A stretch of 64,000 nt of DNA, taken from assembly GCF_018350175.1 (NCBI RefSeq), contig NC_058382.1:56732001-56796000 (forward strand), in the 5' to 3' direction. Shown piece by piece: positions 1 through 64,000 of the stretch (position 1 is the first letter of the stretch; every line of letters starts with the position of its first letter). Made by a program: the position numbers and the translations under genes. The notes under the pieces were generated by a model. That model saw only the letters and a list, made by a program, of their open reading frames with translations, did not search any database and was not told the DNA's origin. The stretch comes from Felis catus (Eukaryota).

Positions 1-602
1 CACTTGGGAAAACAATGCTTTTCTACAAGCCATAAGAACACAGGAACGATAATACCCTTTCTTCCAGCACGTTCCACCCAGGGCCTAGCAAGTGGCTTGG
101 CACGCAGTAGGTTTTTAAGAAGTATCATTTGAATCCGTTAATATTCCTCCCATGAGGCAATGTGGCCTGCATGAGAGACTTCAGTCTTTTTGTGATGCTC
201 TTAGAGACTTGACATGGGACTTTTCATTCAGCAGGCACTCAGTAAATGCTGGGTGAGTGACTATAGCTGCCAGTGCTCATTAAAAATATCAAAAGAAACT
301 TACTGAGTCCTCACCCTTTCATTCTACCTATGGAGCCAAATGACAGAATACTTATTAAACGGCATGGCCCCTTTAATGGGAAATTAACAATCTACAAAAC
401 ATTGTGGGCTGGTAGCAGGAGTTCAGTGAGCTAACTGGCTATGGTAGCATGTTGGTTGCCCTGACTTGGTTCCCCAGTGGGAATTAATCTCTATTTAGCA
501 AGAGCTGTGAACTCTTTAAGGGGAGCTCCGCTCCCTCTTGGAATCCTAGGAACCTCTGGCTTGGTCTTCAGCTTTAGAAATCCCTGGTAATTTTCACCTA
601 AG

Positions 603-806
603 TCGGTGCTTCTTAATTGGGGAGGGGGGAGATGTGCCCCTGGGGAAAATCTGGCAGTGTCCAGCGACATTTTTGATTGTCACAGCTCAGAAGGTGCTGG
701 CCTCAAGTATACAGGTGCCCCGCATCCCACGATGCATAGGATGGCCCCGCCACAAAGAACGATCCGGCTCCCGGATGTTAAGGATGCCAAAGTAGAAAAG
801 CCCTAA
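603..806 (+). mobile_element. MER20-like hAT-Charlie DNA transposon fossil
   Basis: Diagnostic segments ggcagtgtccagcgacatttttgattgtcaca and ccacaaagaa...gccaaagtagaaaagccct; about 200 bp. Confidence 0.7.
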
Positions 807-1039
807 CCCAAGCAAAGATCAAATGGACACGAAGTTGCCTCAGTGGTCAAGACCATGATTTCTGAACCACCCCATCAAGGGCGTTTGATGTGGCTAATGG
901 CAAGAGCGCCAGGTAGAACACGGCTTCATCATTTAGTTTCTGGCTCTTTTGGAGCAGAGTTGGATCTGTCCTGGATGACGACAGAGACCGTTAGATCACT
1001 ACTGCAGTGTGGAAAAAGAACTGCATTGAGTGGTTTCTA

Positions 1040-1480
1040 GATGTCAGGCACTATGCCACGTACTTTGCACACATCCTCTCACTGAATGTGAGATGTCTCT
1101 TTGCACACATCTTCTCAGTGAATGTGAGATGTCTCTACTCACAGTATCTCTGAGGTGGGAACTATGAGGATCCGAAAGCCCCAGCTTTGAGACTGAATAG
1201 CTAACCCAGAGGTCACATGGGGCTGAGTGGTAAAGTCCTGTATCTCACTCTTTAGGACTCCTGGGTCTGTATTTTTAAGCCCTGTGAATCCTTGGTTTCA
1301 AATCCCTGCTCTGCTACTTACTCCTTGGAGGGTCTCTGGCATGGATTTACTTCACTGCCTTTGTTTCTTCATCTACAAAATGAGGATAAATAATAGTTCA
1401 GAGGGTTTTCTACTTGGTTTAAAGTGTGTGTAAAATGCCTTTGACAATGCCTGGCCCCAGTATGAGTACAATATATGTTA
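1040..1480. mobile_element. Degraded MIR SINE fragments
   Basis: MIR core-like ttcttcatctacaaaatgaggataaataatag and ggtttcaaatccctgctctgctactta. Confidence 0.55.
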
Positions 1481-2198
1481 GTTCTTCTTTCCGCTTACCA
1501 GCCATTATGTGCAGATATTAAGAGAAATTTGTCAGTATGATACAGAATTCTCTTAGTTGATGGGACTTTCCCTAAATTAACCAGGAGACTCCATTTACTG
1601 GAAACATAGTTAATGATGAAGCTTTTATTCTGTTCACCTCCTTTAGGGAGGACTTAAAAATAGCTCACAAACTCACTGTTAGAAACCCAATCGGGACTTA
1701 ATTAGTCCTAGCCCTTCTTCTACCTAAGTTGTTCAATGTTAAATCCCAGATGACCCTGGGTGGAGAGATGTGGAAACCTCCCAAGCACAGTTCAATATGC
1801 TCAGTGTCAAAGAAGACTTTCCAATAAGAGTTGGGGGGGGGGGTGCGGTTAAGGATTTCTGATGTCAACAAAGAAGAAAAAAATATTTTTGTGGATGTGC
1901 TAAATTAGATGCTTGCAATTTGTGTCCCTCTCTCCTGGGAACGATTCATTAATTTTCTCTACAGCCAGCCTCATTCTATCAGGCCACCAGAGGGGGGATT
2001 TGTGGATCAGAGATCTGGCCCCATGTTTCTCTGGCATGGGGAAGTCTCATTATCTGCACATGTGCGTAGAGGGACACACGCACTCTCTGGGCGTGGCCTT
2101 CACACCCGTTCACAACCTGCCCCAGACTCATGTTCCACTCTATCTATCTGCCACCCTCTAGATGCTACCATGCCTCTTTCTGCTATCTCCAAGTCAGT

Positions 2199-2560
2199 CA
2201 TTCATTCATGCATTCATCTATCCATTCAATGGCAACAGCATTCATTCATGCATTCATCCATCCATTCAGTGGCAACTGCCATATGCTGTTCTAAGCATTG
2301 GGGTATGGAGGTGAGCAAGCAATGTATAGAACTTACATTCCAGCTTGGAAATCAGTATAAAATAAAACATACGCTAATACTTAAGTTCAGAAAATGGTAA
2401 GTGCGATGAGGAAAATAACGTAGAGTAATGAGGGAGTGTGGCTGGCGGAAGAAGGTGTGGGATTTGACGAAGCGGTCAGAGGAAGCCCCTTGGAAGTGAA
2501 GTTTGGACTGAAACCTGCGAAAAGAGAAGCATCTATACCCCAAGGATGGCACTTGGTACA
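2199..2560 (-). mobile_element. L2 3' end fragment
   Basis: (CATT)n tail followed by ttctaagcattgggg...gaacttacattccag, typical of the L2 3' end. Confidence 0.5.
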
Positions 2561-4515
2561 TGCTAGCAGAGCTCGGTTCCTTCCCTCTTAAGAGGCTATA
2601 AACTCTTCGAGGGTAGAGCCCTTAAATTTCCTTATCTTAGTATCTCCAGAGTCTGGGCATCCCCAACACCTAGCACAGAATGTGTGGATTCCAAGTTGCC
2701 CCAGACGGTTGCTCAACTGATTTGATTTAATCTAACTGAAAGCTTTATTTCCAGTTTTACCAATTATTTATCTGTTGGCCACCCTACTGATCTTGTTTAA
2801 AAATCAAATGAGAAAAAAAAAGCTACAGTCTTCATTTCTCTGGGCTCAAGACGCTCAAAAAACACACTTCTGGAAATCCATTTAAGGAATGCAATATAAA
2901 TGCCAAACAGCGTCTCGGGATGGGTGCCATTTCCACAAATTGATGACATCTAAATTTATTAATGTTGTATGCTATGCCTCCCAGTCTTTGCTCAAAGAAA
3001 ACCAACTCCTAATTCATGGGTAGTTAAGTCTTGGAAGACACAGAAGCATGGAGGGAAGGTCGTGATGGTTTCTCTTCCCCTGGCCTCAGAGAATACACCA
3101 GCTATCTGCATTCGCTTTTCAGCCCTTCTGGTTGAGGTCTGTCTGTGCCGCTAGATGGAGAGCCCCACAATGCTAGGGGCATTTTTGCCTTGTCTGAAAT
3201 ATCCACAGTGCCAGTCCGTATCTAGGATGTAGTAGGTACTCAGGAAAAGCATTGGCTCCAAGCTCAAAGACCTTGGAGCTGTTGGCTTGAACTTTAATCC
3301 ACCAGGCCATCTCTGCATGTTCCATCCGTTCAACAAAGGTCTAGGTGTCAGATACTGTGCTAGATGCTGGGGATATGATGGTCTGTGATAATCTGCACAG
3401 TCCCTCGACTCTTGGTGCTTAGAGTCCAGTGGGAGAGGCAAGCTTCAGTAGGATGATGGTACAGGTAAGTGTGAAATTGTGGACTGTGCTAAAAACTAAG
3501 AAGGAAAGATGTGCGTTGCTTTGAGAGGGTCTAACTGGCAGCCTTGACACAGGAGGAGGACTTGACACAGGAGGGAGATGGCTCATTTGCTTTCTAATTT
3601 CCACCAGCCCCAGGAAGGCAGCCTTCTTTTCCCCGTTAATGCTATTTCCAGCCAACTCCGTCTGGACTCCCACCCACCCACACCTACCTGCCAATATCCT
3701 ATTCACCCCCTTCTTTCTGCCCTTGAAGAGAGACCTACAGCCCTTTCCATCCTGGGGGTGTTGCTACCATCCTCGTAACAAAATAGACAAGCCCAACAAA
3801 ATCTTCGACAGTCCGTGCCCTTGAGCGTTTTATGTGCCTCCCCGTGTAGCATTTTCGCCTTAAGGAAACTGAGGAAGAGGTATGATTTTTCCCCTGTCTG
3901 CATAATTTCCTTTCCTGTCTGGCTGAGCACTCGTCAAGCCTGCCGGCAGATCCAGAGCGGCTCTGGAAGCTCGGAGAAGCAGGCAGAGGCCGAGTGACCC
4001 TGTGAAAGCCGAGCTTAACCTCTGTTCACATGTCATTAGCTGTGCTCTCGAAGCCTTAGGGATGCTGCCTTGGAGGGAAGGATGCCGACACGCCAGGATG
4101 GAGCCCTTGGGTGTCACCTGCGGGAGCCCGAAAGGCAGTCCCCACAAAGCCCCCTCCAGGCCACCATGCCTGCCTCACCCCATCTCGCCTCCCTCCTTTG
4201 TGCTAAGCACCTATCTGGAAGCCAGTGAAAGGAAGGGAATTCTGGAGGAAAGGACCGCGTTGGCATTTTGAGCGGATTAAGCTGTATGCAAGCTGAGCAG
4301 CCTGCATCACGGGGAGCGTGCTAGAGTGATCGGAACCCCTGGACAGCTTCCACCCTTGCAGGCTCCCATCTGCTCCGCCAGCTTGCACCCTCGAGTGGCC
4401 CCCTCTGGGCTCCACAGTCTGGCTTGGGATACTATTCCAGCAAGGAGGACCACCTCCTCCATAGCACTGTGCACACGGCTTCACGCCTCGCATCCTGGGT
4501 GTCCACCCTCAAACA

Positions 4516-4517
4516 CG

Positions 4518-4552
<35 letters not shown>
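4516..4552. repeat. (CA)n microsatellite
   Basis: cgcacgcacacacac...acaca seen directly. Confidence 0.95.
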
Positions 4553-4554
<2 letters not shown>

Positions 4555-7500
4555 CCGCGCAGCATAGGAAATCAAGTGAATGAAATCGCTACCACACTGA
4601 ATTTCCAAACAGAAAAGGCAACGCGGAACTTGTCAGCTGAAGAACGAGGTGTTCAGTAATTCTTTGGAGGAGCCGCGGAAGTAGGAGTCCTACAGAGGCT
4701 TGTCACTCTAATCAAAGCATTTGTAGCTGTTGGGGGCACCGAGGGGAGAACGGGAGGTTGGTTTGAAGAGTGTGTGTATGCGTCTTTCCCCGCTAGTTTG
4801 CTGATATCTCTGGGTTGTTCACACAGACAGGAGATTTAGCTGACCAAACAGGAAATCCTAGTTAGCACCTGCTGCCCTGGCTGGAGGCACCCCTGTCCTC
4901 TAGAGAAGAGGCCACAGCTTGTTGCTTTGACTTGTCAGGACTCACAGCTTCAGAGCACGGAACGTGCTTCCCGGGAAATGCACTCTGCACCGTGACCGGT
5001 GCATCCACGCCCCAATATTGGTAAAGCCCCAAGTGTGTGACCGAGACCAACAAAAATGCCCGTCACACCCCTTGGTCACCCGTCCAGCAGGAGATCCGAG
5101 CCAGGAAAACTAGACACATCCCGTCTCCTGTAGAAGCCTCTTCCATCCGGGAGGCGCGAACAGAAGTTGTCGGTGCTCTTGGCAAAGCTCTCGAACATCT
5201 GCTTTGATGGCTTCGTCGTCATGTGAGGAGTGATATATAGTTGTATGGTAATGTGTGTCGGCGGCCTTTGGTGACTGAACGCCGCCGACAGCAGGATCTT
5301 AATAACAGAGACGACTGATTGATAGGAGGTCAACCGCCAAGAGGTCAGTCAGATGTCAAGTTCTGCTCTTAATGGAGGAGTTGCCCTGTGTATGCTCATT
5401 GGCTTGGGGGGAAATGCGTGGGGATTCTGTCTGTGGGTCCATGAGACCGGGGCGGCGGGGGAGGTATCCGTCCTTCTGGTGAAGGCTTAGCAAAATGAGA
5501 AAGAGTTCCACGCAGGGAGGGCCACGTCCATCTGGTTTAGCACTGTATCCTCTGTGGGTGATACCTAGCATCATTCAATAGACATCCCCTAAATAAAGGA
5601 GGTAGTGGATGAGCTGGAAGCTTCCATATCTGACCTGTTTCACTCCCAGCATTCCCCGCATCCGCTAAAGGCGAAGCCAACTGCGCACGTCGGAGATCAA
5701 TGAGTGGCCTTCCACTTCTCCCTGTCCCTCCCCTACCAAGTCCTGTGTATTCTGCCCCAAGGAGTCCTGTGTATTCTGCCCCATATCTCTGACATGCCCC
5801 CTCGTCATCCCTTTGTTGACCGAACCCACCTCCTGTCTGTGATTCGTGCCCCCCCCCCCCGGTTCTTTTAACAGAAACTCCATGACATTACAATCTTGCT
5901 TCAAAACAATCAAACAGGCAAATAATTTTGTGGCCCTCAGGGATGCCATCAGACCGTGCAGCCTGCCTTCTTGCTGCCTGCCCAGCCCCAGTCCCTCCTC
6001 ATCTGTGTCCACCCTGGGCCCTTCACTAGGTGCTGTTTCTCACCTTCCATGTGACCACCTTGCCTCTTTGCACTGCTCATGTATTTACTCACCCTGGACC
6101 CCCATCGTCTCTTCTCTACTTGGCAAAATACCCTCATTCTGCAAGGCATGTCATTTGGGGAGCCTTTTCTGATCCTGTCTTCCCTGGGCCAAGTCCCTTT
6201 CCTGTCTTTCATGTCTCATCACTCAGCAGTGTCATCAGGCTGTGTGCCCATCCACCTCCTGGCCTGTGAGGACATCAAGTCAGGGGCCATGGTGACTTTA
6301 TTAGAGTCCCTGCCAGTGACTAATATGGTTCCTGGCACACAGTTAAAAAAAATGGATGGACTGGGTGGGTGGATAAGTAGCTAGTTGGGTCAGTTGATGG
6401 GTATGTTTATAGATGGACAAGTTCAATGTGTGATAAAGTGAATAGAAGAAGTGGTTGGAGAGATAATAAGTTGATTAACTCCAGGAAAATACTAATGGAA
6501 TAATTTGGCAACTCCACTGCCCTCCATTATGGGGTAAATGATATGACACCATCCAAGGAGAGCCAAGTGTCCTCTTGGGCTATCTGCCATTTGGACTGGG
6601 AATTCTGGGATTCTCGGTACACAGAGTGGGATCTAGAAGGGGACCCACGGGGCCTGGCTGGGCACATTTCCTTGGTCCTGGGGACTCTTTATAGCATGGA
6701 CAAGGACACAATCGCTTATGTCGAAAGGCATTATCTCACCAGGAAATATCGAAGACGTGTGGTCAAGGAAATGTCGGGCTAATGCACTAGCCAATCCAGT
6801 GACACCTGTAGCTGTCATTACAGTGAAGGGTGTACTAATTCCTGGGTGCTCACGTGATCAGTCCTTTCTCACGACATCATCTGGGCGAACCCTCAGTCCC
6901 CTAGTCAGGCATGAACTAATAGGGGCAATGCACAATGTTGATACTGCAGAAGAGAGAGACAGAAGAGACACTGGAAATGCAAATTGCTTTCTTTGCAGCG
7001 AGTAGAAGTCACATTACTCTACGAAGCTGTCTGATTATCTGTAATTACGCCCAAAATAGTCAAGCAAGTTTGCTAGCCAGTTGAGGAGTCGCATGTGAAA
7101 TGAACTTGTCACTAGAGAAAGTATGTTGGAACGTGGAAAAGAGATTACTACATTCAGGGGAAAGATGGGAATGAATCTCATTTCAGTTCCTTGCCTAAAA
7201 GCCCGCAATTGTCAACATTTTTGCGGAGGGAACATTATTACAGTTATTCAGTTGGGCACTCTGCAACACTCAGTGGAAACTCGAACGTGAGCTCTAAGCC
7301 GTCCTAAAACCCAAATAGTTGAAATGATCCACTATAAGTGGGATCTAATATCTAAATTCATAAACTCAATTATTTTTATATTTAAATTTTCTCCTAAATA
7401 TTAGGGTTTTTTGAAATAAAGGAATGCAGTTCCACCGTGGAAAGCATAGGGCATATAAAAGTCATAAAAATAACTTCTCCCTAATCCCATCATCCAGAGA

Positions 7501-7619
7501 AAACTATTATTATTAACAATTGGGTGCATTGCTTGTGAGTCTTTACTCTGCATATCTTTAATAACATTAGAATTTTAATATATGCATCATTATCCAGTTA
7601 TGTTTTTCACTTAACTTTT

Positions 7620-7827
7620 TAAAAAATTTTTTAATGTTTATTTCTGAGAGAGAGACAGAGTATGAGTGGGGGAGGGGCAGAGAGAGAGGGAGACACAGAA
7701 TCCGAAGCAGGCTCCGGGCTCCGAGCTGTCAGCACAGAGCCCGACGTGGGGCTTGAACTCGCAAACCGTGAGACCATGACCTGAGCTAAAGTCGGATGCA
7801 CAACCGACAGAGCCACCCAGGTGCTAC
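7620..7827 (-). mobile_element. CAN-SINE (SINEC_Fc type)
   Basis: Reverse-complement tRNA head and (GA)n tract; TSD ttcacttaactttt at 7606-7619 and 7828-7841. Confidence 0.92.
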
Positions 7828-7881
7828 TTCACTTAACTTTTATAAGTATTTTCACCTAATCAGTAGGCACCGAAGGTTTGA

Positions 7882-7917
7882 TTTTTTTTAACAATTTTTT
7901 AAGCTTTATTTATTTAT

Positions 7918-7952
<35 letters not shown>

Positions 7953-8113
7953 AGAAGTGAGGCAGGGTCAGAGAAAGAGGGAGAGAAAGAATACCAAGCA
8001 GGCTCCGCACTGTCAGCACAGAGCCCGATGCGGGGCTCGAACCCACGAAGTGCAAGATCATGACCTGAGCCAATGTCAGAAGCTTTAACTGACTGAGCCA
8101 CCCAGGTGCACCC
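7882..8113 (-). mobile_element. CAN-SINE
   Basis: T-rich tail, (GA)n tract, ends gactgagccacccaggtgcaccc. Confidence 0.92.
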
Positions 8114-8327
8114 TCCCCGAGATATAGGTTTTCAATGGCAACATAATATTTGCCATTTTGATGTGCCATCTGTTACTCAACTGCCAGTTTATTTTAAACA
8201 ATTTTTTTTTTTGCTATTATAAACTATTCTGCAGTGGACATCCTTGTACACCTATCTTTGCCTCTAACTCTACCTATTTTCTTAATGAAATGCCTAGGAA
8301 TGGAATGACACAATCAAAGATGTGATC

Positions 8328-8530
8328 GTGGGTCGCCTGGGTGGCTCAGTTGGTTAATCATCTGACTTTGGCTCAGGTCATGATCTCACCGTTCATGAGT
8401 TCCAGTCCCTCCCTGGGCTCTGTGCTGACAGCTCAGAGCCTGGAGCCTGCTTTAGATTCTGTATCTCTCTCTCTCTCTCTCTCTCTCTCCCTGCCCCCAC
8501 TCTCAAAAATAAATAAATAATTTTTTTTTT
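8328..8530 (+). mobile_element. CAN-SINE
   Basis: gggtcgcctgggtggctcag head, (CT)n, AATAAA; TSD aagatgtgat. Confidence 0.92.
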
Positions 8531-8890
8531 AAGATGTGATTCTTTTAGTAGGTCATCGACCTAGATCTCAATTGAATGGTGCCACTGCTGTCTGAATCTT
8601 GGCTTCCTAAACCTTTCTAAACTTAGGTGTAGAAATAGGAGATGGAAGTCTTGGGTGGAGAAGAAAGGAAGCGGTGAACACAGGGAGCGGGAATTAAAGG
8701 GGAGTCAAAAAACTTGAACTCAGCCTGTGAGTCAAGGGATTCCTGGAGACAGAAGGGTTTACTGGTAGGAGACAGTAAGCCACAGAAAAATGAGACTGAA
8801 GAACAGATAAGAAAGAAACAAATTGAGTCATCCCCCCCATGGTGAGTGGGAGGATTAATTGGTAATGAAGCAAGGATAAGAAGGCAGTGA

Positions 8891-9110
8891 GAGGGCCGCC
8901 TGGGCTCAGTCGGTTGGGCATACGACTTTGTCTTGGGTCATGATCTCACCGTTCAAGGGTTTGAGCCCCGTGTCGGGCTCTGTGCTGATGGCTCAGAGCC
9001 TGGAGCCTGCTTCCGATTCTGTGTCTCCCTCTCCCTCTGCCCCTCCCCTGCTCACGCTGTCTCTCTCTGTGTCTCAAAAATAAATAAGCATTCATTTAAA
9101 AAGAAGAAGA
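8891..9110 (+). mobile_element. CAN-SINE
   Basis: cgcctgggctcagtcggtt head, gagccccgtgtcgggctctgtgctga body, A-rich tail. Confidence 0.9.
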
Positions 9111-9457
9111 AGAAGGCCATGGGAAAGTAGAGAAGGAAAATGTCGGACTAGCTCTGAAGGAAGAGGGCACTCACTTCCTAAGAACATCCATGTGCCGCAA
9201 AGGCCGAGCTCCACAGACCCGGGAGTCATGGAATGAACGGACCGATCAGGGTCTACCCAGTGGAGGGCTTCATGCGCCATCTTGTACGCAGAGAGTTCTA
9301 CTCTGGCAGTTTACCCACCAGAACAGTGGGGCAGCTTGAGGGGGGAGAGGTCATTCCTGGGGCCGAGTGACAAGTTAATCTGCGATGTGCATGGAGAGTG
9401 TGGTTTACACAGAGGTAAATTCAAGCACAGCAACAGATCTACGCGTACTTTACGACC

Positions 9458-9630
9458 TAGCCACTCAAAGTGCAGTCCGTGGACCAGCAGTATCATAAAC
9501 ACCTGAAAGTTTGTTAGGGATGCGTCCTCTCCCACCCTTCCTGCCCCAGACTCACTGAATGACAATCTGCCCTCTAACAGGATTTATATCCACATTAAAA
9601 TTCGAATTAAAATTTCAGAATCGCTGCTTT
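9458..9630. mobile_element. MER5A-like hAT fossil
   Basis: actcaaagtgcagtccgtggaccagcagtatca...cccagactcactgaat...tctaacag. Confidence 0.55.
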
Positions 9631-12600
9631 AGAAGCCGTCTTTTCGTATGGGCTTCAGATGATGCTGGTACTTCGATTTAAAAGTGCCAAACTCTCTGAT
9701 TCCATGCTCACTGCAAAAGCTGAAGATTTATATGAGCCCTTGTAGCTGGCTGAATCATGTGTGCTTTTCGAAGAGGAATCTCCAGATATAAAGTGAAAGT
9801 GCGATGTTAGGTGTTTAGCATAGGTGGAGAAAAACAGTCGATAAGCCCAAGGCTGCCTGACTTTTTGAGAAAAGTAATCTGCTTTGGGGATTGGACTTTG
9901 CAAAGTCCATCAAAACAGGGTACTGTCTCAGATTTCAGACAGAATCTAGCAGACTGGCTAATGTGGCATATCCTCTGGCCTCCCAACCCCAGAAAGTGAC
10001 ATCTTTTCCAATTCCAAGCCCTTTACACAAAATATCCATGCAAGGATATCCTGTGCCATTTATGACATCTTTTTATGTCTCTTCAGTGAAAAATAATTTT
10101 GGAACCATGGGCTTAACCAGAGACAGGCAAAGCTAAAGCCTGGGGAAGCAAGATTAGTACCTGGCACGTTTCCGTTTTCCCTACCTTCCTCATTAATTCA
10201 ACCTGTAGACCAATATTAAGTTTAAATGTAATTACAAAGAGATTGAATGGGAAAAATTCCAGTACCAAACTTTCAGTTTTTCATTTTGTTTCTGCCCGTA
10301 GCACCGTTCACTGTTAACCAGAAGGAGGGTTTGGGAGATCATTTGGGCCTGCCATCAAGTCAGATCAGTTATCATTTTTAATTATTGTTATCCTGAAAAA
10401 GATCTCATAGGCTTTAAAGTAAGCCAGCCCCCAAAAAGAAATCCATGCTTTCAAATGGTAAGAGAGATCCCACAACGTGAGTGTAAGGAAGGGGGAGGAG
10501 GAAGATAATACTAGGGTGAGGCACCTTGAGTTGGAGAAACCCACATAATCCTCACCACCATGAACGGACATTTATTGAGCACCTACTGTATACCAGGGAG
10601 AACGCAGATCACTTCACATGCATCCTCTCACCCCAAGGAAGATGGTGCACTTAACCCATCCAACATCACGTAGCCATTAAGTGGCTCAGTCTGGATTTGA
10701 ATGCAGGGCTTGCCTTCCATGACCACGCTTGCCTCCTTCTCTCATATTGAGTATTTCTGGCAAATCAAGGGACATGAAAGCAACACAATATATTTCCACA
10801 ACATCAAGGAAACCTCTTAGAGCCAACATCGGCCCTGACTTCAGAAACTCATCTGGCAGAGGGACAGAGTCCTCATGGGAGGCGACACCTGCCAGCTGAC
10901 ACATGGAGAACTTCTCAATAGAGGAGATGTCCAGGCATCTCTTGGGCCGCGTCTCTCCCATCCCCATGCCTCCACTGCCCTGTCCACAGCTTTGCATGAT
11001 AGGTGATAATCACGATGGCATCCCCCATCACTGGCACCACGGTAAATTATAGGTCCTGCTCCACGTTGAAGCAAACAAAGCTGCCCGCAAGGCCTTCCTG
11101 AATGCTCAGTGCATGTCTGCAAACACGGACAGACAAAATTTGCCATCCACGCTCCCAGGGCAGCATGCCACCTTGCCGCGTGCCATTAGAAGTTGACCCT
11201 GGAATTCAGTCTGGGAGCTACTGGGGAGGGGTCCCAGCAGGAGATGCTAGTTTTCCTAGATCATACTTTGCTTGTTGAAGCAATTACCGCTTCAACAATT
11301 ACTGCCTGTTGAAGGAACTAGAGTTTGGGATCGTGACATTTGCTCTCAGCAAGCCCTTAAGACTTCAGAGTGAACCACTCTGGCTGGCGGGATGTTGGAA
11401 GGCCAGAGTTTGTAGGTCATAAGATTGGATCTGGACGTGGTGGCAGCCAGCAGCAGTTAGCAGAGAAATTTTACCAGTGGCCACAGACATCATCTGTAGG
11501 AGGCAGAGACACACGTAATACCTGTGAAAGATATTTCCATTAAAAACAGAGCTTGAAGGCAAGAAAATGAAGGCATTTGGCCATGATATTCAATAGCCTC
11601 TTTCCTGACAGCTTACATCTCCGGGGTCATCACTGTGTGTATAATGGGTGCCTAACGCATGAATAATGTATGTGTAATGTATGTGCCACTGCCTTAGAAT
11701 AAGGAACGTGGACCATAGGTCTAAGGCACTTTAAATAATTTACATTTTAAATCCGCATCTAGTTGGAGAGTTAACTGAGCCTGCATGTAACATTTATGAA
11801 TACAAGTGAAACTTCTCTTTTTTTTCCAAAGCCAAATGGCCTTTATCTGAGTGTTTAGTATGTGAGTAAATTTAGTTGGCATCTTTTCAACTCTGCTGAA
11901 ATACCTAGTGCTTCGAGTGAGTGGTGTGGACCCTCGTTAGGATTTAATGAGAAAGAATACGTCTTTAAATAATTACCCTGTGGGCAGGTGAGAAAACAGG
12001 GTCTGTGGTCACGCTCGCTGTGTCGGTGTCCGAAGCTGGGTGTCTGTAGTCATGTCAGATTCTCTGTATCTACGGCAACAGAGCAGAGGGGTCAGTGTCC
12101 AACACCGTGGAGGATTGCACGTGTGCCTCCCACACGAGGTCCATGTCTCATAAATAAGTCATGCCAGAGGCCGCAGAGGAGCCAGAACCCTCTCCAGGAG
12201 CTCGTGGAAGAAGCTAAAGGGAACTCGCTTGTTGGAAGCACTGAAATTTTGATCAGAAGCGTTGCATGGAACCAGGAAGACAGAATGGAGAGAGAGAGAC
12301 GCAGAGATTTCATTCTAAAAGGTTAATGAAGCAATTCTGGGGCACACGATAGCTCATCATAACATTGTGGAGTTATTGCAATGGCCAGTCACTGTGTTCA
12401 TCTCCATACATATGTTATTTTATCTCATCTTTATTTAAAAGAGCAAAAACCCTGAGGTAGACACCTTAATTATACCCATTTTCTAGATGAGAGCACAGAG
12501 TGGTTAAGCAAGTTTGTCCTGTCACAAGGAACAAGGTTTTGAACCCAAGGAGTTGAATTTACTGCAGTTTCTCGCAACTAAATGCTTTTGTGCCTTCCCA

Positions 12601-14585
12601 AATTCTCTGATTGTGAATCCATTTTTACAATTGAAAGTAAACAGTTAAAGTGGGGTGAACAACTGACGGTTTTATGTGTCATCCCTCAAGTGACGGGGGC
12701 CACGTTGTCTATTACTTTCGATAATGACAGGAGAAACATTGGAGCTTGCAATTTGAAAGGGTTTGGTGCTCATGAAACCCTCATCCATTCAAGTTCCTAC
12801 CACATTCTAGTTCCTTGGAATAGAGTCTGTTACATCCTTAATTAGGTATATGAAAAGTACATAATGAATAGCTACTCTGTGCTAGTCCCTGGGTGGAGTG
12901 CTGAGCAAAGTCAAGAACAAGATACCCAAAGTTTCTCCTATCATGGAGCTTAGATTCTAGTCTTCCCCATTACTTTTATCCATAGCTCTTTACCCTAAAG
13001 CCACAAGGTTAAAAGCTGCCCTGATGCCACAGGACAGCTCTCCCATACATAGAACCACAGACATACCCATCAAGTACAATCCACCTTCTCTCCATTCTCT
13101 TACAGTGTCCCCCCATGACACCCTCTACTCGGTGAATATGTTGCAATTTCTCTTTCTTATGATCCTTAGAAGTGAAAGGAGAATTACCCAGTGAAGTCGT
13201 ATCATAATGGACATTGGGTGGGTTGACCGTAGGTTTTGGCCAGGATCATTTGTTTGGAAGGAGTGGAAACTCAGTTCACCAATTCAGAGGGCAAAGATAC
13301 CAAGGGGCTTCTCAGCTCTCCAGGAAAAAGTAGATCACCCAGGCCTCAGCCTGGGACAGAAGTTGGCATGACTCCAGGAACCTCAGCGGTAGGCGTCCCC
13401 AGGCCTTCCTTCTACGTGCCCTTTAACATGGCTTGGCTACTTTCTCTGTGTCGGTGTCTTTTTGCCTTGCCTAACTCATTCAGTCTCTCGAAGTCTCCAT
13501 TCCAAAATCCCAAAAGGTAACTTAGATTGGGTCAGCCTGAAATATGTGTTGGTTCCTCTTTGGGGTGTGACCACCTCTGGCCCAGGAAGCTATGCCCCTG
13601 TAGCAAGAATTCATGTTCCATATGGTCGCCCCCTCCAGGGGCTGAGGGTTGAGCAGAAGGGAAGAGGTATGTGTAGCAAATTGGAACAAGCATGGAGTCT
13701 AATCATCTGAGATTTCATGCTATCGTTTTGAAAGGTCTGTTTCTGTTATTTACATGTCCTCTCAAAATTTCTGGGATTCCCAAATCAATAGATCATTTTT
13801 GGTTGACTGTTCTTTTCTTCTCTTGAAAAAAATCAGTTCAAGTTTGTCTCTCCCTCCATCAAAGGAACTTAGAGGCAGGGAAACAGTGCTACAAAGTAGA
13901 TCTCCACCCCCTCTGTGGGGGCTCAACATTTAAGTCAATAGCAACACGGAATAGGAAGAAAAACTACTAGCAGCTAGCATTTACTGAGTGTTTGCTAAGC
14001 TGTTGGCACTGTTCTAAGCACTCTACATATTTAAGTTGATTTATTTTCTACAGTGATCTTAGGCAAAATTAGGCGAAATTAGGCAAAATTGTTTCATCTC
14101 AACCAGCCTCTGTTTTCTCATTTGTAAAATGGTGGTAACACCTGATATACAAAGCAGTGATGAAATTTGAGAGATTATATGGCAAAATTTCTTACTAATG
14201 CATGGTATGTGCTGAATAAATGGTGCTTAGTGATTGCTGCAACAGTGCCATCAACTACAACAATGTTATACATCTCAATGACAATGCTGTTTTGTAGTTC
14301 TTTAAAAGAGACCATTGCTGTGCTTCTGATCAAACTATTTGAAGGCAGAGCACGAAGCTGAGGTGGGGATTCGGATATCCAAAGAGTAGGAGAGGGGGGA
14401 AAATAGTTAAAGTCATACACTGGAATCCAGGAGAGTTATAGTGCTAGGATCCCAGAATGCAGAATGCTGGGAAATCTGTGTGGACAGGCTATGGTCAGAA
14501 CCCTGGAGAGCTCACTGCAGAGCCCAAGTGCCTTCCGGTCTTGCTCTCAAAGGAATACAAAACTCCATTAAGAACCCAGGCCTTT

Positions 14586-14744
14586 GGGGTGCCTGGGTGG
14601 CTCAGTGAGTTAAACGTCCAACTTCAGCTCAGGTCATGATCTTGCAGTCTGTGAGTTCAAGCTCCACATTGGGATCTGTGCTGACAGCTTGGAGTCTGGA
14701 GCCTGCTTGGGATTCTGTATCTGCCTCTCACTGCCCCTCCCCTT

Positions 14745-14785
<41 letters not shown>

Positions 14786-14828
14786 AATAAATCTTAAAAA
14801 ACAACTTAAAAACAGGAAGAAGGAGTAG
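14586..14828 (+). mobile_element. CAN-SINE
   Basis: ggggtgcctgggtggctcag head and long (CT)n; TSD aagaaccca(g/a)gcctt. Confidence 0.92.
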
Positions 14829-14842
14829 AAGAACCCAAGCCT

Positions 14843-15230
14843 TGCTATGGCCAATGCCAGAGAGATTAGTGGACAGTGTTCTCTTCTAAGATCTTTATGG
14901 TTCCAAGTCTCACGGTGAGGTCTTTAATCCATTCTGAGTTTGTTTTTGTGTATGGTGTGAGAAAGTGGTCCAGTTTCCTTCTTTTGCATGTGGCTGGCCA
15001 GTTTTCCCGGCACCATTTACTGAAGAGACTGTCTTCCCCCCATTTTAGATTCATGCCTTCTTCGCCTTATTAACCCATATGATCTGGGTTCATTTCTGGG
15101 CTGTCCTGTTCCATTGATCAATGTGTCTGTTCTTGTGACAGTACCACACTGTTTTGATGACTATAGCTTTGTAGTGTATCTTGAAATCTGGAATTATGAC
15201 ACCTCCAGCTTTGTTTCTTTTCTCAAGATT
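14843..15230 (-). mobile_element. L1 ORF2 C-terminal fragment (inverted segment)
   Basis: Minus-strand translation [55 protein letters not shown] is a hallmark L1 ORF2p segment. Confidence 0.92.
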
Positions 15231-15374
15231 ATGTTCTAATGGCGATATATGGTGGCAGATGGTAGCTACCCTCGTGGTGAATATAGCATGATGTATAAAC
15301 TTGTTGAATCATTAGGTTGTTCACCTGAAAATGATGTAACATGGTATGTCAACTGTACCGAAAAAAAAAAAAAA
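15231..15374 (+). mobile_element. L1 3'UTR end (carnivore/L1MA9-like) with poly(A)
   Basis: tatggtggcagatggtagctac...cacctgaaaatgatgtaacatggtatgtcaactgtac followed by A14. Confidence 0.8.
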
Positions 15375-16228
15375 CAGCCTTGTAAAGGGTCTAGTCTTTT
15401 GCTTTATGGGGAGGTTCTAGTGACAGTAGAATTCTAGGTGCTGAAAGGATAGTTCAGAGCTAGTCTTCTGATCCAGAGAGGGAATTGGAATTCCTGATTA
15501 GACCAGAGGGGCCTTAGGGATCCTTGTCAGGACATGAGGACATTTCATCTTTCCCTCCCTGGAGACTTCAGCTCTAGTAACACACAACTAGCGCACACAC
15601 ACACACACACACACAAGAATAGCCAACAACACTGATTTCTCATGTAACCAGAGTAAGTAAGAGGCAAGTATCTTAGGCTCAGGAGAAACACCGGGTTACA
15701 TTTGGGTTCTAAATAATATTAGATATTTAACATCTATCTGCCTATTTCATGAAACATTGGTGGCCATACATAAAATTACACGAGTAAGAAGAAGCTCATG
15801 AAAATGAACAATCCTGCAGATGTAAAACTTCGAATAAAACATAGCTTGGTTAAATGGATTGTCTTTTCTCTTAACGAACCTTCACGGGATGTAGGCTGGG
15901 TGAAGAGTTTCTCTGAAGTCTGTGTGCTAACTCCCACCTGGAGTGTTGCTGCCTATTTTGGGCAGAAGAGTCTTAGGAAAAAAAGTAATCTTGAAGGGAG
16001 GAGAATGTCAAGTAACAAATTACGTTTGTACTGCAATAGAAGGAATACCAGACGCCAACTTGTGTCTGAAAACATAGCTGGGAGTGCTATGCTCCTGTTA
16101 GAAATCGTGTATGCCTGTATCTTCCTTTTCTTACAAGCCGTATCACCCAGTGGATCCTAATCATGTGGAAAAGCATCATTAAATTATGATTATGTGCAGT
16201 ATTACTAATTTTGAGATAATGGTTATTC

Positions 16229-16420
16229 TTTTTTAAATGTTTGTTTATTTTTGAAAGAGAGAGAGCAGGGGAGGGGCAGAGAGAGAGGGGGGACAGAGGA
16301 CCTGAAGCAGGCTCTCTGCTCACAGCAGAGACACTGATGCAGGGCTCAAACTCACGAACTGTGAGACCATGATCTGAGGCGAAGTCAGACACTTAACTGA
16401 CTGAGCCATCCAGGTGCCCC
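16229..16420 (-). mobile_element. CAN-SINE
   Basis: Reverse head ...gagccatccaggtgcccc; TSD taat(g/a)gttattcttt. Confidence 0.92.
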
Positions 16421-19400
16421 AAGGTAATAGTTATTCTTTAGGGGATGTGAGAGTCATGGAACCAGGGTGGACTCCTGGTAGGGACAGTGACTTTCTTCAT
16501 TGCAAACTCAATGCAGCTGGAGGAAAAAAAGAAACGGTTTTGAAGCTATATTTTTCTATCTTGGAAAAAAAAAAAACCTGAATTTAAAGTGCTGTTCAGA
16601 GGGGAAAAGGGACTGTGAACAAATGCATTAATTCGATTTTAGATGTTCACTTTTTTACTATCAAACCCACTCATTGGTTAAGCTGATGTTTGTTGGGGAG
16701 GGGGGGAGGTGACGGCCATCCCATCTCTCCTGATAATCAATGTGCTTCAATCACAAAGATCGATGGAAACCGTACACATTCTTCTGTGAATCCTCTCGAC
16801 TGATGTGTGGGTTTCCTCTAGAAACGACTGCTTGTAGGAAGCACCCTGCAAAACCCCAGGGATGCAAACTCGGACCTAGTCCGCGATTTCAAGGAGTTCA
16901 ACATCTAGTGGGGGAGGGGCAGGTAAACACATGGTTGTGGAACAGTGTCTAAGTGTTGTAGCCGTAAAGCATTGGCCTGAAGCCGGATTGGGGGCATGAG
17001 GAGGGGAAGAGGTCTTGGGGAAAGCAACATTTGGGCTGAGCCTTAACTTGAATGGCAGAGATGTGGAAATATTGCCTGACGCTTTCAGGGAACTCTGCAT
17101 AAGGCAGAGAGAAGAGCATGGGGATGTGGGGAGGGAGGGCAGCCCTTCCCTGGCTCTCCTGTTCTCGTGTCCCACTGGGAATGCTGTGAGCCGTTCTTTC
17201 CAGTGAGAGCTTGTCTCAGGTAGAGACAGGATAGACACCACACAGGGCCACCATGACAGAGGGAGTCTCTTGCTTTTTCTGTCACTTCTCCGTGTCTTTG
17301 AGTCTCTGCCTGCATCACTCCTGTGCCCTGAACCTGTCAAGTGTCTAGGTATTCTTGCATGTTTACTGCTCATCAACACTCTTCAGGCCCTGTGATCCTT
17401 CTCAGACCCTTGGCCTCCAGAGAAGCAGGTCAAAGCTGGCCCAAGGATCTTTCATTTCTGGCTAAAACTGACCTCCTCAAAGTACCCCAGACTCCCACTG
17501 GACACAATCCATGGGATTTCTTGAGCCCTCATCTCTGCCGTAGACACATTCTACTCTTTGAGCCACAATAACCCTGATCTCACATCCCTCCCAGGGCTTC
17601 CCATCCCTCCTCTGTTGCTCTTTTTCTTTCTTGCCTGTAGAGCTTTTCTGGAGGACTGATGACCAAGCCCTTTCTCCACCCAGGAGTGCTTCTTTGTCAC
17701 GAGTGATTCCGCTTCTTGAGGACATTTGGTGACGTTTAATTCATCTCCTGTTCTCTTGGAGCTTGGATGAATGCTCCTTCCCCGAGAGGAAGGACAAGGC
17801 AGTGACATATCTGAGAAATGCAATCTTTATGTGGCGGGTGAGGGTAATGGATTTTTACTTCCTTTCTTACACTTTTCTCTGGCTGCATGAGGATCTCTGG
17901 GCATTCTCCCTCCTCTTCCCTGCTTCCAGCTGATTTATTCTTTCCCAGATTATGACTTTTCTTTTTCATTTACGTCATCTGATTTTTCTTCTTTCAGTAT
18001 CCAGTTCTCATTCTGTAGCTTTTGCACCGTATCTACCACATGGCATTCAAGACGGGGGCTGGACTGACTTTTTAAGCATGCGTGAGAAGCTCTTCAGGGC
18101 TAGAAAATTGAGTTCATCCCTCTCCCGAGTTGGACTATGGGAATTCAGGTTCCATAAACATGGGTGTCCTAAAAGGTGTGGGTCTTTTGGCCTGACGGAA
18201 TCAAGATGTCATTACCATTTCTGGAGGAAATCCCTAATGCCCGATTTCCCACTCCTCTGTTTATACTTCTTAACATGCACGCTTTGTTGAGAAAGGAGAG
18301 AATTTTCTTCCCCTTTCCTCAACTTGTACCTCGGTGCATATAGCCTGTCTCCCACCTGGAACGGGGCGGCCAGCTGGGATGGGGGCTTCTGCCCCTCTCT
18401 GAACCCTTTATTCATTCTCTTTATAGGAAAGCAAGTTGCTAAATGATTGTAAGAGTCCAGAACATCCTTTGGGCCGTGTTTACTGGTAGATAACATCTCT
18501 GCACCTCAAAAGCAGTACACCAGCTCCATTTTTCCATCTCCACTTTCTCCAGCCAGGTACAGCAGGCCCTCTGTGCCTTCTGCTCCTGGGATCTGTCCAT
18601 GCCCCTACCCAGGAAAGGGATTTGCCCTCATAGTCCTGTGTACTCAGGCAGGACATAGGATCTTGTGAAGTCCTGATATCCGGTTTACTTTATAATAGCA
18701 CTCTGCCCCCCCCCCCCCGATATTAATAATCTAGTTCTTTGTTTCTCATCTGGCTGGTGTTCCTGGCCTGTCACCTTCAGAGGCCGAATCTCGTGGGAGG
18801 GCAGGAACCTCAAGACCACAAAAGCCCTGTTCCCTCCCCTCTCATCTCACGATGCCCCATCTCCTTCCCTTCCTCTCTCTATTCCTCCATATTCATTCCT
18901 TCCCTAGGGACCTGACACCTGCAGTTCTCCACATCCAGGCCATTCTAGGATCTGAGCTTCACCTTGAGGGCCCACGGCTTTCCCGCTTACCAGCCAGCCA
19001 GCCCCTGTCTGTCCTGCCAAACTCAGACTCAGCCTCCCTCCCTCCCTCCGGGAGATCTCTGACTTCCCAGGCTGGCTGAGCTGCCCCTTGTCTGTGATTC
19101 CCTGATGCCCAACCCGTCTCATCCACATCTTGTCTCCTTGATCTCTGAACCCACTGACCCAGCCTCCCCCTCCCCTATAGTTGGTAAGCCCGTCGAAGGA
19201 AACACTGTATCCGTTTAGCTTAGTATCCCCAGTATGCGGCCGCTCCAAGAACCCATAAAGTCATGAGGCCCTACATCAGACGTTAACGTGTGCCCCTTTC
19301 ATGCAGAGCACACGTGTTACCTAGAAAACACCTGAACATATAAGGCGCCGCCCGGGAAACTAGGCACAGAAGGAGTTGTTTGCAGAAGGCTTAGCTTTGT

Positions 19401-22400
19401 AAATGCAGTGCTGGTGCCTTTTAAGATTTCTAAGGCAGAACCACGCACTTCTTTAGATGCACAATCAACAACAACAAGATGAAAATGTCTAAACACAAGT
19501 TGTCATTCCGTAAACTCTGCTGCCTCCAGCTGCAACCAAAGCCAGTGGGGCTGCCCACTTTTGCCCTGGGGAAGCATCGCCTGCACATCCTGTGTCTTCG
19601 CCCCCGAAGCCCAGCTCACGGGCAGGCAGTAGGCTTATCGACAGCCCAGTTCGCAGAGCTCCATGTCGTAATCAGAGCCCCTTCTCCCCACAAGCTCCTT
19701 CTAAAGGCACTGCGTTGGTCTGCACGCAGGTGCCTGTGGAGCAAAATGAAACTCCTCCCGAAACAAAAGGGAAAAGGCCAATCCGGTGCAAAATCCGTGT
19801 GCGTCTCAGAGGCTGTTGCAATGAAAAATGAAGCCAGGAGTTTGGCCTTTAAAAATATTAATTTCTTGTAAAGATGAACTAGAGGCTGGTAGAAAATTCC
19901 CTTGTCTCCAGGAGGTGCAAACAGGAGCAAATTCTGAGCCTTCGTCCTGGCCACGTGGGTATTTCCAAACCTGGCGAACACGCGTCTGTTTCATCTATGA
20001 GGTTTCCAAGCCTAATGAATGTCCGTGCGTGTCGTGGAGTTATCATTGAATCTTCTCTCCTCTTCTGAGTGTAGCTGATCGGGTTCAGTCATATGCTTTG
20101 GCCTTATTATGGTTTTAGGGAGTGATGATTAACCCAGGGGAAGCACATCTGGCCAAGTTCTGACAGGGACGGGGATTCAGGCTCAGCCAAGGGTGCCAGC
20201 AATCAATGAATGGACACTTCATTGCCAGTAGATGGGAAGGACTCAGAAGTCACTGGGAAATAAACACGTTCTGCTAACATTTGCCCGTCAAACTTAAGGA
20301 GATGATGTCTGTTTCAATAGGTGTCTTTTCAAGCAGTTATAAAGGGTCCTCACTCTTCCTTTACTCCCCCACACGCCGTCTGTGTTTTAGAATCTTCTCC
20401 TGGCCTGCCCTCAAGGACTGTGTTCTCTCTGTGCCCCTCATTCTTTGCCTGGACCAATGCAGAGTCTCGTAACTGCCTCTGTGTGCTCCCGACTCCAACT
20501 TCCTCCCGCTGCTCCAGAACACGCTCCTTTCTAAGACACCTACAGCTGCTTAAAAATACCGATGGCTGTATCTCGCCTAGTGTGTCCGCTCCAAATTCTT
20601 CATCATCTGGTCCCAGGCCAGCCCTCCAGCGTCCTCTCCTATCCCTCCTTCGGTGCCCTCTAGATTCTGGGCAAATATGTTCTACAAACACACCAGGCCC
20701 TTTTCTGCCCTCTGTCCTTGGTACCTGCTCTCCCTTTAGTCTGTGTGCCTTTCTCTCCCTCATCCAGCTGAGGAACTCCTACACATCCACGTGGACCCAG
20801 CTAACATGCCCCGCCAAGCCTTCCCTGCCTCTTCCCAGTGCAATGAGCTCCACCGGTCTCCACCGTAATGCCAGCACGCTGAGCGTGGTCTGTCAGCCAA
20901 CTGACCAACTGTCCCTGTCAGCCAGGCTGCGCAGAACCATCTGTGACAGTTAAGTGTGTCCTCTTTCCCAGCGACTAACTTGAGGCAAGTTGCGAGGGAT
21001 GATGGGTGTGAATTCGATGCTGTTCTTTCTCTGCAGATGATGCTTAAAAGATACTTGGATGAATGAAATAATTTATGTTTAGCCAACAAACTTCTGTTCC
21101 ACTTTTCCCAAAAGCCCCATTCCCAAATCTTATGCGGTTCAAAGGAGAATTGTCTAGATTCTCGACCGTCTTCTCCCTGAGATGATAGGCTATCCTCAGT
21201 CATGCACACAAGCTTGCAGATGTCCGAGTGTCTGGCTTCCTGCCCGTCTGTCTGTCTGCAGAAACCAGTGGTTCCGAACTCATCACCCATTCCCTTTCTC
21301 TGGCTCAAGTTCCTGGGTATATGTGGCTTGAATTTTCTTATAAAAGGTACCCGTGCGTGGAGAGAAGTTCCATCCTGTGGCCAGAACGTGAAGCTAAGGA
21401 CCCTGGCCACGAAAGGCCCTTGCTCACACCGTCAGTTCCATTAGCACGGGTCCAGCATCATGGATGCCAGACAGTCTCCACTTCCCTCGGTGGCCACAAA
21501 ACTACCGGGAGGCCCAGCAGAAGAGGCCCCTGGAGTCCCTTCTGTCTGTCCATCCACTCTGTAAGCTCTCCCACCCCCTCCTCTGCCTCCCCGGGTTCCT
21601 CTGCAGTGACATTTATGTCGGTGGCCTGCCACCCTGTCTCTCCTGGGAGGCAATACCCTCTTCTGCCATGAAAGCACACATTTCCTGAGTCCTGACCATG
21701 TCCCAGCACAGCCAGGTCGTGGGGACAAAGCTGAGGACAGTCTGCTTCCTGCCCTCACAGCTCCCATGGACAGTGAGGGGAGAGCTCACCCCTGCAGAGT
21801 GGCCACTGCTGGGAGAACTGAGAGCCACTTTGTGAGGTAACTGGGAGCGTGGCTGCAGAGCTCAGCGGCAGGAGGCAAAGTCCAGCCTAGACTTCAGAAG
21901 TTTCTCTTTGTTCTTTTGCCACAACCATCTGACCCCCACCCAGCGGCTGGCGACCCACGCGGAAGTTTCGAAAACACAGAAGCTGCATCCTCGGCCAGCA
22001 CGAGGGAACCTCCCGTCAAACCAGGATACATCCTGTTGGCACATACACGTTCCCACAAACAGCATGTAAAATAGTCCTTTCCACTTTCTGTAATTACCAA
22101 AATGTTTGGAAGTAATTCCCGGTGGGAGTCATCCCCCAATTTGCTCAGTGTGGGTTTTCTATATCATTTTGCAATTGAGAAAGCGACCTAAAAGTTCTAC
22201 CTGTAAAGGAATTAAGAGAGAAAATTATCACTCCCCAGCAGCTCACACAGGCTCCAATGAAGGGGCAGTGAGACGTGCCTGCAGACAAAAGCAAGATCGA
22301 CAACCGCGTACCGCGAGGGCGGGGGGCAACCAGCCTTCTTTTCATCCCCCTTACTTGGCGCTGGTCCAGGTTTTCATTCCTGTTTTTAAAAACGTCGGGC

Positions 22401-22879
22401 CTTTAAAGCAATACATATTGATCACCTCGGTGAGCTGTACATGGAATTAGACTAATAATCTAAAGTTAAGCAAATCTGAAAGAACGATCGTGGCAGTGAG
22501 ATAGCAGACCCTGAGTTAGTACTTCAAGGTAATGCTGAGCACATGCCTTTACCCTAGAAGAAAACCAAGAAATATTGGGTCTGGCGGTCCCTAACGTGAG
22601 GCTGGCATCTGCCAGGAGAAACCGCCATAACCCATCTGCCTGGTTCCAGACGAGGAAGCAGGTAAAGTTCGCTGGCCCTGCTTATGTCTCAGTTTTGACC
22701 CATCCTTAAATCAGCCTCTGTCTTGTCCTCGGACCTGCTTTATCTTTTCATCCTGACCCCACGGGTGCTGTCACTGGGGTGTGAGACCCATGGACCCGTG
22801 TCCCTGAACCGGAAGCTGCCGGCCACATCGCCCCTTGCTCCCCCCGCTCACCACACGGAATGCACACGCGGGTTACAGA

Positions 22880-23060
22880 GCTGAACTGGGCGCAGATCCT
22901 CATGCTGTCACTACCATCTGGAGTAACTGGGAGAAGTCCTGTCGCGTTCCCGAGCCTCAGTTTTCTCATCTGCAAGATGGGTGTGCGTGGCGGTGATATC
23001 CACATCACAGGACGCAGTGAGGGTCAAGTGGGAAAATATCCAGGCAATTCACAAAGGCTG
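22880..23060 (+). mobile_element. MIR fragment
   Basis: MIR core gagcctcagttttctcatctgcaagatggg. Confidence 0.6.
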
Positions 23061-24281
23061 GCAGATCTTCAGTGATCATTAAATGTGATCTGTGTTCGTA
23101 ATCATCGTCACTACCCTAATTGGAAACTTGGCCCTTTTTCTCTTTCATTTCCTAAAATGTTCTTGCATTCGTCTCCTGCTATCTCCCTCCTGAGCCACGC
23201 CATCTCACCCAGATGGACACAGTCTCTGTCTGCCTCATCTCTTAAGCCCCCAGTGCCAAGCACAGGGCCTGGCACCTCACACGACCTCAATAAATCCCCG
23301 TCCCGTTGAACTTAATAATGTTCTGACCGTAGCTCGTCCCCCGGGTTCTCCCAGGACACGGGCAGAGGAATCGCCAAACGTGTCATTCTTGATTTGGAAG
23401 AATTTGTAACAGACCCAAAATACACTTTGGGAATTCAAACCCTACATCACTTCCCCTATAAATTTCAGTAATCATTTCTGTTTAGTTTGTTTTAAGGATT
23501 TGATGCATTTAAAGTTTAAATGTGGGAAAGATATGCCTTTTCCCCTTGTTTTATTTTCCAGCACTATGACCAATGAGGCAAAGAATCCAAACTCATTAAG
23601 TTTCACACATAAAGAACTGAAGTGTATGCACTGCTCACAGAAACTGCGGGCTGAATGATGAAGCTCTCTTTTTAGGCCTTGAATATGTTGACACACTCTA
23701 TATTTTTCATCCACAGAACGTAGCGTGAGCACCGTCTTGCACCACATAACATTAATATTATTTTTATGACTGCACAATGCAGTGACACGTTGCTGAGCTG
23801 CTGAGAAATTCGAAGAATAAAAAAGATTTAGACACTGAAAGAACCTTGAATCACTGAATTTGGAGAGGTAGAGAAGGCTGGAGTACGTCTGGGAGCTGAT
23901 TACATGGCTTCCATCAACATACTTATTTCTTAAATGGCTTGGACCCTTGGCTTGAGTGCCAGTGGGTGTGGCTCAGCTCAGCGTGGTCAGAATTTAGTAG
24001 GTCAGGACGTGCATGCGTTCAGCGAAAGGCCCAGGCCAACCATCTGTCAGCGCGCAGATGACCGTTGAACGGGTGGAAGGGAAGGAAATCGCTGCAGGAA
24101 GAAGACTGTGATGTCCGCACTCTCGCTGCCCCTTCCTGCCCCATGCTAGACATCACTAATCAATTGCGGCACTCTCGCCTTTTGAGTCCAGATTCAGTCT
24201 CAGGATCCGGCTCTACACAGAGCCTGGTGCACAGTTGTCTCCTTCACCCGATTTGCCATATAAAGAGAAACCCATCTAATG

Positions 24282-24459
24282 TTCTTTTGTTTTTAATGTT
24301 TATTTATTTTGGGAGAAAGAGGGGGAGGCAGAGAGAGGATCTGAAGCATGCTCTGCACCGATACCAGGGAGCCTGATGCGGGGCTCGAACTCACGAGCTG
24401 TGAGATCATGACCTGAGCCAAAGTCAGAAGCTTAACCAACTGAGCCACCCAGTGTCCCC
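24282..24459 (-). mobile_element. CAN-SINE
   Basis: ggggctcgaactcacgagctgtgagatcatgacctgagcc...gagccaccc. Confidence 0.9.
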
Positions 24460-24504
24460 ACAACACACTCCTTGAAAGGCAAAAAGACCAGGTTTTTTAA
24501 TTAC

Positions 24505-24930
24505 TGTCGTGGTTTGTCAACTCAACCCCCTCCTTTGCTTGGTCAACTGTGTATGACTGCTCTGAGGTCAGACAAGGGCTCCCATCTTGACCTCACCATC
24601 TCCCAGCCACGGGATCACCAGCCTTGTATCCCCAGTGTCCTCATCTGGGTGTTGGAGGCCTCATTTGGTGTCTGTGATTCATGGCGGGTCTTGACATACA
24701 CGTGCCCGCTCCCCCTTCCCCACCTCAGTGGTAGCTTCCCAAACCATGACCAAGGCATGTCAGGCCCTGAGAAGAAGCCGAGGTACCTGCTCCCCAGGGA
24801 AACAACATACACGGAACCATAATTTCACATACAACTGGGGTCAGATGCACCCCTGGGATATCCATGAATGCCAGCTATAAAACCCCAACCTCTGAAGAGT
24901 AGTTTTTAAAGAGCTCGATTTGCACACCTC
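24505..24930 (+). mobile_element. Putative ERV LTR fragment
   Basis: Begins TG; LTR-like TATA context gctataaaacccc near 24875; cut off by an L1 fragment. Family not identified. Confidence 0.35.
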
Positions 24931-25440
24931 CTTCAAAAGAAAAAAAAAAAAAAAAGACAAAGACACATAATATGATCCTGAAATTCCACTCCAAAGTATG
25001 TGCACAAGAGAAATGCAAACACAGGTCCACACAAAAACTTGTACATGAATGTTCATAGCAGCATTATTAGGATAGTCAAAAAATAGAAGAAAACCAACGT
25101 CCGTCTACTGATGGATGGGTAAGCACGATGGGGTGCGTCCATACAGCAGAAAGCCATTCGGCCATAAAATGAAGTAGCATAAGGCAAGAAACGTCTGCCA
25201 CCATAAGCCGCCCAGGTTGTGGCACCTTGTACCAGCCACAGAAGACTTCTGCAAGGCAACTGCTGACGAGTACGGCTTCCTCCCTGGGGTGATGAAAATG
25301 ACCTAAAATCGATTGTGGTGATGGTTGCCCAACTTCGTAAACGTACCAAAACCCACGGAACCTGCCACGTTAAGCGAGTGGATTGAATTGTGTGGTATGT
25401 GAATTATATCTCAGTAAAGCTGTTACCGGAAAAACCAAAA
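24930..25440 (+). mobile_element. Old L1M (L1MB/MC-like) 3' end
   Basis: atatgatcctgaaattccactcc...cacacaaaaacttgtacatgaatgttcatagcagcattatt...tatgtgaattatatctcagtaaagct. Confidence 0.8.
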
Positions 25441-25969
25441 ACATGCCCACCACACTACAGCCAGAATGATCTTACCGCGTCAGCCTCCTCCTTAAAACGC
25501 CCCCGTGGAAGTCCTGTTTCTCTCAGGAGACCAACCCAGGTCTCTCCGTGGGTCTGCCAGGCTGGTGTGGCCTGGCCCGCCTCTGTTAACCCCTTCTCAC
25601 ACCACGCTCCCTCCCCCTCCTCCCCTCCAGCTGCATGGGCGCTCCTGTTCCTCACGCACTCCTGCCACAGGACCCTTGCAATGCTGTTTTCAGCCTGGAA
25701 CATCCTTTCCTCCCATACCATCCCATTACCCTAATTATCTCCTGATCTTCCTTCAGATTCAGCTTTTCACCTCAACCATCAATTCCTTGAGAAGCCTCCC
25801 TCACCTCTGAGAGAAGCCCACCTTCTTGGAGAGACTTTCACAGCACCCTCAGCCTTTCCTTCATCTCTCGTTCTATGGGTAGAACATAGCAGAAATGTGT
25901 ATGATTGACATCTGATGTTTTACTCGCCCTTGGCGCCCCAGCTACGAGCACACAGTAGGCACGTTGAAG

Positions 25970-26935
25970 TATTCTTTGTTGAGATGAAATTCACATAACA
26001 TACAACTGTCTTAAAGCGAACAGTTCATCGGGATTCAGTACGCTCCTGGTATTGGGCAACAGCCACCTCTGTCTCGTTCCAAACATTTCCATTATCCCAA
26101 GGGAACGAAAGTGAAAAGATTCACAGACCCATTAAGCAATCTCTCCCCACGCTCTCCTCCCCCAACTCCTGGCAGTCCCCAGTCTGCCTTCTGTCTCTGT
26201 GGATCTATCTGTTCCGGACAGTTCCTATAAAGGGAACCATACAATACGTGACACGTTGTGTCTAGCTTCTTTTTCTCAGCCTAGAGTTTTCATGGTTCAC
26301 TCACAGGGTAGCCTGATTGATATTTCATTCTCTCTGCGGCTAAACAATATTCCATCGACGAATATACCACATTGTGTTTATCCGTTCATTCAGGGATGGA
26401 CATTTGGGTTCTTCTCCCTTCGTGGCTATTGTGAGCGTTTTATGTGCATGTGTATCTTTGAGAACCTGTTTTCAATACTTTGAGTACCTACCCAGTAGTG
26501 GAATTTCTGGGTCGTACAGTAAGTTCTATGTTTACCCTTTTCAGGAACTGCCAGACTTCCACAGTGGCCGCACCGTAGTACGTTCCCACCAGCAATCCAC
26601 CTGAGGTTTTCAATTCCTCCATATCACTCTCGCCAACGCTAATTTTCCTCTTTTTTTTAAATTAAAGCCATCCTACTGGGTGTGAAGCAGCCCCTTCTCG
26701 TGGCTTTGATCTGCATTTCCCTAATGATTGTTGCTATTCTGCTTTTCTCGTACTCATGGGCCATTTGTATATCTTCTTGCCAGGAGTATCTATTCCAGTC
26801 CTTTGCCTGTCCTTCAATTCGACGGTGTGTCTTTGGTTGTTGAGTTGTAAGTGCTCTTTATATATCCGGGATCGTACACGCTTATCAGACACACGGTTTG
26901 CCAATATCTCCTCCCATTCTGTAGGTTATCTCTGG
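25970..26935 (-). mobile_element. Old L1M 3' end/ORF2 end, antisense
   Basis: gagatgaaattcacataacat...gatggacatttggg...cattctgtaggtt, typical antisense L1MA/MB sequence. Confidence 0.82.
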
Positions 26936-29900
26936 CCTTACTAGTAATGTCCACCGCATTGTATTTCAAATGACGAAACCGCTCATAAACCCGCTTCAAT
27001 GGCATTTGTGGACAAAACAGTCAAGTACTCCCATATCCGCCGGCCAGTTGCCTGGGAATTTGGAATCAGCCTGCTGGTTAGCTGCAAGTTTTCATTTCCA
27101 TTCAAACTTTAGGCATCGCGGTGCATCTGTGGAGGGATAATGAAGGTCTTGGAGTAGGAAAGAGTTAAGCAGCCCCGGTCCTCCTGTGCCCACTGACCAG
27201 GTCCCCCCTCACCGCTTATGGATGACCACGTCAAAGGAAACAAAGGGGGCAAAAGGGAAAAATGAAATTTCCCAGGACAGCTCTTTAAGGACCCCCGTGT
27301 CACGCCTCAGTGCCAATTAACATTTAGCCGAATCCGTGGTTCACACCCGAACCAGCTGTCAGGCCCGGCTCTCCGGAGAAGGCTGCGCTGGGCTGGGATA
27401 TAAGTGTGGAGACCTGCACACTGATATTTAGAGAGCCAGTGAGAGCGTGTTCTTTATTTAGCACACTCTTCTCTTGTAACGTGAGGTCCTCGCAGATGAC
27501 CCCGCCGGCACTACTAATGGCCATCCCAACTTGGCTCAAGGAGATGGTTGTCTGCCTTTGGGCAGAGCCTGGGACTCGGCTCTCACGGGTGTGCCCTGGT
27601 GCATGGGGGTGTTGGAGGAAGAGAGGGGTGAGGGACCACACCCGGAAATGAGCACCTTGTGACACATCCCCGTCGAAATCACATAGACACGTCTAAACAC
27701 CTCAGCTCCTACATTTAGTTCTGCTAATAACATCTACTCTTGTTGTGACACCTAAATAATACAGGTTTATTGTGCAAAATTAGGAAATTAGGACAGGACA
27801 CAAAGGATGAAATAAAAAATGCATAACCCCACCATTCGGAGATAATTGCCGTTAATGTCTTCATGTATATAATCCTCCTGACCTATTTAAAACTTGTGAC
27901 TATATAAAGACATAGTTTACAAAAAACTGGGATCTCAGAGTTCATACAATTTTGCAGCCTGCTTTTTCCTCTCGACGATGTAATAGATACATTTTCCATG
28001 TCATTAAATATTCCCCGAGTAAGCATTTATTTTTAATGCGGGTGCCTCTGGCTTAAACAGCAGCAATACGCCAGCCACTCCTAAACGGGGAGGAATGTCC
28101 TGGCATTCTCGACTTGCTCAGACCCTATAGACTCATCCTCTTCTGATAGCCACAGGCCATTTTCCGGGACAGGGCTTAGGATTCCAGGGTGCAGACCCAG
28201 CCGTGAGGGTCTGGCTGATTGAGGGCTCTGTCGAAGGTACTCGGCCGCATAGACACTCGGCACCTTCTGAGCTGGTTCAAATGCAATTGAGAAATTAAGA
28301 AAAAAAAAAAATGCAAATAACCATCGAAGGTTCCAGGTTCCGGGCTGAAGTACCTCCCCCGGGGAAACAGACAAATGTGAGAGACACATTAACATCATTG
28401 TGGGTGTTCCGAAGCAGACGTCTTGCGGCAGGAGGGAGGGAAGGCTTTCTCAGCTTGTGCTGAGGTATATGCTTTGGAGAGACGGAGGAAGCTGGGCTGT
28501 GTGTCCAGGCCCGCACCGGAAGTGAGCGGGGAGCAGGGCCGTGTCCAAGCACCGTCGGATTCGAAAGGCCACCCCGCCTCCGTTAGGCCTCTGTATTATG
28601 ACCTCAGCCAGAATGGGGATCCCGGCTGGGCCGGGGGACTTTGAATCACCGAGAGGGAGTCCTTCAGACTCTGTCATTCTTTCTGATCATAAGCATGTAT
28701 TAGGCACCAGTGAAGTCCAGGGACGGCGCTAACGCGCATAGATTCACAGACCTTGAGAAGCTCACAAGCGAGAAAGGAGCCAGATGTGCAGTGGGGAGAA
28801 GGTGGATGTGCACTAAACGTCGGCATGAAGGAGGCACAGGGAGTGCAGGAGAGCGGACTCCCCGTTGACCGGGGCAGAATCAGGACCGGCCTCACAGAGG
28901 AGCCACGCGGGGGCTCGCACTTAGACGATGCTCGCCGGAGCCACGTGGCTGGAGGCCGTCCCAGGCCAAGGGAAGGGCGTCGGCAAAGGCCCAGAGGGTG
29001 TAGCTGGCATGTTGGAGAACCGGGATATGGAGGAGGGAGGGTGTGGCGGAAAGTGCAAGCAGTGGGGAGAACATTTCCAAGGGCCTGTGGCGCCCCCCAT
29101 GGAGTGTGGACGGCGTCCTGGGAGCCGCAGGGAGCCACACAGGGGTTTAGAGCTGAGAAGCACGGCGTTCAGGGGCCAGTGTCGAGAGCCAGTTTTAATG
29201 AAAACGTCCTTGAGGTGGTGAGCCGGGACTCGGGGACAGCACAGAGGCTGTCTGCGGTGCCCTGCCCTGACGGAGAAGTAATAGAATGGACGGCAGAAGG
29301 CAGAGGTGGACAAGGGAAGGACGTGGGAATTGGCCGACTGGGTAACTGACAAATTGGGTCCGGGAATGTCCTGAGTCTAAGATCAACGCGCCACCGGGCT
29401 TTCCTTTTTGTTTGCGTTGGTTCCTCGGCTGCATAGCAACGTTTAGCATCCCCCCCGCCCCCAAGTGTCTGCCTGTGGGAGTCAAGATGCGTCAAAGAAA
29501 GAAAAATCCATTCCCCATAGATAGAGCCGTACGTTCTGTTTATTTTTAAAATACTTTTATATTGTTAAAATGGAAGGCTTTGATTTTGTATCTATAATGA
29601 AATTGGGACAGATTGTAGTCGAGCTGGCGTTGAAGGAATCATGCTTTTTATTGTCTTTGAAACGATGAAAATATTTTCTGTCTTACAAAAATCACAGCTA
29701 CAATTGTTCATTCATCCAACAAGCCAATATGGGACATTTGGAAGGCAGGTGTGGTCTCTGCCCTTGGAAAGCTTAATGTTGAATCCTTTACCCAAAAGTG
29801 CATCTCAGTATTTGCTCCTGCCTTCGACAGGTGCTCACTGCCTTGAACATCAGTACAGTGAAATATTAACAATGTCAGAAATCAGTTGTCAAGAATTACT

Positions 29901-30965
29901 TTCAGTGGCTTTTAAATGTTTGGGGCTTCAATGTCCGTCTCACGTGTCCCTGCCTCAGGACCTTTGCACTTGCTGGCTCAGCTCTCTGGATTGCTCTTTC
30001 CCGGGACATCCATGTGCCTCCTCCTTACTCCCTTCATGGCTTGAATCAGATGTGACTCCTCAGGCCACCTTGTTTAAAATTGAGCCTCCACCCTAACTCC
30101 CAGAACTCTCTATTCCTCGTCTTATTTAATCCCTCCCCATAGCGATCATCTCTGTTGATCTTATTTGCAACTTTTCTCCTCATCTAGAATGTAAGCCCAG
30201 GGAACAGGAGATCTTGGTGGCTTCTGAGTATGGTTCTCTCCCCACCAGCTACAGGAGCTGAGCACCTGGCCCTCAATCAGCTCTCAGAGCGTATCTGTGG
30301 AATGAATGAATGAGCCCTCTCTGAGCCTCGGGATCCTCACCTGAAGCCTGGGGGTGGGCAGGGGGCTCACTAAGATGTGAGTGAAAGGAGAGTGAGGTGG
30401 AGGGTGGCTCAGGATGCTCGGGCGGTGGGGACAGCCACCAGCACCGTGGGCACAGCCAGGCTGCCTCGGCAGGACAGTGCTCAGCTGGTGTCCCCCTTGC
30501 ATTCTGCACATGTTCCCTGGCTTATGCAACCTTGGACTGAATACTTCGGGCCCGTAATGCTATGAAGAAGTTTTAGGAGTGAAGTTCTAATGCCGTAAGC
30601 GTCACTTTGGAAAGGTTTTTGTGTTTGTTCTGTTGTTCTCCTTTCTTCTTAACACTGTGCCTTTTAAAATGGGAGGCGTTGCACTTACGTTTCTTTAGCA
30701 GGAAAAAAAAAACCATAAGTATAGGTCACCCAAAATAGGAGTCAAAGAAGAACGTTCATCTGCAATTTCCACGATACTGAGCAAATGTGTTAATGAGTTA
30801 ATGAGTTGATGTGTGTGCACTCATGTAGATAGATGGGGAGATTTCCATTTATAGACATGTGTGCACGTATATACATGTAGATATCTGTATATATGGAGAG
30901 AAGGAGGCCACATATTTACATGTACTTTATAAAGTAATTAGGTCAACTAATATTAAAGAAATACA

Positions 30966-31177
30966 GGGGCGCCCGGGTGGCTCAGTCAGTTAAGCATCCG
31001 ACTTCAGCTCAGGTCACGATCTTGCGGTTCATGAGTTCGAGCCCCACGTTAGGCTCTGTGCTGACAGCTCAAACCTGGACCTGCTTCAGATTCTGTGTCT
31101 CCCTCTCTCTCTGCCCCTCCCCGACTTGTGCTCTGTCTCTCAAAAAAATATATAATGTAAAAAAAAAAAAAAAATTT
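30966..31177 (+). mobile_element. CAN-SINE (first of a tandem pair)
   Basis: ggggcgcccgggtggctcag head and A tail. Confidence 0.92.
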
Positions 31178-31192
31178 AAAGCTTATGTAACT

Positions 31193-31410
31193 GGAGGCGC
31201 CTGGGTGGCTCAGTTGGTTAAGCATCCAACTGAGGTTCAGGTCATGATCTCACAGTTTGTGAGTTCGAGCCCCGTATCCGATCCTGTGCTGACAGCTCAG
31301 AGCCTGCAGCCTGCTTCGGTTTCTGCCTGTCCTTCTCTCTCTGCCCGTCCGCCATGTGTGCTCACTCTCTCTCAAAAATAAATAAATACACAAATACATA
31401 AAATCTTTAA
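31193..31410 (+). mobile_element. CAN-SINE (second of a tandem pair)
   Basis: TSD aaagcttat(g/a)taact at 31178-31192 and 31411-31425. Confidence 0.92.
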
Positions 31411-34400
31411 AAAGCTTATATAACTGTCCAGGATTTATCGAGCCTCCATTCTGTGGGGTTTTTTTTTTTCCTCCAATGACAGCTTCCACTTGTTAAGTTC
31501 ACCCTACACAGTAGGTCACGTGACCGGTGGTATTGAGGGATTACCCCATTCCGTCCTCATAGTAGACCTGGAGACAAGCTGAGACCACATCCTTTTGCAG
31601 GCCCAGGGGACCTAGACATCAGAGGGTGTGATTTGTCCACAGTCACACGGTTGTTGCAGAGCAGAGAGCTGAAATTTATCTCTTTCTTTCGGCTTTAAAA
31701 TGCACACTATGTTCGCTGTGCCACGAGCCAGCGAACACAAATCATTAAAACATGGCTCCTACCTCCAAGCGTCTCACAGCGGGGCGGGAGGGACAGAGGT
31801 CGGTAGTGCGTTGTGGCACAGTGTGATGGGTGCCACAAAGGGGCTGTGGAAAGAGCTCTTCAGTCTGGAGGTTCCAGCAAGGCTGCAAAGAGAAAGTGAC
31901 ACTCTCTCTGGCCATTGAGCAGAATGGGATTCTGGGCAATTCTAGAGAATTGCATTCTGGGCAAAGGGAGCAGAATCTGCAAAGGTGGGGTGAGTGGACC
32001 ACCCACATATCCCTCAAACGGTGTCCAGGCTCTTCCGTAGGATGCAGTCGTCTGATGTTAGAGGATGTCCTGCTGTCACTGTTTTGCACACAGGAAGTCA
32101 GCCTGAGAAATCTCGCGCTGGCCAGGGAACGGTTATAGCTTCACCCAGGGCTGGCCTGGGAGGGGGCCTCTCCCCAGTTGCTCTCAGTTTGTATTCTACT
32201 TATCACGGGAAGTAGCATCAAAGTGAGCTGTGACCGTCACCCGAACGGAGTCAAGGGCAGTTAGGGATAGTGAGCAGGCTGGAATGATATGAGAGTCCTT
32301 TTCAAGAGAGAAGCGGCCCCGTGGAACGTGGTGGGGACGAGAGGGGGTAGGTACCAGGCGGCTCCAGGTGGCTTTGCTGGGTGGAGACTGGCACCATCCA
32401 CAGGACAGGAAAGGAGTGTGCTTGGCTCGGAAGGCGCGGAGTCTGCTTTGGGACGTGCTGGTTGTGGTGCGTGTGAAGCACTTGGCCAGGAATGTCCAAC
32501 AAGCCATTAGAAGTGTGGACCTGGGCGTTAGGAGAGATGTGGACGTAAAGCAAATGGGTGGTGATTGTAGCTGTCGGAACCAAGGGCGGCAGCTAGACCA
32601 GAAGCTGTGGGGACACATGGGGTCTCCAGTAAGGCAGACCTTTAGAGACTTGGGGGAAATTCCTCAAAGAGCTGACTGTGACTGGCAACCTATCCGGAAT
32701 AAGCCCCCGTCCTTCTCAGCCCGACTCATCCAGGCTGGTGCGAACGGCTGGGAAATGGGGCCCCGTGTTTCCAGCATATGGTGAGTGCTCTCTGGAGGTA
32801 GCCATGAATGTTACACTGACAGAAGGTCTGTGTGGGACCCAGCTGGACTGGCCAGGAACGAGGACTTGTGGAGGCCCATGGGTGGGGCTTAGAACCAGGA
32901 GGGAGAACGAGACCCAGAGGAATGTTCCCATCCCAGGGCCGAGTTCTGTCCCCGCTCACTGGGACCAGGGCTGAGGCCCTGGGATTCTCTCCCAAAGAGA
33001 CTGGTAACAGAGACCAGTTCTCCCCCCACTTTGAAAGGAAATCTGGACGGAGGAAACAGAGGCAATGCAGAAAACTCAATTTATTATTATTTTTTTAATA
33101 AAACGGGAAGGAGCCCTCCAAGGGCATTTTGTGGGTTTTATTGTCTGTGAAGGAAAACACCCTCGTCTTTCTCAACATTGTGTCTGCCCGAGAGGCTGAG
33201 CCAGTGAAAGGCAAGCCCAAATGTTAATCCTGACATTTGACTTCTTGTTCCTTGCTCAACTAACATTCAAGGGTGCTAATAGGCTTAGCTCTTCTCAGCA
33301 GAGCCAAGGCAATTTCAAGCACAAAATGAACGATGACGCCAAGATCACAAAAGGGCCGCTGGTGGGAACAGGGCTGGGGAATCACAGTTCGTTAGGTGGT
33401 CTTGTCCCAATAATGCTGAAGAAAGGTGATCCAAAGGACCGACGGTGCCAGATGTGAAATCAACGGGAGAGCCTTCCAGAACAATCCGTGGCCGAGTTGT
33501 TCTCTTTGCCCTTTCTCTCCGGTCTACGAATTTGCTTTCGGAACCACAGCAGTGGCATAATTGGAATCCGTCTTGTGTGACTTTCCCCCCCCCCTCAGAT
33601 GATTTAGAATTAGTTCAATTTATTTTCAAAGAGCATAACCCGATGACAGCATGATGGCGGTGTCTTGAATTGCTTTCCTGTCCACGGGTGGAGTGGGTGG
33701 GTGTCAGTGCCGATTCATTACTCTCTCAGCGGGCTCCTTTGTTTCGAAAGCCACCTGGAATTATTACCAGCAATAGAGCTCTACACCAAAGTAAGCTTTG
33801 CATAAAAATGCATTTGACTTAAGGGAAAACGCACGATCCTGATTAAAAGTAACCCCCGGACGGCCGACTTGATCAGGAGATCACGTCTGAAGGGGAGCAT
33901 GGTCCGTGACAGGGTGGCCGAATCCGGCTTGGACTGCGCTTTTCTAAGAGGAGCAGGCGACACTGATTAAGCACCTGAAATTAATGGGCAGGGGCCATTA
34001 ACACGCAGGGGACCGGTATGCAGACAGAGGTTGTAAAGCTGAAATTGTACCGAGTTGCACACACTTAGAACCTAATTTTAGAAACATCCTCCAACCCTTG
34101 GTGGGCATCTGCGCCTTTGTCATTGGGAGTCAGTAATTGAATTTTCTGGACGTTTTGACCAGTATGTAACTTTGTGAAGCCGATTACACAGCAGAACGCA
34201 ATGCTTAGTCTAACCTTAAAAGCATTACCTTCTGCTGTGTGATTGGAAAACATGCAGAGAGGGCCCGCCCTCCTCACTGCACTTGATCTGGGGGAGAGCA
34301 AAGGAAAAAAAGCCCACCTCACTATTCCATGTAACCTAATAAGATTCATTTAGATTCTACGCAGATCATTTAATAACAGATTTCGTAAAACCTTAACATA

Positions 34401-35374
34401 AGGAGCCACCATAAAACGTATTATCTTTTATTACCCATACAGAGAATGACATTTTAGATGGTAATAAATCGAAACCCAAGAAAAGCTATTTGCTTTCTCA
34501 GAGTGCTTGGTGAACACCAGAGATACCAGTTTCCGACATTATGCGGTGGCAGATTCGGCCCCCCAGGGTCACCTGTGACAGCCCCCGGCTGAGTTTGCTG
34601 AGGCCCGTCTGAGCAACATTTTCTTGTCCCCTCCCCCGCTTTTTCTGGAAAGGTCATTCCGATCTAAACCTCACTGCTGAGGATTCGGTCGTCCCACCTT
34701 TACGGTCCCCCCTCTTCCGTCTTAGACACCCCAGGAGTCGTGACAAGCCAGGAGCTGAGCCCGGGGTTGGGGCCAGCCACGGGGTATCTGCCATGAGGTT
34801 GAGGAGACCCCGGGCCACCAGCACCAGAGCATGCTAAGACCTCCCTTGATGTGGATGCCTCTCCAGGGGTAGGGCGGGGAAGGACTCTCCCTGCTGGTTC
34901 TTGGAAAGCCAGAGGCTGGTCAGCCTACCCTGCTCTGCATAAGCCGGCCCTCCAGAGACAGTTCAGGACCTGCCTTTGGACCGATACCCTCTGCAACGCA
35001 GGAAAGTAACCATCAGGCCAAGTTTTCTGTTTAGTGATCAGCCTAACCATCCCTTGATTTATTCATTCATCAAAAATTAACGGAAAGTGCCAGGCACTGA
35101 ACAGGCTGTGTGACTTTTTCCTGAGGGGTTTAGAATTCATTCCGTTTAGTTTCAAAGAGTATAACCCAATGACCACATAAAGGCAGGGTCTTAGGGCCTC
35201 AGTCCCTCAGCAGCCAGGCACTGGGGATATAGCAGGAATAAGTCAGAGATGGGGTCCTCAGCCCCACCGAGGTCTATAGTGAATACTCCGAAAATGACTC
35301 ACATACTGGAAAACACATATATTGAAGAGAAGACTCTCCAATACACCAATTTGGTATTGCCACTTGGTAGATGG

Positions 35375-35645
35375 GAGGGTCTGGAGGGCCGTAACCAATG
35401 ACCACATAATCTGTGGCTTCAAACAACACACAGTTCTGGAAGCCAGAAGTCCAAAATGAGCTTCACTGGGGTAAAAACCAAGATCTCAGAAGACTGGTTC
35501 CTTCTGGAAGCTCTAAAGAACAATCAGTCCCCTTGCCTTCCCTGCCTTCCGGAAGCTGCCTGCACTCCTGAGCCCATGGCCCCTTCCTCCCTCTGTAGGA
35601 CCAGCAGTGTAACTAACATCTTCAAATTTCTCTCCCTCTCCTTCC
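35375..35645. mobile_element. MLT1-type MaLR LTR fragment
   Basis: gtaaccaatgaccaca...cagttctggaagccagaagtccaaaatgag...tggttccttctggaagctct. Confidence 0.7.
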
Positions 35646-36147
35646 CTTCCTCCCGAGACCAACACATGAAGAGGAAATCGCTCTAAGTGTCATTAAGTCA
35701 ACCAAGAGGGAAACATCCACCATAATGTATAGACAGGGCTAATGCAGAAGAAGTGACTTCGGGAAGAGCAGGAAAAGTTTAGGGAGGAAGCAACATCTAA
35801 GGAAAGTGTATACAACCTTGGACAAGAAGCATTCCGGGGGGCAGGGGGGGAAACGTGTAGAGACGGCCTCCCAGGCAGAGGGCACAGTGTGAACAAAGAT
35901 GTAGGAACGGCCCAAGCTGGTAGAACGGCACAGAGTCCGGTGTTACAGGAATGTAACTGGGAGTGAGGAACGCTAGGAGGTCGGGCCGTGACAAGTGTGT
36001 CTTGTGTGCTTGAGGAACTTGACCACTATCCTGTAGCTGCTGCAGAGCCCCTGAAGCATTTGGAGGAGGGTCCTGTGGTCAGGTGGTTGTTTCGATGGCT
36101 TGCTCTGGGTGGCGTGGAGTGGAGAGTGGTTTAGAAGGTAGCAGAGG

Positions 36148-36384
36148 GGGGCGCCTGGGTGGCGCAGTCGGTTAAGCGTCCGACTTCAGCCAGGTCATGA
36201 TCTCGCGGTCCGGGAGTTCGAGCCCCGCGTCGGGCTCTGGGCTGACGGCTCAGAGCCTGGAGCCTGTTTCCGATTCTGTGTCTCCCTCTCTCTCTGCCCC
36301 TCCCCCGTTCATGCTCTGTCTCTCTCTGTCCCAAAAATAAATAAACGTTGAAAAAAAAAATTTGTTTTTTAAATAAAAAAAAAA
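36148..36384 (+). mobile_element. Young SINEC_Fc CAN-SINE
   Basis: CpG-intact body; perfect TSD agaaggtagcagagg at 36133-36147 and 36385-36399. Confidence 0.96.
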
Positions 36385-36879
36385 AGAAGGTAGCAGAGGG
36401 GCTGGTCTGGGATCTGCTGGAATAAGTCAGGTGAGAAAGATGGGGGAGCTGGAAGTCAGGCATGGCAGCGGCGGTGGTAGAGAAAGGGGGTGTCCTCCAG
36501 AGGGAGTGGGGCCAAATCAGCACCCACCCACTGGGGGGGGGGTGCAGGGGAACTTCCGAGGACCCCCCGGGGGCCAGCTTGAGCTGAGGGTCCAGGAAGA
36601 AGGCTGTGTTGCCGGGAAAGATGAGCTGCCATTAGCCCACGGAAGCCGAGGGAGAACATCCCCACTGAGACGTCTAGCAGGTGATTCTGGAAGTGGATGT
36701 CTAGTGCCTTGAAGGGAGTATCTTTTTTCTAGAAAGGGCGAGGAAAGGAAAAGTTTAGCAAACAGTGCTTCCTGGTTTTCATTTAAATTGTATCATACAC
36801 AGGTGAGTTTCAGTTAAAATCTCTTCGAGGGCAGGTTGACCTGTCCTCAGCACATGCTCGTTGGGACGGTGCTAATCAA

Positions 36880-37035
36880 AGTGTGGTCTTCAACCTTACC
36901 AGCCTTACCTAGAAACTTCCTGGGAGTGCACATCCTTGGCCCTAGCCTGGACCTCCTGAGCCATAAGCACTGAAGTGGGCTAAAAATCTGTGTTTTGAGG
37001 CGTCCACCAGGGGATCCCGATTCGCGCAAGCCCGA
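36880..37035. mobile_element. MER5A-like hAT fossil
   Basis: tcaaagtgtggtc...cctagaaactt...aatctgtgttttga...cagggga. Confidence 0.45.
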
Positions 37036-37978
37036 GAAACCCCGACTCAGACAATATGTCTAAGCACCTACCCTTAGCAGGCATAACGTTGCCGTGACAA
37101 TTCAGGGCCAAAGGGTTGGAAAACACAGGCTAATGGAGTCAACAGTGGGCTGTGGAAACATAAAAACCATAAAGAAAGAGCACCTTAGGTTTAATTTTCC
37201 TCCAACTTTTAGGATCTGTATTTTCTTGTCTCTGACTGATAAAAGTGAGAAATTCTCAGGATTCCCTTACTCTGTTGCCTCACTGGTAAGGGAGGCTGTG
37301 AGCCTTGAAGGCAGGCCTGGGCCGAATGATCTTGGAGACACTTTCAAGAACCAGTAGGCTGCATCTCGTCACCTCGCGAACCTGACTCCAGCCACGCCAG
37401 TGACCCTGTCTCAGCTGGCCACCTCCATGCTGGTTCCCAGGCTCTCCCTCCCGCTCTGAATGCGCCCCCCATCATACTCATCCTCAGAAACTCAGCTCCA
37501 GCCTGCACTTACCCCAAGCCACCGAGAGGCCACCATAGCCCCCACCCCTAGCTGCACCTGTCACACCCAGACCCACTGACCACGCATTCCACACGTATCA
37601 CCTAGTGCCTTGTGGAATCGCTTGTATGCGTTTTATATGCAGCCAGCCTCTGAGTTCTTTGCACGTGGGGATTATATTTTATATTTCTTGTTCCCACAGT
37701 GTCCTGACCTGAATCACAATCAGTCTTCAGTTGTTATTGAATGATGGAATTTAATAGCATTTAGGATTAATAGCCTCCCATCTTCTCTCATAGAAATTCA
37801 CTTCCACATCAAGACCCCATCTCTGATCCTGTACTAGGATATTCTTTTTCGCAGGAATGTGTCCTTAACGCCCCCCACCCCATGTCCAGGTCAAGTGGCC
37901 TCTTCTGTGTGATGCCACAGCATTCATCTTACTTTACTCCCACCTTACCCTACTGAAATTAAGTGGGGATTATTTCCC

Positions 37979-38201
37979 TTTTTTTTTTAACTTTATTTAT
38001 TTATTTTGAGAGAGAGAGAGAGAGAATGAGCAGGGGAGGAGCAGAGAGAGAGAGGGAGACACAGAATCCAAAAACAGGCTCCAGGCTCCAAGCTGTCAGC
38101 ACAGAGCCGGACGCAGGGCTCAGACTCATGAACCGTGAGATCATGACCCGAGCTCAGATCGAGAGTCAGACACCTAACCAACTAAGCTACCCAGGTGCCC
38201 C
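37979..38201 (-). mobile_element. CAN-SINE
   Basis: TSD tggggattattt; reverse tRNA head. Confidence 0.92.
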
Positions 38202-39331
38202 TCTGGGGATTATTTTGAACTCCACATGGCTACCTTTCCTTATCACTGCTATCTAGCACAAAGTCTCATGCATAGTAAGTGCTCAATAAAAGCTTGGTAA
38301 ATGAAATAACCCCCATATGGCCTTCCTGACACCCCGTGTTCCAACCCCCTTCTCGTAGATTTTCACTGGCACACTTAGGATGATATTTATCTCATCGTAC
38401 CTTGATTCTTGTTTATTTATCTAGCATATAAATGCACTAAAACATCACATCCGAGCAGAGTTACCTGAACCTAGTAAGACATTGTATGAATGTTTCAGTG
38501 GCATCAACCTGAATGTCACACGTTTACCATCTTGGGTCTAAAGAGGGTGATTTTTCCAAGTTTGCAATGAGTGCTGTTGGCGGTTTATTTACTGTAACTC
38601 ATCAGTAACATCGGAAAACATACACTGCTCCTGGATATGTTTTATTTGATTTTGGTGTCCCTCCACCTGAAATCTATCACTTACGTCATCCCAACTACAC
38701 ATTTCTAAGAGGCAGTGTTTATTTCCCTTGTTGCTTCCCCACCCTGCCAGCTTTGTCGGCAGCCAGTAAATCTGGGGAAATGGGCTCGGCCTTCTCCTTA
38801 CCCAGAAGACCCCAGCCGGGAATAAAAACACAGCAGGTGACAGCCAAGAACATGAATGTTCGCATTAGCACCGAGGAGCAAGGTGAACGGAGGCCTAAGG
38901 ACGAACACAAGTCAAATGGACTCACGCTCTCTGTGGGAAGATGGAAGAAAGGCACTCAGCGTCTGCGGTGGGAAGAAGGCACAATTTACGAGGAAATGTA
39001 TGTGGTTCCTGTTGGATTTATGGACTGCCTCTCCCCCGTGTTATGTGGCCAGAGTGGATAAATCAAACTCCAGACAGACAGCAACTCGTTCTGCTTCAGA
39101 TAATGTTTTCACCAATCTGTTTGCAATATTTATAGACCAGTTGCCAGGTGCAGCCAACCTGGAGAAGAATGTGTGGTCCCTGATCAGGTGCCATATTGTT
39201 AGGAGTCTTGCAATGCTCAGCTTGGGACAAGTCGATGAATAAATAAATAAATGAATCACATTATATCTTTGCTGTCAATCTCATGTTAATATTTCTCGTT
39301 AACAATACCTTCCATGTTAGACAACAAAGGT

Positions 39332-39568
39332 ATTTTTTGAAGGTCTTTTTAAAATTTATTTCAACTTGTTTTTGAGAGAGAGAGAGAGAGACAGTGAGAG
39401 ACCGAGCATGAACAGGGGAGGGGCAGAGAGAGAGGGAGACACAGAATCCGAAGCAGGCTCCAGGCTCTGTCAGCACAGAGCCCGACGTGGGGCTTGAACC
39501 CACGAACCGTGAGATCATGACCTGAGCTGAAGTCAGACGCTTAACCAACTGAGCCACCCAAGTGCCCC
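39332..39568 (-). mobile_element. CAN-SINE
   Basis: TSD atgttagacaac; reverse tRNA head. Confidence 0.92.
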
Positions 39569-39686
39569 AATGTTAGACAACTAAGGGATTTATTGAAAAA
39601 GACTGCTTACAGATTTCCTTGACTCCTGTAGCCCATTGATAAGCTAGAGCTTGCTCTCACTGGCTCAGAATAACCGATTGTGTCCA

Positions 39687-40135
39687 CAGTAGTCTCTCCT
39701 TACCTCCTGGGAGATGTTCCAAATCTCCTAGTGGACGCCTCAAGCCACAGATGGTGCTGAATCCTACGTAGAGTATGTGCTTTCCTGTCCATACCTGTGA
39801 TAAAGTTTAACCTATAAATTAGGCACAGGAAGAGATCAACAACAATAATAAAACAGAACCATCAAAACAATAAATACACTGCAAGTCATGTGAATGTGCT
39901 CCCTCTACCCCAAAATATCTTATTGTGACCACCGCTCTCCTTGTGGTGACCTGAGATGATAAAATGCCCACATGATGGGCTGTAGTGAAGTGAATGACAG
40001 AGGCATGTGATGTGACGTCAGGCTGCTGTTGGCCTTCTGACACCATGTCAGAAGGAGAAGCGTTCGATTCCAGACCAAGGTTGACCACGGGTAACAGAAA
40101 CCACAAAAATCAAAACCAAGGATAAGGGGGATCTC
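39687..40135 (-). mobile_element. MER44-like TcMar-Tigger non-autonomous DNA transposon
   Basis: Terminal inverted repeats cagtagtctctccttacc ... ggataaggggga; internal ggttgaccacgggtaac. Confidence 0.75.
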
Positions 40136-40794
40136 TTTCCATCTGTGCGATCAACCCCGTCATGTCGGTAGCTCAAAATCAGCCACAGGAGGAGTATTTA
40201 AGCCACCAAAGTTGAACAACGTTACAAATCAGGAGAGCCTGTTGCTAAGCATTACAGACATACCACTCCGTGTCATTCATTATTTTGGTAAAACATATCC
40301 ATAACTGACTAATTATTGTGTAACTCTGATGTGCCAGGCACTGAATTAGGACCTGGGAGATAAAGCTCTCAACAAGACAGGGTCCCTGACCTCCTGGAGC
40401 TCCAACAGGCAGAGTTAAGACAGCCAATAAACAAACAATCAATAAACAAGAATATGACAGACTGTGATTAAGTGCTGGGGGAAACCTGGATTCGTTATTT
40501 ATTGTTGCATAACAAATTACCCCAAGACATAATGACTTCCAATCACAGATATTTATTATCTCATGATGTCTGTGCTCGGGAGTCTGGACATGTCTCAGCT
40601 GTGTCCTCTACCTGGGGAGCTCTCACAAAGCTGCAATCCGCACATTTGCCCCGAATCTGCAGCACCATAAGAAGGTGTGACTGGGAAGGATCCATTTCCA
40701 GGCTTGTGCAGTGGTTCTCAGCAGCATCCAATACTTTTTGACTACTCCCGGAGGCCGCACTCCGTTTCTTGCCATCCCTTTAAAAGGCTCTCCA

Positions 40795-41015
40795 GGGGTG
40801 CCTGGGTGGCGCAGTCAGTTGAGCCTCCGACTTCAGCCAGGTCACGATCTCGCGGTCCGGGAGTTCGAGCCCCGCGTCAGGCTCTGGGCTGATGGCTCAG
40901 AGCCTGGAGCCTGTTTCCGATTCTGTGTCTCCCTCTCTCTCTGCCCCTCCCCCGTTCATGCTCTGTCTCTCTCTGTCCCAAAAATAAATAAACGTTGAAA
41001 AAAAAATTTTTTTTT
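40795..41015 (+). mobile_element. Young SINEC_Fc CAN-SINE inside an MLT-like fragment
   Basis: TSD aaaggctctcca at 40783-40794 and 41016-41027. Confidence 0.95.
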
Positions 41016-42681
41016 AAAGGCTCTCCAGAAGATTCTACTGCATGGTAATGGCAGCCATCTGGTGAGCACTTTATGCCAGCCTCTGTGCTTGGCACTGTAT
41101 GTTAACACTCTGGAAGTGGTATCATTCTCCCCATTTTACAGGTGAGGAAACTGAGCAAAAGCAAGTTGAGACTCTCGACTGGATTGCTCAGCTGCTAACT
41201 GGTGCGGTCAATTCCTAAGTGCTTGGCAGTCAGGTCCCTGCCTTCTTGGCGTTTCAGTGCAGTGAAGGGTGAGCAGCGGCCAATGAGCAGGAATGAGAGT
41301 GGAGAGTGGTGGAAACTCCCAAGATGGCGGCCCGACCGCGAGGGGCACTGTGGCGCTGCATCCACTCGCCAGCTCGTGGCTTTTGTCCAAAGCTTTCCCT
41401 GGACCATGACCGTGAGTGAGCTGAGAGCGAGCTCTTGGCACAGTTGGGCCATGCACGAAAGCGCTCTGTATCTTTTGTCAAAGATTCTGGGTTTCCCAGA
41501 TCTGTGGATTGGATTCCACCTCCTTCACAAGAAGTTCAGAATGCACTACCACAAGAAAGTCATGTTATGGATGGAGTCGAGCTCCACATTCAAGCTCAAA
41601 GACCAAAAGTCTTGCAAGGGCATCAAGCATCCGACGAAGGGAAAGATTTTTGAGACTCGTACTACCTACCCATTACATAAAGTCAATAAAAGTGAAAGAA
41701 AAAGAAAGAGAGGTAGAAATGTCAACATTGAGAGAAAGCGGGATGCCACGGGAAGAAATCCAGTTGGGACAAAGGGTAAAGAGAAATGTGGGGATGTGTT
41801 CAAGACAACCCAGGAGAATGACAGGGTGCCGTGTGGGTTAATGGCAAAACCTTTCTCCATGTATCTTTTATCTGTTGATTTCCCCCACAGCTACCATTAT
41901 GCTTGTTATTAGCGATAAATGTTCCGTTAAATGCATGGTCGTATGAGTGTCGCCATAAAACATCAAAGGTCTGGTGATTGATTATGTGCCATATTTAATG
42001 ACATGGCTTGATTCTTGTTTTTTCCGAAATGAAATGTTTGGTTTTTAAAATAGTGTGATGTGTGAACCTGGCCTGTGTCTGTGGAGATACGCCCAAGGTT
42101 TTTTTCTTGTAGACATAACATCTTCCTTTTGTTCTTGGGAATATCTATTCACTGGTAGCTAGTTGACATCCAGGGGAAGATAACAAGTGCAGGACTGCAG
42201 AATGCAAACCAAGAGAGCAGCCTGACTCTCTTAGATATGTCGTACAGATCAAATAGCTGAAAATAAAATCAGAGAAGCCAATTTAATGTTCCCGGTTTTG
42301 ACACAGTACATTTCTTGGTCAAAATAAAATCCTATCTCCTTGAGCTAGAGCTCCCCAAAGTATAAGCCATTGCCCGAGAATAAATGACTCTGGTTTGGAA
42401 ATGCCACCGATATGCTCAGACCTTTGAGATATAATTTAGTTCAGGGCAACAGTAATATATCATCATTAACAATAATGAAAGTAAATCGCCCACCTTGTTT
42501 GCTGCGTACTAGCTAGGTGGTGGGGTCAAAAGCATGGTCCTTGCCCTTGAAAACTTTGTCATCCACTTAGGGAGATAGTAAATGGCCATTCAGAATAAAA
42601 CCAAACAGGAAACATAGCCTTCATATTAGTCAGGGTAGGCTAAGCTCCTCGGTGAACTTCCCTTAAAGCTAAAGAATGCTT

Positions 42682-42865
42682 GGGGAGCCTGGGTGGCTGT
42701 GTCCGTTGAGCATCACACTTTGGCTCAGGTCATGATCTCCCAGTTCGTGAGCTTGAGCCCCACATCGGGCTCTGCTTGGTATTCTCTCCCTCCCTCTATC
42801 TCTGCCCCTCCCCCACTTGCATATGTGCGCACTGTCTCTTAAAAAATAAATAAGTAGAAACTAGA
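42682..42865 (+). mobile_element. CAN-SINE (older, internally deleted)
   Basis: ggggagcctgggtggct head; TSD aaagcta(a/c)aga(a/g)tgctt. Confidence 0.88.
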
Positions 42866-43284
42866 AAAGCTACAGAGTGCTTTGTTTTTGGAGATCCAGG
42901 CCTCTTCCTTTCTGGGAAACGGAAAACGTGGAGGATTACGTGGGAGGTTTGGGGGCCGCACCGGGGTCACTTATGCCCGTGTTCCATTGGCCAGGCTCAG
43001 TCCCCCTAGTTCATCTAGCTGGATGCCCTGGAATCAAAAGAACTAGGATTTGGTGAACCGGCAGCATTGGCTTACCACAGGTCCCTTTGGGTGCAGGCCA
43101 CCGAAACCGATGCTGGCTGGCTATGGGGTCGAAAAGACTTCTCCTGAGCAAATCCTGGAGTGTGTTCCAGAATCGAGGGAGAAGTCAGAGCCAGAAGGCT
43201 GTACGATCCCAGGTCTCAGCAGTGCAGCTCCTGTCCTTCTGGGTAGAGCAGCACCTTCAGCCTAACTCAGGCTGAAAGGCTTGC

Positions 43285-43288
43285 TTTC

Positions 43289-43353
<65 letters not shown>

Positions 43354-43576
43354 TTAAATTTATTTGTTTATTTTGAGAGAGAGAGAGAGAGAGAGAGAAA
43401 GCATGAACAGAGGAGAAGCAGAGAGAGTGGGGGGGGGGGGTAGAGAAAATCCCAAGCAGGTTCCATGCTGTCAGCGCAGGGCCTGATGAGGGGCTCAGAC
43501 TCATGGACCATGAGATCGTGACCTAAGCTGAAACCAAGAATTGGCTGCTTGACTGACTGGGCTACCCAGGTGCCCC
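43285..43576 (-). mobile_element. CAN-SINE whose tail became a (TTTC)n microsatellite
   Basis: (TTTC)n at about 43290-43352; reverse head ...cccaggtgcccc. Confidence 0.9.
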
Positions 43577-44338
43577 CTAAAAGGCTCTTTCTACTGGAGT
43601 TGACCACACTGGTGTCCCCAGTGAGCCCTAAAAGAGCCGGGAGACATAAACACAAGCATCAGGTGAGATCCTCGTCCTGAGAGACAGCAGCTTGGTCTTG
43701 AGAGGACAGTGAGGCTTCCCTCCCCCGTGTTCAGTTCACCCACCAAGAGAAGGAACAGCTGGACCGCTGAAGGTCCCCCAGAGGCAGGGTGCCTTCCTCA
43801 TGGGCAGAGAGGAGTACCATGGTGGAAGGGTCCTCCCAAGACATTCAAGAAGGCAAAATCCTTCTCCTGAGCCTGGGAGTAACGTGGAGAGAGGAAAGTG
43901 AAGGAGGCAAACATTGACACGCGGCCACGGGGACCTATTTCTCTGCATCAGCCGTCCTTCCCGGCGAATGGGGCAGCCGTGGGCTGCTTAGGAGTCCTTT
44001 CCAGGAGCAAGGGCGAGTGATGGCCAAGACGTACAGAAATGAGCGCACGTACGTGTATTTCACTTAAGAGTTACCACAGGAGCTAGGGATTTATGGAAGG
44101 CTTCCTGGAGAAGGCTCAGCTGGCGTGGGAGGGACGTCAGAGCTGAGTGGATACTATTTGTGTAAGAGCCAAGGGATTCAGGTGCCACTATCTTCTCAGT
44201 CTTTGCGCTTTCAAAGGAGGTTGCTTCGTTATTGTTAATGTTGTCATTTGCAAAAACAGTAATGTTTATCACAGAAGAAAAAACACATCCCCAAATACTG
44301 ATAGCCCGGTAGACTTGTTATCTTAAGAGTTGCTTTTA

Positions 44339-44569
44339 GGGGCGCCTGGGTGGCGCAGTCGGTTAAGCGTCCGACTTCAGCCAGGTCACAATCTCGCGGT
44401 CTGTGAGTTCGAGCCCCGCGTCAGGCTCTGGGCTGATGCCTCAGAACCTGGAGCCTGTTTCCGATTCAGTGTCTCCCTCTCTCTCTGCCCCTCCCCCGTT
44501 CATGCTCTGTCTCTCTCTGTCCCAAAAAAAATAAATAAACGTTGAAAAAAAAATTTATTAAAAAAAAAA
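44339..44569 (+). mobile_element. Young SINEC_Fc CAN-SINE
   Basis: Perfect TSD aagagttgctttta at 44325-44338 and 44570-44583. Confidence 0.96.
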
Positions 44570-44595
44570 AAGAGTTGCTTTTAAAGAAGAAAATT

Positions 44596-44818
44596 GGGGG
44601 GGGCAGCACTTGGGGGACTCAGTTGGTTAAGCGTCTGACTTCAGATCAGGTCACGATCTCATGGTTTGTGAGTTCAAGCCCTGCATCGGGCTCTGCGCTG
44701 ACAGTGTGGAGCCTGCTTGGGATTTCCTCTCCCACTCTCTCTTCCCTTCCCCCCCACTTGTGCTCCCTCACTTGCTCTCTCTCAAAAGAAATAAATAAAC
44801 TTAAAAAAATTTTTTAAA
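44596..44818 (+). mobile_element. CAN-SINE
   Basis: actcagttggttaagcgtctgacttcag head; AATAAA tail. Confidence 0.9.
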
Positions 44819-45004
44819 AAGAAAACTTGGAAACAACTGGATGGGTAACCATCCTGTAAGGAGGGGTTGCATGAATGATGGTAGCTGTTCTACAGGAGAT
44901 GATAACAAGAATAGATCAATAATCACTAAGGGTGGGAGTGATAGGGCATGACAGCTTGCACAGCTGTGTCATTGGTATCATTTATTTAAATATGTGTGCA
45001 TATA

Positions 45005-45218
45005 GGGGTGCCTGGGTGGCTCTGTCGGTTGAGCAACCGACTTCAGCTCAGGTCATGATCTCGCATTTCGTGGGTTCGAGCCCCACGTCAGGCTCTGTGC
45101 TGATGGCTCAGAACCTGAGCCTGCTTCAGATTCTGTGTCTCCCTCTCTCTCTGCCCTTCCCCTGCTCACACTCTGCCTCTCTCTCTCAAAAAAAATGTTA
45201 AAAATTTAAAAAAAAAAT
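45005..45218 (+). mobile_element. CAN-SINE
   Basis: ggggtgcctgggtggctc head; TSD ata(t/c)gtgtg(c/a)atata. Confidence 0.92.
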
Positions 45219-45741
45219 ACGTGTGAATATAAAGTGCGTGTGTGCCCACACGCATGCATTTGTGTGATGTGGGGGGAAAGGAAGGAGACCACAGACCAGT
45301 AATGACAGTCACCTCTCGGCGGTGGGGTTGGGGAGGGGTGGAGGAGAGCCCTCACTTTCCACTCCAGAAACGACTGTATTGTTTCCAGTTTCCTTACAGT
45401 AACTGGATATTCCTCCAAAAATAAAAACACGTTTTAAAAGTAGCCTTGAGTTTGCCAGAAAATTGAGACTTTGGGAACATCACATCCCAAGCCTTGCAAT
45501 TTATCTCCTTAATTGTCTAATTGATTTCCTACTGAGTTGGTCAATCTATTTCTCATTGCAGTCATAAACTTTTATTTACTTCAGGAGACAGGAATTGGCC
45601 GGTTCACTTTTTTCCATCATTTATAAAATTTGTTAGATTACAAGAGAGTTAAAGCCAGTGTGTCCATCCCTTTGAACTGTCATGAGAATTTGTACATGTC
45701 TGTGCTCAGCCTTGACTCCATTTTCTCACAGTTCTACAGAA

Positions 45742-45872
45742 TATGCCTGCCCTTGACCCTGAACTTCTCTAGAACTATGCCTGCCCTTGACCCTGAACTT
45801 CTCTAGAACTATGCCTGCCCTTGACCCTGAACTTCTCTAGAACTATGCCTGCCCTTGACCCTGAACTTCTCT
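45742..45872. repeat. 34-bp minisatellite, about 3.9 perfect copies
   Basis: Unit tatgcctgcccttgaccctgaacttctctagaac starting at 45742, 45776, 45810 and 45844. Confidence 0.97.
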
Positions 45873-45931
45873 CAGTTCCTTGAAGAAAGGGACTCTATTT
45901 TCCCATCCCTGTATCCCCAGCACAATATTTA

Positions 45932-46131
45932 AAATTTTTTTAATGTTTATTTATTTTTGAGACAGAGAGACACAGAGCATGAACAGGGGAGGGGCAGAGA
46001 GAGAGAGGGAGACACAGAATCCGAAGCAGGCTCCAGGCTCCGAGCCCACGCGGGGCTCGAACTCACAAACCATGAGATCATGACCTGAGCCGAAGTCGGA
46101 CGCTCAACCAACTGAGTCACCCAGGCACCCC
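45932..46131 (-). mobile_element. CAN-SINE with an internal deletion of about 15 nt
   Basis: Perfect 18-bp TSD tccccagcacaatattta at 45914-45931 and 46132-46149; lacks the tgtcagcacagagc segment between GAGC microhomologies. Confidence 0.93.
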
Positions 46132-47198
46132 TCCCCAGCACAATATTTAGACTAGAAGTTTAATAACTTCCAGTTAAATGGACACAAAGACTAATGAAGG
46201 AAAAAATTAGAATAACTGTCTCTGGTCCAAAAAAAAAAAAAAAGCTTCTGTGGAGGGAAAAATGTTAAAAGGAAAAATAACGTATTCAAGAAATGATTGC
46301 AGTGCTGTTATGAACAGCCTATTGTGATCCCCTAGCATGATACAATAGCTCTCACACTTTCTTGCAAATAACCAGATAATTGATCACAGTGTTAGTTGCA
46401 GTATTAGTCAAAACTCCCTTGTTGCTACTCATGGAACATTTAATTTAGATGTCTTAGGGAAAGGAGAAATTTATTAGCTCATAGAACTCACAAAATATGA
46501 GGGGAAAATTCTGGCTTCAAGGATGATTATTAAATGACTCGAGTAAGGCTGAAGAAACTCCATCTCTGTGGTATCTCAGCTCTGTGGTGTCTTCTCCCTC
46601 GGGCTGACTTTCTCTGTGTGGTTGCAACAGATTTATGTCCCACCCCCTCCCAGGAAACAGAAAGAGGACTTCTTTTACCTAAGAGCGCTAAAGGAAGTAG
46701 GTGCTACAATTGCGGTTCAATCCTAGTGGCCTAACTTGGGTTATGCGCGCATCACAAGGTCATGGGAGCGGGAGACCCCCCGACTGTCCAGGCCCGAGCC
46801 ACGCGACCATCCCTCGATCATGGCTAGAGTCAGCCCTACCTGAACTCCACCTGCGCGGAGAGTGAGGAAGGGGGGACGCCCCCAAGAGGAATCATAGCAT
46901 AGGTCCGAGGGTAAGAGGAAATGGACACTGGGAAGCCAAAGCAGCACGCAGCCGCTACCATTGTTGTGCGTGTCCATGGTAACCCACGCCGTATGTTGGA
47001 GCCGGGCAATGCTGTGAGGAATTCACAGCCCCGTTAGATAGGAGCCATCACAGAACCACGCTCGGCCCCTACTTTGCTTCAAGCAGCAAAATCAGCTGTT
47101 GTTTAGGGACAAACCATGCCCGGGATCATACATGTTTTGGTAGCACTGATAGGAAAATTGATTAGATCTTCTAGGCAAGCAGCAGTGAATTATGAATC

Positions 47199-47500
47199 CA
47201 GGTGCCCCTTGAACAACACCGGTCTGTACTGGGTGGATAATATGTGGATTTCTCTCCTTCAGTACAATACAATTCTCTACATGCGTTTTCTCTTCCTTGT
47301 GATTTTCTTTTGTCTAGCTGGCTTTCTTGTAAGAATACTGTGTATAATATGTATCTAACGTACAAAACCTGCGTTAACTTATTATGTTATCAGAGGAGGC
47401 TCTTAGCAGTTCGCTTCTGGGGAGTCAAAAGTTATACGTAGATTTTCAGCAGCATGAGGGTTCAGCACCCCTAACCCATGCGTCGTTCAAGGGTTAACTA
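47199..47500. mobile_element. Tigger2a/MER8-like TcMar-Tigger element
   Basis: Terminal inverted repeats caggtgccccttgaacaacac ... gcgtcgttcaagggttaact. Confidence 0.78.
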
Positions 47501-47616
47501 TGAAGAGCCTTAAAATGTTTATACTCTGACTCAGTGTTTATACTCTGACTCAGTGATTCAAAACAAAAAATAGTCAAAATATATCAAACGCTTCTTGAAT
47601 AAAGATGTTCGTTGTA

Positions 47617-47779
47617 GGGGCACTTGGGTGGCTCAGTCGGTTAAGTGTCCAACTCTTGAGTTTGGCTCAGGTCATGATCTCACAGTTCGTGAGTTAAAGC
47701 CCAGCATCGGGCTCTGTGCTGACAGTGCAGAGCCTGCTTGGGATTCTTTCTCTCCCTCTCTCTGCCCCTCCCCGTTCAT

Positions 47780-47834
<55 letters not shown>

Positions 47835-47868
47835 ATAAATAAATAAAACTGAAAAAAATACTTTTAAC
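47617..47868 (+). mobile_element. CAN-SINE
   Basis: Long (CT)n; TSD aaag(a/g)tgttcgttg. Confidence 0.92.
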
Positions 47869-49996
47869 AAAGGTGTTCGTTGCAGTGTAATTTGAAATTG
47901 TCAGAAATGTTTACAGACTAGAAATAACCTAAAGTCCTAATGATAGAAGATGATGAAGTAAATTATATATTATGCGTATCATTATATTTTATGCAACCCT
48001 TAAAACGATGTCAAGGAATGATACTGGTAAGTGGTATTACGTGGGGAAAAGGACTAAGTTTGCCACAGTCTCGTCAATATTCAAAAATACTCAAATTTCT
48101 TATTTTTATGGTGCAATGCTTCCAAAATCATGCAACATTTTATTAGAAAAGTAAAAATGTTGTACAAGTAATTAGACCCGGCGAGTGGCTACTGTTTGCC
48201 CAGAGGCGCTCAGGAAAGATTTTGAAAATGGGCCAATTGATTGGCTTCATATGGTCCAAGCTGCAGAACTTACGGCAAATAGTAAGCCCAGTCTAACTTG
48301 TGGGCGATGATAAGGAGAAAGTCACTTACATGAAGCTGACGATTTCCCAGCTTCCAGCTGGAGTGGAGACGGAACTGATCTGGGCACAACCAGAATCCCC
48401 TCGATCTGGATTTGGTGTCAAAGTCCGTGTGCCCTCGGCAGGTAGAGAACTGTGAGGACTTCCACCCTCCTGAAGCTCATTTCACAATATACACATGTAT
48501 CAAATCATCATAAGTATACCTCAAACTTACACAATGTTATATGTCAACCGTATTTCAGTAAAGATGGGTGGGCGGAGGGGAACATTGTGAATAATCCTGT
48601 CCAAGGAGTGTATTAGCCCCCCGCTCGTTCTCTCAAATCTAAGAATTTTGAGCTTTCCAAAGCATACAACAGAACTCCTGCTCCTTAAGTTAGTAGCTCA
48701 GAGGCTCTTAGTTAAGAAACAACCAATTAAAGATGCCCTAGGGAGCCAGCGCCTTTTAAAAATACTGGAAAGTTTTGGGGACAGCTAGCATTGAGTTATT
48801 AAAATACACATTGTAAACTTCTGGCTTTGGAAGGAAATTCTAGATCCCTGCTGTGTTTTTGGTTTTTGCTTCCCACGGTGTTTCTTAATTCTTAGTTCGT
48901 ATGAGCAATTGCCTTTGCAGCCATTGTACCGACAGGACTATTGACGCCTGGCAGGACCTTTTGTTTTTGTTATTGACGCTGATGCAACTTGAACTCTGTG
49001 AGTAATTAAGCAAACACTCCAAAATGGTTTAAGCAAATAAGGAAAATTAATGCCGCAATTAGCTAAAAAGTCCACAGGCAAGACTGGCTCCGGGCCTGCC
49101 ACGATGAAGTGATCAAATACAATCCCTGGGAAACATTTCTTTTCTTCCAGGGTTCAAGTCTGGTTCTATCAGTAGCTTGGCTTCTTTCTCAGATGGACTT
49201 CCCCACCCCAGCCAGCTATGGTCCTGAGGTAGCTCGTCTAGCTCCCAGGCTAAAGGCTTCCAGACTCATTACCACAGAGACACAGAGCTTCTGTCTCCCA
49301 AATGTCAAACACGGACGAGTCACCGTGTGCCCTTGGGATGGCATACGCTTGGTTGCTCGTTCCAATCCGGGCTCATCCCAAAAGCTGGCCAGGTGGACGG
49401 TGGGGAAAGGCAACCCAACCCCAACCACATGGGCAAAGAAGAAGTGATGGGTGGGTCCGCTGAGGAAATGTGGGGTGCTGCCTTACCAGAAGAATGGGGT
49501 GCTCTTGACCCAGGCAAGCAAATCCATCCCAGAGGCAATTTAAAGGCAGGGACTGGCGTTTCCCAACCACTGCCCCCCTCATCTTGGGGTCAGGGCCACT
49601 TGGTTAGCTGTTCTGTTTAAACATGGTAGCAGGAAAGCCGTCCAATATTCAAATGGAAGCTTATGTGCATTCAGGGAGGCCATGGTACAATATTGCTTGT
49701 GTTGCACTTATCAGATCATGGATTAAAAGGCATTTTCCAAACTTAACGGAGCGTGAAAGACAAAAATGACTACAAATGACGCAAAAGAAAGGTGGTGCAA
49801 GTGACTCTACTCAACTCAGTTGGGATTTTTTGTCACCTGTAAAATGGGAACCTTAAATGCGCCTCAACACACTTGCTGGCAAGATTAAGTACAAAACCCA
49901 GTACCCAACGCCTGGCTGTCAGGTCGTTCAGTCACTCTGAGTTCCGACGGCCTCCGTCTTAGCCCGAGTCCCCGCATCAAACTTAGCCTCCTTTCC

Positions 49997-50246
49997 GGGG
50001 CGCCTGGGTGGCGCAGTCGGTTAAGCATCCGACTTCAGCTCAGGTCACGATCTCGCGGTCCGTGAGTTCGAGCCCCGCGTCGGGCTCTGGGCTGATGGCT
50101 CGGAGCCTGGAGGCTCTGGGCTGATGGCTCGGAGCCTGGAGCCTGTTTCCGATTCTGTGTCTCCCTCTCTCTCTGCCCCTCCCCCGTTCATGTTCTGTCT
50201 CTCTCTGTCCCAAAAATAAATAAACGTTGAAAAAAAAATTAAAAAA
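49997..50246 (+). mobile_element. Young SINEC_Fc CAN-SINE with an internal 29-bp tandem duplication
   Basis: Perfect 18-bp TSD aaacttagcctcctttcc at 49979-49996 and 50247-50264. Confidence 0.96.
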
Positions 50247-50572
50247 AAACTTAGCCTCCTTTCCAGATCAGCTGGATGAGGCCACGATGAAATTAGATAC
50301 ACAGGTGTAAACATCAAACATGCATTGCATACCCAAAGCCCAGAAGCGAAACGGTGTGGAATATATCAAACGTCCCTTTAGATAAGGACAGAACATAGAT
50401 TCCACCCCCACGACCATGTGCAGTCTGTGAATCGGGACTGTCTCGTATTAGAGAGATTCCAAAGGTATAGTCATACGAATGGGTGAGATCTGTGGGTGTA
50501 AGGGGGAGGCCGAGGAAGGACACGGGGGCAGCCTAAACCTTACACCACCTTGTCTGTGGTTTTCCTCTACAG

Positions 50573-50713
50573 ACTCTGGAAAACCCCAAGTATGAATTGA
50601 TCATCGAGGCTCAAGACATGGCCGGACTGGATGTCGGATTAACAGGCACGGCCACAGCCACCATCATGATCGATGACAAGAACGATCACCCCCCAAAGTT
50701 CACCAAGAAAGAG
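50573..50713 (+). CDS. CDH13: Internal coding exon of cadherin-13 (T-cadherin), probably exon 8; 47 aa covering the end of EC2 and the EC2-EC3 Ca2+-binding linker
   Basis: Acceptor tttcctctacAG (AG 50571-50572) and donor GAG|GTaagc (GT 50714-50715). The 141 nt translate to [47 protein letters not shown], with cadherin AxDxG-like and DxNDxxPxF motifs, matching mammalian CDH13 as I recall it. Confidence 0.96.
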
Positions 50714-53211
50714 GTAAGCGTCTGCGGCCCCAGCGCCCCTGCAGGTCGCGGCCATGGTGGCCGATCCGGGTTAATCCCACGCACCACCTGCAGCCCCGGG
50801 GCTGGCTTCCAGTTTGCAAAATCGAAACGCTGCTCTGTGGGAGAGGGGGTGCCGTTTCGCCAGGGCGTTTTCTCCTATTTGTATCTTCTGTGCGCGTGTG
50901 ATGCTGGGAAGCGCTTTGTGAGAACGAAGGCACTGAATCTCGTGAAAGTCTGCAAGAAAAGAGCTTCTAATGCCAAAGCGCCATCTTGGTGGTTTTATCG
51001 GTGTTATTTAGCGCTGAGTTAGGAGAGGCCCGTTGTGATTTTAGCATAACAATAAGGTTTTTTTTTTCAGCAAGTACAGATTGAGAGGCCAGACGGAACA
51101 GCAGCAATAAGGTAGAGCAGACTTTCTTGGCGATAACGAGGTGGCCCAGGAGCTTGTAAATAACAGCCGAGTTAGCTTGTCCAGGAGAGTCACTATTTAC
51201 TCTCACTCCTTGTGCTTTTATGATTATGGATCATGGCTGCCGGTCCCCATTTATTCCAGTGAAGCAGTGTTTGGGGGCAGGCTGAGTACACAGAATCGCC
51301 TTCGGTTGCCGAATTTGTATCCAAACTAGGAAGTTATTTGCACCATGGCTCTGACGGAAATGGGCAAATGTCATGGCTCCTTTGGGGGTCAGGGTCAGAG
51401 CCAAAGATTCGACCCCCCCGCTTGCTGACCCAGAGCATCGAATGGGTAAAGACAGCCTTTGCCATTGGCAATGGGGCCCTCCGCCTTCATCCATTGCCTC
51501 TTTGGACTGCGTGAGGTTGGTTTCATTAACCACTTTTTGCCAGTAAGAGAGCTTCCTTTCAGCTCATAGAATCTAGATAACTGCTCCAAGGTCATGGGCA
51601 GAGGAAGTGACAGAAATGGGATGCAAAATAGCTCCCAGTGAGTCATACAACTGCTCCCTGATGTGTGGTTGATGTTTCCACCCTCCCTGCCATTGAGAAA
51701 AAAGGCCCATGTCTGGATTTGCGGTTAACTCACCCCTCTGTCCAGAGTCCCAGGGCCACCCCAGATGGCTCAGGAGGGAGAGCGCTCCGGCTCCCCAGCC
51801 CCCTGTCCCCAGACACACATCACTTGTTCAGGGTGGAAATCTCCCCTTCTCCCGGTGGGGGGGGTCTGGCCGCTCAGGAATCCAACCTCAACCTGCCAGT
51901 GGCCAAAGCAGCTGATGTGGCTTCATTCTACCGCTTTCCATGACATGTGCCTATGACTGCTCAAACAGATTGCTCACTATTCCCGGGGTGCCCAAACTGG
52001 TATCCCCCCCAAAAAACTGGTTTCCCGGGTTCCACCATTGTGGGGCAGGGGAAGACTTCGGGGTCAACTAGATGTGGGAAACACGGAGTTGAAGAGAAGG
52101 AAGGATTTCTTTTACTGCAGCACTTTGAGGTACCTTGAAAATGCTTTGTGTTTCTCTAAGAGGAGCAGAGTCTGTAGGGCTTTCCAGACCTTTCTGGCCC
52201 CAGGAGTAACTGTTCCTGGGTGACCTCATTATGTCTCACTGAGCTGGTGTCCCATGGAATATTCACTGGGCATACTGGTTTATCTGCAGAATTTCTATTT
52301 CCGAAAAAGTCCTAAAGGCGTGTTTTAATATTCAGTAGACACAGGAATGAAAATAACAATTGGATAATCCCAGTCTAAAGTAAGAAGGTCTATCAATGTT
52401 GCCAAGCATGTGAGACGAATTAGTTATCTCAGTGTAACCCTGAACGTAACACCCGTCACAAACTAAATGCCTTGAGTGAGAGATGTGCCTTGTTGTCGAT
52501 ACCGCTGAATTCAAGGAAAACCTGAACGTAATTCTTACGTCGAGTAGGAGACCCTGAGTAGCCTCATGGAAAATGGATTCAGCTGTGGATGTCGGCAAAA
52601 GCACAGAACTTCTCTTTCATCAGACATTGGACAATAAGCCAAGGCGAAGGTGAGATGCCCACAGGGCGAAGGTGATGTCTCAACTCATACAAAAATAAAA
52701 GGGTTGAAGTGAGAGGGACCGGTAGCCAGCGGGTACATGAAACTCTCCCTCTAGGACATCAGATGTCCCACAGGAGCCTTTGTCCAATGTTGGACCAATG
52801 AAATTCACAGTCAAATCTGCTAATGTGTTCCTGCATGCATTTGGGATGCTAGAATGGCCGGAGACCATATAACAGAGAGGGGAAGAGGTGGGTTCTGGAA
52901 CCAGAACTGGACTCAAGTCCCGCCATGGATACAAATCTGTCAACCACCTATGTTCTTGTTTCTTCACCTGTTGCTGGGGCGGACGGTGGAGCCTATCTCA
53001 GTAGGTTCTTGTGACTGTTACGCGAGCCCGTGATGGAGAGCATTGAGATAGTGCGGGTCACCCACAGTTCTCTAGAGTGTCGGCGATGAGAAGAGTGGTA
53101 ACAAGGCAGGTGGTGGTGAGGACAGTGCTGGGATAAAAGCCGTGAGGAAGGAAATGGTGGTGGGCGAGAGGAGGATATCGTGGCGACGATGTTTCTAAAA
53201 TGTAAAAGGTT

Positions 53212-53313
53212 GGGGTGCCTGGGTGGCTCTGTCAGTTAAGCAGCCACCTCTTGATTTCAGCTCGGGTCATGCCAGTCCATGAGTTCGAGCCCCCTGTCGG
53301 GCTCTGCACTGGG
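53212..53313 (+). mobile_element. CAN-SINE 5' half (3'-truncated)
   Basis: tRNA head up to gggctctgcactg; no CT tract or tail. Confidence 0.8.
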
Positions 53314-53676
53314 AGTAGTCCCAGGCCAATGTGGTGACACCGTGGCATCACCAGTTTCCAGATTCCTCTTATCTTTCTTCTCTACCTTCTCCAAGGCTGC
53401 CTCACAATACAATAGGGTCACTGCAGCACCGGCCATCATGTCCACACACCAGGAAGAAAGAAACGGGAAGTGAGAAGGGCTAAGAAGGACTTGCTACCTA
53501 AGTAAAAATCTCCCCCAGAAAGCAACTTGGGCTTGTATGTCCTTAGCCTTCCTTATCTGTAAAGGAGCCCAAGAAATAACTCCATCTGTAGGTGGCATGT
53601 TCCAGTCTTGGACAATATAGAGATTGTTACTGAGAGAAGGAAATACTTTAAAGGTTTTTTTAGAAAGCCAATTCTA

Positions 53677-53905
53677 GGGCACCTGGGTGGCTCAGTCAGT
53701 TGAGCTTTGGACACTTGATTTCAGCTCAGGTCATGATCTCAAGGTTCATGAGTTCAAACCCCGAGTCAGACACCATGCTGACAGTGCGGATCCTGTTTGG
53801 GATTCTCCCTCTCTCTCTCCCTCTCTCTCTCTCTCCCTTTCTCTCTGCCCCTCCCCCGCTTGTGCTGTCTCTCAAAATAAATAAACTTTTAAAATATTTT
53901 AAAAA
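53677..53905 (+). mobile_element. CAN-SINE
   Basis: gggcacctgggtggctcag head, (CT)n, AATAAA. Confidence 0.9.
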
Positions 53906-54164
53906 GAACTATATGTTATCTTTATTGACATTGACATGGCAGTTCAAATCACAAGACATTTAAGTCTTCATCCAGGTGCTCCCTGGGTGATTCCCTCCTC
54001 TTCATTCATTGGTTTCTCAAACAATCAAGGAGCTACTTTATTTCTTGGGTTAGAAGTGTACTTTTTCCTCTTAATCAACTGTCTGATGCAGAATGATGTC
54101 AGGATCACATCTATTTATTTCATTCCTTTGCCGCTCCTGCTTCACATTCCATTAAGTATTTTTA

Positions 54165-54645
54165 ATAACTTTTTTGAGATAGAAGTCTATACTGTAAAGC
54201 TCACCCTTTTAAAATGTATAATCATTGGCTTTTAGTAGACTCACAAAGTTTTGCAGCCATCACCACTATCTAATTCTAGAACATTCCATCACCCCAAAGA
54301 AACCCCATGCCCATTAGCAGTCACTCCCCATCCCCATATCCCCACGACCCCTAACAACTACAAATCTTCCTTGTATTGCTATGGACTCACTCATACTGGA
54401 AATTTCGTATAAATGAAGCCATGCAGTATGTACCCTTTTGTGACTTGCTTCATTGACTCACCGTGTTTTCAAGCTTCCTCCGTGTTGTAGCATGTATCAG
54501 GACTTGGTTCCTTTTTATGGCTGAATAATACTCCATTCTATGAATTTACAACATTTTGTTTATCCATTCATCCACTGATGGACATTTGGGCTGTTTCAAT
54601 TTTTTTGGCTATTGTGAATAATGCTGCTATGCACATTCATGTACA
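54165..54645 (-). mobile_element. Old L1M 3' end, antisense
   Basis: gcagccatcaccactatctaattctagaacatt...ccactgatggacatttgggctgtttc...tgctgctatgcacattcatgtaca. Confidence 0.85.
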
Positions 54646-54796
54646 ATACACTAAATTTTTATCTGAATTTTCTCTCAATTCCCTAATGGTTAGAAAGAAA
54701 AAGAAGTTACCTATAATATTGTTCCAAATTGGGAGACTGTAATTGCTTACCTGTTTTATTGAAACATTCCAAAATGTCTTTCTAAATTGCAATTAA

Positions 54797-54934
54797 GGGG
54801 CGCTTGGGTGGCTCAGTGGGTTAAGCATGTAACTCTTGTTTTCAGTGGAGGTCATGATCTTGCGGTTCGTGAGTTCAAGCCCCACATCGGGTTCCATGCT
54901 GACAGTGTGGAGCCTGCTTGGGATTCTCTCTCTG

Positions 54935-54984
<50 letters not shown>

Positions 54985-55283
54985 CTTCCCCAGCTCACTC
55001 TCTCTGTCTCTCTGTCAAAAATAAATAAATTTTTTAAAAAAATAAATAGGGGCACCTGGGTGGCTCAGTCAGTTAAGCATCTGACTTCGGCTCAGGTCAT
55101 GATCTCACGGTTGGTGAGTTTGAGCCCCATGTCAGGCTCTGTACTGACAGCTCAGAGCCTGGAGCCTGCTTCAGATTCTGTGTCTCCCTCTCTCTCTGCC
55201 CCTCCCCGACTCGTGCTCTGTCTCTCTCTGCCTCTCAAAAATAAAGAAATGTAATAAGAAAAAAAAACAAAAATAAATAAATA
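54797..55283 (+). mobile_element. Two head-to-tail CAN-SINEs (54797-55048 and 55049-55283)
   Basis: Two tRNA heads, each followed by a CT tract and A tail. Confidence 0.92.
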
Positions 55284-56654
55284 AATTACTATTAATACAG
55301 CTTATTCAATTTTACGGACTTCTTTTTTAAAAAGCATGTAACTTTTGTACAAAAATGTACACAAATACTGAGTGATTTCATTCGTTACAAGTCAAACACG
55401 AAACCCGTATCAAGAAATAGAGCATGATTAGCAACTCAGAAACTTCCTAAAACCCTTCTCAGTCGCCTGCCTAAATGTATATTGCTTAAACCCACATACT
55501 TGGAAGTTTCCTTGTTATTTCCTTTTACTGACATCTAGCTTAATTCCACTCTGGTGGGAGAACACACTGATATGATTACAGTCCTTTGCTATTTAGTGAG
55601 ACTTGTTTTGCAACCCAGCATGTGATCAGATTTGATAAGCGGCCCATGTGCACTTGAAAACAATGTGAAATCTACAGTTGTTTGAGTTATTAGTTGTTTA
55701 CAGTTATTTTTGTTCAAATCTTCTATATATGTTGTCTGTTCATCTTTTTATTCTGTAAGTTCCTGAAAGAATACGATATCTATTATTGTAGATATATCTA
55801 TTTCTCCTGTTGCATCAAATTTTTCTTTGAGTATTTGAAGCTGTGTTATTAAGCGCATACAAATTTAAAATTGTTATATCTTCCTGATGTTTTGGTCTTT
55901 TATTATTACAAAACTTACTCTCTACCTCTGGAAATGCTTTTTGCTTTAACATTTACCTCCTCTGGTAGTAAAATGACTACTGTAGCCTTCTTAAGGTTAG
56001 TGTCATCATGCTATATTTTTTTCCATCCTTTCTTCTCTCAAGTTTTCTCTAATCTCATGTTAAAGTGTGTTTCTTATAAGCAATGTATATTTGGGTTTTG
56101 ATTTTTTTTTCACTTCTGGCAATCCCAGTCTTTTTACTTGGGTCAGTTTTTCCATTTACGTGTAATGCAAAGACCATATATTTGAGCTTAAATCTACCAA
56201 TTCTAATACTTATTTTCTGTCTGAGTACCTTCCTATAGTTATTTTTCTCTCATTTCTCACCTGTTTATTAATTAATCCATTATTTTTGTCGTTTAATATT
56301 CTACTATAAATTATTTATTACACTTAATTTTCATATTCTTGTACTAGTTTCTGAGAAGTTGAAATATACATCCTCGACTTACAGAGTCTAATGTGAATTA
56401 GCATTTTTACCACTTATGGATTCTTCAAGGACTTTAGGACAAGTAAATTACCTTTACCCCACTCCTATATCTTAAGATATTGTTGTCATGTTTTAATACT
56501 ACATGTTTTACATTTTACAAAAATATTATTTTATTTAATAAGCATTTATTCACCCTTTATATTATTACCTATTCCTTCATGTTTCTTTGCTTCCACATGG
56601 GATAATTTTCCTTCTGATTAAAGAATTCCTTTGTATTTTAAAAATAGTGCAGGT

Positions 56655-56660
56655 GTGCTC

Positions 56661-56711
<51 letters not shown>

Positions 56712-56760
56712 GGCCCCTACGCAAGGATGACACGCAAATTCGTGAAGCGTTCCATATTTT
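56655..56760 (+). pseudogene. RNU6: Full-length U6 snRNA retrocopy (5' part of a U6/L1 chimera)
   Basis: GTGCTCGCTTCGGCAGCAC...CGTGAAGCGTTCCATATTTT, 106 nt, one difference from canonical U6 (G65>A at 56719). ACAGAGA box at 56695-56701. Flanked by a TSD rather than U6 promoter sequence. Confidence 0.95.
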
Positions 56761-56811
56761 TATGGAAACCAATTTGACAATAAATTTCATATATTGAAAA
56801 AATAAATAAAT
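56761..56811 (+). mobile_element. Extreme 3' end of a felid L1 plus A-rich tail, fused to U6
   Basis: TATGGAAACCAATTTGACAATAAATTTCATA matches the felid L1 3' terminus as recalled; AATAAA at 56779-56784. TSD aaaaatagtgcaggt at 56640-56654 and 56812-56826. Confidence 0.8.
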
Positions 56812-57333
56812 AAAAATAGTGCAGGTATGATGGTGATAAATTCTCTCATTTATTATTATCATCTTTCTTGCCTGAATTTTTGATGTATATTTTCACTGGG
56901 CACAGAATCTCCGTTGATAGTTATTTTCGTGCAACACTTTCAAGGTGTCATTTCCTTGACTTCATTAACATGTCAGTTAACATTTATTGAAAGGTCAGCT
57001 GTCAGTATTCCTTTCCTCTCCATTGACAGAAATGTGGCCCTTCCTCTGGTTGCTTTTAATAACATTTCTTTGCTTTTACTTTTCCACAGTTTTATCATGG
57101 CATAATGAGGTGTCATTTAATTTGTTTTTATCACACTTGTTCCTTGTTCATAACTCAGCAAATATTTCTTTTGACCCATTTTCTCTTTTTCTTAGACTCT
57201 AACTATACATATATATTAAATTTCTATGCTTCTATTTTCCCTCATTCTTTTCCAGTTCACAAATTCTCTCTTCTGCTATGTCTAATCTTTTATATCCATC
57301 TATTAAGTTCTTAATTCCATTTATTGTACTTTA

Positions 57334-57540
57334 TTTTTTTAAGCTTATTTGCTTATTTTTTGACAGAGAGAAAGAGTACAGGTAGGGGAGGAGCAAAGAG
57401 AGAGAGGGAGAGAATCCCAAGAAGGCTCTGTGCTGTCAGCATAGAGGCAACACGGGGCTCGAACTCACAAACTGTGAGATCATGACCTGAGCTGAAATCC
57501 AGAGTTGGACGCTTAACTGACTGAGCCACCCAGGCACCCC
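57334..57540 (-). mobile_element. CAN-SINE
   Basis: TSD ttat(t/g)gtacttta; reverse head. Confidence 0.92.
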
Positions 57541-58395
57541 CAATTATGGTACTTTAGATATAATTTCCATGAATTTATTTTGTAGATTAAAATTCTCTGC
57601 TTCAGTTTTGCATTTTATCTATTTTTTAAATATATAACACAGAGTTACTTTAAATTCAATGTCTGTTAACTCCAGTATCTAGATCCCTTGTAAATCTATT
57701 TCTATTTTCAGTATTCTTCACTTGCTTTTTTGGTCATGTGTTCTGGTCCCTTGGCCTGCCTAGAATTTTTTTTTAACTCTGAATAACGCCTGTGACAATT
57801 TTTTAAAGGCAATTTTGGACTCTGGCTGATGTTGTATTCTACCAGAAAGGATTTACTTTTACTTTCTGAAACCAGTAAGAGTAGAAAAAGATAACTTTAA
57901 ATAAGTCTGGGATTGAGTTGGTTTATTGGGGAGTTTCAGTCTTTTATGAGGGCTAATCTACTTCCTGATTTCTTCTTGGTCTTCTGGGGTCCTGACTGCA
58001 AGTCTGGCATGTTTACAGAGGCTCTTCTTCCTCAGATCCCTAGCCTCGTGTCCCTGTGCCATTACAATTTAGAAAAGGCCTTCAGGGGAAAAGTTGATAG
58101 GATATTGGCCTCCCCTCACTGAGCCCGCTTCCCTCTCTGCACGATCCTGGACTCTCAATTTTGACTGCCTTGGGAGTTCCCCAGTGCTTTCACACAGGTG
58201 GAGTTTTTTGGGGGGTGTTAAATACACATTCTCAAGTCATTCTAGATTTGAGGGTTGGTCTGGAAGAACTTTGCTCGGATTACCATCCACAAAGATCATT
58301 CTTTTAATCTGAAGTATCAGGGAAAAGCAATAGTTATGTGTATGGAATTCACTGTGGCACAAAACATCCTAACATCTTCATTAAAAATATGGATT

Positions 58396-58766
58396 GGGGG
58401 CCCTGGGTGGCTCAGTCGGTTGAGCGTCCGACTTCAGCTCAGGTCATGATCTCACAGTTTGTGAGTTCGAGCCCCGTGTCGGGCTCTGGGCCGACAGCTC
58501 GGAGCCTGGAGCCTGCTTCGGATTCTGTGTCTCCCTCTCTCTCGACTCTTCCCCCGCTCATGCTCTTTCTCTCTCTCCTTCAAAAATAAATAAATATTTT
58601 TAAAAATACAGATGTTTTGAAGGGGCACCTGGGTCAGTTAAGTGTCCGACTCTTGATTTCAGTTCAGGTCATGATCTCACTGTCATGAGAGCGAGCCGCC
58701 TGTCGGGCTCTGTGCTGCGTATGGAACCTGCTTGAGATTCTCTCTCTCCCTCTCTGCTTCTCTCTT

Positions 58767-58809
<43 letters not shown>

Positions 58810-58815
58810 AAAAAA
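58396..58815 (+). mobile_element. Two adjacent CAN-SINEs (58396-58605 and 58622-58815)
   Basis: Two tRNA heads with CT tracts. Confidence 0.9.
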
Positions 58816-59154
58816 TGGATTGAAAAACTATAATGAAATAGTTTGTCAGGGCACTCATCCTCCCATTCTATTTGCTTTGCAATCAACTCATTGTACTGAA
58901 AAGGTTAAATAACTTTTGTGTCTCTTCCTTGATATTCGTAATCAAGAAGTGACTCGAACGGCAAGAGACTTGAACTAACCGCATGATCCGTGGCCGGGTT
59001 TACTTTCTGATCCCCCCACTCTTGAACTGACGTGACTCTCTCGAGTCTCCTTCATTCTTTTGGATCTTCTCCTTCGGTTTTGGTTGTTTGGTGGTTAAGA
59101 AATGCCTTTGTGTGCCTTCTTTCACCGAAAGTCTATTTAAAATGAGTGTATTTA

Positions 59155-59323
59155 GGGACACCTGGTGGCTCCATTGGTTAAGCGTCCAACTCCGGCTCAG
59201 GTCATGATCTCGCGTTTTGTGAGTTCAAACCCCATGTCAGACTCCATGCTGAGAGTACAGAGCCTGCTCGGGATACTCTCTCTCTTTCTCTCTCTGCCAC
59301 CCTCTCACCGCCTGAGCTTGCTT

Positions 59324-59364
<41 letters not shown>

Positions 59365-59396
59365 AATAAATAAATGAATGAACTTTCTTTAAAAAA
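59155..59396 (+). mobile_element. CAN-SINE
   Basis: gggacacctggtggctc head, (CT)n, AATAAA. Confidence 0.9.
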
Positions 59397-62300
59397 TCAA
59401 GTGAATATATTTATCTACTCCTCCAGTATTCCATGCACCATAGTTGAGTGCTCTCAATCAGTCTCTCCTCCCATCAGAGTATACTTCCCTTAGGAGAGCC
59501 CTGTAAAATCAGATGTGCCTGTGTCTTAACACGGACCACATAATTATACATTCTGCTTGCTCAAAAGAGATTAATCCAAAAAGCCAACCACATAGTGCTT
59601 AGAAGATCAAACCCATTTCAATTATCTGACTCAAATAACTTTTCTGGAAGGTGGAGTCCAAGGCATTTTAACAACCCACTAAATCTTTAAAGATGATTAA
59701 ATGTTATTCCAAATAGCCCGTCTTCCCTCTTCCCATGAAGCTTTTTATAGCCATCGTGGTGAACTACGTGAGACTTTTTTCTGTGACGCCGGGAAATCAC
59801 ATATCTGACAGTTTTCTAAGCGTCTGAAGTTTTAAATAACACCAAACATACACTATTGGGATTTTCATCCCCTGCTTTGTGCAGGGCGATGGGGGTGGTG
59901 CGGGAATCCCAACCTGTCGGGAAATGGAATATTTGGAGAAAATAGAACAGTGTAACTTCAGTGCACGGGTACCACCGATTCCCAGCTGTACAAACAGTAA
60001 CATCACTTCCGATGACATCAGTTCCTGGTCCATCGCTATCTGGGCCAACACCTTGTCCAAGGACTCCAGAGGCCATCTACTGCGAATTGCTTTTCCAACT
60101 TCCCATCACATAATTAACGAGGGGTTACCTGCAGAACAGCCAATACCCAGCATCCCCCATGTATCTTCACTTGGAAAAGGTGAGTTCACTGCTTTCTTCC
60201 CCTGCACCAAGGTCATAGAAAAACATGAAATCATCCGCTAAATCTCCCAGCGTTCCAATGTCACAAGTCCTGGAAACAGCAGGTCTACAGCTGGATTTCT
60301 TGACTAAAAGAGAGTGAAGGGAAACATTTGTACAACTGGAAGCATGCTCTATAAATAGAAGCCATCATCCAAACAGGATACGTCCAGCTAAGGAAAAGGG
60401 TGCTGTGTGCTTTCCTGAATTGAATTGTTCACGGACAGCAGGGTGAGGAATCTCGCGTTGTCGAAATGCCCATGCCGATTCAAACCTGTGTGAGTGATGT
60501 CAAAACATCTGGACTTTTTAAAGTGAAAAAATGTAATCTGCCCTGTGGCTGGTTCTTCAAGTCTCTTGTAGAGATAGACCAGACAGCCAGATGATTTATT
60601 GCATTAATCACTCTTTCATAATTATATTCATGATGTGTTGATCCCCACCATCCCTGTGCGAACCTCTGTGCAAATTCCATGCTTCTCCTCACCCTCTGGT
60701 TATGCTCCGAGGGTCAGCGCAACTCAGTGGCAGTAAAAGCAATTTTTTACTACAGCTGGCGGAGTCTCACCACGGGGCCACTGCAGAGCACAGTGGCCTC
60801 CGAAGACTTCATCCATCTGCTTCTATTCAAATGCAACATCTCACGCGAAGAGCAACAAACACAAAGCTATAAAACATACATTTTGTAACTCTAAGAATAC
60901 GACATTACTACACCTCCGTACGTGGCTTGCAGAATGAGAACTTAACTGTTCAAAAACAGAAAGCCCAGGGCCACAAAAATGGCACGTGGTGGAGAAGTGA
61001 ACTATCCACGCCCCCACGGCACATGGCAGCCGTTTTGTTCTGGACAGCGTCAGAAATAAGATCGTTGGGTCTTATGCGTGGGTGGTTTTAAATACCGTCC
61101 GCCCGGTCACAGCCTCCTCTCCTCTCAGGCCACACGGAAGCCCTATTTCTTCCCCCAAAACGTCACGCTTTGGCATATGCCTCCGCACCGCCGCACATTC
61201 TGTTCCCGTCTCCCTGGAATGCCTTGCTCCTCTGTATCCGGAAGACTCCCAGTTTATCCTTCAACACCCAAATTATGAATCCCCTGGGAAGGCTGCTGCT
61301 TCCTCCTTCTTGTTCCCACAGACACGAGGCATATCCTGCAGCGTGGTGTTATCACGTCACCTCCTCCTCGTGCACTCATACAATATCTCATAATACCGTC
61401 TAAACGCTTTGGTGTTTTGGCAGGACGTCATTTTCATCATTGCCTAGAGGACAAAGTGTAGGGGCGACATCAAATATGTAATTAGAGATGAGCTTACACG
61501 TCATACAGCAGATACCTATTTCAGTCTCTTGTTTCTATCTCAGCTTCTAATATGCCATTAAACATTCTTCTGTTCCATATCGTATAGTGTTATATGTATG
61601 CTAGTCTATGCTGTCATGTATTATCCCATATGTATTCTATTCCCATATGTGCACATCCTATCTGTACACATTTTATCCCTAACGTAATAGGTAATATCGA
61701 CCTTCCAATGTGCCATATAATTAGATGACTTACTTGCTTTTGGCATTCTCCCCAAATGAGAATATAAACTCCACAAGAGAGGACATTTGTCTCTTCTGTT
61801 CTCTGTTCCGGCCCCAGCACCCAGCCTGGCATGGAGTATATGACCAAATAAGAGGTGAATGAGGGGACAAATTATAAATGGTCGGCAGCAAGCAGCAGAG
61901 GCCATCAAAAAATTAAAAAGTCATGTTGTCGAGGGGACCTTGGAAAGAATCCCACCCAGCCCCCTGGTTTTGGAGATAAGGGACACCGCTCAAGGCCGAT
62001 AGCAGATCCCAGGCTGTGGCACACGTGGCTGTTACCAGTGAAAAAGTCAGGGCCCTACGGTGACACAGAAGTCACGAGCAATCCTGAGGTGTATCGTTTT
62101 ACCGTGGTTCACTGAGAGCCAAGAGGGTTGGAGTTAAATTCCTTCCCAGAAGTGAATAAATGAATCTACATAGACTGCAGGGTGCCCTGAAGGTTCTTCT
62201 CTACCCATCAAGGAAAGAGAGAGAGAGAGAGGGAGACAGGGAGGGCCAGGGAGGAAGAGAAAGGCAAGCCCGGTGTTAGTAAATAATGCCTAAGGGAATC

Positions 62301-62653
62301 ATTAGAGTGGGGACAGGCTCACCTTATTCTGTGAACTTACAAACAAGAAGGAGAGAAAATATCCCACAACTCCAGACTGGCATATGGGCTCATTGTTTGA
62401 AGTGGGATTAGACGAAATGATCCAGAATTGATTTTCATATAGTCACTTCTTTCCAAACTAAAGTCTGTTTCTGTTATAGACTGAATAGCCATTTTCCCCC
62501 TGTTGGAAGCGTTGTATTTTGCTGTCAGCCTGCTCACATCTAAGAAGATAGGGATTTATGCGAAGGATCTTCTTCAGCCTGTACTACCTGAATGTGCCTA
62601 GGCTTGCATATTACACACCATAACCTTATATGGTTGCTTTTCAAAGTGCATTG

Positions 62654-62694
62654 ATTCATTCATTCATTCATTCATTCATTCATTCATTCATTCA
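62654..62694. repeat. (ATTC)n microsatellite at an L2 tail
   Basis: About 10 ATTC units followed by L2-like sequence. Confidence 0.9.
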
Positions 62695-62959
62695 CCAGCA
62701 CATCCATCAGGCATGAGTTCCATGCTTCCTCTTTGCCAGGCCGTATATGAGGCTGAGGTACAGTGCAGTGAGCACAACATCGTCCCTGACCTTGTGATGT
62801 TATGGTCTAGAATGGGGACAGCGAGCCAGAAAATAGCTTTGGATGGCCCTTAGTGACAAGATGGAATGGGGTGAAATCACCACAGAGGGGGACAATGTGG
62901 GCACCTACCGTGACGTTCAGGGAGGTCCTCTCAGAGAAGGCAACATTTACGATCACTGT

Positions 62960-63360
62960 GTTAGTGTCCGCGGGCTGTGTGGCTTGAACAATAGACAGTT
63001 ATCCTCTCACAGTTCTGGAAGCCAGAGTCCAGGATCAAGCTGTCTGCACGGTGGTCTCTTCTGAGGGAGAGTCTGTTCATGCCTGTCTCTCAGCTTTGGT
63101 GGTTTGCTGGCAATCTATGTTGTTTATAGGCCCATAGATTTATCACCTGATCTCTGCCCTCATCCGCGCATAGCCTTCTCCCTGTGTGCACATCTGTGTC
63201 TAAATTTCCCCCCTTTGTGAGGACTGGTCGCCCGCTCTAATACCCCATTCTAACTTGGTCACCTCTGTGAAGACCCTGTTCCCAAGTAAGGTCACATTCT
63301 AAGATACTGCCGGTTGTGACTCTACCGTATCTTTTTTGGGAGACAGAAATCAACCCAGAA
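62960..63360. mobile_element. MLT1A/B/C-type MaLR LTR
   Basis: ctcacagttctggaagccagagtccaggatcaag...aagaccctgttcccaagtaaggtcacattctaagatact...aatcaaccca. Confidence 0.8.
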
Positions 63361-64000
63361 CAGTGAGATGCAGGGGTGGGGATGCAGAGGGTCCCTGTGA
63401 AGCCCGCGGTTCTGGGAAGAGCGTGTCTTGTTTGCGGAAGTGAGAGCCGTGCAGTGTGGCTGGAGCAGCACGAGGCAGGACAGAGACTGGACAGGATGAC
63501 AAGGGCCAGATCAAGACTGAGAACCCTAAGAATATTGTTCCACAGGCACATCGCTGGTCAGGAGACTGCTGGGGAGGATGTCACCGGTCACACATGACCC
63601 CCCCCCCCGCCTTCCTAGATCCTCAGGTAGGGAACAAGTACCAACCCAGGGACCCGCATTGTTAGGCACTGACATAGTTGTCCACACTCCACGAACCTGC
63701 TGCCTAGACATTCCAGTGCAGAGACTGTGACAGTCACCCTGGCATAGATGAGAAAGCTCAGGCTGAGCGAGATGATTCCTTCCCAGGGTCACGGGAGAAC
63801 CAGATATTGAGATTCCAAGCTTTGCATCTCCTTTTTCCTTGCAAACTCGAAGAGATGTCTTTCTTTGTTGGAGCAGGCTTCCCATCAGCAACAGCAAATG
63901 CGTAATGAGTTCTTATCAAAGGCAAGACTGATCATTCCATCAAGTTGTGCCTGTCTAACACCCCTTGGACCCGTGCTTTCATCCTCTGTCGTTAAATGAG

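What the first reader, a model, noticed from the sequence alone, without database searches (positions are those of the whole stretch)
56640..56826. Young U6 snRNA/L1 chimeric retrogene carrying only about 35 nt of L1
Seen in sequence: a complete U6 (56655-56760, one substitution) ends in TTTTT and runs directly into ATGGAAACCAATTTGACAATAAATTTCATATATTG plus an A-rich tail. One perfect 15-bp TSD (aaaaatagtgcaggt) brackets the whole unit at a TTTT/AAAAA L1-endonuclease site, so the two RNAs integrated as a single event. Established: U6/L1 chimeras arise by RT template switching, or by RtcB ligation of U6 2',3'-cyclic phosphate ends to L1 RNA; such chimeras typically keep a short T run at the junction, as here. 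Inference: the L1 part is unusually short, and near-zero divergence suggests a recent, felid-specific and possibly polymorphic insertion. It is sense to CDH13, so a near-perfect U6 sequence and an AATAAA are carried in the pre-mRNA about 6 kb downstream of the exon. The single change (G65A) hits the first base of the ISL GCGCA loop.
Basis: partly seen in the sequence, partly recalled or inferred. Interest (0 to 1): 0.8.

Follow-up and report, generated by a model that had tools for sequence, protein, structure and literature searches.

The report
U6 snRNA fused to L1 tail
A dead retro-copy of the spliceosomal U6 RNA, joined to the last 35 bases of an L1 jumping gene and pasted as one piece into a CDH13 intron; it is a tidy but ordinary example of a well-known kind of chimera.

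Summary
Rfam finds a full U6 at 56655-56761 (115 bits). It differs from the genome's five promoter-bearing U6 genes only by G65A. It ends in T5 and runs straight into 35 nt (56762-56796). That stretch is the exact 3' end of the genome's commonest L1 variant: its 36-mer occurs 2250 times, the reversed control 0 times. A 15-nt A-rich tail follows, and one perfect 15-bp duplication at a TTTT/AAAAA site brackets the whole unit.

It is a U6/L1 chimeric processed pseudogene made in one L1-mediated insertion. The junction and the G65A change are each unique in the genome.

"Unusually short" is fair. Among the 41 U6 copies with an intact 3' end, 22 are L1 chimeras, and this one carries the shortest L1 piece: 36 nt as mapped, the next 60 nt. 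Older copies with about 18 to 40 nt exist.

"Young" is plausible but loosely bounded, resting on 1 change in about 157 nt. I found no sign of polymorphism: 20 runs under three organism labels hold nearly all of its words. Empty sites in other species could not be tested.

The class is well described, including counts for cat (PMC4476161). Interest is low.

The parts
56640..56654 (+). 5' target-site duplication AAAAATAGTGCAGGT. It begins at a TTTT|AAAAA step, the L1 endonuclease-type site.
   Evidence: exact 15-mer, only two copies in the window, mean expected by chance 0.01.
56655..56761 (+). Full-length U6 snRNA retro-copy, 107 nt, ending in five T.
   Evidence: RF00026, 115 bits, model 1-105 of 105; identical to 5 of 5 promoter-bearing U6 genes over positions 1-106 except G65A. 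Those genes encode only four T followed by G.
56719..56719 (+). G65A, the single substitution. It is the first base of the internal stem-loop pentaloop (GCGCA becomes ACGCA).
   Evidence: alignment to the genes, and a fold of nt 54-82 gives the same hairpin, -5.5 against -4.5 kcal/mol; the 29-mer carrying A65 occurs once in the genome, here.
56762..56796 (+). The last 35 nt of an L1 3' end, same orientation as U6. It is 36 nt if the fifth T belongs to L1.
   Evidence: the 36-mer from 56764 has 2250 exact copies in the genome and 0 in the reversed control; 20 of 20 sampled copies are preceded by L1 3'UTR and followed by an A tail; maps to the last 36 nt of reference L1 copies.
56779..56784 (+). 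AATAAA polyadenylation hexamer of the L1 piece, sense to CDH13.
   Evidence: It is 1 of 67 AATAAA on the + strand of the window.
56797..56811 (+). Short A-rich tail, AAAAAATAAATAAAT.
   Evidence: Similar (TAAA)n-patterned tails are seen on other L1 copies.
56812..56826 (+). 3' target-site duplication AAAAATAGTGCAGGT.
50573..50713 (+). Context: CDH13 (cadherin-13) coding exon upstream of the insertion. Boundaries are inferred from AG/GT and the homology.
   Evidence: open frame, cag|ACT...GAG|gtaagc. Pfam Cadherin, weak (E 0.049); 89 proteins at E 0.001 or better, nearly all named cadherin-13; best is Felis catus at 98%.

Best explanation
This is a U6/L1 chimeric processed pseudogene made in one L1 retrotransposition event. 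The confidence given (0.9) is for that single-event reading.

A mature U6 snRNA with its processed U5 end became joined to the last 35-36 nt plus poly(A) of an L1 transcript of the abundant carnivore subfamily. I favour RNA ligation of the U6 2',3'-cyclic phosphate to a 5'-OH left by cleavage of the L1 RNA (RtcB-type), at about 55%. A reverse-transcriptase template switch after copying poly(A) plus 35 nt is the alternative, at about 40%.

L1 ORF2p nicked the bottom strand at TTTTT/AAAA in a CDH13 intron and primed on the poly(A). It copied the L1 stub and then U6, leaving a 15-bp target-site duplication.

The copy lacks the external U6 promoter and is inert; it is carried passively in the CDH13 pre-mRNA. 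Shown: the anatomy, the identity of each part, the uniqueness of the junction, and presence in many sequencing runs. Inferred: the order of molecular steps, the age, and the lack of function.
For: **Parts**
- U6 is full length and equals the genome's own U6 genes except G65A.
- The 35 nt are identical to the modal L1 3' end: 2250 exact copies of the 36-mer, with 20 of 20 sampled copies in L1 context.

**One event**
- One perfect 15-bp duplication flanks the whole unit at an endonuclease-type site.
- Nothing lies between U6 and L1 except the T run.

**Mature U6 as substrate**
- 5 of 5 genes encode T4 followed by G, while 22 of 22 L1 chimeras among the well-preserved copies carry 5 or more T: 13 with exactly 5, including this one.
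- This fits the published U5>p end of mature U6 (PMC6789731, passages).

**Same class elsewhere in the genome**
- 22 of the 41 copies with an intact U6 3' 19-mer are L1 chimeras, each with its own duplication or breakpoint.

**Independent origin**
- The exact junction occurs once. At up to 3 mismatches there are 4 hits, and the other 3 are not U6.
- A65 occurs once in the genome.

**No promoter**
- The five genes show a TCACC[CA]TAAC-like box near -60 and a TATA box near -30. The window's upstream 80 nt shows neither at those places (the motif names are recalled).
Against: - No empty orthologous site was seen, so co-insertion of both parts rests on the single duplication alone.
- Ligation and template switching leave the same product and cannot be told apart here.
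- A 1-nt ambiguity exists at the junction: L1 has a T before ATGG, so the join could be U4 plus 36 nt. That also allows 1 nt of microhomology, as a template switch might use.
- The tail is short (15 nt) and interrupted by T, so its border with the A-rich duplication is uncertain by a few bases.
- No RNA data were examined, so "not transcribed on its own" is inferred only from the missing promoter.
Confidence: 0.9

Rival explanations
1. Same product, other route. L1 reverse transcriptase started on the L1 poly(A) at the nick, copied 35 nt, then switched template to the 3' end of a free U6 snRNA. This is the classical template-switch model. It is a sub-case of the single-event reading, not a rival to it.
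For: The model is in print (PMC4476161, passages; cited as the earlier hypothesis in PMC6789731). One nt of possible microhomology (T) lies at the junction. A very early switch would naturally give a very short L1 part.
Against: PMC6789731 (passages) reports that U6/L1 RNAs form without retrotransposition, and asks how ORF2p would switch to an RNA ending in poly(U). Nothing in this locus decides between the two routes.
Confidence: 0.38
2. Two separate insertions. A very short 5'-truncated L1 (such copies exist) and a U6 pseudogene landed next to each other at different times.
For: L1 copies of about 40-70 nt with their own duplications do exist in this genome (L045; L066).
Against: - Only one duplication exists, and it spans both parts.
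- There is no poly(A) after U6 and no duplication around the L1 stub alone.
- A second insertion would have had to hit the exact first base of the stub and reuse its duplication.
- The same architecture recurs 22 times among the 41 well-preserved U6 copies.
Confidence: 0.03
3. A secondary copy: DNA duplication, or retrotransposition of a transcript from an older U6/L1 chimera that acted as a master.
For: Five other loci align across U6 plus the short L1 end.
Against: Those loci have different breakpoints (about 18, 34, 38, 40 and 57 nt), different duplications and different flanks. The window's junction is unique, and so is A65. PMC11838501 (section 21) states that such chimeras do not go on propagating.
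Confidence: 0.02
4. A plain poly(A)-tailed U6 pseudogene whose tail only resembles L1 by chance.
For: None found.
Against: The piece matches the L1 3' terminus over 35 of 35 nt. The covering 36-mer occurs 2250 times against 0 for the reversed control and always sits at L1 ends.
Confidence: 0.01

Closest known systems
U6/L1 chimeric pseudogenes of mammals (Buzdin 2002/2003, recalled and seen only in reference lists; Doucet et al. 2015, PMC4476161; Moldovan et al. 2019, PMC6789731; PMC11838501)
   Same: - Full-length sense U6 ending in a short T run.
- Direct join to a 5'-truncated L1 3' end.
- A-rich tail.
- A 15-bp duplication, within the published 6-19 bp range.
- An L1 endonuclease-type target.
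- Each chimera a unique event.
   Different: Only in degree. The L1 part (35-36 nt) is the shortest of the 22 L1 chimeras in this genome's best-preserved set. The host is a carnivore, with a carnivore L1.
Poly(A)-tailed U6 processed pseudogenes (the 'Poly(A)' class of Doucet et al. 2015, Table 2)
   Same: Full-length U6, a duplication and an endonuclease-type site. With only 35 nt of L1, this copy sits close to that class, and an automated pipeline could have sorted it there.
   Different: Here 35 nt of L1 lie between the T run and the A tail. True members go straight from U6 into A's (for example L021, L023, L027).
Functional U6 snRNA genes (type 3 Pol III promoter)
   Same: The RNA-coding sequence is identical at 105 of 106 positions.
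   Different: The upstream proximal sequence element and TATA box are absent at the expected places. A duplication, an L1 stub and an A tail are present. The genes end in T4 followed by G.

Membership tests
U6 spliceosomal RNA sequence family (Rfam RF00026) | Sequence and structure match above the curated threshold over the full model. | tested here: met
   115 bits against a gathering score of 44, model positions 1-105 of 105.
Functional U6 gene | External promoter: TATA box near -30 and a proximal sequence element near -60, as in the genome's own genes. | tested here: not met
   5 of 5 genes show TATA/TAAATA about -30 and a TCACC[CA]TAAC-like box about -60. The window's upstream 80 nt is AT-rich intron without either at those positions. 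This was read by eye, not with a scoring model.
U6/L1 chimeric processed pseudogene | Full-length U6 ending in a run of about 4-8 T. | tested here: met
   107 nt ending in T5. Published range in PMC6789731.
U6/L1 chimeric processed pseudogene | Direct join, in the same orientation, to a 5'-truncated L1 that reaches the L1 3' end. | tested here: met
   35 of 35 nt equal the modal L1 terminus, and the piece maps to the last 36 nt of reference copies.
U6/L1 chimeric processed pseudogene | Poly(A) or A-rich tail after the L1 part. | tested here: met
   AAAAAATAAATAAAT, 15 nt, short and interrupted.
U6/L1 chimeric processed pseudogene | One target-site duplication flanking the whole unit, at an L1 endonuclease consensus (TTTT/AA). 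| tested here: met
   exact 15-bp duplication; the target reads TTTTT/AAAA on the bottom strand.
U6/L1 chimeric processed pseudogene | An empty orthologous or allelic site that lacks both parts together. | not testable with these tools
Poly(A)-only U6 processed pseudogene | The A tail follows the U6 T run directly. | tested here: not met
   35 nt of L1 intervene.

The most novel reading that the evidence does not exclude
The very short 3' pieces joined to U6 in this genome may not be random. Four short L1 stubs begin within a 7-nt stretch 34-40 nt from the L1 end: this locus, L004, L006 and L002. Three other pieces begin exactly at a polyadenylation hexamer: the L1 stub in L005 (which reads AATACA, one base off AATAAA), and the non-L1 pieces in L020 and L069. 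If real, these breakpoints would mark a protein-protected 3'-terminal fragment of polyadenylated RNAs, a footprint of ORF2p, poly(A)-binding or polyadenylation factors, that survives cleavage and is then ligated to U6. Genomic U6 chimeras would then be a natural record of the L1 RNP's 3' end. The sample is small and partly biased by the query used.
Probability: 0.08. Interest if true: 0.45.

Novelty: new member of a known kind. Interest (0 to 1): 0.14.

Why it matters
It matters little beyond annotation. The locus is a clean textbook U6/L1 chimera.

- It could serve as a presence/absence marker for carnivore phylogeny or population work, if an empty site is found.
- It shows that 35 nt of L1 plus an A tail is enough template for L1-mediated insertion. 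This fits the published view that ORF2p engages the poly(A) tract (PMC6789731, passage).
- For CDH13 it adds one more sense AATAAA and a U6-like stretch to a large intron, with no evidence of any effect.
- The genome-wide side result has modest comparative value: 22 of the 41 best-preserved U6 copies are L1 chimeras, all with 5 or more T, although the genes encode T4.

Tried and rejected
- **Read laying.** I sent window 56250-57250 with four runs, to look for reads skipping the insert. There is no direct view of filled or empty alleles and nothing follows from it.
- **Runs X22-X24 and X21.** X22-X24 have shares of 0.47-0.58 and X21 (a fourth organism label) 0.04. None was laid, so none is evidence of absence or of an empty allele.
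- **The search of earlier findings.** Nothing on this genome. The two notes returned concern other genomes and other chimeras and did not affect the reading.
- **Paper not held.** Buzdin et al. 2003 (PMC169886) is not in the library, so published length ranges of the L1 parts in the first catalogues were not seen. The supplementary tables of PMC11838501 and PMC4476161 were not opened, and they may list L1 lengths or this very locus.
- **Host repeat at the insertion site.** The flanks 55900-56639 and 56827-57600 were compared with all fetched loci. Only a dispersed repeat at about 57330-57550 matched. The immediate flanks matched nothing, so my impression that they are an old LINE remains unverified.
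- **Recurrent breakpoint.** Rejected: the exact junction is unique in the genome.
- **A65 from a variant U6 source gene.** Rejected: it has a single occurrence in the genome.
- **Copies left unresolved.** Pfam on the downstream frames of L090 and L071 gave nothing. These copies and L075 stay unresolved and are counted among the 14 non-gene, non-L1-chimera copies.
- **Structure and complex prediction.** These tools are not relevant to this finding and were not used.

Full report
**What is there**

Window 56640-56826 reads as follows:
- a 15-nt AAAAATAGTGCAGGT at 56640-56654;
- a 107-nt U6 at 56655-56761, ending in five T;
- 35 nt, ATGGAAACCAATTTGACAATAAATTTCATATATTG, at 56762-56796;
- a 15-nt tail, AAAAAATAAATAAAT, at 56797-56811;
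- the same 15-mer again at 56812-56826.

Rfam's U6 model matches over its whole length at 115 bits, against a gathering score of 44. The 15-mer has exactly two copies in the window at up to 1 mismatch; the chance expectation is 0.01, and 0 of 100 shuffles gave two. The 35-mer occurs once in the window.

**Is the 35-nt piece L1?**

Yes. The window lies in a 2.43-Gb genome held as G000.
- A 36-mer starting at the third base of the piece and running three bases into the tail (GGAAACC...ATATATTGAAA) has 2250 exact copies in that genome. The reversed control has 0.
- I looked at the first 20 listed places. In 20 of 20 the 36-mer is preceded by the same L1 3'UTR sequence (...gggcaccttttgggatgagcactgggtgttgtat) and followed by an A-rich tail.
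- Longer chimeras and ordinary L1 copies carry the same terminus behind L1 3'UTR and ORF2-like sequence.
- A second terminus variant (GTCAAT...ATATATTAAAA) has 102 exact copies.
- I sampled copies of both variants and compared only the L1-aligned parts next to the terminus. Window-type copies differ pairwise by a median of 4.1% (136 pairs). The other variant differs by 2.0% (55 pairs). The sample is small, and it is biased towards copies with an intact terminus.
- So the stub comes from the abundant, somewhat older variant, not from the youngest one.

**One event or two?**

The single perfect duplication spans both parts. No poly(A) follows U6, and no duplication surrounds the stub alone. The target reads gtatttt|aaaaat, that is TTTTT/AAAA on the bottom strand. 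That is the L1 endonuclease preference (established knowledge; the same hallmark is listed in PMC6789731).

**The U6 part**

Five U6 copies in the genome have TATA-type boxes near -30, a conserved TCACC[CA]TAAC-like box near -60, GC-rich downstream sequence and no duplication. I take these to be the genes.
- The window copy equals all five at positions 1-106 except G65A.
- The 29-mer carrying A65 occurs once in the genome. The change therefore arose in this copy or in its RNA or cDNA, not in a variant source gene.
- The window's upstream sequence has no such promoter boxes (read by eye). I infer that the copy is not transcribed as a U6 gene.

**The junction**

All five genes encode only four T followed by G, yet the window copy has five. 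Among the 41 genome copies that keep the exact U6 3' 19-mer, the 22 L1 chimeras all have five or more T: 13 have 5, 5 have 6, 1 has 7 and 3 have 8. Some of the longer runs may include T from L1.

This fits capture of mature U6, whose major form ends in five U with a 2',3'-cyclic phosphate (PMC6789731, passage). One base is ambiguous here: L1 has a T before ATGG, so the join could be U4 plus 36 nt of L1.

**Is it unusual?**

I classified those 41 copies.
- 5 are genes.
- 22 are L1 chimeras.
  - 19 have breakpoints mapped by BLAST against four reference L1 3' ends. The distances from the L1 end are about 36, 60, 88, 129, 148, 254, 258, 265, 393, 519, 519, 641, 650, 653, 660, 735, 801, 842 (or about 1100 by its duplication) and 1210 nt.
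  - 3 run into the L1 endonuclease or reverse-transcriptase domain by Pfam.
- 14 are something else: A-tailed copies, U6 joined to short non-L1 3' pieces, and ambiguous or unresolved cases, including L071, L075 and L090.

The window copy has the shortest L1 part of the 22. It is not unique in kind, though. A search with U6 plus the stub also found older chimeras (U6 identity 92-98%) with about 18, 34, 38, 40 and 57 nt of L1, each with its own flanks. That search favoured short stubs.

The exact junction occurs only here. At up to 3 mismatches there are 4 hits, and the other 3 are not next to U6.

**Known literature**

- Moldovan et al. 2019 (PMC6789731; abstract and passages) show RtcB-type ligation of U6>p to 5'-OH L1 RNA. 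They report junctions with about 4-8 T, duplications of 6-19 bp, and breakpoints throughout L1 without a motif.
- Doucet et al. 2015 (PMC4476161; passages and section 9 with Table 2) describe the template-switch model. For cat they list 1,918 U6 hits and 322 selected, of which 279 were analysed (262 with a duplication): 5 alone, 17 with a repeat, 21 poly(A) and 236 3'-truncated.
- PMC11838501 (section 21) states that each U6/L1 chimera is a unique event that does not propagate further. It also states that L1 truncation is more pronounced in chimeras than in L1 overall.

The kind is therefore fully described. I did not open the supplements and cannot say whether this locus is already listed.

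**Age and polymorphism**

- There is one change in 107 + 35 + 15 compared positions.
- All 7 CpG in U6 plus the stub are intact. Several older copies show TCGTG changed to TCATG.
- This points to a fairly recent insertion, but with one event the Poisson interval is wide (roughly 0.02-3.5% divergence, my calculation). It overlaps what the L1 variant's own spread implies.
- A run search on 56250-57250 returned 24 runs. Twenty of them, under three coded organism labels and from 11 studies, hold 0.95-0.96 of the 104 sampled words.
- I computed that an otherwise identical genome with an empty site could hold at most about 0.87, even counting words rescued by other fetched U6 and L1 copies. The probability of 99 or more of 104 words at that share is about 0.007.
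- So those runs carry the filled allele (inference). One of them may be the assembly's own source, and contigs cannot show heterozygosity.
- No genome of another species is available, so lineage restriction is untested.

**Gene context**

An open frame at 50573-50713 (+), bounded by cag| and |gtaagc, matches cadherin-13. The search returned 89 proteins at E 0.001 or better, the best being Felis catus at 98% identity. The insertion is sense and lies about 5.9 kb downstream of that exon. The window's + strand has 67 AATAAA hexamers, so the L1 hexamer adds nothing exceptional.

**Verdict**

This is a real, cleanly preserved U6/L1 chimeric processed pseudogene, formed in one L1-mediated event. It is notable only for the shortness of its L1 part. 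It is a member of a well-known kind and of low interest.

Noticed in passing
L020 (G000:C1:~1359936), L069 (G000:C22:~7502039), L005 (G000:C1:~182713700): Three U6 chimeras carry very short 3' pieces that begin exactly at a polyadenylation hexamer right after the T run. Two are non-L1 pieces: AATAAA plus about 12-14 nt plus poly(A). The third is an L1 stub that starts at the L1 hexamer, which in that copy reads AATACA. This may hint at a preferred breakpoint or a protected RNA end. With n=3 it could be chance.
   Followed up: partly
L009/L091; L008/L079/L012; L010/L025/L087/L073 (own-genome loci): Breakpoints of U6/L1 chimeras bunch at about 519 nt (two loci with the same start, ttttacccaagg), about 254-265 nt (three loci) and about 641-660 nt (four loci) from the L1 3' end. 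Each has different flanks. Published human data report no preferred L1 sites (PMC6789731). No statistical test was done.
   Followed up: partly
L014/L015 (G000:C15:81699152-81700442): Two U6 genes with identical promoters lie about 1.1 kb apart in opposite orientation, tail to tail. All five U6 genes end in T4 followed by G.
   Followed up: no
L082 (G000:C15:~71083385): A U6 copy is followed by only about 6 nt (GCTAAT) with no A tail, yet it is flanked by a 17-bp exact duplication that is not A-rich (TGGAATACAAAGGCAGA). This is an atypical insertion, possibly endonuclease-independent.
   Followed up: no
window ~57330-57550: A dispersed repeat matches many of the fetched loci at 75-84% identity, probably a carnivore SINE. 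It lies about 500 bp downstream of the chimera.
   Followed up: no
L045 (G000:C1:~4748000), L066 (G000:C21:~94578080): Ordinary L1 insertions of only about 40-70 nt with their own duplications. Extreme 5' truncation is therefore not confined to U6 chimeras.
   Followed up: no
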